A stretch of 63,180 bases of DNA, the filler included, from a bacterium (GTDB taxonomy: Bacteria; JADJOY01): assembly GCA_046331705.1 (NCBI GenBank). It is 3 parts of 3 records of this genome, joined end to end, with 100 filler letters (N's around TTAATTAATTAA, not from the genome) between each part and the next. Parts side by side here need not be neighbours in the genome. Positions count along the whole stretch, not along the records: positions 29,708 to 58,975 come from JAXLQJ010000075.1; 2 more parts are not named here. One strand, written 5' to 3'. The position numbers and the translations under genes were made by a program. Every line of letters starts with the position of its first letter. The first letter of the stretch is position 1. The notes under the pieces were generated by a model, which worked only from the letters and a program-made list of their open reading frames with translations, did no database searches and was not told where the DNA came from. Below, piece after piece: positions 1-63,180 of the stretch.

Positions 1-321
1 GCGCTTGGGATCGCGGATGCGAAAGCGCACCATCGTGCGGCCCAGCTCGGGAAGCCGGCGCAACAACAGGCGCGTGAGCGCGCCGTCGGTGGTGCGCGAG
101 CGGCGCGCGATGTCGAACTGGCCGGCGATGCCGAGGAAGGTACCGATGTTCTCGGGAAAGACCACCAGCGCCGGGTGCGGGAAACGCCCGCCCTCGCGCG
201 CGCCGCGCACGGCATCCACGCGCTCCAGGAGGCCTTCGATCTTGGTGCGAAAGGTCTCTTCGCTGCCGTAGTCCTCGAGCCGCATGAAGGGCTGGACGGC
301 GACGAGATCCGCAGGACGCAT
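1..321 (-). CDS. carbon-nitrogen hydrolase (nitrilase) family protein, N-terminal part (runs off window)
   Basis: Manual translation from ATG 321: MRPADLVAVQPFM...HPALVVFPENIGTF; LVVFPE is the catalytic-Glu motif. Not in the ORF track because it lacks a stop in the window. Confidence 0.7.
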   Translation of the reverse strand, partial: MRPADLVAVQPFMRLEDYGSEETFRTKIEGLLERVDAVRGAREGGRFPHPALVVFPENIGTFLGIAGQFDIARRSRTTDGALTRLLLRRLPELGRTMVRFRIRDPKR

Positions 322-454
322 GACGAGGGATCAGGTACCCCGATGCGGTCCCGCTGACAAGAGGAATTCGCGCGCATCCGCTCGCGCCGGCGGCACCGAG
401 CGTGTAAGAACGGTTTGCGCGGACGGCATCGCGCCCATGCGCGGCGAGGCGAGC

Positions 455-892
455 GTGAGCAGGAACGGACGAACGGGAATCCGAGCCACGTTAGGCGCGT
501 GGCTGTTGCTCGCAGGGCGCGCCCTCGCGCCTGCGGCCGAGCCCACCATCGCACCGATGCCGCCGGCGCCAGCGCAGCTGCTGGACGGCCGAACCTACAT
601 CGGCCACGTCGGCGAGAAAGGAAGATCGTCCGGCGACGAGGACACGCTCCGCTTCGCTGCCGGCCGCTTCCATTCGAGCGCGTGTGACGCGTACGGCTTC
701 GGCGCCGCGCCGTACACCGCCGAGCAGCACGGGGATTCGTTCACGTTCACCGCGGAGACCGTGAGCGAGAAGGAAGGCCACATGCGCTGGACCGGCACGA
801 TCCGCACCCACCAGCTCGAAGGCACGGTCGTGTGGACCAAGCCCGGCCAAACGCCCGTGGAGTACTGGATCAAAGCCGAGCTCACGCACTGA
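455..892 (+). CDS. hypothetical secreted protein
   Basis: GTG start after GAGG; signal-peptide-like N-terminus; high-GC3 codons. Confidence 0.65.
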   Translation: MSRNGRTGIRATLGAWLLLAGRALAPAAEPTIAPMPPAPAQLLDGRTYIGHVGEKGRSSGDEDTLRFAAGRFHSSACDAYGFGAAPYTAEQHGDSFTFTAETVSEKEGHMRWTGTIRTHQLEGTVVWTKPGQTPVEYWIKAELTH

Positions 893-1185
893 CGACCCAC
901 CGCGCCACGCGGTCGTCGACGGCGCTCCGATCGATTCGCGACTCGGCGGATCGCGCGCCCGCGGCCAGCGCCACCGGGGCCACGAGGCGGGCCGATGAAT
1001 TCGCGCCGGACATCGCCGGTGCGCGGTTGACGGTCGCAAGCTCCACCCGCTAGAACGCCTTAGTTTCAGCACGATTCGAGCGTTTGCGCGCGCACCCCAC
1101 AGGTTCGAGGCGAGCCTGCCGGCTGCACACGCGAGACGGGACCGGACCGCCTGGCGCCGGTTCCACCGAGAGGACTGCCCCCACC

Positions 1186-2499
1186 ATGGAACGCGAGATC
1201 CGCAAGGTGGTCGTGTTGGGCGCCAACGGAGCGATGGGCTCGGGTGCCGCAGAGACCTTCGCCGCCTATGGCTATCCCACGGTTCTGCTGGCACGCGACG
1301 CGGCCAAGGCCACGCAGGGCGTCGAGCGCGTCAAGGGGATGGCCAAGGCCGACAAGATCGCCGACCTGTGCTCGGTGGGCAGCTACGACGCGGACCTGGA
1401 AGCCGCGGTCGCCGACGCGGACATCGTCTTCGAGGCGGTGTCCGAGGACATGACGATCAAGCGTCCGTTCTTCGAGCGCGTCGACAAAGCCCGCAAGCCC
1501 GGCTCGATCGTCGCCACGGTTTCCTCCGGTCTCTCGATCCGCGAGATGTGCGCGGGTCTGAGCGACGATTTCCAGCGCCATTTCCTGGGCATCCACCTCT
1601 TCAACCCGCCCAACGTGATCGTCGGCACCGAGGTCATCCCGCACGACGGCACCGATCCCGAGTTGGTGAAGTGGGTGGTCGACTTCTGCCAGAAGAAGCT
1701 CGGCCGCGAGATCGTCGAGTGCAAGGACCTGCCCGCGTTCGCCGGCAACCGCGTGGGCTTCAAGGTGCTGAACGAGGTGGCGCAGCTCGCCGAGGAGCAC
1801 GGTGTGGCGTTCATGGACGCGCTCATCGGCCCGCACACCGGCCGCGCCATGCCGCCGCTCGCCACCGTGGACCTGGTGGGCTGGGACGTCCACAAGGCCA
1901 TCGTCGACAACGTCCTCGCCAACACCCAGGACGAGGCGAACGCCGCCTTCGCCATGCCGGGCTACATGTCGTCGCTGCTCGCCGCCGGGCACATGGGCAA
2001 CAAGACTCCGGCCAAGGGTGGCTTCTTCCGCAAGGTGAAGGACGGCAAGACCACGCTCACCTTCGTGCTCGATCCCAAGTCCGGCGACTACAAGCCCGCC
2101 GCCGAGGTCGCGCCCCAGCCGCTCGAGTTCGTGACCGAGATGCAGCGGCTGCACCGCGTGGGTCGCTATCGGCAGGCGATGCAGATCTTCCTGAGCGCCG
2201 AGGGCTGGGAAGCGGACCTCATGCGCAAGGTGATCCTCGGTTATGTTTCGTACGGCTTGAATCGCGTGGGCGAGGTGGTGCGCGAGCCGCGCGACGTGGA
2301 TCGCATCATGGGCTTCGGCTTCAACTGGGCGCCGCCCACGGTCCTCGCAGACGCCATGGGCGTGAGCGAGACCATCGCGGCGATCGAGAAGGCCGGGTTG
2401 CCCGTGCCGAAGGTGCTCACGGATCACGCCGCCGCGGGTGGCGGCAAGCTCTTCCGCGAGAAGTTCGTGGACGTCGGTCGTTTCTTCGTCGGATCGTGA
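1186..2499 (+). CDS. 3-hydroxyacyl-CoA dehydrogenase family protein
   Basis: Rossmann VVVLGANGAMG, EAVSED, GIHLFNP, AFAGNR and DLVGWD motifs; AGGA upstream. Confidence 0.92.
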   Translation: MEREIRKVVVLGANGAMGSGAAETFAAYGYPTVLLARDAAKATQGVERVKGMAKADKIADLCSVGSYDADLEAAVADADIVFEAVSEDMTIKRPFFERVDKARKPGSIVATVSSGLSIREMCAGLSDDFQRHFLGIHLFNPPNVIVGTEVIPHDGTDPELVKWVVDFCQKKLGREIVECKDLPAFAGNRVGFKVLNEVAQLAEEHGVAFMDALIGPHTGRAMPPLATVDLVGWDVHKAIVDNVLANTQDEANAAFAMPGYMSSLLAAGHMGNKTPAKGGFFRKVKDGKTTLTFVLDPKSGDYKPAAEVAPQPLEFVTEMQRLHRVGRYRQAMQIFLSAEGWEADLMRKVILGYVSYGLNRVGEVVREPRDVDRIMGFGFNWAPPTVLADAMGVSETIAAIEKAGLPVPKVLTDHAAAGGGKLFREKFVDVGRFFVGS

Positions 2500-2549
2500 A
2501 TCGAAACGTCGGGGCGCGGCCTGCCGCCGCCCGGAGGACGAGGTGACAC

Positions 2550-3779
2550 ATGCCTGAGCCCGTATACGTACTCGGTGGCTACCAGACCGACTTCGCACGC
2601 AACTGGACGAAGGAGGGCAAGCACATCACGGCCATGATCCGCGAAGCCGTGGAAGGTGCCTTGGTGGAGACCGAGATCGATCCGAAAGAGGTCCAGGTCG
2701 GCCACGTCGGCAACTTCGCCGCCGAGCTCTACTCGATGCAGGGTCACCTCGGTGCGTTCCTGGTGGACGTCGATCCCGCGTTCTCGGGGCTGCCCACGGG
2801 CCGCCACGAGGCGGCGTGCGCCTCGGGCTCGATCGCGCTGCTCGCGGCCTCGGCCGAGATCGAGGCCAAGCGCTACGGGCTCTCGATGGTCGTGGGCGTC
2901 GAGCAGATGAAGACGGTCGATCCCAAGACCGGCGGCGACTACCTCGGCACCGCGGCTTGGTACGAGCTCGAGGCCAAGGGCGTCGAGTTCCCCTTCCCCA
3001 AGCTCTTCGGGAAGCTCGGCGACGAGTACGACAAGCGCTACGGCCTCAAGGACGAGCACCTCGCGCACATCTCGGCGGTCAACTACGCCAACGGCAAGAA
3101 GAATCCGCTGGCGCAGACCCGCAACTGGTACATGAGCGAGGAGCACGCCAACTACAAGGGCAAGTACAACGACACCATCGGCGGCCGCATCAAGATCACC
3201 GATTGCTCGCAGGTGACCGACGGCGCCGTGTGCGTGTTCCTGGCCAACAAGAAGACCGCCACCGAGTACGCGGCGCGCCGCGGCCTCGACCTGGCGAAGA
3301 TTCCCCGCATCCTCGGCTGGGGCCACCACACCGCGCCGATCCGCTTCGACGACAAGGTCGCGGAGAGCGCCGACAACCGCTACGTGCTGCCCCACACCCG
3401 CCAGGCCATCCTTGACGCGATGAAGCGCGCGCGCATCAAGAAGTGCTGGGAGCTCTCGGCCATCGAGACCCACGACTGCTTCACCACCTCCGAGTACATG
3501 GCGATCGACCACTTCGGCCTCACCAAGCCGGGCAAGAGCTGGCAGGCGATCGAGGAAGGCGTGATCGACTTCGGCGGCAAGCTACCGATCAATCCGAGCG
3601 GCGGCTTGATCGGCGCCGGCCACCCGGTGGGCGCCACCGGTGTCCGCCAGATGCTCGACGCCTACAAGCAGGTGACCGAGAAGGCCGGCGATTACCAGGT
3701 GGCGGGTGCCCAGAAGGTCGCCATCCTCAACATCGGCGGTTCCGGCACCACGAGCTGCGTGTTCATCGTCGGGACCTGA
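2550..3779 (+). CDS. thiolase, SCP2-type (acetyl-CoA acetyltransferase)
   Basis: EAACASG, HDCF and GHPVGATG motifs; GAGGTG RBS. Confidence 0.93.
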
Positions 3780-3825
3780 TCGCTCGCGATCGCGCCCCGG
3801 GCCGCCGAGCGATCGGTGGCCCCGA

Positions 3826-3858
3826 CGAAAGCCCGAGGAGATCCTCCTCGGGCTTTCG
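3826..3858 (+). terminator. 15-bp-stem hairpin after the thiolase (terminator or REP-like)
   Basis: CGAAAGCCCGAGGAG-atc-CTCCTCGGGCTTTCG perfect inverted repeat. Confidence 0.6.
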
Positions 3859-3989
3859 CGCTCCCGGTGACGATCCGCGAACGCCCTGCCGGCGTACGGA
3901 TGCTCGCGGCGGTGCGTCTTGGGGGCCGAGCTGGCGCGGCGTAGCCTGGTACGTACGTCTGCTGCGTACGTCGTCGCCCGGGGGGACGC

Positions 3990-4214
3990 ATGCCTGTCAC
4001 GCCGACACGGCTACGAGCCGATCTCTACCGGATCCTCGACCGCATCCTGGAAACCGGGGATCCGATCGAAATCGAGCACAAGGGCAAACGCCTCGAGAGC
4101 GTGCCCGTCGCTCCGGCCTCGAAGCTCGCGAACCTGGTCCCACGACCCGCAGCGATCCGCGGCGATCCCGACGAGCTCGTGCACCCCGACTGGTCGCACG
4201 AGTGGAAGCCGTGA
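3990..4214 (+). CDS. Phd/YefM-family antitoxin
   Basis: TPTRLRADLYRILDRILETGDPIEIEHKG; its stop overlaps the toxin start (GTGA). Confidence 0.85.
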   Translation: MPVTPTRLRADLYRILDRILETGDPIEIEHKGKRLESVPVAPASKLANLVPRPAAIRGDPDELVHPDWSHEWKP

Positions 4215-4491
4215 TCCACCTCGACACCCACGTCGTGGCATGGCTGTGGGCCGGTGATCTGAAACGTCTGAAGCCGGTAACTGCGACGCTCGACCGCGAG
4301 GACTTGGTGGTCTCGCCCATGGCGGTGCTCGAGCTGCAATACCTGCACGAGATCGGGCGATTGGCCGATCCAGCGCACTCGATCATGACCGATCTGGTCG
4401 CTCGGCTCGGTCTCAGGACATCCGACGCTCGGTTCTCGCGCATCGTCAGAGCGTCGCTCGCGCTCGATTGGACGCACGACCCGTTCGATCA
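4211..4491 (+). pseudogene. vapC: VapC/PIN toxin truncated at the 3' end
   Basis: IHLDTHVVAW...SPMAVLELQYL...WTHDPFD; homology then stops and the frame runs antisense into the next gene. Confidence 0.8.
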
Positions 4492-5178
4492 GCGCAGCTC
4501 GCGGCGGGTGGCGGAGGGAACCACGCCCACCCACCGAAAGAGCTCCTCGGGGGTGAGCGGGTCGCGCCCGGCCAGGAAGTCGTCGAGCAGCGGAAGCGAA
4601 TCCACGCCCCAGAAGAGCTCGCCGCCGACGACCATCGAGGGCACGCCGAAGGCGCCTGCGCCGAGCGCTTCCTCGGTCGCGGCGCGCAGCCGCGCCTTCG
4701 CCTCCTCGGTGCTCGCTTGCGCCACGAGCGCGTCGCCGTCGAAGCCGACGCTCGCGGCGATGCTCGCCACCTTCGCCGGTGAATCGATCCCGCCGCCGCC
4801 CGCCCAGGTGGCCGCGAAGAACGCGTCGATCAGCCGCCGCTTTGCCAGCGCATCGGTCGGCAGCGCCGACACGCGCAGCGCGAGCAAAGGATTGAACGGA
4901 TGAGTCGGCGGCGGCGTGAGCGGCGGTAGCCCGAAACGATGCGCCTTGCGGTACGCGTCCTTGAAGACGTAGAGCCGCTTCGCAGGGATCTCCGCCGGGC
5001 CCTTCTGCCCGTGCTCGCCGAGCAAGGCCGCGAACAGCACCGGGTGTGGCGCCACCGCGCGCCCGTGCCGCTCGGCAAGCGCGTGGATCTGCGTCCACGC
5101 GATGTACGCGTAGGGCGAGAGGTAGTCGAAGAAGAATCGGATCGGGTCGCGGTCGTCGCTGGCGGCGGTGCTGCTCAT
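4489..5178 (-). CDS. 2-hydroxychromene-2-carboxylate isomerase / GST-kappa (DsbA family)
   Basis: FFFDYLSPYAY, GAFGVPS and LFWGVD motifs. Confidence 0.9.
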   Translation of the reverse strand: MSSTAASDDRDPIRFFFDYLSPYAYIAWTQIHALAERHGRAVAPHPVLFAALLGEHGQKGPAEIPAKRLYVFKDAYRKAHRFGLPPLTPPPTHPFNPLLALRVSALPTDALAKRRLIDAFFAATWAGGGGIDSPAKVASIAASVGFDGDALVAQASTEEAKARLRAATEEALGAGAFGVPSMVVGGELFWGVDSLPLLDDFLAGRDPLTPEELFRWVGVVPSATRRELR

Positions 5179-5273
5179 GCGGGCGTCTCCTCGGAATGCG
5201 CGCGATGCGCCCGGCGGGATACACCGAGTCGACGCTCGTTGCCGACGATCGGCTTGCCGCGCCCGCAACGCGA

Positions 5274-5303
5274 CGAAGCCCGAGGGCTTCCCCTCGGGCT
5301 TCG
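5274..5303 (-). terminator. 13-bp-stem hairpin after the MCP gene
   Basis: CGAAGCCCGAGGG-cttc-CCCTCGGGCTTCG; arms nearly identical to the 3826 hairpin. Confidence 0.55.
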
Positions 5304-5361
5304 CTGGAACGATCGGCTCGCCGCGCGAGTCGATCCGCTCGTCGCACCGAACGCGGGTCGA

Positions 5362-7119
5362 TCAGGCGCTCCCCCAGGTGGTGGAATGCGGCGTGACCTG
5401 GACATGACCGCCGTGCGCCAGGTCGTGGACGCCGTTTCCACGGCCGTTACCCGCGTGCGCACCGTTGCCGCGCCGCACGGGAGCGGGCGCGTTCACCGCG
5501 CCGTTGACCTTGAAGCGGCTCACGATCGCCTGCAGCTCCGCCGACATCCGCGCCAGCTCGCTCGCGGCCTCTTGGCTGTGCTGCGCGCCGCTCGACGTGC
5601 TCTGCGCGGCGGTCGCCACACCGGTGATGTTCTGCGCGATGTCGCCCGAGCCCTTCGCCGCCTCGCCGACGTTGCGACCGATCTCGGAGGTGGTGGCTGC
5701 TTGCTCCTCGACGGCGCTGGCGATCGTCCCGTTGATGTCCGTGATCCGCTTGACCACGCCGCTGATCTGCCCGATCGCGGCGACGGCTCCCTGCGTGCCG
5801 GACTGGATCAGCTCGATCTTGTGCGCCACGTCCTCGGTGGCCTTGGCGGTGCCCTTGGCGAGCTCCTTCACCTCGTTGGCAACCACGGCGAAACCCTTGC
5901 CGGCATCGCCGGCGCGCGCCGCCTCGATCGTGGCGTTGAGCGACAGCAAGTTGGTCTGCTCGGCGATCGAGGTGATGACCTTCAGGATCTTGCCGATCTC
6001 CGCCGACGACTCGTCGAGCTTGAGGATCGTGCCGTTGGCCTCGTCGGCCACCTGCATCGCCTCCTCGGCGACCTTCGCGGCCTGGGACGCTTCGCGAGCG
6101 ATCTCGCGGATCGACGCTCCCATCTCCTCGGTCGCGCTCGCGACCGTGGTCACGTTGTGGGACACCTGATTCGCCGCCGCCGACACCGTGCCGGCTTGGG
6201 CGCTGGTTTCCTCGGCGTTGGCCCCCATCTGCGTGGCTACCGCGGAGAGCTCCTCGGAAGCGGAGGCCAGCGTCTGCACGTTGTGCGTGATCGCGACGAT
6301 GCTTTCCTCCACGGCGCCGAGCGCGTGGTTGAGCGCCGTGGCCAAGCGACCCACCTCGTCCATGCCGGTGATCGGCACGCGGCGTGTGAGGTCACCGTGA
6401 CCAAACGCCTCGACCACCTCGACGGCGTGACCGAGCGGTTTCGTGACCGCGCGCGACGAGAGAAAGCCCAGGATCATCGCCAAGACCGCCGCGCCCGCGA
6501 GCAACACCGAGACTTCGATGATCGCTTGCCGTGCCTCGGCGACATCGTCGTTCACGCGCTGTTCTGCCGCGCGCTCCATGGCCTCGCGAAGTTTTCCGAC
6601 CGCGTCCAACACCGCATCCCCTGCGCGCGCGAGCTCGGTCCGCACGTATTCCAAGGCGCGGGATGAACCTTCGCTGCTCGTGTCCTTGCTGTACTCGGTC
6701 GCGCGATCACGTACGGGCACGTACGCACCCCGCGCTTCGACGAACGTCTTCCAAGCGGCCTTCGACGCATCGTCGGAAAGCGCGGCCTCGACGGTCTTCC
6801 GGAACTCGGCGTTGCGCTCGAGATTCGTCTGAATCCGCTGAAGGATGGCGCGCTTCGCGCCTTCCTCGTTGCTGATGGCCAGGTCACGCAAGAGCGTCTG
6901 CGTGACTGAATAGGTCATCGCAAGGTCGCCAGCCGCCTCGCTGGGCTTGAGGCTCGTGGCGAGCAGGTCGAACGTCGTGTCTTGGAGCTGGTGAATCTGC
7001 CGAATCGCCACTGCAGCCACGCCGCACGCGAGTAGCACGACGATCGAGAATCCCCCCAGCAGCTTCTTCTGAATCCCCAGGTTCGCAATCCAACTCGTGA
7101 GCTTCGCCTCTTCTTTCAT
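5362..7119 (-). CDS. methyl-accepting chemotaxis protein (four-helix sensor, HAMP, signalling domain)
   Basis: Two TM segments, HAMP (DEVGRLA) and [37 protein letters not shown]. Confidence 0.96.
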
Positions 7120-7495
7120 CTCGTTCTCCGCTGTGCTGGTGACGGGACGGGCTCGCGGTCCGAGCCCGTGGCGGTGGTCGAATGTCGGGACAGTCGCTGG
7201 GCGACTGTCGGTCTCGAATCAGCAATCCCAGTGCCGAATCACGGTGCAGCACAACTCGCAGACTCGGATTGGATTCTCTTCAACGGACACGAGACTCAAG
7301 GCAGAAAGTGCCGAGACTCGGTGCGAACTGGGCGTCATCGACGCGCACCTCGGGAGCCGACCGAGCCCCGAACGGATCTCGATTCCGCGCTCGCGCGCGC
7401 GACGAACGTCACGGACCACGTCGGTGACTCGCTCGGCTCGTTCGCCATGGTCGAGATGCCCAGCTCGGGAAACGCTCGGCGCTCGGATGCAGCAC

Positions 7496-8932
7496 TCAGA
7501 ACTGCGCCTGCAGCCGGGTGAGCAGCGCGTTCTCGGTCTCCCGGTTGCCGCCCTTCGCGCCCCCGCGGAACTCGGTGCGATTGAAGTCGAGCGCCGCCTT
7601 GAAGATCCGTGTGAGGTGCCAGTTGCAGCCGACGCCCCACTCGCGCGCTTCGCGGGCGGCCTTCGCGGGATCGGCGAACGTCGGAAACGCTTCGTCAGCG
7701 ACGGTGAGCTCGTCGTAGCGGGCCACCAGCTCGAGCGCGCCCCAATGAGACTCGCTGGGATCGAACGGCGCTGCTGGCTGAACGCCCTTGAACGATGCCT
7801 TCTCGCCGGTCACGACGTACGCGACGGTGACCGACCAGGCATCGGCGTCCACCTTCGCCTTGCTCGCCGCGAGCTTCACTTCCTGGGTGGATCGCACGTA
7901 CTCGGCGAGCACGCTTCCCGGCCCCCACGCCCAATAGAGCTGCGGTGTGAAACGATTGCGCTCGCCAGCGGCGTAAGCCGTGCCGGCGGCCGTGGCGGCG
8001 CTGGTCGCCGTGGCATCGCTGCGATAGCGGAAGAACGTGTTCTGACCGAAGCTCTTGTAGCTCGGCAGATTCGGGCTCGTGAGCGAGCCGTGCTGGCTGC
8101 CGAACGATCCCGCGATGCCGAGGTTGAAGTCCTGGAGCGCGGCGATGTCGGTCTTCTTGAACGGCGTGGCGTAGATCCGTGCCGCGACGTCCTTGTCGTC
8201 GAGCGACTCGACGTCCGCGCTCGCGCCGTCGGCAACGCCGTTGAAGACGCCCACCTGGTAGCTCACGACGCCGGCGATCTCGCCGAATAGCTGCGCACCC
8301 ACGTCCCGGTTCGGCACCAACGCCGTGGGCAGCGCGGGCTCGACGAAGAGCGTGTAGGTATCCGCTTGCAGACGCTCGAGGCCCACCGGCGCCTTGAACT
8401 TGCCGGTTCGCAACGCGAGCTCCGCGAGCGGCTTGATGTCGGCGTAGGCGTCTTGAATGACGGCCGTGCCGCCACCGAAATCGGGGACCAGCTTGAACTC
8501 GAAGTATTTGTAGACCGTCCCCTCGACGATCGGTCGCGCGCGGCGCACGAGGAGCGTCGTCGCGAGCGGGGTCTCGTCGTCGTCGACGAACACCCGGACG
8601 TCGGTCTGAACGAGGCCGCTCAGCTTGAGGGCGAACGCGCCGTCGGCGGACTTGAGCGAGAACCCATCCTTCGCGTTGGCCGTGACGATCACCGCGTCCG
8701 CCTTCTTGGCGTCGGCTTCCTTGTCACGATCGCGCAGCTGCTCGAGCGCCTTCACGCGCCGCTCGAGCTCGTCGACGGCGCCAGCCGCGGACGACGTCGG
8801 CGCTGCGGAAACGGCACTCGTCGCCGACGCGTCGCCACCCGCGCCTTGCGCCGAGTCGGCGAGGGCGGGACTCCGAGCAACCAAGACCGCCAGGACGGCG
8901 AGCCACGGCAAGCTGCGAGAGCGGGGGATCAT
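7496..8932 (-). CDS. OprO/OprP-family anion-selective porin
   Basis: Signal peptide plus coiled coil; RRARP, GKFKAPVGLE, NRDVG and GALELVARY motifs; C-terminal Phe. Confidence 0.88.
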   Translation of the reverse strand: MIPRSRSLPWLAVLAVLVARSPALADSAQGAGGDASATSAVSAAPTSSAAGAVDELERRVKALEQLRDRDKEADAKKADAVIVTANAKDGFSLKSADGAFALKLSGLVQTDVRVFVDDDETPLATTLLVRRARPIVEGTVYKYFEFKLVPDFGGGTAVIQDAYADIKPLAELALRTGKFKAPVGLERLQADTYTLFVEPALPTALVPNRDVGAQLFGEIAGVVSYQVGVFNGVADGASADVESLDDKDVAARIYATPFKKTDIAALQDFNLGIAGSFGSQHGSLTSPNLPSYKSFGQNTFFRYRSDATATSAATAAGTAYAAGERNRFTPQLYWAWGPGSVLAEYVRSTQEVKLAASKAKVDADAWSVTVAYVVTGEKASFKGVQPAAPFDPSESHWGALELVARYDELTVADEAFPTFADPAKAAREAREWGVGCNWHLTRIFKAALDFNRTEFRGGAKGGNRETENALLTRLQAQF

Positions 8933-9231
8933 CGAGCATCTCCTTCGGTGACGGCGTGGTATCGGCGGGCGGTACGCGACGAGCGCGCTTCCACCTCGAG
9001 ACGACTCCGACTCGCGATCCTTCCGCGAGCTAAGTCATCCGCGTCCGAGCAATGCCCGTGCCGCGCGGCCGACGCACGCGCGACGCGAATTGGTGAACGA
9101 TTCCGATGCGCGCCGCGCGCGCGCTTGCCGTGCAGCCGCTGGGACATCGGCAAGATCTGCCGGGTCGCGCCCGTCACGCGCGCCGCCAGACCGGGATCGC
9201 GCCGCGTCCGCCTCTATCCCGAGGGGGCCGA

Positions 9232-10629
9232 GTGAGTCAGAATCGCGCCGTGCGCGCCCACGCGGACTCCCCCCGTCACGTCGCCCGCTGGGGCGCGGCG
9301 ATGCTGTGCGTTGCCGTGCTCGGCGCCGCGCCGAGCGCGGCCGGCGAGGTCGGGCCTCCGGCGGCGAAGACGCTGCACCGTGTCCCCGATCCCGTGATCG
9401 TCTCCGGCGGAGCGCTCACGGGCCTCGCTGGCCAGAAGCTCGATCGTCTCGGGCTCTTCGCGCTCGGCGCTGCAGGAACGCTGGTACCCATCCCGTTTCA
9501 GATCGACGAGAAGACCGCCGACGGCACGAGCTACGTCTACGCGGCGGGAAAGGAAGCGAACGCGTCGCAGGCCAAGGGCGCGCTGGGCGCTCACGACGAG
9601 CTGGTCTTCCTCGCGGGCGATAGCGGCGGCCGTCTCGCCCCCGGCGGGACATGGCCCGCCACCGCCGAGCGCGGTACCGAGATCGAGGTACGCGATCCCG
9701 TCGACGGCGGTGTGGGCTGGACGTATCTCTTCGCGTTCGCGAGCGCGCCGCCCAAGAGCGACTCCCGCTACGTCCAGTACGACCGGGCGCGCGACGTCAT
9801 CGAGGCGCGGAGCTACTCGCTCGGCTACACGCCCGGCCACGACCGCGTCTATTTCTCGAGCGCCTCGGTTCCCACGAGCGCGGGAGGGACCGGCGCCAAC
9901 TTCGTCGATCGGCTGAAGCTACGCACCTACGTGAAGACGCTGCTCTGGTTCTCGGTGAGCTTCGACGAGGACGAGTGGGACGACGAGGTCACCGCGTACC
10001 TCCAGGGGCCGATTCGCGTGATCCGCCAGGAGCGCAATCGACTCACCTTCGCCGGGATCGAGGTCGCGCCCACGTTGCTGGTCGACGCGATGTACTTCCC
10101 GGATTTCCACCTGGCCCCGGTGCAGGTCGACCAGACCATCCACTTCCCGAGCTTCGCCCACGAGGCGTGGTTCAAGCTCGCGATGGATTGGAACGCGAGC
10201 GCCAAGGGGATGCGTTACTACCGGCCGCGAGTCGGCTCCGCGCCGGGCGTCCCCGATGCGTGGCACACCATCGACGGCGTCACCACCGCGGATGAGCGCG
10301 GTCTCGACGACCAGCAGCCGGATTGGCATCTGGTGACGGGCACGCCGGGCACGTTCCTGTGGTGGGTCGAGATGCCGCCGCCGCTGGTGCCGGTCACGCA
10401 CCTCACCTACACCGACGACGCAGCGACCGCCGACCCTCCCGAGAGCACCCCCGGCTCGCTGGGCGAGATCGCATACAAGTTCGACCTCTTTCCGCTCGAG
10501 ATGGGCACCTACCACATGCGCCTCTACTACATGTTTCCGCCGCGCTGGGAACCCGGCGCCGAGAAGCCGTGGATCGACATGATCAAGCGGCCCGTCACCA
10601 CCACGGTGCAAGCGCTCACGCGCTCGTGA
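9232..10629 (+). CDS. hypothetical secreted protein (start uncertain, 9232 or 9301)
   Basis: Long ORF with high GC3, signal-peptide-like segment, IPFQIDE motif. Confidence 0.75.
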   Translation: MSQNRAVRAHADSPRHVARWGAAMLCVAVLGAAPSAAGEVGPPAAKTLHRVPDPVIVSGGALTGLAGQKLDRLGLFALGAAGTLVPIPFQIDEKTADGTSYVYAAGKEANASQAKGALGAHDELVFLAGDSGGRLAPGGTWPATAERGTEIEVRDPVDGGVGWTYLFAFASAPPKSDSRYVQYDRARDVIEARSYSLGYTPGHDRVYFSSASVPTSAGGTGANFVDRLKLRTYVKTLLWFSVSFDEDEWDDEVTAYLQGPIRVIRQERNRLTFAGIEVAPTLLVDAMYFPDFHLAPVQVDQTIHFPSFAHEAWFKLAMDWNASAKGMRYYRPRVGSAPGVPDAWHTIDGVTTADERGLDDQQPDWHLVTGTPGTFLWWVEMPPPLVPVTHLTYTDDAATADPPESTPGSLGEIAYKFDLFPLEMGTYHMRLYYMFPPRWEPGAEKPWIDMIKRPVTTTVQALTRS

Positions 10630-10670
10630 GCTGCGTTCGCCGCGGGGCGGATCGGGCGAAGGACGACACC

Positions 10671-11258
10671 ATGGGCACGCTGCTTCGAGTGGCCGTCGGC
10701 CTGCTGGTCGCATTCGCGCTCGGCTGCGAGCCACCGCGCTCCGCGAAGCCGATCGGCGCACCTGCTCCCTTCGACAAGCGCCTTTCGGGCGTGTGGTCGG
10801 CGCGTCTCGGCGGCGGGAGCGACGCGCTCCTCGAGATCGCTCCGCACGCGGGCGGCGCCGATTTTCTCCTGGTCGGCACCGACGAATCCGGTCTCATCCC
10901 GCTCCACTTCGACCTCACCCCCGGCGAGGTCGGCGGCGTTCACTATTGGAATCTGCGGGAAAAGCGGATGGCCGGCTGGTTCTCGGAGAAATTCGATCTC
11001 GGCGCCGACTACGTCTTCGTGAAGTGGCAGCTCGGCAAGAGCGGCAAACTCACGCTCTGGTACATGGACGACGAGCCCGCCAAACGAGCGATCGAGGCCG
11101 GAACGCTGGCGGGCACCACGGGACCGGATTTCGTGCGCATCACCGACGAGCCCGCGAAGATCCTCGAGATGGCGGCGAAAGCCGATCCCCAGAAGCTCTG
11201 GACGAAGCTCGCCACCTTCCACCGCGCCAAGATCACGTTCCCCCGCACCCCGCCCTGA
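10671..11258 (+). CDS. hypothetical lipoprotein
   Basis: AAGGA RBS; MGTLLRVAVGLLVAFALG-C lipobox-like. Confidence 0.75.
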   Translation: MGTLLRVAVGLLVAFALGCEPPRSAKPIGAPAPFDKRLSGVWSARLGGGSDALLEIAPHAGGADFLLVGTDESGLIPLHFDLTPGEVGGVHYWNLREKRMAGWFSEKFDLGADYVFVKWQLGKSGKLTLWYMDDEPAKRAIEAGTLAGTTGPDFVRITDEPAKILEMAAKADPQKLWTKLATFHRAKITFPRTPP

Positions 11259-11719
11259 TCAGCGCGCCGTCCGCGCGCCGAGCAACGCAGGAGACGCACT
11301 TCGCCGGTCTCGATCACGATCCACCCGTGCGCATCCGCCAACGAGCCGGCGCAGCCGGTCACGTCGTCGCGCACGCGTGTCGTAGGAAGCGCTGGCGGGG
11401 CGCGGTCGAGGGTGCCCACGGTGGTAGCGATCGGGCACGCACCGAGGGACTCGCCGTTTCCACCCAGCACGACGAGAAGCCGACGCCCGGGATCGGGCCG
11501 GAGCAGATCCGCGATCGGGTGAAGATCGTTTCGGCAACCCGCTTCGCGACGCTCGACGCATTCGACCGTGTCGGCAGCGAAGTGGTCGGCCCTCACGGAG
11601 GTGGCACGCGCAGGTCGGGCGCCGCTGCGCTCGTCGGCAGAGCGTGGCTCGGCGCCGATGTCGCCGCCGGCTCGGGCAGCAGCGGCGAGCCGGGTGTCTC
11701 ACCTCCCTCGCTTTGCATG
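11255..11719. repeat. direct repeat copy 1 (~450 bp)
   Basis: Aligns by eye to 13667-14119 with ~16 substitutions and 2 indels. Confidence 0.95.
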
Positions 11720-11975
11720 GTTACTGCGCCGGACGGCACAGAAAGTGCCGATCGCCGCAAAGAACGCTCAGCCGGGACCTGAAACCATCAAGCTGTCTCA
11801 GATCGGCCATTATCGGGGCGATGTCAATCCCGTGTTCCTTCGCAAGGCGACGATCACCGTTCAGATCGAGGTCTTCGACCCTGCTGGAAGCGCGCTGGGC
11901 CCGGCGTTTTCCGTCCCGGTGAGCGGCGACAAGGGCGACATCGGCAACGTTCACATCGCGATCGTGGTCGTGTGA
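11720..11975 (+). pseudogene. 3' fragment of an unknown gene, cut at the repeat boundary
   Basis: Plausible beta-rich frame (...KATITVQIEVFDPAG...IAIVVV*) with no clear start. Confidence 0.35.
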
Positions 11976-12017
11976 TCGTCCGCGAACGGACGCGCGCGCC
12001 TGCCGGAGGACACCTCG

Positions 12018-13458
12018 ATGAAACCGACCAAGCACCGTCACATCGTGCTCTCTCTGATCCTGCTCGCATGCTCGTTCGCAAACCACGCGAACGCGACCGA
12101 GTGCAAGCAATCGGATCTGCTGAGCGAATGCCTTCGATCGTTCATGGAAGCGACGAAGGAGCGCGCCCGATCCTTCAGCCGCGACGGCGGCATTTGGCGC
12201 GGCAGCGGAAAAACAGGCGCGTAAGACCGTGAAAGAGTCCGTCACGTCGCTGCCGACGCCTGGGAACAACGCTCGCCTCAGACGCTCACCGACTTCCTCG
12301 CGCTCTTCGGTGCCGCCGCCACGACGGACGGATCAGGAGATGACAAGAAGCTGGTCGTCGATCTCAACAACATCGTCGGACTGCCGAATGCGAACTACAA
12401 ACTGCGAGCGATCTTGCGTGAGCCCACCCTCTACGTGCCGCTAAAGGAGGCGCTGACGGACGCGGGCCTCAACGACGAAGCTACCGCGCTATCCGATTCG
12501 CTCGGCGACTTCGACGACACCGAGCTTGAGCTGCAGGTCAGTCCGGAGTGGTTCAGGACGCGTCGCGAGCTGGACCGCTACCGCGACGTCCTGTCGAGTC
12601 TTGTCGGGGCCTTGACGAGCGAGGTGCCAGACAGCGACATCCAGCTCGAGCGCGAAGTGCTGGACTTCCTATCGGCACGCCACGTCACTGGACAACTGAA
12701 CACCGTCACCATCGGAGATCTGCCAGCTTCGGCGCAGTCCGAGTTCAAGACCCTCCTGAGTCGGTATGCCGCTGCGCGAATCGCGGTGGAGGGCGAGCTG
12801 AGATCGCGATTCGGGGCGCGGCGACTCGATTCCTTCGCCGATCTTCTCAACAACGAGCCGCAGCTCATCATTCGGACTTCGGGGCGATTGCGTGATCGCG
12901 TCGCAGGTCCCAACGAGTTCGTGGTCGAGGCGAAGTACGAGCTCGGCTTCGCCCATCTGAGCGAGCTCCTCGAGGATTGCTCGAGCGGCTCGGCAGAGTT
13001 CGATTGGCGTAGCTCCAAGGCTCTCGATTGCTACCAGAAATATGTCTCCGACGCGGGAGATCGTTGGATCGAAGAGTCGCGTGTCGATCGCGGCCAAGTA
13101 CCGGTTCGTCGATTCCTATCAATTCCGGCGACCGTACTTGAGCGAGCGGGCTCACCGAGAAGGAAGCGCACCTCCTCAACGTCGAGGTGGCGCTTGGGCG
13201 CTACTTTGATATCGGGGTGGGTGCTCACAACGCGACGCGGCTCGAAGGAGCGCTGGGATACGATGAGCACTTTGGAGCACCCAAGCGTCAGGATCGCATC
13301 GTCGGCTCCCTGACGTTCACCCAGCGCGTCTACGAGGGTGCAGCGCTTGCCGTGGGGTTGAGCTACGCGAACAAGCCAGGTTCAAGTCCGACGTGGATCA
13401 GGAGCTCACGGCGACGCTCGGACTGACCTATCGGTTTGTGAACGAGTCGGACGATTGA
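12018..13458 (+). pseudogene. frameshifted secreted / outer-membrane-like hypothetical protein
   Basis: GGAGG RBS and signal peptide at 12018; coding sense continues across several frames (QTLTDFLALF...LREPTLY...; EVALGRYF...; LTATLGLTYRF). Confidence 0.55.
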
Positions 13459-13666
13459 GACCGAAGTCTCGGCGCGAGCACCGAGCAGGCGGCGGAAGAG
13501 CCATCCGGCTGCGCCGGCAACGCGGCCCCGCCCCACCAATGGCCGCCCTGCGCTCGTTGGGTCCAGCGGACCACGAGCGCGGCTGCTCGATCTCGATCAA
13601 TCGGCTCTCTGAACCTGAATCCATGCGGAACGGCGGCTTGGTAGAAGGTCAGCGTGTGGGGATTCT

Positions 13667-14119
13667 CTGATCAGCGCGCCGAGCAACGCAGGAGACGCAC
13701 TTCGCCGGTCTCGATCACGATCCACCCGTGCGCATCCGCCAACGAGCCGACGCAGCTGGTCACGTCGTCGCGCACGCGTGTCGTAGGACGCGCTGGCGCG
13801 GCGAGGTCGAGGTGCCCACGGTGGTAGCGGTCGGGCACGCACCGAGGGACTCGCGGTTTCCACCCAGCACGACGAGAAGCCGACGCCCGGGATCGGGCCG
13901 GAGCAGATCCGCGATCGGATGAAGATCGCTTCGGCAACCCGCTTCGCGACGCTCGACGCATTCGACCGCGTCGGCAGCGAAGTGGTCGGCCCTCACGGAG
14001 GTGCCACGCGCAAGTCGGGCGCCGCTGCGCTCGTCGCCAGAGCGTGGCTCGGCGCCGAGTTCGCCGCCGGCTCGGGCAGCTGCGGCGAGCCGGGTGTCTC
14101 ACCTCCCTCGCTTTGCATG
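13667..14119. repeat. direct repeat copy 2 (~450 bp)
   Basis: Same orientation as copy 1, offset about 2400 bp. Confidence 0.95.
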
Positions 14120-14196
14120 CGGCCGGGCGGCGGCGAATAGAATCCTGCCGCGTCCGGGGTCGTAGCAACGCGACCAGCGGTGCGAGGGATTCGACG

Positions 14197-15858
14197 GTGG
14201 CGGGATTCGAGGCACTCCAGGAGCTGATTCCGATCCTGGCGGCGAGCCTCGACGTGCGCACGCTCTTCCCGCACATCTCCACCACCGCCAAGCAGGTGCT
14301 GGCGCACGATCTGATGGCGCTGGCGATCATGCGCAGCGACGGTCGCGGTGGGCAGCTCTACGCGCTCTCGGGACCGCGCACGGTGCGCGAGCGGTACGGG
14401 CCGGAGTTCACGCCGGAGCTGATGCAGCTCCTGGCCCAGGATTACGTGGTCGCCCACCACCTCACGTACGCACAGGGCGATCCCAAGCTCACCGGCACGG
14501 TGCGAACGCCACTCAACGTCGAGCCGCTGACCGTGGGCTTCGACCTCGAGCCCGAGTGGATCGAGCTTCTCGGCGATGCCGGCCATCGCTCGCTCTTGCA
14601 GGTGCCGCTACGCCTCGCCGGCTCGATCGTCGGTCACGTCACGTTCTTCTCGCGCGATCCCACGGCGTACGAGCCCGCCGATTCCGTGGCCGCCTCGCGG
14701 ATCGCGGATTTCGTGGCCCTTGCCGTCGGCCACGAGCGCCTCGCCGAGGCGGAGCGCGAGGCAGCGGTGGCGCGCGAGCGCAACGCGCTCTTGGAGGCGC
14801 GCGTCGATCAGCTCTCGCGCGAGCTCGCGGCGCGCGGCGGTGCGCGGGTGCCGGTGGGTTCCTCGGCGCCGTGGCGCACGGTGCTGGCCCAAGCGGCGCA
14901 GGTCGCCGCCACGGAGACCACGGTGTTGCTCACTGGTGAGTCCGGCACCGGCAAGGAGGTGCTCGCGCGCTTCATCCACGGCGCGTCGCCGCGCGCTTCC
15001 GGTCCCTTCGTGGCCCTCAATTGCGCCGCGTTGCCCGAGCACCTCCTCGAATCGGAGGTGTTCGGCCACGAGAAAGGTGCCTTCACGGGTGCCGCCGTCG
15101 CGCATCCCGGCCGCATCGAGCAAGCGAACGGTGGCACGCTCTTCCTCGACGAGGTCGGCGAGATGAGCCTCGCGGTGCAGGCCAAGTTTCTGCGCGCTCT
15201 CGAGGAACGCGAGTTCCAGCGCCTCGGCAGCGCGCGCACCATCCGCGCCGACGTGCGCGTGATCGCGGCCACCAATCGCGATCTACCGCGCGCGGTGCTC
15301 GAAGGGCGCTTCCGCGAGGACCTCTACTACCGCCTGCACGTCTTCGGCATTCACATCCCGCCGTTGCGCGAGCGACGCGACGACATCCTGAAGCTCGTCG
15401 ATCATTTCCTCACCGAGATCGGGGCCAGCATGGGCCGACCATCGTCGGGGCTCTCGGTGGACGCACGCGCGCAGGTTCTCAAGTACCCGTGGCCGGGGAA
15501 CGTGCGCGAGCTGCGCAATGCCATCGAGCGCGCGGTCATCTTGTGCGGCGGCGGCCTGGTTCTTCCCGAGCACCTGCCCATGGCCGCCGCGCCGCCGGTG
15601 GAGCCGCCGCGCACGCCGCGCACCGTGGGCGCGGCAGGCGCCTCGACCGAAGCGGAGCATCGCGCTCTGCCCGCGCCGTCCCACGAGACCGCCGCGGGCG
15701 CACCGATTCAGGGACAAGAAGAGCTGGACCGGCTGGAACGCGAGATGATCCTGCGCGCGCTGCGCGAGACGGGCCAGAACAAGTCGAAAGCCGCGCGGCT
15801 GCTGGGCCTCACCCGCGCGCAGCTCTACTCCCGCATCGAGAAGCACCGGCTCGCGTGA
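14197..15858 (+). CDS. sigma54-dependent enhancer-binding activator (GAF, AAA+, Fis HTH)
   Basis: [32 protein letters not shown] and [10 protein letters not shown] motifs; start uncertain. Confidence 0.95.
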
Positions 15859-15945
15859 GCTGACGGCTCGTCCGCGCTCGCACGGCGGCGCGTGCTCCGC
15901 GCCGCCCTCGCTCCACGCAGCATCGCTGCGGGTCCATCGACACAT

Positions 15946-15963
15946 CTGCGGATCGATCCGCAG
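15946..15963. promoter_or_regulatory. candidate upstream activator site (18-bp palindrome)
   Basis: CTGCGGATCGATCCGCAG, about 80 bp upstream of the sigma54-like promoter. Confidence 0.35.
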
Positions 15964-16043
15964 GCGCACGCCCGTGCGTCGTGAGCGGCTCGCGCCGCGC
16001 CCGGATTCCCGAGCGATTCCAAGGACATCGACGGCAGCGTCGA

Positions 16044-16060
16044 TTGGCACGCCGCGTGGA
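16044..16060 (+). promoter_or_regulatory. candidate sigma54 (-24/-12) promoter
   Basis: TTGGCACG-CCGC-GTGGA: perfect -24 element, imperfect -12 element; directly downstream of the activator gene. Confidence 0.5.
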
Positions 16061-16085
16061 ATACGGCGCCTCGGAGGACACGCAC

Positions 16086-16352
16086 ATGAGCCAACGACAC
16101 GTCGAGAAGCTGCTCGGACGACTCGTCCTGGACGAAGAGCTGCGCCAGCGCTTCTTCGTCGATCGGCACGCCGCGCTCGCCGATCTCGCGCGGGAAGGCG
16201 TCGAGCTGACCCCGGTCGAGCTGGATGCCGTCGCCGCGATCGAGCCGCGGGACCTGGATCGCTTCGCGGCCGGCATCGATCGGCGAATCCACAAGGCCTC
16301 ACTCGCCAATCCGGCGCCGCTCGCGACGCGACGCCTTCGGGAGAACTCGTGA
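16086..16352 (+). CDS. NHLP-clan leader-like small protein (Os1348-like)
   Basis: MSQRHVEKLLGRLVLDEELRQRFF...GVELTPVEL; GGAGG RBS. Confidence 0.75.
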   Translation: MSQRHVEKLLGRLVLDEELRQRFFVDRHAALADLAREGVELTPVELDAVAAIEPRDLDRFAAGIDRRIHKASLANPAPLATRRLRENS

Positions 16353-17698
16353 TGAAGCGAGCATCGATCTGGCGCAGCGCGAGGATCGCCTGCGCGCTGC
16401 TCACGGCCACCTCGGCGTGGGCGCGAGACGGCGCGGCGCCAACGCTCACCCTCGACGAGGCGGTGACGATCGCGCTGGCGCACAACCGCGGCATCGCCAC
16501 CGCTTCGCTCGCGGTCGCGTCCGCCGCCGAGTCCGTCGACGCGGCGCGCGCCCGCCGCTACCCCACCCTCAGCGTCGACGCCACCGCCACCCACAACTTC
16601 ACCGACGAGAGCTACACGATCCACCGCGGCGACCTCGGCTCGTTCGACGCCACGGGCCCGATTCCCGCCACCGACGTGCGGCTGCACACGGCGAGCGACG
16701 TGTCGGCGCTCGTCGAGGTGCAGGCGGCACTGCCGCTCACGCAGCAGTACCGGATCGGCCTCGGCATCGCGAGCGGCGAGCTGGGCGTGGCGTCGGCGGA
16801 GCAATCGCTGCGGGCGCGGCGCCAGCAGGTCGCGAGCGACGTGAAGGAGGCCTACCACCGCATCGTCGCCGGCCAGAGCGCCCTCGCCGCCGCCCAAGAG
16901 TCGGTCACGTACCTGCGTGGCCTGGTGGAGCTGGCGGAGCGCTACGAACGCGAGCGCACCGTGCTCGCCTACGAGGTCCTCGACGCGCGGGCGGAGCTCG
17001 CGGACGCCGAGCGCCAGGCGCTCTCCCTGCGCCACGCGCTCGCGAACCAGCGCGAGGCGCTCAATCAGCTCCTCGGCCGCGATCTCGACGTCGCCTTCGA
17101 GGTCGTTGCCGCCGAGGCCGCCGTCACCTCGTCGCCCGAGCCGAGCGAAGCGTCGACACGCGCGCTCGCGCGCCGGCCGGAGCTGCGCGCCGCGGAGATC
17201 GGCGTCGAGCGCGCCGACGTCGACGTGAAGGCGAAGCGCGCCGAGTACATCCCGGACCTGAGCTGGGTCGTGTCCTACTCGCGGCCGGTGGGCATCGACT
17301 TCCTGCCCGACGAGACGGCCTACGCCGGCCTGCACCTCGAATGGGACGTGTGGGATTGGGGCCGCAAGCAGCACGAGATCGCCGAGCGGAACCACGCGCT
17401 GGCCCAGGCCCGCGAGCAGGCCGACGACACCCGCGCCAGCGTGTTGCGCGAGCTCAACGCGGCGCTGCGCACCCACGCGGAGTCGCGCGCGGAAGTGGCC
17501 GCCGCGGCGCTCGCCCTGGAAGCGGCGCGCGAGAAGCGCCGCGCGATCCTCGATCAATTCCATCACGAAGCACGGCTCCTGACCGACGCGCTCGAGGCCG
17601 AGGCGGCGGTCGCACGCGCCGTGGGCGATCACGCCCAGGCGCTCACCGATCTCTGGACTGCCGATGCGCGGCTCGCCCGCGCGATGGGAGAGGACTGA
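16352..17698 (+). CDS. TolC-family outer membrane efflux protein
   Basis: LTLDEAVTIALAHN and duplicated OEP pattern; start overlaps the upstream stop. Confidence 0.9.
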   Translation: MKRASIWRSARIACALLTATSAWARDGAAPTLTLDEAVTIALAHNRGIATASLAVASAAESVDAARARRYPTLSVDATATHNFTDESYTIHRGDLGSFDATGPIPATDVRLHTASDVSALVEVQAALPLTQQYRIGLGIASGELGVASAEQSLRARRQQVASDVKEAYHRIVAGQSALAAAQESVTYLRGLVELAERYERERTVLAYEVLDARAELADAERQALSLRHALANQREALNQLLGRDLDVAFEVVAAEAAVTSSPEPSEASTRALARRPELRAAEIGVERADVDVKAKRAEYIPDLSWVVSYSRPVGIDFLPDETAYAGLHLEWDVWDWGRKQHEIAERNHALAQAREQADDTRASVLRELNAALRTHAESRAEVAAAALALEAAREKRRAILDQFHHEARLLTDALEAEAAVARAVGDHAQALTDLWTADARLARAMGED

Positions 17699-18844
17699 AT
17701 GATTCGCCACGGACGACCCCACGTGAGCGCATTCCCGCTGCTCGCCATCCTGTTCACGCTCGCGGCCTGCAACCGACACCAAGCGGCGGCGACGGAACCC
17801 GCGCCCACTCCGGTGCGAATCGAGACGCTCGCTCCGGGCGCCGCGGCCGCCGGCGTGCGGTACTCGGCGACCATCGAGCCGCTCGACCAGGTGTCGCTCG
17901 CCTTCAACGTCGGCGGCTACGTCACCGAGCTGGCGCGGGTCGCGGACGCCGGCGGCGGCGAGCGCACCATCCGCATCGGCGATGCCGTCGAGCGGGGCCA
18001 GGTGCTGGCGCGGCTGCGCGACAGCGAGTACCAGGACCGCTTGCGCCAGGCGACCGCCGAGGTCGATCGCGCGCAGTCGAGCCTGGTCAAGGCCGAGAAG
18101 GACTGGGCGCGCGCCAACGAGCTCTACGCGAGCAAGAGCCTCACCAAACCCGACCACGACGCTGCCGAAGCGGCGTTGATGGCGGCGCGCGCGGGCGCGG
18201 CGAGCGTCGTCGCGCGCCGCGAGGAGGTGGCGCGCTCGCTTCGCGACACGACGCTGGTGACGCCGATCGCGGGCGTGATCGTGGCGCGCAAGATCGACGT
18301 GGGCACGCTCGCGAGCCCGGGATCGGTGGCGTTCGGGATCGCCAATCTCAGCCACGTGAAGGCGGTCTTCGGCGTTCCCGACTCGATGCTTCCCGCATTG
18401 CGCGTCGGCGCCACGCTGACGGTGACGTCCGAGGCGCTCGGCGGCCGCTCCTTCGCGGGTGTCGTCACGGCCATCGCGCCTTCCGCCGACCAGGCGAGCC
18501 GGGTCTTCGACGTCGAGGTCGATCTCGCGAACCCGGATCTCGCGCTCAAGGCCGGGATGATGGCGTCGCTCGCCGTGCCGAGCGGCGCACCCGGCTCGAG
18601 CGCGCCCGGCGTGCTGGTGCCGCTCGCCGCGATGGTGCGCTCGAAGACGCGGCCCGAGGGCTACGCCGTCTACGTCGTGAACGACCACGGCGGGGCGCTC
18701 AGCGTGCGCCTCACCGACGTCGAGGTCGGCCGCCTCGTCGGCAACGCCATCACCGCGGTCTCCGGCGTCGCCGCCGGGGATCGCGTGGTGGTGAGCGGCA
18801 CGACGCTCGTCGTCGACGGAGCCGCCATCGAGATCGTGAGCTGA
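17699..18844 (+). CDS. RND efflux periplasmic adaptor (MFP)
   Basis: Lipobox LAAC; GDAVERGQVLARL, TPIAGVI and LKAGM motifs. Confidence 0.92.
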   Translation: MIRHGRPHVSAFPLLAILFTLAACNRHQAAATEPAPTPVRIETLAPGAAAAGVRYSATIEPLDQVSLAFNVGGYVTELARVADAGGGERTIRIGDAVERGQVLARLRDSEYQDRLRQATAEVDRAQSSLVKAEKDWARANELYASKSLTKPDHDAAEAALMAARAGAASVVARREEVARSLRDTTLVTPIAGVIVARKIDVGTLASPGSVAFGIANLSHVKAVFGVPDSMLPALRVGATLTVTSEALGGRSFAGVVTAIAPSADQASRVFDVEVDLANPDLALKAGMMASLAVPSGAPGSSAPGVLVPLAAMVRSKTRPEGYAVYVVNDHGGALSVRLTDVEVGRLVGNAITAVSGVAAGDRVVVSGTTLVVDGAAIEIVS

Positions 18845-18890
18845 ACCGAACCCCGTCCGATCCTCGTCACGCACTCACGGAGAACGCGTC

Positions 18891-21800
18891 ATGACCCACC
18901 GCGAAGACCAGTCGATCGTCGCGACCACCCACAACACGGCTCGGTTCTTCACCGAGAACCGGCACGTCGCCTGGACCGTTCTGGTCGCAGTCGTGGTGTG
19001 GGGCATCTACGGCTACTTGCAGATGTCCAAGCGCAAGGACCCCGACATCCCGGTGCGGGTGGCCATGGCGGTGACGCCGTGGCCGGGGGTGCGCGCCGAG
19101 ACCGTCGAGCAGCTCGTCACCCGGCGCGTCGAGCGCGCGATCGCCGAGAATCCGTGGCTCCGCAAGCCGGGCGACTACGACTTCGCGTTGCGTTCGCTCT
19201 CGCTCGACGGACTCTCGATCGTGTGGGTGCAGCTCGACGAGCGCGCCAAGCTCACCAAGCAGGAGTTCGACAACATCCACCTGGCGCTCGACCAGATCTC
19301 CGATCTGCCGCGCGGCGCCGGTCCGGTGCAGTGGAACGGCGACTTCGGCGACACCGCGGCGCTCATGCTGACGGTGGCGAGCCCGCGCGAGAGCGACGTC
19401 TCGATCGAGCTGCGCGCGCGCGCCATCGCCGACGCCGTGCGCGACGCCCGCGCGGGCATCGCCGCGGCGCCGGGCGCGCGCGCGGCCGTGGTGGTGGCGT
19501 ATCCGTTCTCGCTGGGTACACGGGGTCCCGAGCGCATTCGCGACCGGTTCGCGAGCGCGCTCGCCGAGGCGGGCCTCGCGACGGCGCCGCGGCCGATCGA
19601 CGGCTCCGGCTTCGTCGGGCTCGATTTCACCACCGCGGCGGACGACGACGCCTTGCTCGCCGCGACCGCGCGCTTTCGCGAAGCGAGCCTGGGTTCCGAA
19701 GGCGATCACCCCGACGTGTGGGACGCGCTGGTGGTGCGCGACCCCGCCCAGATCCGCGAGCGGCTCGCGCGCGTCGCCGGACCGCGCTACAGCCACCACG
19801 AGCTCGAGCAGTTCACCGGTCTCATCCAGCGCTCGCTGCGCGCCGTGCCGCAGGTCTCGAAGGTCGACCGCACGGGTGTGCTCGAGCGCCGCGTGATCCT
19901 CCAATACGCGCAGGAGCGCCTCGCGGCGTACGGCGTGCGCCCCTCGGCGCTGGGCGACCTGCTCGAATCCCGCAGCGCGACGCTTTCGGGCGCAGCACTC
20001 GAGGTGGGCGGCAAGCGGCTGCTGGTCGAGCCGGCGAACGAGCTCGAGAGCGCCGACGCGATCGGCGACGTGCTGGTGCCGACCAACTCCACGCGCTCCT
20101 TGCACCTGCGCGATCTCGTCGACGTGATCCCGGCGTACGAGAGCCCGGCGCGGCTGCTCAACTTCTACACGGCCCGCGCCGCGGACGGATCGTGGTACCG
20201 CGGGCGCGCCGTGACGCTCGCCGTGCAGATGCGCGCGGGCGAGCAGATCCACGCGTTCGGCGAAGCGGTGGACCGCACCCTCGACGGCGTGCGCCGCTAC
20301 CTGCCCGACGACCTGGTGCTGGCGCGCACGTCGGATCAGCCGCTGCAGGTGGAGGAGAACGTCGATCTCTTCATGGACGCGCTCATCGAGGCGATCGTGC
20401 TGGTGGTCGCGGTCGCGTGGGTCGGCTTTCGCGAGTGGCGTTCGGCGCTGCTCATGGCGCTCTCGATCCCGCTCACGCTCGCCATGACGTTCGGCATGAT
20501 GCAGCTGCTCGGCATCGACGTTCAGCAGGTGTCGATCGCGGCGCTCATCATCGCCCTCGGCCTGCTGGTGGACGACCCGGTGGTGGCGGGGGATGCCATC
20601 AAGCGCGACCTGGCGCTCGGCCACCCGCCGGTGGTGGCCGCCTGGCTCGGGCCCACCAAGCTGGCGCGCGCGATCCTCTTCGCCACCGTCACCAACATCG
20701 CGGCCTATCTGCCGTTCCTGCTCTTGAGCGGTGACACCGGCAAGTTCCTCTACAGCCTGCCGATCGTCATGACCTGCTCGCTGATCGCCTCGCGCTTGGT
20801 GTCGATGACGTTCATCCCGCTGCTCGGCTACTACCTGCTGCGCCCGTCGTCGCGTCCCGAGCCGAGCCTGGCCGAGCGCCGCGCACGCGGCTTCACGGGC
20901 GCTTACTACCGCGTCGGAACCTGGGCGATCGAGCACCGCAAGCTCTCGATGGCGATCGCCGCCGTGTTCCTGGTGCTGGGCGGCGGCCTGGCCGCGCGCC
21001 TCAAGACGCAGTTCTTCCCCGATGACCTCCAGTACCTGAGCTACGTCGACGTGTGGCTTCCCAACGATGCGCCGCTCACGGCGACGCGCGAGGCCGCCAC
21101 GCGCGCCGACGAGATCATCCGCGCCGAGTCGGAGCGCATGGGTGCCGAGCATCCCGCGAAGGACGGCGGGCCCACGCGGGTGCTGCGCTCCATCACCAGC
21201 TTCGTGGGCGGCGGCGGCCCGCGCTTCTGGATGTCGGTCTCGCCCGAGCCTTTGCAGACGAACTACGCGCAGCTGGTGCTCGAGGCCACCGACAAGCACC
21301 TCACCCACGAGCTGGTGGGCCGACTGCAGGTGGCGCTCTCGCGGGCGATCCCGGGCGCGCGCATCGACGTGAAGCAGCTGCAGACCAATCCCGTCGAGTT
21401 CCCCGTCGAGGTGCGGCTCTCGGCGCGCACCGAGCTGGGGCCGCAGGACGAGGCGAGGCAGCTGCGCGTGCTACGAGGTCTCGCGGATCGCGTGAAGGAC
21501 GCGCTGCGCGCGGTGCCCACCGCGGCGCGGGTGCGCGACGACTGGGGCGAGGAGACCCTGGTCTTGGGCCTCGAGATGGACGAGGACCGCGCCGCGACCT
21601 CCGGCATCACCAATCCGGACCTCGCCGACTCGTCACGCGCGGCGATCTCGGGCGTTCGCCTCACGACGCTGCGCGACGGCGATCAGCTGGTGCCGGTGCT
21701 GGCGCGCCAGCGGCTCGACGAGCGCTCGCAGCTCTCCGATCTCGAGAGCCTCTACGTCTACGGGTCGTCCAACACCCAGCGCGTGCCGCTCGGCGCGTTG

Positions 21801-22532
21801 GCGACGGTCGAGCCGCGCATGGAGACGCCGCGGATTCGCCGCCGCGACCAGTTCCGCACCATCTCCGTCCAGGCGTATCCCGCGCAGGGCGTGCTGGCGT
21901 CGGAGGTGATGGCGGCGGCGACACCCAGCCTCGAGGAGATCGCGCGCACGCTGCCGCCCGGCTTCGAGCTCACCATCGGCGGCGAGCGCGCCAAGCAGCG
22001 CAGCGGCTTTCGCGAGCTGGCCGTGGTGCTCGCGATCTCGGCGGCGCTCATCTTCCTGTCGCTGGTCACCCAGTTCTCGAATGCGGTGAAGCCGTTCCTG
22101 GTTTTCGCGGCGGTGCCCTTCGGCGCGATGGGGGCGCTCGCGCTCTTGTGGGCCTTCGGCACGCCCTTCGGCTTCATGGCGTTCCTGGGCGTCGTGAGCT
22201 TGGTGGGCGTGATCGTGAGCCACGTGATCGTGCTCTTCGACTTCATCGAGGAGATGCACGAGCGCGGCGAGCCGCTCATCGAGTCGCTTCTCGACGCTGG
22301 CATCGCGCGCTTGCGCCCGGTGGCGATCACCGTGGGCGCCACCGTCCTCGCGCTGGTCCCCCTGGCGCTGCACGGCGGCCCGCTCTGGGAGCCGCTCTGC
22401 TACGCGCAGATCGGTGGGCTGTTGGTGGCCACCGTCGTCGAGCTGGTCTTGGTCCCCGTTCTCTACGCGGTCTTCGTCCTCGATCTCGGAATCGTGCGCT
22501 GGAGCGAAGCTTCGCGCACCCAGGAGAGCTGA
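18891..22532 (+). CDS. RND efflux permease (AcrB/AcrD/AcrF family), 1213 aa
   Basis: GLLVDDPVV, ARLRPVAIT and multi-TM pattern; longer than usual. Confidence 0.93.
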   Translation: MTHREDQSIVATTHNTARFFTENRHVAWTVLVAVVVWGIYGYLQMSKRKDPDIPVRVAMAVTPWPGVRAETVEQLVTRRVERAIAENPWLRKPGDYDFALRSLSLDGLSIVWVQLDERAKLTKQEFDNIHLALDQISDLPRGAGPVQWNGDFGDTAALMLTVASPRESDVSIELRARAIADAVRDARAGIAAAPGARAAVVVAYPFSLGTRGPERIRDRFASALAEAGLATAPRPIDGSGFVGLDFTTAADDDALLAATARFREASLGSEGDHPDVWDALVVRDPAQIRERLARVAGPRYSHHELEQFTGLIQRSLRAVPQVSKVDRTGVLERRVILQYAQERLAAYGVRPSALGDLLESRSATLSGAALEVGGKRLLVEPANELESADAIGDVLVPTNSTRSLHLRDLVDVIPAYESPARLLNFYTARAADGSWYRGRAVTLAVQMRAGEQIHAFGEAVDRTLDGVRRYLPDDLVLARTSDQPLQVEENVDLFMDALIEAIVLVVAVAWVGFREWRSALLMALSIPLTLAMTFGMMQLLGIDVQQVSIAALIIALGLLVDDPVVAGDAIKRDLALGHPPVVAAWLGPTKLARAILFATVTNIAAYLPFLLLSGDTGKFLYSLPIVMTCSLIASRLVSMTFIPLLGYYLLRPSSRPEPSLAERRARGFTGAYYRVGTWAIEHRKLSMAIAAVFLVLGGGLAARLKTQFFPDDLQYLSYVDVWLPNDAPLTATREAATRADEIIRAESERMGAEHPAKDGGPTRVLRSITSFVGGGGPRFWMSVSPEPLQTNYAQLVLEATDKHLTHELVGRLQVALSRAIPGARIDVKQLQTNPVEFPVEVRLSARTELGPQDEARQLRVLRGLADRVKDALRAVPTAARVRDDWGEETLVLGLEMDEDRAATSGITNPDLADSSRAAISGVRLTTLRDGDQLVPVLARQRLDERSQLSDLESLYVYGSSNTQRVPLGALATVEPRMETPRIRRRDQFRTISVQAYPAQGVLASEVMAAATPSLEEIARTLPPGFELTIGGERAKQRSGFRELAVVLAISAALIFLSLVTQFSNAVKPFLVFAAVPFGAMGALALLWAFGTPFGFMAFLGVVSLVGVIVSHVIVLFDFIEEMHERGEPLIESLLDAGIARLRPVAITVGATVLALVPLALHGGPLWEPLCYAQIGGLLVATVVELVLVPVLYAVFVLDLGIVRWSEASRTQES

Positions 22533-22534
22533 AC

Positions 22535-24148
22535 ATGAATGCCCCACGACACCCCGAAGTCCTCGTCTGCGGCGCCGGCCCGAGCGGCCTGGTGCTGGCG
22601 CTGCGCCTGGTCCGCGCGGGCGTGCGCGTCCGAATCGTCGACGCGGCGCCTGGACCCGGAACCACCTCGCGCGCGCTGGTCGTCCACGCGCGCACACTCG
22701 AGCTCTATCGTCAGATGGGCCTCGCCGATTCGCTCATCGCCGAGGGCATGCCGTTCGGCGGCGCCAACCTGTGGGTGCGCGGCAGGCGAGTGGCGCACGT
22801 CGAGCTGGGCGAGATCGGCACCGGGCTGAGCCGGTTCCCGTTCATGCTCGTCGTTCCGCAGGATCGCCACGAGCGATTCCTGGTCGAGCACCTGCGGCGC
22901 GCGGGATTGGAGGTGGAACGCCAGACCAAGCTGGTGGGCTTCGAGCAAGGCGAGCACACGGTACGCGCCACGCTCGCCCACGCAGACGGTTCCACCGAGA
23001 CGTGCGAGGCCGCGTACCTCGCCGGCTGCGACGGTGCGCACTCGCGCGTGCGCGAGGTGCTTGGCATCGGCTTCCCGGGTGGAACGTATGCTCAGTACTT
23101 CTACGTCGCCGACGTCGAAGCCACCGGGCCGGTGATGAACGGCGAGCTCCACGTGGCCGTCGACGACGCGGACTTCCTCGCGATCTTTCCGCTGCACGGC
23201 GGACGCACGGCGCGCTTGGTCGGCCTGGCGCGCGCCGAGCGGGAAGGGGTGCCGGAACGGCTCGGCTGGAGCGACGTCCGCTCGCGCGTGATCGAACAGC
23301 TCGGCGTGGGCGTCCAGAAGGTCAACTGGTTCTCGACCTACAAGGTGCACCACCGCGTCGCCGACGCGTTCCGGCGCGGTCGGGTCTTCCTGGTGGGCGA
23401 TGCGGCGCACATCCACAGCCCGGTGGGCGGACAGGGGATGAACACCGGCATCGGCGACGCGGTGAACCTCTCGTGGAAGCTCGCCGAGGTGCTGCTCGGG
23501 CGTGCCTCGGAGGAGATCCTGGCGAGCTACGAGCCGGAGCGGTCGGCGTTCGCTCACACGCTGGTCGACACCACCGACCGCGCGTTCGTGATCACCACCA
23601 GCCCCGGGCCGGTGGCGCGCTTCGTGCGGACACGGATCGTGCCGCGGGTGATCCCGCCGCTGACCCAGCTCACGGCGTTCAAACGCACGGCGTTCCGCGT
23701 GCTCTCGCAGATTCGCATCCACTACCGCGGCAGCCCGCTCGGCGAGGGCAAGGCCGGCCCCATCCGCGGCGGCGATCGCTTGCCGTGGGTCGAGCTGAGC
23801 GCGGCCGGGGGTGCAACCGACAACTTCGCCGGCCTCGACGGAATCGCGTGGCAGGTCCACGTCTACGGCACGCCCGGCACCCGTCTCGCCGAGGCCTGCG
23901 CGCGGCTCGACCTCTCGTTGCGAGTCTTCCCGTGGAGCCCGACGATGCAAGCGGCAGGGCTCACCCGCGACCGGCTCTATCTGGTGCGGCCGGACGGCTA
24001 CGTCGCGCTGGTGTCCGACGCCAACCCCGCTCGCCTCGAGGCGTTCGTCGGCACGATCCGCGGCAACGGGAAGCGCGAGACGCCGACACGACCGAGTCGA
24101 GCGAGCGCGCAACGGGCACCCGCGTCACAGACCGCCGTCACACCGTGA
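22535..24148 (+). CDS. FAD-dependent monooxygenase (FAD_binding_3)
   Basis: VCGAGPSG, GCDGAHS, GDAAHIHSPVGGQGMNTG and LVRPDGYV motifs. Confidence 0.93.
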   Translation: MNAPRHPEVLVCGAGPSGLVLALRLVRAGVRVRIVDAAPGPGTTSRALVVHARTLELYRQMGLADSLIAEGMPFGGANLWVRGRRVAHVELGEIGTGLSRFPFMLVVPQDRHERFLVEHLRRAGLEVERQTKLVGFEQGEHTVRATLAHADGSTETCEAAYLAGCDGAHSRVREVLGIGFPGGTYAQYFYVADVEATGPVMNGELHVAVDDADFLAIFPLHGGRTARLVGLARAEREGVPERLGWSDVRSRVIEQLGVGVQKVNWFSTYKVHHRVADAFRRGRVFLVGDAAHIHSPVGGQGMNTGIGDAVNLSWKLAEVLLGRASEEILASYEPERSAFAHTLVDTTDRAFVITTSPGPVARFVRTRIVPRVIPPLTQLTAFKRTAFRVLSQIRIHYRGSPLGEGKAGPIRGGDRLPWVELSAAGGATDNFAGLDGIAWQVHVYGTPGTRLAEACARLDLSLRVFPWSPTMQAAGLTRDRLYLVRPDGYVALVSDANPARLEAFVGTIRGNGKRETPTRPSRASAQRAPASQTAVTP

Positions 24149-24367
24149 CACCGCCGCGCACCCGGATCACCGAACGAACCGCCCTCGAAGCGGGCTGGAG
24201 GCGCCGGGCGACCGACGATGCAAGGGCCAGCGCAGCGACCGCTTCGAGGACGACAGGCTTCACCAGGGGCCAGTGTTGGGCCTCGCGCGCGAGCTCTGAC
24301 GCGGTTGGCAACGGATTCGAGACGGTTCCTGGCAGCGCTCGGTCACTCGCACGTATCCTCGACCACC

Positions 24368-25141
24368 ATGACCCAGCCGATCCTGATCCCGCTTCCCGAC
24401 ACGGACTTCGACGCGACCGAGGTCGCCGTGCCGTGGCGATTGCTCACCCGCGCCGGTCACGCCGTGGTGTTCGCGACCGAGCGCGGCGGTGTGCCGCCGA
24501 CGTGCGATCCGCGCACGCTGTGCGGCGCGATGTTCGGACTCTTTCCAGCGGCACGCGAAGCGCGCGGATTCTACGAGGAGCTCTCGCGTTCTCCCGAGTT
24601 CCTGGCGCCGATCGCGTGGGACTCGATCAAACCCGAGCGCGTCGCCGCCCTGCTCCTCCCCGGCGGTCACGCACCCGGGATGCGACAGTACCTGGGCAGC
24701 AGGACCCTGCAAGAGAAGGTCGCCGCGTTCTGGATCCTCGAACGCCCGGTGGCGGCCATCTGTCACGGAGTCTTGGTGCTGGCCCGCGCGCGCGACCCGC
24801 GAACGGGGAAGAGCGTGCTCGCGTCCAGTCGCACGACGTGCTTGCCCAAGTACATGGAGCGGACGGCTTTCCTCTCGACGGCGTGGAAGCTCGGCCGCTA
24901 CTACCGGACCTACGACGCCTACGTGGAGGACGAGGTGAAGGCCGCCCTCGACGATCCTCCGCGGCAATTCGTGCGCGGCCCGCGCGTGCTCGATTTCCGG
25001 CGTGTCGTGACCGCGCACCCGACGACTTCTCGCGCGGTCGAGGATGGACGCTACGTGTCGGCGCGCTGGCCGGGGGACGCGTACGTGCTCGCCGAGAGGT
25101 TGCTCGCGCGGCTCGCGAAGACCGCGGCGCGCGCCGTTTGA
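24368..25141 (+). CDS. DJ-1/PfpI (class I glutamine amidotransferase-like) protein
   Basis: DFDATEVAVPW, LLPGGH, AICHG and SARWPGD motifs. Confidence 0.88.
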   Translation: MTQPILIPLPDTDFDATEVAVPWRLLTRAGHAVVFATERGGVPPTCDPRTLCGAMFGLFPAAREARGFYEELSRSPEFLAPIAWDSIKPERVAALLLPGGHAPGMRQYLGSRTLQEKVAAFWILERPVAAICHGVLVLARARDPRTGKSVLASSRTTCLPKYMERTAFLSTAWKLGRYYRTYDAYVEDEVKAALDDPPRQFVRGPRVLDFRRVVTAHPTTSRAVEDGRYVSARWPGDAYVLAERLLARLAKTAARAV

Positions 25142-25210
25142 GCTCCCGCGGATCGCGCGCTCGGCACCGCGCGACGACGCCGAGCACCTCGGCTGCCGGT
25201 GCGCTTCGGT

Positions 25211-26332
25211 TCAGTTGGTCTCGGGCCAGAGCCCCGGCGGAGTGTTCGTGTCCGCCGGGAGCGGCAAGCCGACCTGCTCGGGTGCGCGCGGCTGCAGTCG
25301 CACGATCACGGGTGCGGTCGGATCGCGCTGCAGCTCGTCCTCGGTGAGCGGCTCGTTCTCCTCGAGCTGCTGCTTGAGCCAACGCACGCGAGCCAGTAGA
25401 TCCGACCCGCCCACGACGGTGTCCGCCGCATGCGCATAGACCGCGTAGGCGCGCAGCAAGTATTCGAGCCCGGCCGCCGACGCACCCTTGAGGAATTCGA
25501 TCACCTTGGCCGGCTCGAGATCGACCTCGGGCTTCTCGGGGGCGGTGATCAGCGCTCGCTGCTCGCGGTACATCTCGTCGCGAATCGCGGTGACGTGGCG
25601 CCGCGTGCGCTTGGCCTCGTCCTTCACCTTGCGAAGCAGGCTTTGCAGCTTGGGCGCGGCCACGATGTCCTCGACGCTCGCCACGCCGTAGCGCGCGAGA
25701 GTCGCTGCGTAGGTGTGCATGAGCTCGTCGAGAGCGGCGTTGCGGCGCTTGGGCTTGCGCCATCCCTTCGATTGCAACCAACCGATCTGCGGGATCGCGC
25801 CGATGGCGGCGATCAGGTTGTCCAGCGTGCGAAGGCGATTGGTGGCGCGCATCACGTCCTTCGCGACCTGCTCGATGAGCGTCAGGTGCTCGCGCTGGAA
25901 GCCGGCGGACTTCTCCGCGTCCTCGAAGTCCATCAGCAAACGCTCGAACGCGTCCTTCTCCTCGATGAAGATTCGCGTGCGAGCGTCCAGGCCATCGGCG
26001 GCCTCGAATTCCTCGAGCCTCGCGAACACGTGCGCGAGGTTGTCCATCTTGCGCGCGCCGACCCCACGGTCGTTGCCGTGCTTGTAGACCATGTGGGAGG
26101 CGCGGTGCAGGCGACGCAGCGACTTGAGCCCGACTTGCACGCCGGTGAGGTACCAGTCGGGGTGGGTGAAGCGCTCCGGGAGCGTGGCCTCGAGCAGGCC
26201 TCGCATCGCCCGCTGCGCGCGCTCCAGCTGAAGCTCGAGCGGCTCGGAGGCGGTGGCGCGGCTCGGATCGTCGGGGTCGATCGAGACGACCGGCGACGTA
26301 GTGTCGACGTCGAGCGGCTTGACGTTCTGCAT
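25211..26332 (-). CDS. hypothetical helical protein
   Basis: GGAG upstream of ATG 26332; strong codon bias; the longer upstream extension is antisense to TerC. Confidence 0.75.
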   Translation of the reverse strand: MQNVKPLDVDTTSPVVSIDPDDPSRATASEPLELQLERAQRAMRGLLEATLPERFTHPDWYLTGVQVGLKSLRRLHRASHMVYKHGNDRGVGARKMDNLAHVFARLEEFEAADGLDARTRIFIEEKDAFERLLMDFEDAEKSAGFQREHLTLIEQVAKDVMRATNRLRTLDNLIAAIGAIPQIGWLQSKGWRKPKRRNAALDELMHTYAATLARYGVASVEDIVAAPKLQSLLRKVKDEAKRTRRHVTAIRDEMYREQRALITAPEKPEVDLEPAKVIEFLKGASAAGLEYLLRAYAVYAHAADTVVGGSDLLARVRWLKQQLEENEPLTEDELQRDPTAPVIVRLQPRAPEQVGLPLPADTNTPPGLWPETN

Positions 26333-26524
26333 GCTGAGCTCCGGGAGCACGGCTGGAGCGCCACGCCGTGAATGATCGTCGGATCGAAGAGAAGGTCGAG
26401 AGTAGCACGGCCGGTCGATGGTCCGCTGCCCCACGTTGCCGCGCGCGGGGATCTTCGCCAATTTGCCCGCCCGATCGCGCCACGGAATCTCCCCGCGCGC
26501 TCGCGATCCTCGCGCGTCTCCATC

Positions 26525-27520
26525 ATGGTCGAAACGATCGGTACGCCCGCCCTTTGGCTCGGATTCACGGGAGCCGTCGTCACGCTCCTCGTGATCGACA
26601 TGGTGATGCTGCAGCGCCAGCCGCGCGAGATGTCGACGCGCGAGGCGCTGGGCTGGAGCGCGTTCTGGGTCTCGCTGGCGCTCGCGTTCAACGCCTACGT
26701 GTGGTTGCGCTTCGGCAAGCAGAAGGGACTCGAGTTCTTCACCGGCTATCTGATCGAGGAATCGCTCTCGGTCGACAACCTCTTCGTCTTCCTGTTCCTG
26801 TTCGGCTACTTCGGCGTGCCCAAACCGCTGCAGCGTCGGGTGCTGTTCTGGGGAATCCTGGGCGCCCTGGTGATGCGCGGGCTCTTCATCGGGCTCGGCA
26901 CCGTGCTGATCGCGCGCTTCGAGTGGATTCTCTACCTCTTCGGCGCGCTGCTCGTTTACACCGGCATCAACCTCCTGCGCGGTCAGCACGAGGACATCGA
27001 GCCCGAGCGCAACATCGGCCTCAGGCTCTTTCGCAAGCTCATGCCCACGTTGAGCGAGTTCCAGGGCTCGCGCTTCGTGGTGAACGTGGGCGGCGTGCGC
27101 CACGCGACTCCGCTGCTGGTGGCGCTGGTGACGGTCGAGTTCAGCGACGTGCTCTTCGCCGTCGACTCGATCCCCGCGATCTTCGCGGTCACCACCGATC
27201 CCTTCATCGTCTACACGTCGAACATCTGCGCGATCCTGGGGCTGCGCGCCCTCTACTTCCTGCTCGCGGGCGCCATGGACAAGTTCCAGTACCTGAACAT
27301 CGGGCTGGGCCTGGTGCTCAGCTTCATCGGCGCCAAGATGGTGCTCCACGACGTGTTCGAGATCACCACCGCCGAGTCGCTGGTGGTGGTGGGGCTGCTG
27401 CTCGGCTTCGCGGTGCTGGCGTCGCTGCTCAAGCCCAAGCACGAGGCGGAAGGCGCGATCGAGCCGGTCGAGCCGCCGAAGCTCGAGCCCCGCTCCGGAC
27501 CCAACGAGCCCGAACCCTGA
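26525..27520 (+). CDS. TerC/Alx-family membrane protein
   Basis: EESLSVDNLFVF, DVLFAVDSIPA and SNICAILGLR motifs. Confidence 0.95.
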   Translation: MVETIGTPALWLGFTGAVVTLLVIDMVMLQRQPREMSTREALGWSAFWVSLALAFNAYVWLRFGKQKGLEFFTGYLIEESLSVDNLFVFLFLFGYFGVPKPLQRRVLFWGILGALVMRGLFIGLGTVLIARFEWILYLFGALLVYTGINLLRGQHEDIEPERNIGLRLFRKLMPTLSEFQGSRFVVNVGGVRHATPLLVALVTVEFSDVLFAVDSIPAIFAVTTDPFIVYTSNICAILGLRALYFLLAGAMDKFQYLNIGLGLVLSFIGAKMVLHDVFEITTAESLVVVGLLLGFAVLASLLKPKHEAEGAIEPVEPPKLEPRSGPNEPEP

Positions 27521-27548
27521 CGAGGGCGCTTCGCGCCGGGAGAGAAAC

Positions 27549-28745
27549 GTGGACTTTCTCGACTCACCCGAAGAGGCCGCGTTTCGCGGCGAGCTCCGAG
27601 CCTGGCTCGCAACCAACATGCCTCCCGGCTGGACCGAGGGCGAGCTGCTCGAGAAGGTCGTGCAATTCGACGAGCGCGTGCGTTTCCTTCAAGGGTGGCA
27701 ACGCAAGCTCTTCGAGGCCGGCTGGGCAGGGATCGCGTGGCCGAAGGAGTACGGCGGCCGCGGCGCGACCGTCATGCAGCAGGTGATCTTCAACGAGGAG
27801 ATCGCTCGCCAGCGAGCGCCCGAGATCATCAACGTCATCGGCATCAACATGGTCGGCCCGACGATCATCGCGCACGGCACGGAAGAGCAGAAGAAGCGCT
27901 TCCTGCCGAAGATCCTGAGCTGCGAGGAGATCTGGGCGCAGGGCTATTCCGAGCCCAACTCGGGCTCCGACCTGGCGAGCCTCAAGACCCGCGCCGAGGT
28001 GCGCGACGACGGCTTCGTCGTCAACGGGCAGAAGGTGTGGACCACCCTCGGGCCCTACGCGCATTGGATCATGCTGCTCGCGCGCACCGATCCCGCCTCG
28101 GAGCGCCATTCCGGCATCTCGTGCTTGCTGGTCGATCTCGCCTCGCCGGGCGTGACGGTTCGTCCGCTGGTGCAGATCACCGGCGAGGCCGAGTTCGGCG
28201 AGGTCTTCTTCGACAACGTCCACGTGCCACGCGAGAACCTGCTGGGCCGCCTCGGCGGCGGCTGGGAAACGGCGATGACCACGCTGCTCCACGAGCGCGG
28301 CACGCTCGCGATCTCCGTGCAGGTGCGGCTCGAGCTCACGCTCGCCGCGGTGATCGAGCTGGCGCGACGGGTGAAGGTCCGGGGCAAGCCCGCGCTCGAG
28401 GACGGTTCGATCCGTCAGGAGCTGGCGCGCTGCTACTCGGAAGTGCAGATCATGCGCTGGAACAGCTACCGCAGTCTCACGAAGATCGCCCGTGACGGCA
28501 TCCCCGGGCCGGAAGGATCGTTCGGCAAGCTGTTCTGGACCGATCTCAGCCAGCGCATGACCGAGCTCGCCGTGAACCTGGCGGGACCGGCCGGCCTCAT
28601 CCCGCACGGCAACCCCGGCGCGGTGGACCAAGGCCGCTGGATCTACGGCTTCTTGCGCGCCCGCGCCAACACCATCGAGGCGGGCACCAGCGAGATCCAG
28701 CGCAACATCGTGGGCGAGCGCGTGCTCGGATTGCCGAAGGGGTGA
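27549..28745 (+). CDS. acyl-CoA dehydrogenase
   Basis: WAQGYSEPNSGSDLASL, NGQKVWT and IEAGTSEIQRNI motifs. Confidence 0.95.
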   Translation: MDFLDSPEEAAFRGELRAWLATNMPPGWTEGELLEKVVQFDERVRFLQGWQRKLFEAGWAGIAWPKEYGGRGATVMQQVIFNEEIARQRAPEIINVIGINMVGPTIIAHGTEEQKKRFLPKILSCEEIWAQGYSEPNSGSDLASLKTRAEVRDDGFVVNGQKVWTTLGPYAHWIMLLARTDPASERHSGISCLLVDLASPGVTVRPLVQITGEAEFGEVFFDNVHVPRENLLGRLGGGWETAMTTLLHERGTLAISVQVRLELTLAAVIELARRVKVRGKPALEDGSIRQELARCYSEVQIMRWNSYRSLTKIARDGIPGPEGSFGKLFWTDLSQRMTELAVNLAGPAGLIPHGNPGAVDQGRWIYGFLRARANTIEAGTSEIQRNIVGERVLGLPKG

Positions 28746-28749
28746 GGCC

Positions 28750-29607
28750 ATGAACTTCGATCTCAGCGACGACCAGCGCATGCTCAAGGACACGGCGCGT
28801 AGCTTCCTCGAGCGCGAGTGCGCGAGCGCCAAGCTGCGGGCGCTGCTGGACGATCCGCGCGGCTCGACCGACGAGCTGTGGAGCAAGATCGTCGAGCTCG
28901 GCTGGCTCGGGCTGGCGGTGCCGGAGGCGTATGGCGGCATCGGTCTGGGCTTCCTCGATCTCGCGGTGGTGCTCGAGGAGGCCGGGCGGGCACTCTTGCC
29001 GGGGCCGTTCTTCAGCACCGCGGTGCTCGCGGGCTCGACGCTGGCGGACGGCGGCAGCGAGGCGCAGAAGCAGCGTTGGCTTCCCGAGATCGCCGCGGGG
29101 CGCGCCATCGGCGCGGCCGCGGTGTGGGAGGAGGGCGGCGCCTGGACGCCGCAGGCGATCGAGGCCAAGGCGCGAAAGACCAAGACGGGCTACGCGCTCT
29201 CGGGCCGGAAATGCGCGGTGCTCGACGCGCACGTCGCGGACTTCCTGCTCGTCGCTGCGAAGCTCGGCACGGGTGTCGCGCTGTTCCTCGTCGAGCGCGG
29301 CGCCAAGGGCCTCGCGATCGAACCGATGAAGACCGTCGACGGCACGCGCCGCATCGCCCACGTCACACTCACCGGAGTGAAGCTGAGCGAGGATGCGCTG
29401 GTCGGTGGCAACGCCGACGCGTGGCCCCTCCTCTCGCGCACCCTCGACCGCGCCGCCGCGGGAATGGCCGCGGAGATGGTGGGCGGTGCCGGCAAGACGC
29501 TCGAGATGAGCGTCGACTACGCGAAGATCCGCGTTCAGTTCGGCCGGCCGATCGGCAGCTTCCAGGCCATCAAGCACAAATGCGCGGACATGATGCTGTT
29601 GGTCGAG
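28750..29607 (+). CDS. acyl-CoA dehydrogenase, partner subunit (partial, contig end)
   Basis: MNFDLSDDQRML and RVQFGRPIGSFQAIKH motifs. Confidence 0.92.
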
Positions 29608-29707
29608 NNNNNNNNNNNNNNNNNNNNNNNNNNNNNNNNNNNNNNNNNNNNTTAATTAATTAANNNNNNNNNNNNNNNNNNNNNNNNNNNNNNNNNNNNN
29701 NNNNNNN
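29608..29707. other. artificial contig linker
   Basis: N44-TTAATTAATTAA-N44, giving stops in all six frames. Confidence 0.97.
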
Positions 29708-30062
29708 GATGGTCGAGTCGATCCAGCTCGACGCAGAAGGGCTCCCAGCTCCAGGCATCGACGTAGTCGGGCCCGAACTGCTTGGCGTGCATCACGCCTG
29801 CCGGCTCGTGCAAGTGGCCGCGCCACACCGCCGGCCGCACCGAGCCGGTGTCGGGCAGCCGGTCGAGGGCCACTGCCAGATCGGCTCGCAGCAGTGAGTG
29901 AAAAGCGTCGCGCCCATCGGCCGAGTAGATCGGATCACGCCAGTCGACCACGAGTTGCCGCCCGGTGAGACGCGCGAGCAGTGTCGCCGAAAGCAAGCAG
30001 AGGATGCGATTGCCGAGACCTTGGTCCCCCTTCACGAGGACGTATCCGGCGTCGTCAGCCAT
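29708..30062 (-). CDS. NodZ-like / GT-B fucosyltransferase, N-terminal part (partial)
   Basis: LVKGDQGLGNRILCL...RQLVVDWRD. Confidence 0.65.
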
Positions 30063-30381
30063 CGTTCGCCGAGAATCGGCCAGATCGGCGCCCGTGGCTA
30101 CGGCCACGATCGGCGGGTGCTCGACGACGACTGGCTCGACCGGACGGATGTGAGGGTGGTGTCTTGGCGCCGGGTACTCCTTCCGTGGCGACGACGTCCT
30201 GCGCTCGTCCTACCGCGGCGTCGACATCCCGCCGGTCGCGGGCCCCGGTGGCGGGTCCCGCTGCTTGCGGCACGGCTGCGCGCCGCCGGTAGCGGCCGAG
30301 CTGACCTGTCGAGGTTGCTCGCTGCGAACCGGGATGCCGCTGGCCGCCGGAGGCCGTTGGCGATCTCCGTCCGCTCCGCGG

Positions 30382-32118
30382 TCACACGGAGATCGAGCCC
30401 TTGCGGAAGTCGCTCTTCGCGAGCAACACGTTCACGCACACGGGGCGGCCCTTCTTGGCGATGCTCTTCGCCTCGTCGAGGACTTCACCGATCTTCGCCT
30501 CCTGATCGATCAGCAGGCCGACGCCGCCATAGCCCTTCGCGACCTCGTGGTACGCCGTATCGCGCAGCATCGTGCCGACGTCGTCGCCGAGCAGGTCCAC
30601 CTGGTCGCGGGCGATCTGCATCCAAGCGGCGTCGTTGCCGATGACCGCGATCGGGGCCAGCCCGTGGCGCACGAACGTGTCGAACTCGGCCAGGCTGTAG
30701 GCGGACGACCCGTCGCCCCACAGGATCCACACCTCGGATCTCGGGCGGCACACCGCGGCGCCGGTGGCGAAACCGCCGCCGACGCCCAGGGTCCCGTAGA
30801 CACCGGGGTCGAGCCACGCGAGCGGGCCGCGCGGCCGCAGCACGTACGAGGCGGTCCCGACGAAGTCGCCGCCGTCCGCCACCAGGATGGCGTCGTCGGC
30901 CAGCTTCTTCTCGAGCTCGAGGAGGAACCGCAACGGCGACACGCGGCCCTTGGTCGCGGCGTCTCCCTTGGCGATCTCGGCGTCGCGCTTCGCCTCGCGG
31001 TCGCGGAGCGTCGCGAACCAGGCACTTCGATCGGGTGAACGTGGCGAGCGCGCCGCCAGCTCGACCAGCATCTCGCCGGGGTGCATGCGAATCGCGAGGT
31101 CCGGGATCCGGTTCTTGCGCAGCGTGGAGGCGCTCAAGTTCACGGCGACGAGCTTGGCGCTCTTGGGGATCGCCTGCCCGTACTTGAGACGGAAGTCGAA
31201 CGGGAAGCCCGCGACGATCACCAGATCCGCCTCGCGCAGCGCCTTGCCGCGCTCGTGGCGGAATTGGACGTCGCTGGTCTTCCCGAGGAGGCCGCGCCCC
31301 ATCCCACCCAGGTAGGTGGGGATGCCGAGAGCCCGGATGGCGCTCGCGATGCGCTCGGGATCGCGCTGGTTGACGAGCGTCTGGCTGCCGATCACGAGCA
31401 CCGGCCGCTGCGACTTGGCGAGTGCGTCCGCCACACCGCGGATCTTGGTGCGCGGGTTGCCGGGCACCGTGAGATCGACGAGCGCCGGAAGCTCGGGCGC
31501 CGGGAGCGGCACGTGCGGCTGCTTGAACTGGCGGAAGAGATGGCCGCGGAGATAGAGGCGGAGCGCGTCGCCGACCGGCCCCTTCATCTTGGCCTCGGCC
31601 ATCGTCCACTCGCGGACGATCGACTCCGGGTAGAGCAGGTCGATCGCCACCTCCACGAACACCGGTCCCGGTACGCCCGAGAGCGCCAGGTCGATCGCGC
31701 GCTCGACGGTCGGCACCAGGCTCTTGATCGTGTTGACGCGCGTCGCCCACTTGGTGATCGGGGACAGGATCGAGAGCTGATCGATGTCCTGCAGCGAGCC
31801 GCGGCCGCGCAGGACCGTTGCCGTGGCGCCGCCGAGGAGCAGCACCGGCGACTCGGCCATCTGCGCGTTCTTGATGGCCGTGATCGTGTTGGTCACGCCA
31901 GGCCCGGCGGTGACCGCGGCGACGCCCACGTTGCCCGTGAGCCGCGCGCACGCGTCCGCCGCGAACACGGCGTTGACCTCCTCGCGCATGTCGACGACGC
32001 GGATGCCGCGCTTCTTCGCACCGACGAGGATGGGCGAGATGTGCCCGCCACAGAGGGTGAAGATCGCGGGAACGCCGCGCCGTGCCAGAAGATCGCCGAT
32101 GAGGTCGCCGCCGTGCAT
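30382..32118 (-). CDS. thiamine-pyrophosphate enzyme (acetolactate-synthase-like / 2-hydroxyacyl-CoA lyase)
   Basis: [19 protein letters not shown] and GDGS...GND TPP motif. Confidence 0.92.
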
Positions 32119-32535
32119 GACCCGAAGTCATAACGCGCTTCGCGCCGAGTGCGAATGGGGCGGGAGGCGGTGTGTCGAGGACGGCGGCGACGCGTGAGCT
32201 CGAGCGCATCCACGCAGCCGCGCTGGCGCGCCCGAGGAGGAGAGACCGCACTCGCTCGGACACGCCGTGCATCCTGGCCTAGATCAGGCTTCCGGTCGCT
32301 CGGACGCCTCGCGCAGCGCCTCCGTCGAGTGGTCGAGCTCGCACGTCGATCGGCGGCGGACTGCCGATCCGAGTCACGCCTGGACGGTGTCGTCGGATCA
32401 GGTCGGGTCGAGATCCACGCCGCGGACCGGAACCTCTCGCGGCGTGCCCCAGGCGGTGCACGCCCTTCTCAAGCTGCGGAGCGATCTCCACCTCGATCGG
32501 GCTGCACGGGCCGCGCGGGCCGAGCCGGGTCGACG

Positions 32536-34281
32536 CTATCCGTGGGCTTTCGGCAGCCCCATCCGTTCGACGATGGCCCGGAAGCGAGGGTGCGAGCGGA
32601 TCCCGTCGAACCGGTGATCGGCGGGGACCGTCAAGAGATGGATCACGCGCTGGTCGACGGCGGTCTCGAGCCAGCGCAACGCTTCATCGACCTCGCCCAA
32701 CCCAAGGTGGATCCGGACGATGTCGAGGGCCGACGGAAGTGGCGACGCGGTGAGCTCGCGAAGCAGCTTGCGGGCCTGGCCGCGCTGCCCGGAGATCGCG
32801 AGCGCGTGACCGAGGAACGACGTGAGATGAGCCGGGTTGCCGGTGAGCTCACGCGCCTTGCGGTATCCGGGTATCGCCTGGTCGACCAACCCCTGGGCCT
32901 CCCGCACGAGCGCCAGCGAGGCGACGAGGGGTGCGTAGCCGGGGCAGACCTCGGTCGCCAGCGCGTGCTGGAGGAGCGCATCGTCGAAGCGACGGGCGAG
33001 CGTGTAGACGAAGGTCGCGATGGTGTGGAAGAGCGGGTTGTAGGGGTCGAGTGCGAGGCCGCGCCGGACCATCGCGCACGCCTCGTCGAGGCGGAGCTGC
33101 GGCAGCAGGCACACCACGGCGTAGAACGGATAGATCAGCGCCAGGCCCGGCTGAAGCTCGATGGCACGCCGGAAGCGCTCTTCGCCGGCCGCCCACCGCC
33201 ACTCGAACCCACTCTCGACGATCCCGAGCGAGCTCGTGCCCTGGGCGGAGTCGGCATCGAGCTCGAGGGTCCGCATCGCGGCGTCCCGCGACGCGGGCAT
33301 TGCCTCGGCGGCCGGCAGGATGCGGTACCAGGCGAGCAGCCAATACGAGTGCGCGAGCCCCGCCCAGGCCGGTGCGTAGTCGGGTTGCAGCGCGATCGCG
33401 TGGCGGAGCTGATCGACGCAGTCGTGCAAGCCGTCGAAGCGATTGGAGAAGGTGAACATCCCCTTCAGGTAGGCGTGGTAGGCGTCCAGATTGGCGGTTC
33501 TTCCGGCGCGACCGGGTGCCCTGACGGCGCCCAGGCTGGTCGGAACGATCGCATCCACCACCGCCTGCGCGAGCTCGTCCTGCAGCTCGAACACATCCTT
33601 GATGGTGCGCTGGAAGGTGCGGGAGAAGAGGTGATAGCCGGTCTGCACGTCGATGAGCTGCGCCGTGACCCGGAGCTGGTCGCCGGAGCGCCGAACGCTG
33701 CCTTCCATCACTGTTCCGACGTTGAGCTTGCTCCCCACCTCACGGATGTCCTCGTCACGGCCCTTGAAACGAAACGACGACGTGCGCGCGACCACTTGGA
33801 GCCCGGGCACGCAGGCGAGCCGGTTGATCAGCTCCTCGGTGAGTCCGTCGCTGAAGTACTCGTTCTCGGGGTCGGCGGAGAGGTTGAGCAGTGGCAGCAC
33901 GGCAATGCGAGATCGTTCGGGCGGAGGCGTCGACGACGCCGTGGGCTGCGCGGGAGCGCGAGGCGCGAACTCGGGCGCGTAGCTCCCTTTCGGGATGGTG
34001 ATGACGATGGGGTCGGAGGCGCCCTCGCCGGCGTAATACTCGAGCAGCTTCGAGCGCAGCTTCGCCGCTTGCACGCGAACGATCGGGTCGATTCGCGGGT
34101 CGAAGTCCTTGCCGCGATCGAAGACCTCGACGCCGATCCGATACTCCTTCGGTGACTCCGTGCTTCCGCCGTGCGCCGCGCCGATCACGAACTCGAGGAA
34201 GCGGCGCAGACGCGGAGCCTGAGAGAACTGCGGGCTCGCCAGGATCTTCTCGAGCTGAGCGCCGACCCGTTCCTGGTCCAT
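32536..34281 (-). CDS. TolB-like/TPR regulatory protein
   Basis: DPRIDPIVRVQA and IAVLPLLNLS...EYFSDGLTEELI motifs, TPR repeats. Confidence 0.88.
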   Translation of the reverse strand: MDQERVGAQLEKILASPQFSQAPRLRRFLEFVIGAAHGGSTESPKEYRIGVEVFDRGKDFDPRIDPIVRVQAAKLRSKLLEYYAGEGASDPIVITIPKGSYAPEFAPRAPAQPTASSTPPPERSRIAVLPLLNLSADPENEYFSDGLTEELINRLACVPGLQVVARTSSFRFKGRDEDIREVGSKLNVGTVMEGSVRRSGDQLRVTAQLIDVQTGYHLFSRTFQRTIKDVFELQDELAQAVVDAIVPTSLGAVRAPGRAGRTANLDAYHAYLKGMFTFSNRFDGLHDCVDQLRHAIALQPDYAPAWAGLAHSYWLLAWYRILPAAEAMPASRDAAMRTLELDADSAQGTSSLGIVESGFEWRWAAGEERFRRAIELQPGLALIYPFYAVVCLLPQLRLDEACAMVRRGLALDPYNPLFHTIATFVYTLARRFDDALLQHALATEVCPGYAPLVASLALVREAQGLVDQAIPGYRKARELTGNPAHLTSFLGHALAISGQRGQARKLLRELTASPLPSALDIVRIHLGLGEVDEALRWLETAVDQRVIHLLTVPADHRFDGIRSHPRFRAIVERMGLPKAHG

Positions 34282-34515
34282 GGCGCCCGCAAGCCTAACC
34301 GGCGCCTGAAATGCCCGCTTCGCGTGCTTTCCCGCCGCCGATCGAGGTCTCCTCGGTGCGTCTTCCGCCCCGCCCCTCCGAGGGGCGTCGCTCGCCGCAC
34401 CGGCGCTGGTTGCGGGCTCCTCAGCCGCCTCCTGACGAGGTGGCGATCGCGCGCTCGCAGCAGCGGACGCGCCTGACGGGGGCCAAGGTCGACCCGGCAA
34501 GCGCTTCGTGCCGCG

Positions 34516-35424
34516 CTACGGCCAAAGCCGTTGCCAGGTCACGGTGAAAGCGTCGATGTCCACGCCTCGCCGGGTTGTGGCGCCGGCGGTGTACGCGACC
34601 TTGAGTGAGTGCGCCGCGGTCAGTGGAATCGACACCGTGGCGCCGACGCGGCCATTGCGCTGCAGGTCCGCGCTGGCGATGCCTTCGATCGAGGTGGTCC
34701 CGCCAGAGAACCAGGTGCCGTCCAGCGCCAACCACACCTGGTTGGGCAGCGTGTAGCTCACGTGCCCTTGTAGCGAGAGAATCGGGTCCTGGCGCTTGGT
34801 CACGTCGCCCGGGTAGTACGCGGGGTTCGCGGTGAAGAGCCATACGCCGGCGTAGGCTTCGAAGGTCCACGGACCACGGGGGCTCGAGATCCCCAGCTCG
34901 GGCTTCAGCGCCCAGCGGTTCGCACCGATGTTCACCAATCGGCTCGCCAGGTAGTCGCCGAGCGGCGGCACCACCGTGATGCTCGCGCCCACCACCGCGC
35001 TCCGCGGTGAGCTGGCGAGCTCGGTGGCCGAGAGCGCCGGCGCGCCGAGCAGCCCGATCGAGAGCTTGAAGCGTGGATCGGCCGGGCCTGCGAGCGCTTG
35101 TCGTTGCTTCGTACCACCGATCTCGCCAGAGACGTCGCCCCACGCACTGGGCACCAGCGCCAGGATACGGGCCTGACGTCCCGCCAGCTCGAAGACGTGC
35201 CCGAAGCCGAGCGTGGCGATCCACAGGCGTTGCTCGACGTCGCGGACGTCGAGCGCGGGGTCGAGCCGGATGTCTCCGCTCGACCTGCCGAAGGACGCCA
35301 CCGCGAACGTCGCGCCAACGGGCGCCGGCGAGTAGCTTCGCGGCTCCAGCTCCTGCCCGTGCGCCGCCACGGAGGCGAGCACGACCAGGAGCAGCGCGAC
35401 GGCGCGAACGCTCGTGGCGAGCAC
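34516..35424 (-). CDS. outer-membrane beta-barrel (MetA-pathway/SphA-like transporter)
   Basis: Signal peptide; QELEPRSYSPAPVG and NIGANRWALKPELG motifs. Confidence 0.8.
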   Translation of the reverse strand: MLATSVRAVALLLVVLASVAAHGQELEPRSYSPAPVGATFAVASFGRSSGDIRLDPALDVRDVEQRLWIATLGFGHVFELAGRQARILALVPSAWGDVSGEIGGTKQRQALAGPADPRFKLSIGLLGAPALSATELASSPRSAVVGASITVVPPLGDYLASRLVNIGANRWALKPELGISSPRGPWTFEAYAGVWLFTANPAYYPGDVTKRQDPILSLQGHVSYTLPNQVWLALDGTWFSGGTTSIEGIASADLQRNGRVGATVSIPLTAAHSLKVAYTAGATTRRGVDIDAFTVTWQRLWP

Positions 35425-35427
35425 CGC

Positions 35428-36560
35428 TCACCTCGCGCTCGCGTAGACCGCGCGCAGGATGGCGCGCGCGCGTTCCATGCTGACGTATCCGCCGCCTCCC
35501 CAGCGGTTGGGCACGTACCCGATCGCCATTCGCGAGTCGAGGTCCACGAACGAGAGCGAGCCACCGTTGCCGCCCCACCACGCGGTCCGAGCCGACGCCG
35601 GAATTCCCAGAAAAGCGTGGTCGAGCGAATAGCCGATGCCCCAATCGCACGGCTGGCCCATCACCAGATCGACGCCGTCGGATTGCCGTTCGAGCACCCG
35701 CTCGCGGCCAGCGTCCGACATGAGCCTCACGCCGTTGGCGCCGCCGTTCGCGAGCACCGACTGGACGGTCGCGATTCCGCGCGCGTTCGCATGCCCGTTC
35801 ACGGCGCCGATCTCGGCCCGTCGCCATGCGAGCGCCCAGGTGTCCTGCGGCGTCACCCGTGGGTTGAAGAGCGAGCGATCGACCGGGAACGGCCCGCCGG
35901 TCGAATCGTGCGGCGCTCCCTGGACGAGCAGCGAAACCCGCGCGTCGTACTCGGCGGGAGTGCCGATGTGGATGTCGGCGCCGACTCCGAGCGGCCCCGC
36001 CACGTCTTCCGCGAGGAAGCGGCCAAGGGTCTTGCCGGTGACTCGCCGGATCACTTCACCGACCAGGTGGCCCTGATTGAAGCCGTGGTAGCCGCTGGTG
36101 CGGCCCGGCTCTGTCAGAACGGCGCCTGACGAGCGAGGGCTGCGGTCGACTTCTCCAGGTCGTAGAGATCCGCGAGCGTCGTAGGCTCGGCCCAGCCGGA
36201 AACGCCCGAGGTGTGTCCGAGGAGCTGGCGCACCTCGATCGCCCCTTTTCCCTGGGCCGCGAACTCGGGCCAGTACTTCGCCACCGGATCGTGAAGGTCG
36301 ATCTCGCCGCGGTCGGCGAGGACCAGGGCGCAGAGCGCGGTGAAGGTCTTGGTCGATGAGAACACCTGCACGAGGGTGTCGTGGCCGAAGGGGCGGCTGA
36401 AGGTCGCGTCCCAGTAGCCGCCCCACAGGTCCACCACGGGTTGGCCTTCGACGAACACCGCCAGCGACGCGCCGATGTCGGCACCGCTGTCGAGGTGGGA
36501 CTCGAGCACCGCTCGGACACCCTCGAACGCCTCGTTACACGTTCCATGGATCTCGGCCAT
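35428..36560 (-). pseudogene. serine hydrolase (beta-lactamase family), frameshifted near 36115
   Basis: SSTK motif in the 5' frame; RQAPF-TGA, then EPGRTSGYH continues in another frame. Confidence 0.82.
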
Positions 36561-36701
36561 GGCTGGTCTCCTCTTCTGTGCGCGCGTGCGCACGGGTTCG
36601 GTTGGTTGCAGGTGCGTTGCGAATGAGCCGATCCATCGCGGCCGGCCAGCGCGCTGGCGGTGCCGCCGCGGATTCCGCACGCGGATCCAGGCGGCCGGCG
36701 C

Positions 36702-37847
36702 CTAGACGAGCGCCAGGCAGTCGTAGGCCGCACGGACGACGTCCATGGCGCGGTGGTCCCAGCCGCCGGACTCGACGTGCTTGTTCATGACGAACGCGAC
36801 GGTCAGGTGCTCGTCGAGGTCGTTGATGACCCACGAGCCGCCCGAGCCGCCCCAGAACGCGATGCGGTGGCCGTCGATCCGCGCCCCGAACTCCTGCTCG
36901 AGCGCCGGGCAGCCGATCGCGTAGCCCATGCCGAAGCGAATGGGCATCCGGAATACGAGGTCGGTGCCGTTCGATTGCGGATCCAGCGCCCGCAGGCAGC
37001 CGCGCTCGGACAGGAGACGCACGCCGCGCACCTCGCCGCCACAGGCGAGCACGGTCTGCACGAGGGCAACCGAGCGCGCGTTGCCGTGGCCATTGCTCCC
37101 GCCGAGCTCGGCACGACGCCACGGGATGGTCCCCGAGACCTGGGGGCTCACCAGCGGATTGAAGAACGCGCGGTCGGCGAGCAAGTCCCCGCTCGGCTCG
37201 ATCGTCGGCGACGACTGGATCAGCAGCGCGATGCGCGCATCGCACTCCGGCCCGGCGCCGATGCGGTAGTCGGCGCCCAGCGGACCGGCGACCTCCTCGG
37301 CGAAGAAGGTGGCGAGCGTCTTGCCGGTGACGCGGCGGATGACCTCGCCCATCAGCGGCCCGAAGGTGATCGGGTGATACCCGGACGCCGAGCCCGGCTT
37401 CCACCAGGGCGCCTGGCGTGCGAGCAGCGCCGTCGACTTCTCGCGGTCGTAGATGTCCTCGAGGCTGACGGTCTCCGTCCATCCGGCCAGCCCGGCGGTG
37501 TGGCCGAGGAGGTGACGGACCTCGATCGCCGCCTTTCCGGCGGCGCCGAACTCGGGCCAGTACTTGGTGACCGGCGCGTACGGATCGAGCTCACCGCGAT
37601 CCGCGAGGATCAGCGCGCAGAGCGCGGTCATGGTCTTGGTGGTCGAGAAGGTGTTGACGATCGTGTCGCGCTCCCAGGGTCGGGTGCGCGCCTCGTCGAA
37701 GGCACCGCCCCACACGTCCACGACCGCCTCGCCTTCGACGAAGACCGCTGCGGAGGCACCGATGTCTGCACCGGCATCGAGGTTGTTCGCCAGGGCCTCC
37801 GTCACGCCTGCGAACTCGTCGCTCCAGGTGCCTTGGATGTCGGCCAT
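36702..37847 (-). CDS. serine hydrolase (beta-lactamase / EstB-like esterase)
   Basis: FSTTK, LLGHTAG, GYH and WGGSGGS motifs. Confidence 0.93.
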   Translation of the reverse strand: MADIQGTWSDEFAGVTEALANNLDAGADIGASAAVFVEGEAVVDVWGGAFDEARTRPWERDTIVNTFSTTKTMTALCALILADRGELDPYAPVTKYWPEFGAAGKAAIEVRHLLGHTAGLAGWTETVSLEDIYDREKSTALLARQAPWWKPGSASGYHPITFGPLMGEVIRRVTGKTLATFFAEEVAGPLGADYRIGAGPECDARIALLIQSSPTIEPSGDLLADRAFFNPLVSPQVSGTIPWRRAELGGSNGHGNARSVALVQTVLACGGEVRGVRLLSERGCLRALDPQSNGTDLVFRMPIRFGMGYAIGCPALEQEFGARIDGHRIAFWGGSGGSWVINDLDEHLTVAFVMNKHVESGGWDHRAMDVVRAAYDCLALV

Positions 37848-37984
37848 CGTCGTTTCTCCCTTCGCTGCTCGCTCGCTCGTGCGAGCGGATCGGCGCGCGT
37901 CGTCGCGTCGCCGGGGAGGACGATGCCAACAAGGCAGGGGACGGCAGGAGTAACTTACGGTTACTCACCCGGAAGGCGTCGGTC

Positions 37985-38328
37985 TTCGGGCCGCGTTGCC
38001 TCGCACACGACGTGGCCGACGATTCACCAGTTCCTGCGGCTCGGGACCAACCCCGCGTTCCCAGGCTGCATGACGGACGACGAGGCCGCCCGCCGGATGG
38101 ATCGAGGAATGGATCGACGCAGGGGTCGAGGTGCTCGGCGACGCCGACGTCGGTTGGGACCTGTTCATCGAGCTTGTTCAGGCGTCGCGACGCTCGCTCC
38201 GCAACGCGATCGACGACGCGTTCCTCGCGGCCGTGGCCATCTCGCGCGGCGCGACGCTGGCATCGTTCGACCGCGAGCTCGAGCCGTTCGTCGAGCATGG
38301 GCTGCGCTGGGAGAGGCCAGCCACCTGA
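37985..38328 (+). pseudogene. vapC: VapC/PIN toxin remnant, 5'-truncated and frameshifted
   Basis: WPTIHQFLRLGTNP, frameshift, then IDDAFLAAVAISRGATLASFDREL. Confidence 0.7.
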
Positions 38329-38704
38329 TCCGACGAGTGGTGCGCGTCCGAGCGTCCGGCGTCCGGGTTCACCCGGGTGGTCGCCCCAGGGGCCATCGTG
38401 CCTTCCAGGCCGCCGTCCACGTGGACCGAATCGGGCCGAGGGCGCGAGTTCTCTGCCTGGGTGTCCTCCAATGCCTCCCTCGCTGAAGCGCAGCTTGCCG
38501 CGGATACGCGGACGTCGCGCTCACCGCGATGAGGCGCTGGTGGCTGCATGACCGCATCCGGGTCTCGTGGAAACGTCCCGCGCTCGCAGCGCGGGCGATC
38601 GCTACGATGTCGCGCGAGTCACTGATCTCACGCATTGCAGCGGTGTGAGCGCCGAGAAGGTTTCGTGGCCGGCGCGCCGATCGGGAACCACCAGAGCCGA
38701 CGGC

Positions 38705-39925
38705 TCACTCCCCGCAGTCCGAGTCCGCGACTTCCCTCGCGACCCGAGCGCGGATCCAGCCGATCGTCTCTTCGAACGAGGGCGCCAGGACCCCGTCGTG
38801 CCCGAACCCCGGGTAAACCGACAGCGTCACCGTCTCGTCGTTGTCGCAGAGGCGCGTGTGCAGCGCCTGCGTGACGAAGACGGGCACGGAGAAGTCCAGG
38901 CTTCCTTGCACCAGGAGGATGGGCTTGCCCAGCGGGAGGGTGCCGGGCTCGTTGCGCTGGAAGAATGCGTCGGTCGCGGCGCGTCCGGCCGGAGTCGTCG
39001 GGAAGAGTTGCGACGGGCTGATGCCGCGATACGCGTCCATCACTTCGTACCAGCACCCGCTTTGCAGGATCTCGGTCCGCGCCACCGCTTCGGGCCCCAG
39101 GAGGTCATCGAGCGTGACGCCAGGGTCGACGGCGAGCATGCCGGCCGCGAAGAACGCGACGTACCCCCGCGTCGGTGTCAGCGCCATCGCGGGGAGCAGG
39201 CGCAGGCTGCTCGACGGGGCGATCCCGACCGTGCCGAGGTACTCGAGCTCGGGGGCCCACTCGGTGGCGTGCTCACCCGCGGCGAGCGCTGCTTGCCCGC
39301 CTTGCGAATGGCCGATCGCCAGCCACCGCCGCGAGGCTTCGGGTACGAGCTGTGTGGCCGCGCGCACCGCGTCGATCACCCCGTGCGCCTCCGAGCTCGC
39401 GTCGTGATACGGGTGCGGGCCGGGTACGCCCAGCCCCTCGTAGTCGGAAGCGGCGATCACGAAGCCGGCGCGCGCCAGTCCGAGGACGTAGTCGCCGTAC
39501 TCGTACAGATCCCCCCATTTCGACGGCGCGCAGGCATCTCCGACGCCGGTCGTCCCGTGCGCCCAGCCGAGCACCGGCCAGCCGGCCTCGGGCGGGTTGC
39601 CGGGAGGAATGAGCACGAGTCCGGACACGGCGATGTCGCCACCGTGGATCGAGATCGAGTGGTAGAGGACGCGGACCGCGACCACCCGACCGTCCGGGTC
39701 GAAGTCCGGGACGATCTCCGAGCGCACGACTTCCCCGGGTCCGCCGGAAGGAAGTGGGTCGGGAGGCAGGTAGAAGGGGTCCTGACGGCTCGGACCGGGA
39801 CCGCTTTCATCCTGAACGGCCCAGGTCTCCGCGGGAAGGGAAGGCCGCTCGTGGTCCGAGCCGCAGGAGCACAGCAAGACCGCGACGAGACACGCGCGAC
39901 GAACGGATCGAGCCGATCTCAGCAT
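38705..39925 (-). CDS. secreted lipase (LIP family), lipoprotein
   Basis: WAHGTTG, CAPS, DYEGLG and GHSQGG motifs; Cys after the signal peptide. Confidence 0.88.
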   Translation of the reverse strand: MLRSARSVRRACLVAVLLCSCGSDHERPSLPAETWAVQDESGPGPSRQDPFYLPPDPLPSGGPGEVVRSEIVPDFDPDGRVVAVRVLYHSISIHGGDIAVSGLVLIPPGNPPEAGWPVLGWAHGTTGVGDACAPSKWGDLYEYGDYVLGLARAGFVIAASDYEGLGVPGPHPYHDASSEAHGVIDAVRAATQLVPEASRRWLAIGHSQGGQAALAAGEHATEWAPELEYLGTVGIAPSSSLRLLPAMALTPTRGYVAFFAAGMLAVDPGVTLDDLLGPEAVARTEILQSGCWYEVMDAYRGISPSQLFPTTPAGRAATDAFFQRNEPGTLPLGKPILLVQGSLDFSVPVFVTQALHTRLCDNDETVTLSVYPGFGHDGVLAPSFEETIGWIRARVAREVADSDCGE

Positions 39926-40179
39926 CGCAACGGCCCTCCAACCGCCTGGAACTTCATGACGGCGGCGTCTTCCAGCCGGTCGGCCGGTGCCGCAGAACGA
40001 ACGGAGGTTCCGACGCCACCGGCCGTCCGGCGACGCATCCGTCGTGCCTCATGGAAGCGCATCCGCGGTCTGCGTGTCTCGAGTCCTGAACGCTCAGGTG
40101 GGCATCCGAAAACGAGGTCGCTGAGCCGCCGCGTCGATGCGCGTCGAGGGAGGGCGGCGCCTCTTGGCGCTGCCCAGGC

Positions 40180-42099
40180 TCACCCCGGGTCGCAGACGCC
40201 GTCACACGGCATCGTCACCACCCCGGTCTCGAGGAATTGCTGGGCGATCGCCAGCGACGCGTCGGTGAAGGGCACGTTGCCGTGGCCGCCGTCGTCGTGG
40301 GCGGGAGGGACGTTGCCGTAGGGCACCGTGCGATCGCCCCAGTTCATCGACACGAACGCCGAGCCCGTGAACGGCGCGTCGGCGACGGGTAATCCCCACG
40401 GCTCGTGCGCCGAGCCGCGGATCACCGTGAGCCCCGCGGTGCGCGCCGCGAGGTCGCCGGCCAGCGGCGGCACCTGCGCGTCGTTCTCGGCCACGATCGA
40501 CACGATCTGCTTGGGTCCGCTGCCGCCCGGCAGTCCATCGGCGAGGAAGGGCAGGTAGCTCGCCGGATCGGTCGAGTCCCACAGGTGTTGCGCCATCGGC
40601 AGGATCAGCGCGCGGTCGATGCGCTTCGGGTAGGCGAGCTTCAGGACCTCGAAGTACGACGAGAACGCGATGCTGCGATCGAGCATCAGCCCGAAGCTCG
40701 AGCCGTTCACGAACAATGCGCCGCGCTCGATGTCGGGCGAGAGCGCGGTGAGCGTGGCGCCGAAGATCCCGCCCTGCGAGCCGCCCGCGTAGTAGAGCCG
40801 CGACGGATCGATCAGCGGCGTGCCGCCGGCGGTGAGCTCGGGCAAGTTCCGGCAGCCGCCGGCGAGATCGCGGGTGAGGGCGATCTGCCAGATCATCCCT
40901 TGCTGCAGGCGCTCGGTCATGTACGGGAACTGAGACGCGTCGATCAGGATGCCCGCGAGGGTGCCGAGGTCGGACGTGCTCATCCCCGCCCAGTCGGTGC
41001 CCGCCACCACCACGCCGAAGCGGTTCGCGACGTCCCGGAGATCCGGGCTGTCGATGTAGGTCTTCGCGTTGAGCAGCAGACCGTGGCCGAAGGTCACGAG
41101 CGGCCCCGCCGTGGCACCGCCCGGTGCCTCGGCGAGCGTCGCGGGGATGTCGGCGACGAACGGCACCTGCACCATCCGCTGGAACACCGGCTTGCCGTCG
41201 GCGTCGCGCACCAAGAGCGCCGGCGGGTTCTGGCTCGTCATGTAGAGCGGGGCCGTGAAGGTGCCCTCGACGTAGCGCCAGATCTGCCCGCCGCGGTTGG
41301 CCTCGGAGTAGGTGATGGTGCAGCCGAGCCCGTCGGGGCCGAGGCGCGCGAGCGCGTCCTCGCGCATCGCCATCAGGTCGCCGCGGATCGCGTCGCCGGA
41401 GGCGGTGTGGAACTGCCACGCGCTCTGCAGCTCGGCGCGGTCGATGCCAGCGGCCTCGAGGGCGGTGAAGAGCCGCTCGAAGGCGGCCTGGCGGTGCTGG
41501 AGGTCGGCGGACGTCGTGGGAGACTGGTCGCGAAGCTGGGCGAAGCCGTCCGGTGCCGGAACGAGTGCCCCGGAGGCGTCGACCAGCTGCCGGATCGCGA
41601 CGCCGTAGGCACGGTCCTCGCGCAGGCGTGTGGCGGGGCGCAGGTAAAGGACCCGCGTCGTATCCGACTCGGCCTGCACGTCGAGCTCGGTCCAGTGGGG
41701 GATGCGCTGGCCGCTCTCGAGATCGAGGATCACCGTCGGCGAGCTCGGCTCGAGGGAGCGCGCGATCGACTCCTGCCGAGCTGCGCCGCTCGCGTCGAGA
41801 TCGGGCGACGGGACCAGCACGGTCATGAGCTGGGAAGCCGGGCTCATGCCGTCGAGGCGCTGGTACGGCGCGACGTCGACCGGCTTGCCGAAGGCATTGG
41901 TGGGCGCCGCCCGGTAGTCGTAGGCGAGGCGGTAGCCGGTCGTGGTGCTCGAATCCTGCGCGAGGTAACGATCCGACGGCCACGGCAGCGCGCACACGAA
42001 GCCGTTCGAGTCGTCGCACGGCCCGGCGTCGCAACCGGCGATGGCGAGCAGCGCGAGCGCAGCGAGCGCGGGGACGTGAGCTCGGAAGGACGGACGCAT
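40180..42099 (-). CDS. lipoprotein alpha/beta-hydrolase (lipase-like)
   Basis: Lipobox IAGC; LPWPSD, FGHGL and GGSQGGI nucleophile elbow. Confidence 0.8.
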   Translation of the reverse strand: MRPSFRAHVPALAALALLAIAGCDAGPCDDSNGFVCALPWPSDRYLAQDSSTTTGYRLAYDYRAAPTNAFGKPVDVAPYQRLDGMSPASQLMTVLVPSPDLDASGAARQESIARSLEPSSPTVILDLESGQRIPHWTELDVQAESDTTRVLYLRPATRLREDRAYGVAIRQLVDASGALVPAPDGFAQLRDQSPTTSADLQHRQAAFERLFTALEAAGIDRAELQSAWQFHTASGDAIRGDLMAMREDALARLGPDGLGCTITYSEANRGGQIWRYVEGTFTAPLYMTSQNPPALLVRDADGKPVFQRMVQVPFVADIPATLAEAPGGATAGPLVTFGHGLLLNAKTYIDSPDLRDVANRFGVVVAGTDWAGMSTSDLGTLAGILIDASQFPYMTERLQQGMIWQIALTRDLAGGCRNLPELTAGGTPLIDPSRLYYAGGSQGGIFGATLTALSPDIERGALFVNGSSFGLMLDRSIAFSSYFEVLKLAYPKRIDRALILPMAQHLWDSTDPASYLPFLADGLPGGSGPKQIVSIVAENDAQVPPLAGDLAARTAGLTVIRGSAHEPWGLPVADAPFTGSAFVSMNWGDRTVPYGNVPPAHDDGGHGNVPFTDASLAIAQQFLETGVVTMPCDGVCDPG

Positions 42100-42176
42100 C
42101 GGGACCACCGGGCGCGCGCCGTCGGTCCGACGATGCGCAGGATGAATGTGAGATCGGGCATTTCCATATTGCGATC

Positions 42177-42194
42177 TGATAACATAGATTGTCA
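42177..42194. promoter_or_regulatory. candidate TetR operator between divergent genes
   Basis: TGATAA-catagA-TTGTCA imperfect palindrome in an AT-rich patch. Confidence 0.45.
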
Positions 42195-42197
42195 AAT

Positions 42198-43835
42198 ATG
42201 ACCGCTCGACCTCGCAAGGCGATGGCGGCCCTGACGATGGCTCGAACCACGGCGCTGCGGTTCCGCGAACGGCCGTACCGGAAGTGCTCACGCGCGGGGT
42301 CGCTGGCTCGGGACAGCCGATCCGGGACCCGCCCCCGCAACGCCGCGACCGCCGCCGCGGCGTTGCTGGGGCTCGCGCTGCTGAGCGCCTGCGGAGACGG
42401 GCGCCGCGAGGGATCGCCGAGCGCCCCCGGCCCGTACGAGGCGACCCGCGACTCCCTCGCCGCCCATCCGCTCCCCGCCTGGTTCGGGGACGCGAAGTTC
42501 GGGATCTTCGTCCACTGGGGCGCCTACTCGGTGCCGGCCTACGCCGACCTGCTGTTCTCCGGCCTCGACATCCCGGGACCGAGCTATGCGGAGTGGTACT
42601 GGTTCATGCAGATGCGCATCCGGTGGCCGAGCACTCTCGCCTACCACCGCGTCCAGTTCGGCACGGACGTCGTCTACGACGACTTCCTGGACCGGTGGCA
42701 CGCCGAGCGCTTCGACGCGGACGAGCTGGTGGAGCTCATCCGCGGCTCGGGGGCGCAATACGCCGTGCTGACCACCAAGCACCACGACGGCGTGGCGCTC
42801 TTCGACTCGGCGACCACCGACCGCAACACCGTCGCCCTCGGCCCCGGCCGCGATCTGGTGAAGGAGTGGTCGCGGGCCATGCATTCCGCGGGCCTCAAGG
42901 TGGGCTTCTACTACTCCCTCTACGAGTGGTTCCACCCGCTCTACCCGAGCGATGCCGCCTACTGGGGAGTCCTGCCCAAGATGAACCCGGTCAACCCGTT
43001 CACGCGCGAGCCCGTGCCGTACCGCGGGCTGCTTCCCCGGACGCGCGACTACGTGGCCGACCACATGCTCCCGCAGCTCTACGAGCTGGTCGATGGCTAT
43101 GACCCGGACCTGCTGTGGTTCGACGGCGGCTGGGATCGGCCCGGGTCCTACTGGCGCACCAACGAGGTGATCGCCCACTTCTACAATCGGGCGACGCACG
43201 AAGGGCGCGAGGTCGCGGTCAACGACCGGGGCGGGGCAGGGGCCCACGGGGACTTCGAAACGCCGGAATACGAGGTGTTCGGCGACATCCGCGAGCGGCC
43301 CTGGGAGGCGACCCGCGGCATCGGCTACTCGTTCGGCTACAACCAGTTCGAGACCGAGCGGCAGTACGCGAGCTCGGACGAGCTGGTGGACACGCTCGTG
43401 GACGTGGTCTCCAAGAACGGCAACTTCCTCCTCAACATCGGTCCGCGCGCCGACGGCTCCGTCATCGCGCTCATGCAGGAGCGGCTCCACGACCTCGGGG
43501 ACTGGCTCGCCGTGAACGGCGAGGCGATCTATGGCACCCGGCCGTGGAAGCAGGCCTCCGAGGGCTCGGTTCGTTTCACCACCCGCGGCAACGACCTCTA
43601 CATCATCGCGCTCGAGTGGCCCGGGGACGAGCTGCGAATCGAAGCAGCCGTCCCAGTGCAGGAAGGCGCCCCACTCGTCCTGCTGGGACGCGAGCAGGAG
43701 CCGGTCGCCTACCGGTTTGAGGGCGGGGCGATGGTCATCACCACGCCGCCGGGTGGCCCCCAGGCACAGCCCAGTCGCTTCGCCTGGGCCTTCCGTGTGC
43801 GCCTCTCCGACGCCGCGCGCGCTCGCCTCCCGTGA
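42198..43835 (+). CDS. alpha-L-fucosidase (GH29), lipoprotein; start uncertain
   Basis: AKFGIFVHWG, TTKHHDG, LWFDG and VSKNGNFLLNIGP motifs; lipobox LSAC. Confidence 0.93.
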   Translation: MTARPRKAMAALTMARTTALRFRERPYRKCSRAGSLARDSRSGTRPRNAATAAAALLGLALLSACGDGRREGSPSAPGPYEATRDSLAAHPLPAWFGDAKFGIFVHWGAYSVPAYADLLFSGLDIPGPSYAEWYWFMQMRIRWPSTLAYHRVQFGTDVVYDDFLDRWHAERFDADELVELIRGSGAQYAVLTTKHHDGVALFDSATTDRNTVALGPGRDLVKEWSRAMHSAGLKVGFYYSLYEWFHPLYPSDAAYWGVLPKMNPVNPFTREPVPYRGLLPRTRDYVADHMLPQLYELVDGYDPDLLWFDGGWDRPGSYWRTNEVIAHFYNRATHEGREVAVNDRGGAGAHGDFETPEYEVFGDIRERPWEATRGIGYSFGYNQFETERQYASSDELVDTLVDVVSKNGNFLLNIGPRADGSVIALMQERLHDLGDWLAVNGEAIYGTRPWKQASEGSVRFTTRGNDLYIIALEWPGDELRIEAAVPVQEGAPLVLLGREQEPVAYRFEGGAMVITTPPGGPQAQPSRFAWAFRVRLSDAARARLP

Positions 43836-43998
43836 CGCGTGCACGCTCGCACCGGTGAGCGATCGAGCGCGCGCCTCGACCGAGACCGTCGCCCGGACGG
43901 CGCCCCGGAACCCGCGCTGCGCGTCGGTGCTCGCCGACGGCATCTGGATGCATGTATTCGCAGATTGACGGACGAGAGCCGCTGTTGTCGAATGAGCC

Positions 43999-44691
43999 AT
44001 GGAACCACGAGCTGAGGCCGGATCGGGCCGGACCTACGGCGGCCTGTGCTCGTCGGAACGCAAGGATCGTCGCCGCGAGGCGTTCATCGCGGCGGGCCTC
44101 CAGGTCTTCGGATCGTCGGGCTTCCGCTCGGCGACGGTTCGTGGTCTGTGCCAGGAGGCGGGGCTCGCCACCCGCTACTTCTACGAATCGTTCGTCGACA
44201 TGGAGGCGCTCCTCGCGGCGGTCTTCGAGACCTGCGTGGCGGACTTCCGTCGCCGCGTCGCGGCGACCTTCGAGGCGCCCGAGATCACCACGGACCCCGA
44301 CGCGATGATTCAGGCCGGCCTCGAGTGCTTCTTCGGCTGGGCGGAGGATGCTCGCGTCGCCCGGGTGTGCTGGCGAGAAGTCGTCGGTGTGAGCCGCGCG
44401 CTCGACACGCTCTCGAGGAAGAGCCTGCAGAGCTTCGCGCCGACGCTCCTCGAGCTGACGCGCGCGGTGTACCCGGACTGGAAGGTCGACGACGCCGAGG
44501 CGCAGGTGGTCGCCGTCGCGGCCACCGGTGCCCTCTCGCAGGCGGCGCTCCGCTGGCATCAGGACAAGCGCCGCCTGCCGCGCGCCACGATGGTTGCCGC
44601 GACGGCGCGAATCCTGCGCGGGATTCGGCTCACCATCGAGGCGGACCTCGCGGCGTCGCGCGACGCGAAGCGATCGACCACGCGCCGCTGA
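43999..44691 (+). CDS. TetR/AcrR-family transcriptional regulator
   Basis: RTYGG...RRE and TVRGLCQEAGLATRYFYESF HTH. Confidence 0.92.
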   Translation: MEPRAEAGSGRTYGGLCSSERKDRRREAFIAAGLQVFGSSGFRSATVRGLCQEAGLATRYFYESFVDMEALLAAVFETCVADFRRRVAATFEAPEITTDPDAMIQAGLECFFGWAEDARVARVCWREVVGVSRALDTLSRKSLQSFAPTLLELTRAVYPDWKVDDAEAQVVAVAATGALSQAALRWHQDKRRLPRATMVAATARILRGIRLTIEADLAASRDAKRSTTRR

Positions 44692-44895
44692 GACCCGCCA
44701 TGCCCGGGGGCGAAGACGGAGCGGGGCGGTGGAGCGACGACCCGGCCGCTGGGCTCCTCCTCGACCGGCTGTCACCGTCGCTCGGGGAGCGGCGGCCGCT
44801 ACACGCCTTCGGCAACGGGCAAGCCACGACCGTCGCCTCTCCCGCGCGCGTGCGAGCCTCGTTGTCGACCACGCGACCCCGGCGGTGAGGGCGTG

Positions 44896-47289
44896 ATGAG
44901 ACGTTGGATTCCCACCCTCGCCGTCGCGCTGCTGCTGGGATGTGGCGGCGACGACAGCGGCGGGGCCACGGCGCTCCTCCTCGCGGGCGACGGGGTCGTG
45001 GTCCGTCTGGGCGGTAGCCCGCCCGTCCTCACGATCTCGCGGGCCGACGGCGAGGTCGTTCTCGAAGAGCTGCCCGCCGCCGATCCCTCCGCGATCTACG
45101 GACCAGCCGGGATCCAGGACGGCGAGGTCACCCGGCCGACGACCTTATCGTCCTGGTTCTTCCCCGAGGTCGCCGTGGGACCGGTACGCCGGCCGGTCGC
45201 GATCCGCTCCGTCGAGAAATCCGATGGCCGCGTCCAGGCGATCCTGACTCTCCCCGACGCGGACAGCGGACCCGACCGCGAGATCCGGTTCACGGCCGAG
45301 GCGGTGGGCGAGGGGGCGGTCCGGATTCGCTACGAGCCGGTGGTCGCGGACGGCGAGCGGCTCACCGATCTCCGTCTCTTTGCCTCCCAGAGCTTTCGCT
45401 GCGGCGCCGACGAGCGCTTCTACGGCCTCGGCCATCGGCCGGACTCCCCCGAGCACCGGGGCCACACCCGCTACAACTGGACCGAGGAGGGAGGCATCGG
45501 CCTCGGGCCGGTCGCGCCGCTCGGACCCCACAACCCGCTGCCCAACGGCCCCTCGACCACGTACTTCCCGATTCCTTACTACCTGTCGAGCGAGGGCTAC
45601 GCACTCCAGCTCGACTCGACGGCGCGGTCGCTGTTCGAGCTCTGCTCGGAACGCGAGGACGCGATCCGGCTCGAGACCTGGGAGCCGGCGATCGGGATCA
45701 CCGTGATCGTCGGCGAGCGGGGACCCGACGGCATCGTCGACCCTCTCGAAGTCCTGGAGCGGGCGTCCGCGGTCCTCGGCCGACCCAAGCCACCGCCTCG
45801 CTGGATCTTCGCCCCCTGGAACGATGCCATTCAGGGATCCGCGGAGGTCCGCCGGGTCGCCGCAGTCCTGCGCAACAACGAGATCCCCTCGAGCGTGATC
45901 TGGTCGGAGGACTGGGCCGGGTCGGCTCCCACCGACACCGGAATCACCCTCGTGCCCGACGGCTGGATCGACCGCGCCGTCTATCCCGACGTGGAAGTCC
46001 TGGCGGACCAGCTCCACGACCAGGGCTTCCGCTTCCTCTCCTACTATTACCCCTACCTGATCGAGGGGACCGAAGATCACGACACGGCCCGGCGCGAGGG
46101 CTACCTACTCCGCGACGCGAACGGGGAAGAGCTCCGTTTCTTTTGCGTTCGCGACATCGTCGGCCAGCCGGACCTCAGCTATCCGCGGGCCCGGGAATGG
46201 ATGAAGGATCGTCTCCGCCGATCCCTGGCCCTCGGCTTCGACGGGTGGATGGCCGATTTCGGGGAGTACACCCCGTTCAGCGCGCTCGCGAGCGACGGCA
46301 CTCCGGGCTCGCTCCTTCACAACCAGTTCCCGGTCCAGTGGCAGGAGCTCAACCGGGAGGTCCTCGAGGAGGAACGACCCGATGGCGACTGGGTCTTCTT
46401 CTCCCGCTCAGGCTTCAGCGGCGCCCGCCGAACCCAGAGCGCGGTCTGGGGAGGCGACCAGAACACGAGCTTCGAGCCGCGGGACGGGCTCCCCTCCGCG
46501 ATCGCCGTGGGTCTCGGACTCGGGATCTCGGGGATCCCCTTCTACGGCCACGACATCGCCGGGTACATCTCGTTCACGACCGAGCCCTCCGATCGCGAGC
46601 TGTTCCTGCGCTGGGCAGCCGCGGGTGCGGTGAGCCCGGTCATGCGCACCCACCACGGCCTCAGCTCCGACCTCAACTGGTCCTTCGACCGCGACGAGGT
46701 GACCCTCCAAGCCTACAAGCGGCTCGCCCGGCTCCACATGGACCTGAGCCCTTACCTCGAGATGCTCGCCGTGGACGCGGTCGAGCGCGGCCTTCCCATC
46801 ATGCGGCATCTCTTCCTCCACTACCCCGAGGACCGGACCGCTCGGCAGATCCACGACCAGTTCCTGCTGGGGCCCGACCTGCTGGCCGCGCCGGTGATCG
46901 AGCGCGGAGCCAGCGGCCGGAGCGTCTACCTCCCCGAGGGGCGGTGGCGGGACTGGTTCGATCCCTCCGTCGTCCACCAGGGGCCGACCACGATCGAGGT
47001 CGGCGTGCCCCTCGGGGACGTGCCCCTCTATGTCCGCGACGGCGCCGTCATCCCCACCCTCGATCCCCGCGTCGAGACTCTTGTCCCGACGACCGATCCC
47101 GAGGTGATCGGACCCGAGGGCGCTCGCTACCTGGAGCTCCGCGCCTTCGGCACCCCGGCTCAGACCACGCTGCGGGTCCCGCACGCGGGAACCTTCCGCG
47201 TCGTTCCCGCGCCCAGCGGCGCGCGGATCGAGGAGCTCGAGCGATCGGCGGAGGCACCGCCCGAGATCCGCGTTCGCGTCGTGCCCTGA
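44896..47289 (+). CDS. GH31 glycoside hydrolase (YihQ-like), lipoprotein
   Basis: GWMADFGEY nucleophile, WGGDQ acid/base, MRTH; lipobox LLGC. Confidence 0.92.
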   Translation: MRRWIPTLAVALLLGCGGDDSGGATALLLAGDGVVVRLGGSPPVLTISRADGEVVLEELPAADPSAIYGPAGIQDGEVTRPTTLSSWFFPEVAVGPVRRPVAIRSVEKSDGRVQAILTLPDADSGPDREIRFTAEAVGEGAVRIRYEPVVADGERLTDLRLFASQSFRCGADERFYGLGHRPDSPEHRGHTRYNWTEEGGIGLGPVAPLGPHNPLPNGPSTTYFPIPYYLSSEGYALQLDSTARSLFELCSEREDAIRLETWEPAIGITVIVGERGPDGIVDPLEVLERASAVLGRPKPPPRWIFAPWNDAIQGSAEVRRVAAVLRNNEIPSSVIWSEDWAGSAPTDTGITLVPDGWIDRAVYPDVEVLADQLHDQGFRFLSYYYPYLIEGTEDHDTARREGYLLRDANGEELRFFCVRDIVGQPDLSYPRAREWMKDRLRRSLALGFDGWMADFGEYTPFSALASDGTPGSLLHNQFPVQWQELNREVLEEERPDGDWVFFSRSGFSGARRTQSAVWGGDQNTSFEPRDGLPSAIAVGLGLGISGIPFYGHDIAGYISFTTEPSDRELFLRWAAAGAVSPVMRTHHGLSSDLNWSFDRDEVTLQAYKRLARLHMDLSPYLEMLAVDAVERGLPIMRHLFLHYPEDRTARQIHDQFLLGPDLLAAPVIERGASGRSVYLPEGRWRDWFDPSVVHQGPTTIEVGVPLGDVPLYVRDGAVIPTLDPRVETLVPTTDPEVIGPEGARYLELRAFGTPAQTTLRVPHAGTFRVVPAPSGARIEELERSAEAPPEIRVRVVP

Positions 47290-47785
47290 TCCAGCCGTGC
47301 GTCTTCGCCCGAGTCGACTCGGGTGTAGCTCGCTCGTGCGGCGCGCACGCTCCTCGGTGGTGCCGGGTGGGTGCTCACGCCGCGAGGTCGACGATCCAGA
47401 GATCGCGCGCAGCGGCGACGATGCGGCCGCAGGTGATGCGTCATTGTGGAATCCAGTTCCGCGAGGGTCACGGCCAACCGCGACAACGCCCGCAACTCGC
47501 GGAGAATCAGCCGATCGCGACCTCGGGCGTCGCGAACCGGCGGAGCAGTCCCCGCGAGATCTTGGTCGAGCCCGGGAAGCCATCGATCGGAACGCCGCTC
47601 GGCCAGGGCGCAGGGAGCAGCAGGATCGAGGCCCGGATGAGGACGCTGCGGTCCACGTCGAGTCGCCCGCAAGGCCATAGCGCACGTCGCATCGTTCCAC
47701 GGCGGCGTGAGGCGGATGACTGGCTTCGGGGCCGTCGTGAGAGAATCCCAGCCGCAAGGGGCTCGTCCCCCGGCGTCGAGCTAGC

Positions 47786-48955
47786 GTGAAGAACCCGTTC
47801 CGAGCGTCCCTTCTCAAGGACCTCCGGAGGGGCGTTCACGGTGCACGCCTTGCGCTTCCGGCAGCGATGAAGGCAGATGCCGACGATCGCTACGACGCCG
47901 GCCCGATTCCCGACCATGACCACGAAGTCTGGTGGTGGTTCCTGTTTCGGGTTGGCTTACGCCTCGATCTCACGGCGCAGCGCGAGCAGCAGCTCCGCCG
48001 GGCTGCTCATGACTTCGCGAAGGGTATGTTCGAGCAGACGTCGCGTCACCACGATCCTGCGGCGCCGCTGAGGAGCACGGATCCCGACTGGTCGCCGCTG
48101 ATCGACCTCGAACGCATCGAGGTGAAGGGTGCTCCCGCACTGCGTCTCATCCACCGGATGATCTATCAGCCGGGGCGGGAGACGATCATGGGACACCTCC
48201 TCGTCCCGTTGCGCACCGGCCTGCTCGAGGCCAGGGTCCTGACGGTCGACACGTTCACCGGCACCCGCGAGTCGGTGCTCATGGCCGCGCACGTCAAGGA
48301 CATGTCTCAGGAGGAGCGGGCGCAGTTCGATCGGGCGCTGGAGGATGGATCCGTCCGGTTTCTCGATCAGAGCCAGATCGACGCTCGCGAGGCGGATGCA
48401 CAGTTCCCGCAGCATTGCCTGAGCCGGGCTCGTGTCGCCCTGCGATGGCTGGAGGAAGCCTCCGGTCTCGAGATTGACGAACCCTGGAGCCAGCCGGACG
48501 GGCCGCGGGAGATCGAGCTGACTGATCTCGGATCCACCTTTGTCCCGCCACCTGGCTTCGTCCACGACTCGCGCGGGCACTTCGTGCGAGTGTCGTTCTG
48601 CGCGACCGACGGGCACGAGCATCTCCTAGTCGGGGCGCAGCAGCCGCTTGCGACCGAGTGGCTGAGGGAGTGGGCGATCGCGAAAGCTCGCTGGATTCTC
48701 CAGGCTGGTAAGTTCACCGACGTTCGCCTCGAAGCGCGAGACGATCTGGGCACCGGGGAACCGGTGCGCATCGTCGCCGACTGCACGGGGTTCCGGGGTC
48801 CCGCGCGAAGCGCCTTCCTGTTCTTTCGCGACACCGCCGGACGAGCGGTCTACCTCTGGCTCTCGACCAGCCCGGTGCGGTCAGGCGAAGGGCTTCTCGA
48901 GGAGTTGCAGGCCTGCGCTCGCTCATGGCGTGCGAGCGTAGCGAAGCCGCATTGA
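47786..48955 (+). CDS. hypothetical protein
   Basis: 389-aa ORF with plausible codon usage; no family recognised. Confidence 0.65.
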   Translation: MKNPFRASLLKDLRRGVHGARLALPAAMKADADDRYDAGPIPDHDHEVWWWFLFRVGLRLDLTAQREQQLRRAAHDFAKGMFEQTSRHHDPAAPLRSTDPDWSPLIDLERIEVKGAPALRLIHRMIYQPGRETIMGHLLVPLRTGLLEARVLTVDTFTGTRESVLMAAHVKDMSQEERAQFDRALEDGSVRFLDQSQIDAREADAQFPQHCLSRARVALRWLEEASGLEIDEPWSQPDGPREIELTDLGSTFVPPPGFVHDSRGHFVRVSFCATDGHEHLLVGAQQPLATEWLREWAIAKARWILQAGKFTDVRLEARDDLGTGEPVRIVADCTGFRGPARSAFLFFRDTAGRAVYLWLSTSPVRSGEGLLEELQACARSWRASVAKPH

Positions 48956-49174
48956 TGATTGTGAGGGATCCGAGACCCGTACCTCGGACGTGTCGATCGC
49001 GCGCCGAGCACGGCGACGCGTACCCACGAGCGGGACACGACGAAGACCGGCGTCCCCCGAGAGGTACCAGTTCATCCTGCGCTCGTGAAGATTCTCGCCG
49101 AGTGAGAGAAGACGGGCTTCACTTCACGGGTGGGAAGATCGCCCCGACCCGATGATCCGATCGCCCCCGGGAAA

Positions 49175-49738
49175 ATGGTCCTTGAACCGGCCGAATTTGC
49201 GCGGGTGCTCCCGAGGGCAGAGGAAGAGGTCGCGCGGATCGACGCCGATGTTCCCGAGACGGTCCGGCTGAAGGCCGCGGTGCTCGATGCCGAGGAAAGC
49301 CGCCTCGCCAACTTCCTGGACTTCGTGGGCGAGGGGCGGGGGAGCAACGCGCTGGCTGCCGGGCTGATCGAGACCGAGAGCGGCGGGTCGAGGTACTGCG
49401 GGCCGAGGTGGATCCGCTCCGGTCGGCGCGCGATCGGCTGTTCACCGCGCCTCCCGCCGAGCGGAGTGCCGTTCGACTCAGGGGCCTGCAGGCACCGCTC
49501 GAGCGTCAGACCGAAGAGTCAGCCAAGGCGCTCCGACGACGGCTCGGTCCGGTCCGGCTGGATCCGGTGGTTCCCGATCGTGGGCCGGCCGTGTCACCGA
49601 GCGTTGACGGCCATCGACGCGCTGGCGCTGCTCGAGGCTCCGGATCCCAGCGATCGGAATCCGGGTGGATCTGGATCAGGCGGTACCGGCGGCACCCGCC
49701 ACGCCGGTACGAATTCTTTGCGTTGGTGTCGCCAATGA
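49175..49738 (+). pseudogene. large serine recombinase, C-terminal remnant (two frameshifts)
   Basis: RLANFLDFVGEGRGS..., ...LERQTEESAKALRRRLGPVRLDP..., ...IDALALLE...GTNSLRW; recognised from memory of this family's tails, not searched. Confidence 0.7.
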
Positions 49739-49810
49739 CTCCTCGTTTGAACCGGATTTTGCCGTGGATACACGACCTTTCACGGCTTCGCGATGAGGTT
49801 CCGTGGCCGT
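49724..49810 (+). repeat. att-like repeat 1 with micro-ORF
   Basis: TGGTGTCGCCAATGACTCCTCGTTTGAACCGGATTTTGCCGTGGATACACGA. Confidence 0.85.
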
Positions 49811-49861
49811 GTGATCGCCGGGCAGTGCGCGCCCGGCGGGACCGGCGCTCTCCCCGGCGTC

Positions 49862-50182
49862 TTACTGCACTTGGCCGAGTCGCTCGATCCAGTAGAGCGG
49901 GCGCCGCTTGAGATGGACCACGGCGACGACGAGGATCGACTCATCCCGTTCGGCGTAGATCACGCCGTACGGAAAGTCCGCGCAGCGCGCACGCCGAATG
50001 GCCAGTTCGGTCGTGGTGTGGGTGATAACTGGGAACGCGAGGGGACGCTCCGGGATCCGGCTGAGGACGTGCTGGAGGTCGTCGATGAATCGCGCGGCCG
50101 CGGCCGGAGACCGCTCCGCGTACCAGTCGACGATCTCACCGATCTCGGCCTCGGCCTCAGCGAAGAGTTCGACGGGCTTCAA
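49862..50182 (-). CDS. RelE/ParE-family toxin
   Basis: AEAEIGEIVDWY...FPYGVIY...VVAVVHLKRRPLYW. Confidence 0.9.
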   Translation of the reverse strand: MKPVELFAEAEAEIGEIVDWYAERSPAAAARFIDDLQHVLSRIPERPLAFPVITHTTTELAIRRARCADFPYGVIYAERDESILVVAVVHLKRRPLYWIERLGQVQ

Positions 50183-50415
50183 CGGCCGAGGCGCTGCAGC
50201 AGCCGGTCACGTGCCTGCGCCCAGGAGACCGTCGCAGCCTCTCCGCGCTCGACCGCCTCGACCCGGCGCCGTAGCTCGGCAGCCAGTTCCTCATCGCTGA
50301 GGTGGCCATGTGGATCCGGCGCCTCGACGCTGTCGAGCAGTCGCAGCGCGAGCCTCGTGCGCTCCTGGAGGTCGAGGGCGAGGGCGTCGTTCGTGATCTG
50401 CCGCGCGTCGGCCAT
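50179..50415 (-). CDS. putative addiction-module antitoxin
   Basis: ALALDLQERTRLALRLLDS...ELRRRVEAVERGEA; 4-bp overlap with the toxin. Confidence 0.88.
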   Translation of the reverse strand: MADARQITNDALALDLQERTRLALRLLDSVEAPDPHGHLSDEELAAELRRRVEAVERGEAATVSWAQARDRLLQRLGR

Positions 50416-50460
50416 ATCAGGATGGTACGCGATCGGCGCTTGGCGAGCCAACGTCGATCG

Positions 50461-50549
50461 TGGTGTCCCCCATGATCTAGATTTTGGACACCCTAGCGTA
50501 ACTGGAGGAGATGGATGGAGTACGAACCGCGATCGTCGCGGCTGGGTAG
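50461..50549 (+). repeat. att-like repeat 2 (degenerate)
   Basis: TGGTGTCCCCCATGA core; decayed frame VSPMI*ILDTLA*LEEMDGVRTAIVAAG*. Confidence 0.55.
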
Positions 50550-50575
50550 CGGCTTCGCGTGGTAGGCTCGATCGC

Positions 50576-50785
50576 ATGGAATTCAGGGTCGAAATCGAGC
50601 GAGAAGAGGACGGGCGCTGGATCGCCGAGGTTGGCGACCTTCCGGGCGTGCTGGCGTACGGCGATACACGCGATCGAGCGCTCGCTGCAGCGGAAGCCCT
50701 CGCGCTGCGCGTGATCGCTGATCGACTCGAACACGGCGAGACCGCGCCCGAGCCGGTCGTCGTTTCGTTCGTCGCTGCCGCTTGA
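50576..50785 (+). CDS. hicB: HicB-family antitoxin
   Basis: IEREEDGRWIAEVGDLPGVLAYGDT. Confidence 0.92.
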   Translation: MEFRVEIEREEDGRWIAEVGDLPGVLAYGDTRDRALAAAEALALRVIADRLEHGETAPEPVVVSFVAAA

Positions 50786-50789
50786 ACGA

Positions 50790-51005
50790 ATGGGCGCCTG
50801 GCCCACGACGAAGGCACGCCGCGTCCTCGCAGCCCTGCTCCGAATCGGTTGGTCCGTGAAGCGGGAGTCGGGCGGCTCGCATCGCGTCTTGGCGCGACCT
50901 GGCTGGCCGGACGTCGTGTGGGCATTCCACGACGCGACCGAGATCGGTCCGAAGATGCTCGCCCGGATCGCGAAGAGCGCGGGGCTCACGCCCGATGATC
51001 TGTGA
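50790..51005 (+). CDS. hicA: HicA-family toxin
   Basis: LLRIGWSVKRESGGSHRVL...EIGPKMLARIAKSAGL. Confidence 0.92.
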   Translation: MGAWPTTKARRVLAALLRIGWSVKRESGGSHRVLARPGWPDVVWAFHDATEIGPKMLARIAKSAGLTPDDL

Positions 51006-51039
51006 GCCCGGTGCGCATTTCCGCCAGATCTGGCGGAAT

Positions 51040-52635
<1,596 letters not shown>

Positions 52636-52820
52636 GGCAGCAGGCCTCGATGGTGATGCCGGCGTGGACCGGCAGGAGCCGGTCCCTCAGGGGTCCATGG
52701 TTCCAGGGTAGCAAGGGGAACCACGTCGGAACCGCGTCCCCGCCGCACTTGTGCGGGGCGGTCCCTAGCGGTGAGAATTCAGGGCCGTGTTTCGGTGGAA
52801 TCGCCGATGAGGTGACGACG

Positions 52821-55706
52821 ATGAAGATGACTTGGCGTGCGTGGCCGATCGTGCTCGTGGTCCTTCCGGTCGCTGCGTTTGCGGTCGAGCTGCCGTGGCC
52901 GACGGTCGAGTACAAGGCCGAGTTCCAGTCCCACGTCGAGATTCCGGTGGTCGAGGGGCAGGCGGCCGGCGACACCAAGGGTTCGATCCACGCGACGCCT
53001 TCGGTCCGGCGCGCCGACGGTCTCGTGCCGAGCGCCGGTGTCTTCGTGCTTTTCGACGATCGGACCGGGACCACGACGGTCGTCGATCCAGCGACGAAGA
53101 GCTACACCCGCTCGACGCGGCCTCAGCTGAAGCACGCGCTCTACCTCTCGGGTGGCATGGAGGAGCCGGGGGACGCGGTATGGGTCGGCCCGGAGACGGT
53201 GGGCGGCGTCGAGACCCGCAAGTATCGGATCTTGAAGAGCTCGATGGGGATCGACGTCGAGACGCTGGTGTGGCTCACGGCTGACCACATTCCGGTGCGC
53301 ACCGAGCGCCGCATGATGTCGAAGCTCTTGGGCACCTTCCAGCTGACGAAGGTCGAGCGTGGACCAGTCGACCCGGCGCTCCTGCAGATCCCCGCGGACT
53401 ACACGCGGAAAGGCGCGCCTCTCGACGATCCGTCGCTCCACGACGCACCCGTGGCCAAGCTCATCCAGATGCTGGGGAGTGAAAGCGAGGCCGAGCGGAG
53501 TCGTGCGCTCGGCACGCTGGAAGGTCGCGGCCGGAGCGTCGTGCCGGAGCTGCTGCAGGCGGCGTCGCACGATCCGTCGGCACTCGTGCGGCAGAACGCG
53601 CTTTCGCTGGTCGACGTGCAGGGCGCCGACGTGTCGATGGTCGATCCGCTGATCGCGATCGTCGAGAAGGACAAGGAGAACAAGGTCGTCGATGCGGCGG
53701 TCAAGATCCTGGCCGAGCTCGGGCCCGAAGCGAAGAAGGCGGCCCCCGCGCTCGAAGCGCTGCTCCAGCCCTACGGGGGCGAGCAGCTCTTCATGGCGCA
53801 ACCGAAGAACCTCGATCCGCACGTCGCGGGGATTCTCGCTGCGCTCCGGCTCGTCGCGCCCGAGAAGGGAGCGCGCGTCCAGAAGCTGGTGACGATGCGT
53901 GCCGCGACCATGGGCGGTGCGCCGGCGCCGATGGTCGTGGGCGGCCTCACCGACCCGGATCCCGAGGTGCAGAAGGCGGCCCTCGTGGGCCTCGGCAGTG
54001 GCGGCTACTGCGGATCGATCCGGAACTCGACCGACCTCGCCGACAAAGCGTGGCCGGCGGTCCTCGAGGGGCTCGACTCCGACGACGCACGCGTTCGCGC
54101 CGCGTCGGCCGTCCTCATCGACTGCTTCGGTACGCGCGGGCTGGCGACGCGGCCACGGCTGCGAGAGCTGCTCCACGACTCCGACCCCGAGGTGAAAGTG
54201 AACGCCGAGCTCACGCTCGAGAACATGGATCGGACGGCCGAGGGCGCCGCGGCCCTGGCGGCGGAACCGACACCCGCGCCGAGCGACCATGACAAGGAGA
54301 TCCTGGCCCAGATCGAATCCCTCGCGACCGCGCCGGCGAACGAGCGCTCGGCGATCTCGCAGCGCATCGACTTCGAGAACATGGACCAGGCCGAGAAGAG
54401 ACTCTTCTGGCCCGCGATCGCGAAGCTCCTCGACAGTCCGGATCAGTCGGTGCGCCACCACGCGCTCGAGATTCTCCAGAGCACTTTGCCCGACAGGGTG
54501 CCACCCCCGGCACCCGAGCTACCGCTTCAGATGCTGCGCCGGGAGCTTCACGACTCTTATGGGTATAGCCAGGTGAAGGCTTGCGAAATCCTCCGGCGCT
54601 TTCCGGACTCCGCCGACTCGTTGATTCCCGAGCTGGTCGCGGCGCTCCGCGATCCTTTCCGCGAGCTGCGTCTCGCCGCGGCGCGGACGCTCGAGCGCAT
54701 GCCGAAAGGCCTTCCGCTCGCGATCCCGGTTCTCGTCGAGGGTCTCGCTCCCGACTCCGGGAGGATGGATACCGCCTCGGAATCGCTGATCGCCTACAAG
54801 GCCAAGGCCGGCTCCGCGGTTCCGGCGGTGATCCGGCGCCTCGACGACCCGGATGAGGGCGCGCGTGAACGAGCGGTCAGGGTACTCGGTGGCATCGGCT
54901 GGCCGGCCGGGAGCGCCACGCCCGCACTCGTGGCTCGAATGAAGGATCCGTCGCTCAACGTGAGGCGCAAGGCTGTGATCGCGCTGGGCGACATCGGTCC
55001 AGCGGCGGCCGCCGCGGTGCCTGCACTCGGAAAGGAGATCACGGACCCGCACTCGAAGGTACGCCCCGAGGCGATCTCGGCACTCGGCAAGATCGGCCCC
55101 GAGGTTCCCGGCGTGCTCGATATCTTGAAACGAACGCTCGCGAGCAGCGAGCCCGGGACGCGCCGAGCGGCGGCCGACGCGCTCTTCACGATTGGTCGTG
55201 CGGCACTACCTGCGAAGGCGGCGCTCGAGAAGGCGACTTCCGATTCCGACGAGTGGGTCCGTTCCGCCTCGGCGCACGCTTTGAAGGAGATCGCGCCGCC
55301 GCCGCCCAAGCCGCTCGATCCGCGGATGGCGGCCGCGTACGCCGCGGCGGGTGCCCAGCGGATGGTGAACGTCGACTACAAGGCGCTGCAACGCGGTCTC
55401 GAATCGCCCAAGCCAGCCACGCGAGCCGAGTCCGTCCGCCAGATCGGCCGGATCGCGCCGCAACCGATGGAAATTCAGTACATGCTCAAGGACGACATCT
55501 TCCAGGACGAGGATCCGGCGGTTCGCAAGGCCGCGATCGAGGCGTTCAAGTTGCCGCCCGGAGGCTCGCTGCGCGAGGAGGTCGTCGCGATCTTCCGCCG
55601 CTTCGCCGCCGAGGACCCGAGCTCCGAAGTGCGCGAAGCGGCATCGAAGGCCCTCGAACGCGCCCACGCCGGGCCGAGCGGTGGTGAGGCGACGCTCCTG
55701 AAGTGA
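52821..55706 (+). CDS. secreted HEAT-repeat protein with N-terminal DUF4412-like domain
   Basis: GAGGTG RBS, signal peptide, GPETVGGVETRKY...DPALLQIPADY, many HEAT repeats. Confidence 0.85.
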   Translation: MKMTWRAWPIVLVVLPVAAFAVELPWPTVEYKAEFQSHVEIPVVEGQAAGDTKGSIHATPSVRRADGLVPSAGVFVLFDDRTGTTTVVDPATKSYTRSTRPQLKHALYLSGGMEEPGDAVWVGPETVGGVETRKYRILKSSMGIDVETLVWLTADHIPVRTERRMMSKLLGTFQLTKVERGPVDPALLQIPADYTRKGAPLDDPSLHDAPVAKLIQMLGSESEAERSRALGTLEGRGRSVVPELLQAASHDPSALVRQNALSLVDVQGADVSMVDPLIAIVEKDKENKVVDAAVKILAELGPEAKKAAPALEALLQPYGGEQLFMAQPKNLDPHVAGILAALRLVAPEKGARVQKLVTMRAATMGGAPAPMVVGGLTDPDPEVQKAALVGLGSGGYCGSIRNSTDLADKAWPAVLEGLDSDDARVRAASAVLIDCFGTRGLATRPRLRELLHDSDPEVKVNAELTLENMDRTAEGAAALAAEPTPAPSDHDKEILAQIESLATAPANERSAISQRIDFENMDQAEKRLFWPAIAKLLDSPDQSVRHHALEILQSTLPDRVPPPAPELPLQMLRRELHDSYGYSQVKACEILRRFPDSADSLIPELVAALRDPFRELRLAAARTLERMPKGLPLAIPVLVEGLAPDSGRMDTASESLIAYKAKAGSAVPAVIRRLDDPDEGARERAVRVLGGIGWPAGSATPALVARMKDPSLNVRRKAVIALGDIGPAAAAAVPALGKEITDPHSKVRPEAISALGKIGPEVPGVLDILKRTLASSEPGTRRAAADALFTIGRAALPAKAALEKATSDSDEWVRSASAHALKEIAPPPPKPLDPRMAAAYAAAGAQRMVNVDYKALQRGLESPKPATRAESVRQIGRIAPQPMEIQYMLKDDIFQDEDPAVRKAAIEAFKLPPGGSLREEVVAIFRRFAAEDPSSEVREAASKALERAHAGPSGGEATLLK

Positions 55707-55730
55707 CGGGCGCAAAGCGGAGATGAATGG

Positions 55731-55964
55731 GGCGGATACTCCACGAGTCGCCATGGGAATCGGTATCCGTACCACCGGTGCGCGAACGCCCGGTGTGGCG
55801 CGGTCGACGTCCGCCGCGATGCCCTCGAAGCGCCCTTCGTGGAGCTGCTTCAGCGGGTCCAACCACGACCCGAATTCGTGCGGCTCTTCCGTGAGGTGGT
55901 GCTCGACGTGTGGCACGAACGGCATCGGCAGGTGGCGTCGAGTCGAGCTCGGGCAGCTCCATGA
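55731..55964 (+). pseudogene. large serine recombinase, zinc-ribbon fragment
   Basis: Manual translation GGYSTSRHGNRYPYHRCANARCGAVDVRRDALEAPFVELLQRVQPRPEFVRLFREVVLDVW. Confidence 0.72.
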
Positions 55965-56115
55965 CCTCGGTTGAGGTCAGGCTGCATCGCCAACTCGGTG
56001 CGAGCAGAGGCTGATCCTGCCGCCGCGGCGTCCGACGTCGGTTCGGGCGCGCGCGACCGGTACACTGCTTCGATGGCCATAGACCTCACGACCTCCTGCT
56101 CCGGGACAGGCGCCA

Positions 56116-57021
56116 GTGAATGACGGCTGGACCTACCGGGAGCGCCTGGGGGGCCGCGCCGTGGGGCGGCGCCTCGACGACTACCTCGCCGGCACCTGGG
56201 CACACACGACCCTGGCCGAGTGGCGGGAGCACATCGTCAACGGGCGAGTCCTCCTCGATGGCGAGCGGGTCGGCATCGACGCCGTGCTGGTGCGCGGGCA
56301 GGCGGTCCACTGGCTGCGCCCTCCTTGGGAGGAGCCCGCCGCTCCGCTGCTGCTCACCGTGCTCTACGATGACGGCGACGTGATCGTGGTTGCGAAGCCC
56401 GCGGGCCTGCCGACCTTGCCGGGTGGCGGGTTTCTCCAGCACACGCTGCTGCACCAGCTCCGCCTGCTCGACACCACCGCCTCTCCCGCTCACCGCCTGG
56501 GGCGCTGGACCTCGGGGGCGGTGCTGTGCTCCCGCGGGTCGGCTCACGGCGCGAACCTCGCGGGTCAGTTCGCAGCCCGGTCGATCCACAAGCGGTACCG
56601 CGCCCTCGCCTCCGGTCTGCCGGAGCACGACCGCTTCGATGTGCGCACCCCCATCGGGCCGGTGCCCTACCTGCCGCTCGGCACCGTGCACGCCGCGAAC
56701 CCCGACGGCCGCCGCTCCGAGTCGACGGTGACGGTCATCGAGCGGCGCGGCGACTCGTTCCTGTGCGACGTCGCCATCGCCACGGGACGGCCTCACCAGA
56801 TCCGAATCCACCTCGCCGCCGCCGGGCACCCGCTCGTGGGCGATCCGCTGTATGTCGTCGGCGGTCACCCCACCCCCGGCGGGAGCGCGGTCCCCGGAGA
56901 CCCGGGGTATCACCTGCACTCCGCGAGCATCGGGTTTCAACACCCGCGCACGGGTCGGCGGGTCGTGGTCGCGGCGCCGCCGCCGGAGATCCTGGAGGTC
57001 GCGGCCAGCTCCTCGTGTTGA
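56116..57021 (+). CDS. RluA-family pseudouridine synthase (catalytic HRLD read as HRLG)
   Basis: S4-like N-terminus; KPAGLP, HRLGRWTSG, TGRPHQIRIH and GDPLY motifs. Confidence 0.88.
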   Translation: MNDGWTYRERLGGRAVGRRLDDYLAGTWAHTTLAEWREHIVNGRVLLDGERVGIDAVLVRGQAVHWLRPPWEEPAAPLLLTVLYDDGDVIVVAKPAGLPTLPGGGFLQHTLLHQLRLLDTTASPAHRLGRWTSGAVLCSRGSAHGANLAGQFAARSIHKRYRALASGLPEHDRFDVRTPIGPVPYLPLGTVHAANPDGRRSESTVTVIERRGDSFLCDVAIATGRPHQIRIHLAAAGHPLVGDPLYVVGGHPTPGGSAVPGDPGYHLHSASIGFQHPRTGRRVVVAAPPPEILEVAASSSC

Positions 57022-57168
57022 GGTCGACGTCTTACCGGGCGCCGGAGTCGTCGTCCACGAAGTCGCGCGACAGGTCATCCTCCAACGCACTCGGTCGTCA
57101 TCCCACCGGGTGTGCTGGCGTGGCTCGATATCGAGCGTCTCGTGGATCTGCTTGAGCGGGCGTGAAGA

Positions 57169-57254
57169 TGGTGTCCCTGATGACTCCTACCTTGAACCGG
57201 ATCCTGCCGCTTCTACAGCGGATCGTTGATCTGCGCCGCGCCCTCGCGGCGTGA
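57169..57254 (+). repeat. att-like repeat 4 with micro-ORF MTPTLNRILPLLQRIVDLRRALAA*
   Basis: TGGTGTCCCTGATGACTCCTACCTTGAACCGGATCCTGCCG. Confidence 0.88.
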
Positions 57255-57293
57255 GATGACAGGCGAGCTACGTGTTCGCGGTGCGCGTCCTGC

Positions 57294-57623
57294 TCAGCGC
57301 CCGTGTCCAAGCTCAGTGAGGCGGTCGAGCCAGTAGCCCGGTCGGCGCGCGGAGTGGAACACGGCGAGGATCACGACACGGTCATCTTGGACGCAGTAGG
57401 CGATCTGGACGGGGAAGCGGTTCAGCATCTTGCGGCGGATCCCAAGCTCGGGAGGTGCGCCGTCGACGAGTGCTCCCGCTGCGGGGAACTCGAGCATGAA
57501 CGCGATTGCCTCGTCGACCTCGAGAAGGAACCGACCGCCGAGCCCCGGCTCCTGCAATTCGTAGTAGACCGCCGCGTCCTCGTATTCGGCGAGAGCCGCC
57601 GCGAGGAACTGGTGGAGTCTCAA
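57294..57623 (-). CDS. RelE/ParE-family toxin
   Basis: ALAEYEDAAVYYE...RFPVQIAY...ILAVFHSARRPGYW. Confidence 0.9.
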   Translation of the reverse strand: MRLHQFLAAALAEYEDAAVYYELQEPGLGGRFLLEVDEAIAFMLEFPAAGALVDGAPPELGIRRKMLNRFPVQIAYCVQDDRVVILAVFHSARRPGYWLDRLTELGHGR

Positions 57624-57868
57624 GATCGCAGGGTGCGAAGGCGTGCCAGGACGCGCTGCCGTGCGAGGTCGCCGTCGATCAGGTCGGCGTGCCCCTGCGT
57701 GAGCTCTCGCGCCCGGCGGACCAGCTCCCCAACCCGCTCGGCTTCGGCTGCGGCTGGATCGCCTTCCGGCGAGTCCAAGCTCTCGATCAGCCGCCGCGCC
57801 GCCTCGGCCCGCTCGCGGGGGGGGCGTTCGAGCAATCTGGCGAGAGGTTCCTCGTTCGTGATGATCAT
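57620..57868 (-). CDS. putative addiction-module antitoxin
   Basis: PPRERAEAARRLIESLD...ELVRRAREL; 4-bp overlap with the toxin. Confidence 0.85.
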   Translation of the reverse strand: MIITNEEPLARLLERPPRERAEAARRLIESLDSPEGDPAAAEAERVGELVRRARELTQGHADLIDGDLARQRVLARLRTLRS

Positions 57869-57928
57869 GCCCTCATGGTACCCGCGGTGGGGCGGTCAAG
57901 GCGAGAGTGCGATTGCACGCCGTGGAGC

Positions 57929-57945
57929 GGTGTCCCTGCAGGGAC
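57929..57945 (+). repeat. att-like core 5 (short, palindromic)
   Basis: GGTGTCCCTGCAGGGAC shares GGTGTCCCTG with repeats 3 and 4. Confidence 0.4.
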
Positions 57946-58020
57946 CACTCACCCAGCGCCCGGTCAAAAATCAACGGAAGAAAGTCCTGCCAACATCCGG
58001 TAATCACGGTCCTTCGAGAC

Positions 58021-58043
58021 TGGTGTCCCCAGGAGGATTTGAA
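58021..58043 (-). mobile_element. tRNA 3'-end fragment (att-site relic)
   Basis: Minus strand TTCAAAT-CCTCC-TGGGGAC-A-CCA = T-loop, T-stem, acceptor strand, discriminator, CCA with canonical spacing; no 5' half present. Confidence 0.75.
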
Positions 58044-58358
58044 GGTCCTCGGTCCGCCGAACGTGTGGGGCTTGCCGCGGAATCTTGGCGAAAGCTGGAT
58101 CCTCTTCGCCAACAATGCCCGTATGATCGACCCATCCGGGCTCGATTCACCTGCCAGATCACCTGCCAGCGAGAGCGACCTGCAGGCCGCGATTGTGCCG
58201 GCCGATGTGCTGCTCTGGATCGACCTCGAGAGCTTCGTCGATCACCTCGAACGGGCACGATGAGGGGGTGGATCCAGGGAGGCGCGTTGTGGCACGTGGT
58301 CGAGTCGCGTCGAACCGCATTCGGGGTCGGTGCTAGGATGAGTCCCGGAGATTCGGTC

Positions 58359-58610
58359 ATGACCCGCACGACAGCCACCAAGGTGACGCCCGACTTGCCC
58401 GATGCCGTGATCCGCGCGAGCACGCAGAAGGAGCGGGTTCCGATCCGCTCCGGGCGCAAGGTGGTGGCCGCCGTCGTGCCCGTCGAGGATCTCCGGCTGC
58501 TCGAGGAGCTCGAGGACCGGCTCGACGTGGAGGAGGCCGAGCGCCGACGCCAGTCGCCGCAAAAGCCGATTCCCTACGAGACTGTCCGGCGACGTCTCGG
58601 TTTGAAGTGA
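58359..58610 (+). CDS. Phd/YefM-like antitoxin
   Basis: ERVPIRSGRKVVAAVVPVEDLRLLEELEDRLD...IPYETVRRRLGL; GGAG RBS. Confidence 0.85.
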   Translation: MTRTTATKVTPDLPDAVIRASTQKERVPIRSGRKVVAAVVPVEDLRLLEELEDRLDVEEAERRRQSPQKPIPYETVRRRLGLK

Positions 58611-58623
58611 GCGCGGAGGCGCC

Positions 58624-58899
58624 GTGCCGTACACGGTGCTCATCGACCCGCGTGCAGCTCGCGAGCTAGAAGCCCTTCCGGCGAAGATTCGCGCGCAGGT
58701 GGACGCGCGGATCCTGGCGCTTGCCGAAAACCCGACTCCGCCCGGCATGAAGATCCTGCAAGGGCCGAAGGGACACCGCTACCACCGCATCCGCTCCGGC
58801 GAATATCGAATCCTGTACCGCGTTGAGGCACGGCGGCTGGTCGTACTCGTGGTGCGCGTTGCGCACCGACGCGAGGTGTACTGGAACCTCCCCGGATGA
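58624..58899 (+). CDS. relE: RelE/StbE-family toxin
   Basis: LAENPTPPGMKIL...RIRSGEYRILY...VRVAHRREVY. Confidence 0.92.
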   Translation: MPYTVLIDPRAARELEALPAKIRAQVDARILALAENPTPPGMKILQGPKGHRYHRIRSGEYRILYRVEARRLVVLVVRVAHRREVYWNLPG

Positions 58900-58975
58900 G
58901 GCGCTGAGATCGCTCAGCACACCGAGGGAGCGTGACCGCGACGACGGCTCGCCTGCGTCTCGCGGGCTCGGAGAG

Positions 58976-59075
58976 NNNNNNNNNNNNNNNNNNNNNNNNN
59001 NNNNNNNNNNNNNNNNNNNTTAATTAATTAANNNNNNNNNNNNNNNNNNNNNNNNNNNNNNNNNNNNNNNNNNNN
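58976..59075. other. artificial contig linker
   Basis: N44-TTAATTAATTAA-N44. Confidence 0.97.
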
Positions 59076-59123
59076 CGAGAGCCGCGCACGGTGGCGGCCG
59101 GATCGGGCAGCGCGGATGGGCGG

Positions 59124-59480
59124 TTACTTGGCGCGCGGGTTGCGGTCGCGCCAGGCGTCCCAGTCCTGCTGGATGCGGGCCCATTCCTTGGCGCCGATTC
59201 CGGTGACCCGCGCCAAGCGCAGCGCGGTGTCGGCGGTGATGCGCGCCTTGCCGCGCACCAGCTCGCGCACGTGAGCCGCGGAGACGTTGAGATCCTTCGC
59301 GAGCGCCGCCTCACTGACGGCGCGCGCCTTCAGGTACTTCTCGAGCAGCACCTGTCCGGGATGCGGCGGCGCGGGCTCGGGGGGAGGCGCAGGAGGCGTG
59401 ACACGCGGCGGCGGCGCGGCAGCCGGCTGCGCCCCGGGACGGCGAATGCGCGTGCGCGATTTCGGAGCCTCGGAGGTCAT
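59124..59480 (-). CDS. higA: HigA-family antitoxin with Pro-rich N-terminus
   Basis: PPHPGQVLLEKYL...ITADTALRLA...WARIQ. Confidence 0.85.
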   Translation of the reverse strand: MTSEAPKSRTRIRRPGAQPAAAPPPRVTPPAPPPEPAPPHPGQVLLEKYLKARAVSEAALAKDLNVSAAHVRELVRGKARITADTALRLARVTGIGAKEWARIQQDWDAWRDRNPRAK

Positions 59481-59490
59481 GGCCCCAAGC

Positions 59491-60609
59491 TTACGTGCTG
59501 GGGCGCTCGCTTCCACCCGTCCTGGCCTCGAGACGGACGATGAAATCCGCGATCGGAGCGGTGGCGGCGGCATGGCCGGCGGCGGTCCAGTGCAGGTCGT
59601 GGGGGTAATAGTCGGTCTCGATCGAGCGCGCGGCGAACGCCGGGCGCAGATCGAGGACGGCAAGACCGGCCTCGGCGGCGACCCGTGCGACGGTGTCGAG
59701 CTTGGCGTCGCACGCAGCGCGGCTCCCGGCTTCGAAGCAGCCCTTGTGCGGCACCAGCACGAGGCCGAGCGGCAGCGACCACTCGCGTGCGTCGCTCGCG
59801 AGCCGGCGGTAGAGCGAGGTCAGGAGGCGCAGCGCGTCGGGAGTGAGCGGCTCGTCGAGGGCGTTCCCGCCAGGCCTTCGCTCGGGCGGCACGCTCGTAT
59901 CGGTGCCGTGTCGTCGGTCCTCGGTGCGCGCCAGCTTGAGCCGGATCCGTCCGAGGAGCTGCGAGCGCGAGGTGATCCAGCGGTAGGCTGGCTGCTCCGC
60001 CAGCCACTGGATTCGCTTGGGCGGTGGGTGGGCGAAGTACGCGGGCACCACGCGCGCGAGGCTCGTTCCGTCCGCGGCGAGCTCGAACGGGCGGCATTCG
60101 CGATCGTCGCGGGGATCGTTGGCGAAGAAGGTCACGAGCGCCACGTCGGGTCTGCGCCCCGAGGTCATCAGGTCTTCGAGGCGCGCCAGGTGCTGGGCCG
60201 TTCCGTGGCCGCCGATGCCGAGGTTCCACGCGTCCCAGCGGCCCGCGCCGCGTTCCGCGAGCGCCGCCGGCAAGCGCGCCACGAAGGTCTCGTCGTCCGC
60301 GACCCCTTCGCCGAAGACCATCGAGTCGCCGATCACCGCGACGGAGCGCGGCGCCGGCGCGCTCCCGGGCGATTGCGCGCCGGACCTGCGCCAGCCGCGC
60401 TCGTCGGTGCGGAAGGCGTGGCGGAAATCGACCGTCGTGATGAAGCCGTCGTTCGACGGCCAGAGCTCGGTGCAATACCGCGCGGAGGTGCGAAATCGCG
60501 GCGAGTTGAGTGGGATCGGCGCGGCGATCCGAAGCAGCGCCTCGAGGGCCGCCGCGCACGTCACGGCGAACGCCGCCGCGAGCCCCAAGCGCCGCACCCA
60601 GCGCTTCAT
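59491..60609 (-). CDS. SGNH/GDSL hydrolase family protein
   Basis: VIGDSMVFG, NLGIGG, FFAND and DLHW motifs. Confidence 0.88.
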   Translation of the reverse strand: MKRWVRRLGLAAAFAVTCAAALEALLRIAAPIPLNSPRFRTSARYCTELWPSNDGFITTVDFRHAFRTDERGWRRSGAQSPGSAPAPRSVAVIGDSMVFGEGVADDETFVARLPAALAERGAGRWDAWNLGIGGHGTAQHLARLEDLMTSGRRPDVALVTFFANDPRDDRECRPFELAADGTSLARVVPAYFAHPPPKRIQWLAEQPAYRWITSRSQLLGRIRLKLARTEDRRHGTDTSVPPERRPGGNALDEPLTPDALRLLTSLYRRLASDAREWSLPLGLVLVPHKGCFEAGSRAACDAKLDTVARVAAEAGLAVLDLRPAFAARSIETDYYPHDLHWTAAGHAAATAPIADFIVRLEARTGGSERPST

Positions 60610-60640
60610 CGTGCGTGCGCCCTCGCGCCGCCCGCTCGGC

Positions 60641-62017
60641 TCACGCCTGCGCGGGCGGCGGCGGGATCACCAGCGAGCCCGGCTCGGCGGTCTCCAAGAT
60701 GAGCTGCATCGCGTACGGCGCGCCCACGATCAGCGGATCGAGCGTGTAGTCGAGGGTCATGCAGAGGCCGAGGAGCAGCAGCATCGTGCGCTCGATGTAG
60801 AAGTAGCCCTCGGGATACTGGAAGGCGCGCGCCAGATCCGTGAACGAGACGTCGAGCTGCTTCAAGTCGGCGAAGTCGCGGATCACGTCCGGGCTCATCT
60901 TCGCGAGATCCTCGGGCCGGTAGCGCAGGATCTTCTCGAAGTAGTGCTTGACCGAGCGCTCGAACACCGCGCGATCGCCGGTCAGCGACTTGAAGCCCAT
61001 CACCTCCACACCGTTGAGCACGAGCTGGTCGTTTCGCGAGATGTAGCCCAGGAACACCAGCCGCATCCCCTTCATCAGCTCCTCGCGGATCGGCTCCACC
61101 GCGCCGAAGTCGAGGACCACGATCTTCGGCCCCGGCTGCACCAGGAAGTTCCCGGGATGCGGGTCGGCGTGGAAGAGCCGGTCCTTGAGCACCTGCTTGA
61201 AGAAGATGTGCGCGAGCTTCTTCACCACCGCCTGCGGATCGATGCCGGCGTCGATGAGAGCCTTGCGGTTGCCGATCTTGCAACCTTCCATGAACGTCAT
61301 CGCGAGCACGCGCCCGCTGGTGTACTCGGGCACCACCTCGGGGCAGAGCACGTCCGGATCGTCGGCGAAGTTCGCCGCGAACGTGGCCATGTTGCGCGCT
61401 TCCGAGCGGTAATCGAGCTCGCGGCGCACCACGTCCACGATCTGCTCGCGAATGCGGTGGTAGTGGAAGTCGGGGAAGAACCAATCGAGGATGCGCGTCA
61501 CCCGCGCCAGGACCGCGAGGTCCATCTCCACGATCTTCTCGATGTCCGGGTACTGCACCTTGATGGCGAGCACGCGCCCGTCGGGATCGGTGGCGCGGTG
61601 CACCTGCCCCAGCGACGCCGACGCCAGCGGCACCGGGTTGAGCGCAAGCCCCATCTCTTGCGGCGTCTTCCCGAACTCCTCGCGGAAGCGCCGCTCGATG
61701 TCCTTGTACGGGTGCGGCGGCACCGCGTCCTGCAGGCCCACCAGCTTCTCGCTGAAGACCGGCGGCAGCACCTGGCTCATCACGCTCAGCACCTGGCCGA
61801 GCTTGATGTAGACCGCCTTGAGCTCGAGGATGCCGTCGAGGACGCGCTGCGCGTTCCGCTCGTGGGTGCGGTCGATGCGCGTCCGAATGCGATCCGCGCC
61901 GAAGAGCTTGTAGAGCGTGTAGAGCCCGATGTAGCTCGCCAGCACCTTCGCCACGAGCCAGTTGGCGCGGACGTAGCGCAGCGCGTTTCGAATCTCGCTC
62001 GCGAGCGCCTCGCGCAT
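60641..62017 (-). CDS. ABC1/AarF/UbiB atypical kinase
   Basis: IKLGQ, ASASLGQVH, KVQYP, HADPHPGN and DFG motifs. Confidence 0.95.
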   Translation of the reverse strand: MREALASEIRNALRYVRANWLVAKVLASYIGLYTLYKLFGADRIRTRIDRTHERNAQRVLDGILELKAVYIKLGQVLSVMSQVLPPVFSEKLVGLQDAVPPHPYKDIERRFREEFGKTPQEMGLALNPVPLASASLGQVHRATDPDGRVLAIKVQYPDIEKIVEMDLAVLARVTRILDWFFPDFHYHRIREQIVDVVRRELDYRSEARNMATFAANFADDPDVLCPEVVPEYTSGRVLAMTFMEGCKIGNRKALIDAGIDPQAVVKKLAHIFFKQVLKDRLFHADPHPGNFLVQPGPKIVVLDFGAVEPIREELMKGMRLVFLGYISRNDQLVLNGVEVMGFKSLTGDRAVFERSVKHYFEKILRYRPEDLAKMSPDVIRDFADLKQLDVSFTDLARAFQYPEGYFYIERTMLLLLGLCMTLDYTLDPLIVGAPYAMQLILETAEPGSLVIPPPPAQA

Positions 62018-62170
62018 GAAATCGCCCCTTCACCCCTCGCCGCTGGGATAGCACATCCCCCCACCCGCGCTGGCGCCTCGGCCCGGACGGTCGCACCACG
62101 ACGTCGCACGCGGTCGTGGTCTGGCGGCCCACCGGTCCCTCGGTGGGCCCGGTCGCCGCGCGCGTCGGCG

Positions 62171-62809
62171 TCAGCGCGCGCGAGCGCGTCGCCGCGGCGC
62201 GCGCGCCGAGGCGGGACGATCGATCGCGTCGATCTCCGCCCACAGCGCGTCGAGATCCACCGCCAGCCCCGTGCACCCAGGCACGCTTCGAATCCGACCC
62301 GCCGCCGCGCTGAGCGAGCGGGTGTACCGCCCATCCCGCGTGAGCTCGTAGATCTCGAGCGTCCGCACCGCAGGATCGAGGAGCCAGTAGAAGGGCACGC
62401 CGAACGCGGCGTAGTCGTCGAGCTTCTCGATGCGATCCCGCCGGATGTCGCGCGGCCGAGGCGACGCGACTTCCACCACGATCGTCGGGGGAACGTCGAT
62501 GAGACTGGCGCTCGCTGCCGGTCTGGCAACCCCCGGGAGATAAACGCTGAGGTCCGGCTTCCGACCGCGGCGCGCGCGCACCGCGAGCTTCGTTTCGGAG
62601 CCCAGCACCAATCCGCCGCGACGAGCGAGCCAGGCGCGCAAGAGCGCACCGAGCCAGAGCACGACCAGTTCGTGCGTGACGGTGGGCCTCTCTTCCTCCT
62701 CGAGCCGCCCATCGACCAGCTCGCCCGGCTCGTCCTCCGGGAGGTCGCCCCATGCGCGAAGCGTCAGTACTGGCTCGTCCGTCGCGCGGGCCGCGTTGCG
62801 AAGTCCCAT
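62171..62809 (-). CDS. Uma2-family endonuclease
   Basis: ELVDG, KPDL, VEVASP and KLDDYAAFGVPFYWLLDP motifs. Confidence 0.92.
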   Translation of the reverse strand: MGLRNAARATDEPVLTLRAWGDLPEDEPGELVDGRLEEEERPTVTHELVVLWLGALLRAWLARRGGLVLGSETKLAVRARRGRKPDLSVYLPGVARPAASASLIDVPPTIVVEVASPRPRDIRRDRIEKLDDYAAFGVPFYWLLDPAVRTLEIYELTRDGRYTRSLSAAAGRIRSVPGCTGLAVDLDALWAEIDAIDRPASARAPRRRARAR

Positions 62810-62872
62810 GCCGCGAGAATACCACCCGCATCGCGCACCGCGACACGAGCCGACGCGTCCGAAAAATCGCGA

Positions 62873-62895
62873 AGGCGCGCGCCCAGCGCGCGCCT
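62873..62895 (-). terminator. GC-rich hairpin at the stop of the FGE-domain gene (terminator or DGR cis hairpin)
   Basis: AGGCGCGCGC-TGG-GCGCGCGCCT followed by TCGCGATTTTT. Confidence 0.5.
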
Positions 62896-63180
62896 CAAGA
62901 GCCAAGTCCCGTTTGTCCTCCCGGCGCGACGCGAACGCAACGAAAACCGAGGTTGACGTAGGCGTAGTCGGGATCGAGGTTGAGGCCGAAAGCGGCGCGA
63001 AGGCTCCAGGGATTGAAGTTGTCGAAAGAGCCGCCCCGCACCACGCGGGATTGCCCTTCTGGCGGTCCGGTTGGGTCGGTCACCTCGTCGGACGAGTACT
63101 CACCGTACCAATCCGCACACCACTCCCAGACGTTGCCGGCCAGGTCGTGAACCCCCTCCGGCGTCTTGCCTGCGGGATAA
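62895..63180 (-). CDS. FGE-sulfatase (SUMF1, C-type lectin fold) domain protein, 3' end
   Basis: HDLAGNVWEWCADWY...RVVRGGSF...LGFRC. Confidence 0.9.
   Translation of the reverse strand, partial: YPAGKTPEGVHDLAGNVWEWCADWYGEYSSDEVTDPTGPPEGQSRVVRGGSFDNFNPWSLRAAFGLNLDPDYAYVNLGFRCVRVAPGGQTGLGS

Follow-up and report, generated by a model that had tools for sequence, protein, structure and literature searches.

Conserved micro-ORFs behind tRNA-Glu-derived cores as probable attP arms coding for an alternative C-terminus of large serine recombinases

Short conserved reading frames (micro-ORFs) are repeated in the stretch of DNA analysed here, which has a length of 63,180 nt and is called the window. 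They are probably the P′ arms of attP sites belonging to large serine recombinase (LSR) elements that integrate at the tRNA-Glu(CUC) 3′ end, and code for an alternative C-terminus of the integrase. The LSR gene of these elements extends across the crossover core TGGTGTCCCC. Where it is joined to the tRNA, in the integrated state (attR), it has a 12-codon antisense-tRNA end, and where it is joined to a P′ arm, at attP on an excised circle or at a tandem junction, it has a conserved tail of 26-29 residues. The tail would be a state-specific C-terminal extension. In the window the arms are orphaned and belong to a decayed array in which LSR elements and small toxin-antitoxin units stand in tandem; by its sequence remains this array is placed at a former tRNA-Glu site.

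The peptides of three copies had been read in the first-pass annotation and these readings are exact for c1, c2 and c3. Copy c1 (49724..49814, + strand) consists of the core TGGTGTCGCC and a type A P′ arm; its frame opens at GTG 49726 and has lost the family stop to a 1-nt deletion, which leaves the aligned TGA (49812-14) off-frame. Copy c2 (51040..51131, +; coding part 51042-51131) has the core and a type A P′ arm with an intact frame of 29 codons, or 26 when counted from ATG 51051, which ends VLVAA before the stop. Copy c3 (57169..57254, +; coding part 57171-57254) has the core and a type B P′ arm with an intact frame of 27 codons ending ALAA. Their E-values with the nhmmer profile are 1.8e-24 (c1), 6.7e-27 (c2) and 2.4e-26 (c3), and a 30-mer derived from c2 gave 2 matches at up to 3 mismatches where 100 shuffles gave none; the repeat family is genuine and far above chance. 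An additional fifth copy, c0, was found by nhmmer (E 7.4e-9) and translation at 38459..38551 (+) as a diverged core with P′ arm. A 1-nt insertion lies between its core and ATG 38471, and solely from this ATG is the frame preserved, with 26 codons ending LVAA. The decayed fourth copy claimed at 50461 stands in part: the core and a half-site of ~29 nt with P′ spacing are there (c4, 50461..50489, +; TTTGGAC at nt 23), but the ORF part was never present (E 0.28).

Every copy has a sharp left boundary, TGGTGTCCCC, which is the reverse complement of the tRNA-Glu(CUC) 3′ end, and the sequences to the left of the core are unrelated from copy to copy. The orientation is identical in all copies and an inverted partner was not found. 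The whole repeat was also considered as a tRNA or tmRNA and this was rejected, since ARAGORN placed no tRNA at the repeats and only the first 10-13 nt are antisense tRNA-Glu 3′ end. A window-wide Rfam search at the gathering score gave no match to a known RNA family. Outside the window, copies were collected as G1a-G1d, G4a-G4d and L099 among others, and the first set has 13 copies. Ten extra diverged copies were seen as well, of which 3 are interrupted, 2 are without the 5′ part and 2 have the stop displaced or absent.

The differences between the copies carry a coding signal. The synonymous changes noted earlier are real, with 5, 4 and 11 differing sites at codon positions 1, 2 and 3 over 25 codons of c1 and c2. 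Ten of the 13 copies have the family stop, kept as TGA or TAA, in one shared column, and c0 retains it from its ATG only; all 11 copies having the family stop end in AA, for which all four alanine codons are used. Of the 13 copies 10 have the ATG, and in c0 the GTG is off-register. The codon-position bias predicted for a larger set is significant in the six closer copies, with 14, 18 and 31 variable sites at positions 1, 2 and 3 (p 0.023) and 10, 12 and 26 in codons 10-26 beyond the half-site (p 0.009), but not when all 8 type-A copies are taken (28:29:41, p 0.20). Conservation extends ~60 nt beyond the half-site and dN/dS is 0.25-0.67 in 15 pairs. Judged by its codons, the tail is under moderate purifying selection. 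In 11/13 copies the antisense frame with the shared wobble positions is also open, without start or stop inside the repeat.

Within the window no intact recombinase is in frame with a copy, and the joined genes come from relatives, in which LSR genes read across the core TGGTGTCCCC. Beside tRNA-Glu these LSRs end in VSPxGFEPPSQD before the stop, 12 codons of antisense tRNA. The other end is carried by P0011, a full-length metagenomic LSR of 524 aa with Resolvase, Recombinase and zinc-ribbon domains. This protein and the LSR of G003:C28 are identical in 498/498 residues through ..ALVSP, and their tails then diverge at the core: P0011 ends RIEILNTAGPWLAELADLQTYMRSAA, a 26-residue tail of micro-ORF type, and the G003:C28 copy ends GGFEPPSQD within antisense tRNA-Glu. 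The P0011 tail is identical in 24/31 positions to the micro-ORF beside the LSR of L099. P0007, a C-terminal piece of an LSR (E 4e-20 to the L100 LSR), has the in-frame end ..SWNRILAWLREMAALRDSGILAA, and two LSR 3′ remnants in G004 continue in frame into family copies. A profile of 14 micro-ORF peptides gave 10 matches at E<=1e-3 among 1.84 billion proteins, and of the proteins P0008 is a candidate LSR C-terminus by its looks. The first-pass annotation had proposed, as the first of two alternatives, that the peptides are detached recombinase C-terminal tails acting as a recombination-controlled switch, and this alternative is supported. Recombinases carrying the tail in frame are present (P0011, P0007 and the two G004 remnants), and the micro-ORF tail and the antisense-tRNA tail were both found on one LSR (P0011/G003:C28). 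The excised circle on which the earlier proposal placed the joined form is not what was seen: P0011 lies on a contig of 118 kb, hence its junction is probably one between tandem elements.

The joining is not uniform in the family. The LSR type abutting c1 and the intact L099 LSR take the core in the frame TGG TGT CCC and terminate 2-7 codons on; the micro-ORF of L099 does not share the frame of the adjacent LSR, yet it is still open at family length. In the intact element of G003:C28 the P′ arm gives a 37-codon tail without the AA end. Word-based searches for longer proteins with the tail found none, which is weak evidence, and tblastn of P0011 in phage and plasmid collections matched only N-terminal domains at ~30% identity. 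A related LSR in one IMG/VR provirus, of which the record includes one element end, terminates in antisense tRNA-Ala. The AlphaFold2 model of P0011, built from 11 sequences, draws the tail as a helix at 501-523 with pLDDT 30-55 and residues 463-506 below 50, and is uninformative on docking.

The arms were further compared by their geometry. G003:C28 contains an integrated element of 8.55 kb having tRNA-Glu and the LSR at one end and a second core at the other; GGGGACACCA occurs there at 73629 (the tRNA-Glu 3′ end) and 82179, with 13 nt in common, and the micro-ORF arm is internal to the element, with its frame pointing inward. The motif (T/C)TTGAAC starts at nt 23 in 13/13 micro-ORF arms, with c0 off by 1, and 4/4 tRNA-type arms have it at nt 18. 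The second DNA-binding domain, or outer motif, is placed 4-5 bp closer to the centre in attB than it is in attP (10.1101/2025.01.03.631226). As the motif is 5 bp farther from the core in the micro-ORF arms, these match attP spacing and the tRNA arms match attB spacing. An intact LSR directly precedes the arm in L099, and c1, G4a and G4b have LSR remnants upstream. The LSR joined to both tail types, the element with both arms and the attP/attB geometry together identify the micro-ORFs as probable attP P′ arms.

The surroundings of the copies in the window bear the marks of a decayed array. An LSR pseudogene (49178..49738, +; C-terminal ~190 codons, frameshifted; blastx and ORF listing) matches residues 453-635 of the L099 LSR in two frames (blastx E 1e-34), is of the type of this intact 639-aa LSR, and its frame ends ..TNSLRWCRQ with TGA 49736-38 within repeat c1. 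A ParE toxin (49862-50182) with its antitoxin (50179-50415) occupies 49862..50415 on the - strand (Pfam PF05016, PF09720), and this cassette is kept core to core in three genomes, with homology blocks between window 49717-50475 and L078 2101-2864 and between window 49725-50469 and L098 8672-9419. The HicB antitoxin (50576-50785) and HicA toxin (50790-51005), at 50576..51005 (+, Pfam), form a unit whose left end is c4, without micro-ORF. A fragment of a second LSR type, from the zinc-ribbon region, was found at 55731..55934 (+; blastx, frame listing) and its kin are the tRNA-Glu-adjacent LSRs of L104 and L100 (blastx E 4e-21 and 1e-19).

A second ParE toxin (57294-57623) and antitoxin (57620-57868) lie at 57294..57868 (-, Pfam), with 90.7% identity over 697 nt to G003:C28 82206-82900, where the homologous module flanks attL of the integrated element. 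The core-like CGGTGTCCCT at 57928..57937 (+) has the same left-hand sequence as stands before the attL core of G003:C28. At 58021..58043 (+) a core with B′ arm equals the antisense tRNA-Glu(CUC) 3′ end in 23/23 nt with the motif at nt 18, the attB spacing, and just to its left is a remnant that by eye resembles an L104-type LSR gene at its 3′ end. This tRNA-Glu fragment and the LSR remnants point to a degraded integration site. The toxin-antitoxin units occur in both gene orientations. Arms without an adjacent LSR but with intact frame are c2, c3, G1b, G1c and G1d, and they are compatible both with an independent peptide and with recent orphaning.

The end of the tail suggests a role for it. 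It reads (L/V/A/S/Q)AA in 11/11 first-set copies and in P0005, P0006, P0007, P0008 and P0011, and three diverged copies end MA, RA and AR. The host tmRNA tag in G001, G003 and G004 is ANDGSAYAIAA, and by the resemblance of the (L/V/A)AA end to this tag the non-integrated integrase may be unstable. The tail exits the zinc-ribbon domain near the coiled coil and hence may instead alter the direction of recombination. Either function, degron or directionality control, is putative. A joint reading, of low probability, takes the tail as a sensor of the recombination state and adds recombinase-less toxin-antitoxin cassettes moved in trans. Under it only the attP form would make an integrase with a helix of ~26 residues ending in the tmRNA-tag-like AA; this form would be short-lived or biased to integration, the antisense-tRNA-tailed integrated form would be stable or competent for excision, and no separate directionality factor would be needed to set the direction. 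Through the same cores, toxin-antitoxin units of 0.6-0.85 kb could move in trans, as an integron-like array run by a serine recombinase.

Against the attP-arm reading, the micro-ORF may be an independent small protein with its own GTG or ATG, maybe coupled to upstream termination and acting in trans, e.g. as a recombination regulator. This is unlikely, since in-frame LSR fusions are documented, neither start is universal (ATG 10/13; c0 GTG off-register), and the left flanks are unrelated between copies, so that no promoter or ribosome site is conserved. It would nevertheless explain why the ORF is still open at family length where the LSR type beside c1 and in L099 is out of frame, and why the frame is retained in orphan copies. 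The LSR stop overlaps the ATG as ATGA in c1, G1b, G4b and G4c, and GGTG stands 6 nt ahead of the ATG, both of which suit separate translation; no promoter-like site was found in 49600-51300. Predicted proteins of 55-70 aa ending in the motif (P0001, P0004, P0005, P0006, P0009) also agree with it, but they differ N-terminally and are singletons on short contigs.

Slightly less probable still is that the DNA alone matters, as an LSR binding site with hitchhiking neighbour sequence in which the open frame is incidental. The P′ half-site accounts for the first ~29 nt and c4 acts as a unit boundary without the ORF part, but conservation runs on past the half-site with a third-position excess (10:12:26, p 0.009), which speaks against this reading. 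That a frameshift is present in two of the three orthologous copies at the ParE cassette (c1 and G1a; not G4d), and that the codon bias is not significant with all 8 copies, speaks for an incidental frame; the conserved stop (TGA/TAA) and the AA end written with all four Ala codons speak for a coded one, and the protein profile matches LSR C-termini in unrelated metagenomes. A conserved RNA fold is absent as well (consensus -0.03 kcal/mol, 0 compensatory pairs).

Integron attC sites or miniature-transposon ends, which the direct repeats between small toxin-antitoxin units recall by their likeness to chromosomal integron arrays, are very improbable, as a conserved hairpin or dyad is absent (the consensus fold of -0.03 kcal/mol has 4 pairs, none compensatory), the copies all run one way with no inverted partner found, the units stand in both gene orientations, and the core is the tRNA-Glu 3′ end abutted by LSR gene ends.

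Large serine integrases are major tools of genome engineering, and the control of their direction is ascribed to a separate directionality factor. Under the attP-arm reading the integrase would have its C-terminus replaced through the reaction that it catalyses and would thereby contain its own state switch, especially with a conserved tail whose end is like a degradation tag, and to our knowledge such a design is so far known for the Mx8 tyrosine integrase and the BPs phage repressor. The exact attB, attP, attL and attR arms are now defined, and for annotation the conserved micro-ORFs and the short displaced tRNA fragments near toxin-antitoxin modules are accounted for.

In phage Mx8 (IntP/IntX) and in SSV-type elements the integrase frame spans the crossover and integration replaces the C-terminus, according to PMC4383910. 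The present case is alike in the frame across the crossover and the swapped C-terminus, but those enzymes are tyrosine recombinases and here it is a large serine recombinase (domains of P0011), so that it is Mx8-like in working and not a member; moreover the non-integrated tail is a conserved peptide family found with several integrase types, and antisense tRNA codes for the integrated one. Mycobacteriophage BPs and its relatives have attP inside a gene whose viral form is 33 residues longer with an ssrA-like tag removed by integration, and the integrase of this group also has a C-terminal proteolysis signal, as described in PMC4557955. In BPs it is the repressor gene that is split, and the integrase is of tyrosine type; here the serine integrase gene itself is split, and a BPs-like degron is putative, from the likeness of (L/V/A)AA to ANDGSAYAIAA.

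As in the half-sites of LI, SPbeta and phiC31, the motif is nearer the centre in attB (nt 18) than in attP (nt 23); unlike in these phages the target is a tRNA gene and the integrase gene overlaps the site. According to the 2014 Islander paper, which describes the island signature of a tRNA gene plus fragment for tyrosine integrases, no serine integrase was then known to have a tRNA gene as its target (PMC4383910); serine integrases targeting tRNA genes are documented here. The displaced 23-nt tRNA-Glu 3′ fragment and the repeated cores between units resemble tandem island accretion at tRNA genes, but some units are toxin-antitoxin modules of 0.6-0.85 kb without recombinase, unlike the described islands with tyrosine integrases. 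Among the papers returned by the literature searches, none describes a serine integrase gene spanning its own att site or a P′-encoded tail.

Public data were searched for further copies. The degenerate-pattern scan of genome contigs gave 2 stretches, L001 being a true relative and the other a chance match in an unrelated gene, and the scan of viral contigs gave 1 stretch, unrelated. In metagenome contigs 44 stretches were obtained, of which only L023 and L027 are related; L023 is the same sequence as L001, L027 is identical to window 49436-50624, and the other 42 were ruled unrelated by their flanks. Among 200 relatives of G001, 9 genomes matched at up to 2 mismatches; G001 and G004 were accepted and the other 7 were dropped on the matched letters alone. 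A contig of an RNA library spans 50943-51112, from the HicA end into c2, which is not proof of transcription. In contigs of run X4 the junction at c1 and those from c4 to c2 are borne out; all the joints listed for the sequencing runs have ~20 nt on the shorter side and hence are unreliable. At least half of the stretch is contained in the contigs of 14 DNA runs from sludge or wastewater.

The structural reading, that the gene of a large serine recombinase (LSR) lies across its own att site and carries a switchable C-terminal tail, is well supported. The core of the site, TGGTGTCCCC, is the reverse complement of the tRNA-Glu(CUC) 3′ end, and in two contigs of related genomes (G003:C28 and G004:C169) the LSR gene runs into tRNA-Glu(CUC) on the opposite strand and ends in ..ALVSPGGFEPPSQD or ..RMVSPEGFEPPSQD. 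In G003:C28 a second identical core was found 8.55 kb from the tRNA core, followed by the arm with the micro-ORF (the short conserved frame that starts in the core) inside the element and reading inward, and a toxin-antitoxin module lies just outside at this end. Since tRNA and core stand at one end and the inward micro-ORF arm at the other, the tRNA side was assigned as attR (P-core-B′) and the micro-ORF side as attL (B-core-P′). Counted from the core's first T, the motif (T/C)TTGAAC starts at nt 23 in 13/13 micro-ORF arms (shifted by one in c0, the window copy at 38459) and at nt 18 in two antisense tRNAs and two displaced tRNA fragments. An outer motif lying 4-5 bp further inward in attB than in attP is described as a recognised hallmark of serine integrase sites (10.1101/2025.01.03.631226), and the micro-ORF and tRNA arms agree with this attP/attB geometry.

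The tRNA-adjacent LSRs and the micro-ORF share one frame through the core, GTG TCC CC. The first-pass annotation had proposed, as one of two alternatives, that the micro-ORFs are detached recombinase C-terminal tails, and the joined form does exist. The metagenome protein P0011 (524 aa; Resolvase, Recombinase and zinc-ribbon domains) matches the G003:C28 LSR at 498/498 residues, as far as ..ALVSP, and then ends in RIEILNTAGPWLAELADLQTYMRSAA, a tail sharing 24/31 residues with the micro-ORF beside the LSR of L099, a stretch from another source; the micro-ORF tail and the antisense-tRNA tail, between which the annotation had left the choice, are thus both found, on P0011 and the G003:C28 LSR respectively. 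A profile of 14 micro-ORF peptides gave 10 matches at E<=1e-3 among 1.84 billion proteins, of which P0007 covers a C-terminal piece of an LSR (E 4e-20 against that of L100), with the family tail in frame, and P0008 looks like a candidate further fragment of this kind. In G004, LSR 3′ remnants precede two repeat copies (G4a and G4b) and run in frame into both. The two other homologues returned for the P0011-type LSR (P0012, P0013) have antisense-tRNA-like tails, and a related LSR, 44% identical, in the IMG/VR provirus L147 (3998-5509) ends ..LTGIEPVTS* inside an antisense tRNA-Ala(GGC), so that running into a tRNA gene marks the LSR clade rather than a single element.

A second LSR type does not fit an in-frame tail switch. 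Its reading frame through the core is shifted by one base and closes 2-7 codons further on (RWCRQ*, RWCPQGSRF*), the stop being TGA within ATGA or within TTTGAAC; this type is intact in L099 and a pseudogene at window 49178-49738, abutting copy c1 (49724). The micro-ORF overlaps this LSR end out of frame yet remains open. Possibly those junctions unite arms of different elements; the peptide might also be producible on its own; or there may be a frame change. A further subfamily has another core, TGGCGCGCC, and its tail makes up the C-terminal half of an ORF of 55 aa (L132 1505-1669 in G004:C29; L101 2544-2660; L096 2216-2362; proteins P0001 and P0005), whose N-terminal half (..LIDxTIxFWSPRYG..) also occurs just upstream of an LSR gene in G002:C171.

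The window (G+C 69%) is three contigs joined by N runs around TTAATTAATTAA at 29608-29707 and 58976-59075, six-frame stop linkers across which features are not readable, and the micro-ORFs sit in the middle contig. On re-translation the three peptides were exactly as first given. Four copies (family D5) came from the repeat search, and profile search gave E 1.8e-24 for c1, 6.7e-27 for c2 (51040) and 2.4e-26 for c3 (57169), together with the previously overlooked c0 (E 7.4e-9). The supposed decayed fourth copy at 50461 (c4) keeps the core and about 29 nt, but its micro-ORF part is absent (profile E 0.28). The repeat is beyond chance because of these E values and because the c2 30-mer, at <=3 mismatches, had 2 matches in the window and 0 in 100 shuffles. 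Every copy has a sharp left edge at (T)GGTGTC, left of which the sequences are unrelated, and on the right the arm is either of type A (c1, c2) or of type B (c3).

Window 49178-58043 has the look of a degraded tandem array on what was once a tRNA-Glu site: the LSR pseudogene and c1, ParE/antitoxin, c4 as a half-site only, HicBA, c2, then pseudogenes, a HEAT-repeat protein, an other-type LSR fragment and a pseudouridine synthase, followed by c3, a second ParE/antitoxin, a core at 57928, 93 nt of sequence, and a core with 23 nt of antisense tRNA-Glu at 58021. The 0.75-kb ParE/antitoxin unit extends exactly core-to-core in three genomes with differing neighbours (window 49717-50475; L078 2101-2864; L098 8672-9419), so the cores are rearrangement points of the region, and the pattern suggests that such units may be cassettes which have no recombinase and are bounded, or moved, by serine-integrase sites. 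In G004 a tRNA-like fragment, its motif at the attB distance, comes after the unit. Window 51235-52636 is pseudogene debris within the array: an aldo/keto reductase gene, truncated here and intact in G001 C470, stands beside frameshifted peptidase-like fragments. A near-perfect palindrome, TTCCGCCAGATCTGGCGGAA in the window, is present in the left flank common to c2, G1c and G2_C113 (window 51005-51040; L079 near 2357-2395; L110 near 1582-1620) and may be a terminator or binding site closing the preceding unit.

Several features favour selection on the tail as a protein. Across an alignment of 13 copies, 10 can be translated from GTG without interruption up to a stop in one shared column; in c0 this holds only from its ATG, and frameshifts disrupt c1 and G1a. 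Every one of the 11 copies that has this stop finishes with AA, and all four Ala codons occur among them. The six closer type-A copies vary most often at the third codon position (14:18:31 for positions 1:2:3, p 0.023), and so do codons 10-26, beyond the half-site (10:12:26, p 0.009). Nei-Gojobori dN/dS was 0.25-0.67 for 15 pairs. Other results speak against such selection: over all 8 type-A copies the bias was not significant (28:29:41, p 0.20), and an antisense frame sharing the wobble positions is open in 11/13 copies, without start or stop inside the repeat. A conserved RNA fold was not found among the copies, nor a promoter-like site in 49600-51300.

In the LSR the tail comes after the final strands of the zinc-ribbon domain and is predicted, with low confidence (pLDDT 30-55), to be helical. 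It closes with (L/V/A)AA, similar to the tmRNA tag of the lineage itself (ANDGSAYAIAA), and C-terminal Ala-Ala tags send proteins to ClpXP. The nearest precedent is integration-dependent immunity of mycobacteriophage BPs, where the viral repressor is 33 residues longer and terminates in an ssrA-like tag that integration removes (PMC4557955). On these grounds we propose, as a hypothesis, that the P′-encoded tail could be a state-specific degron or directionality element of the integrase. Genes spanning attP are likewise described for Mx8 IntP/IntX and SSV integrases (PMC4383910), and the BPs repressor switch works alike, but the LSR system belongs to neither type because its enzyme is a serine recombinase. 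A 2014 paper (PMC4383910) states that no serine integrase was then known to use a tRNA gene as its target, and the literature searched yielded neither a serine integrase gene lying across its own att site nor a conserved tail encoded by P′.

Degenerate-pattern scans of public collections found the repeat family nearly absent, with only three related stretches: the genome L001 (= G001), its twin L023, and L027, a 1.2-kb contig identical to the window. Whole-genome searches gave 4 copies in G001 and 4 in G004, and a sequence-only covariance model added 10 diverged copies across G001-G004, of which 3 stop near the family position, 2 stop later or not at all, 3 are interrupted and 2 are without the 5′ part; this mixed state counts against protein-level selection on the tail. 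In the collection searched, the phylum of these relatives is represented by five species genomes only, G001-G005 (5.5-8.4 Mb). Elsewhere in the window, a 93-nt tRNA-Gly(CCC) called by ARAGORN at 44329-44421, inside a TetR-family ORF, is probably a false positive, and two direct repeats of ~440 nt (11270-11710 and 13671-14110) are 96% identical and 2.4 kb apart. Sequencing runs on activated sludge and wastewater, from several studies, contain DNA of the window.
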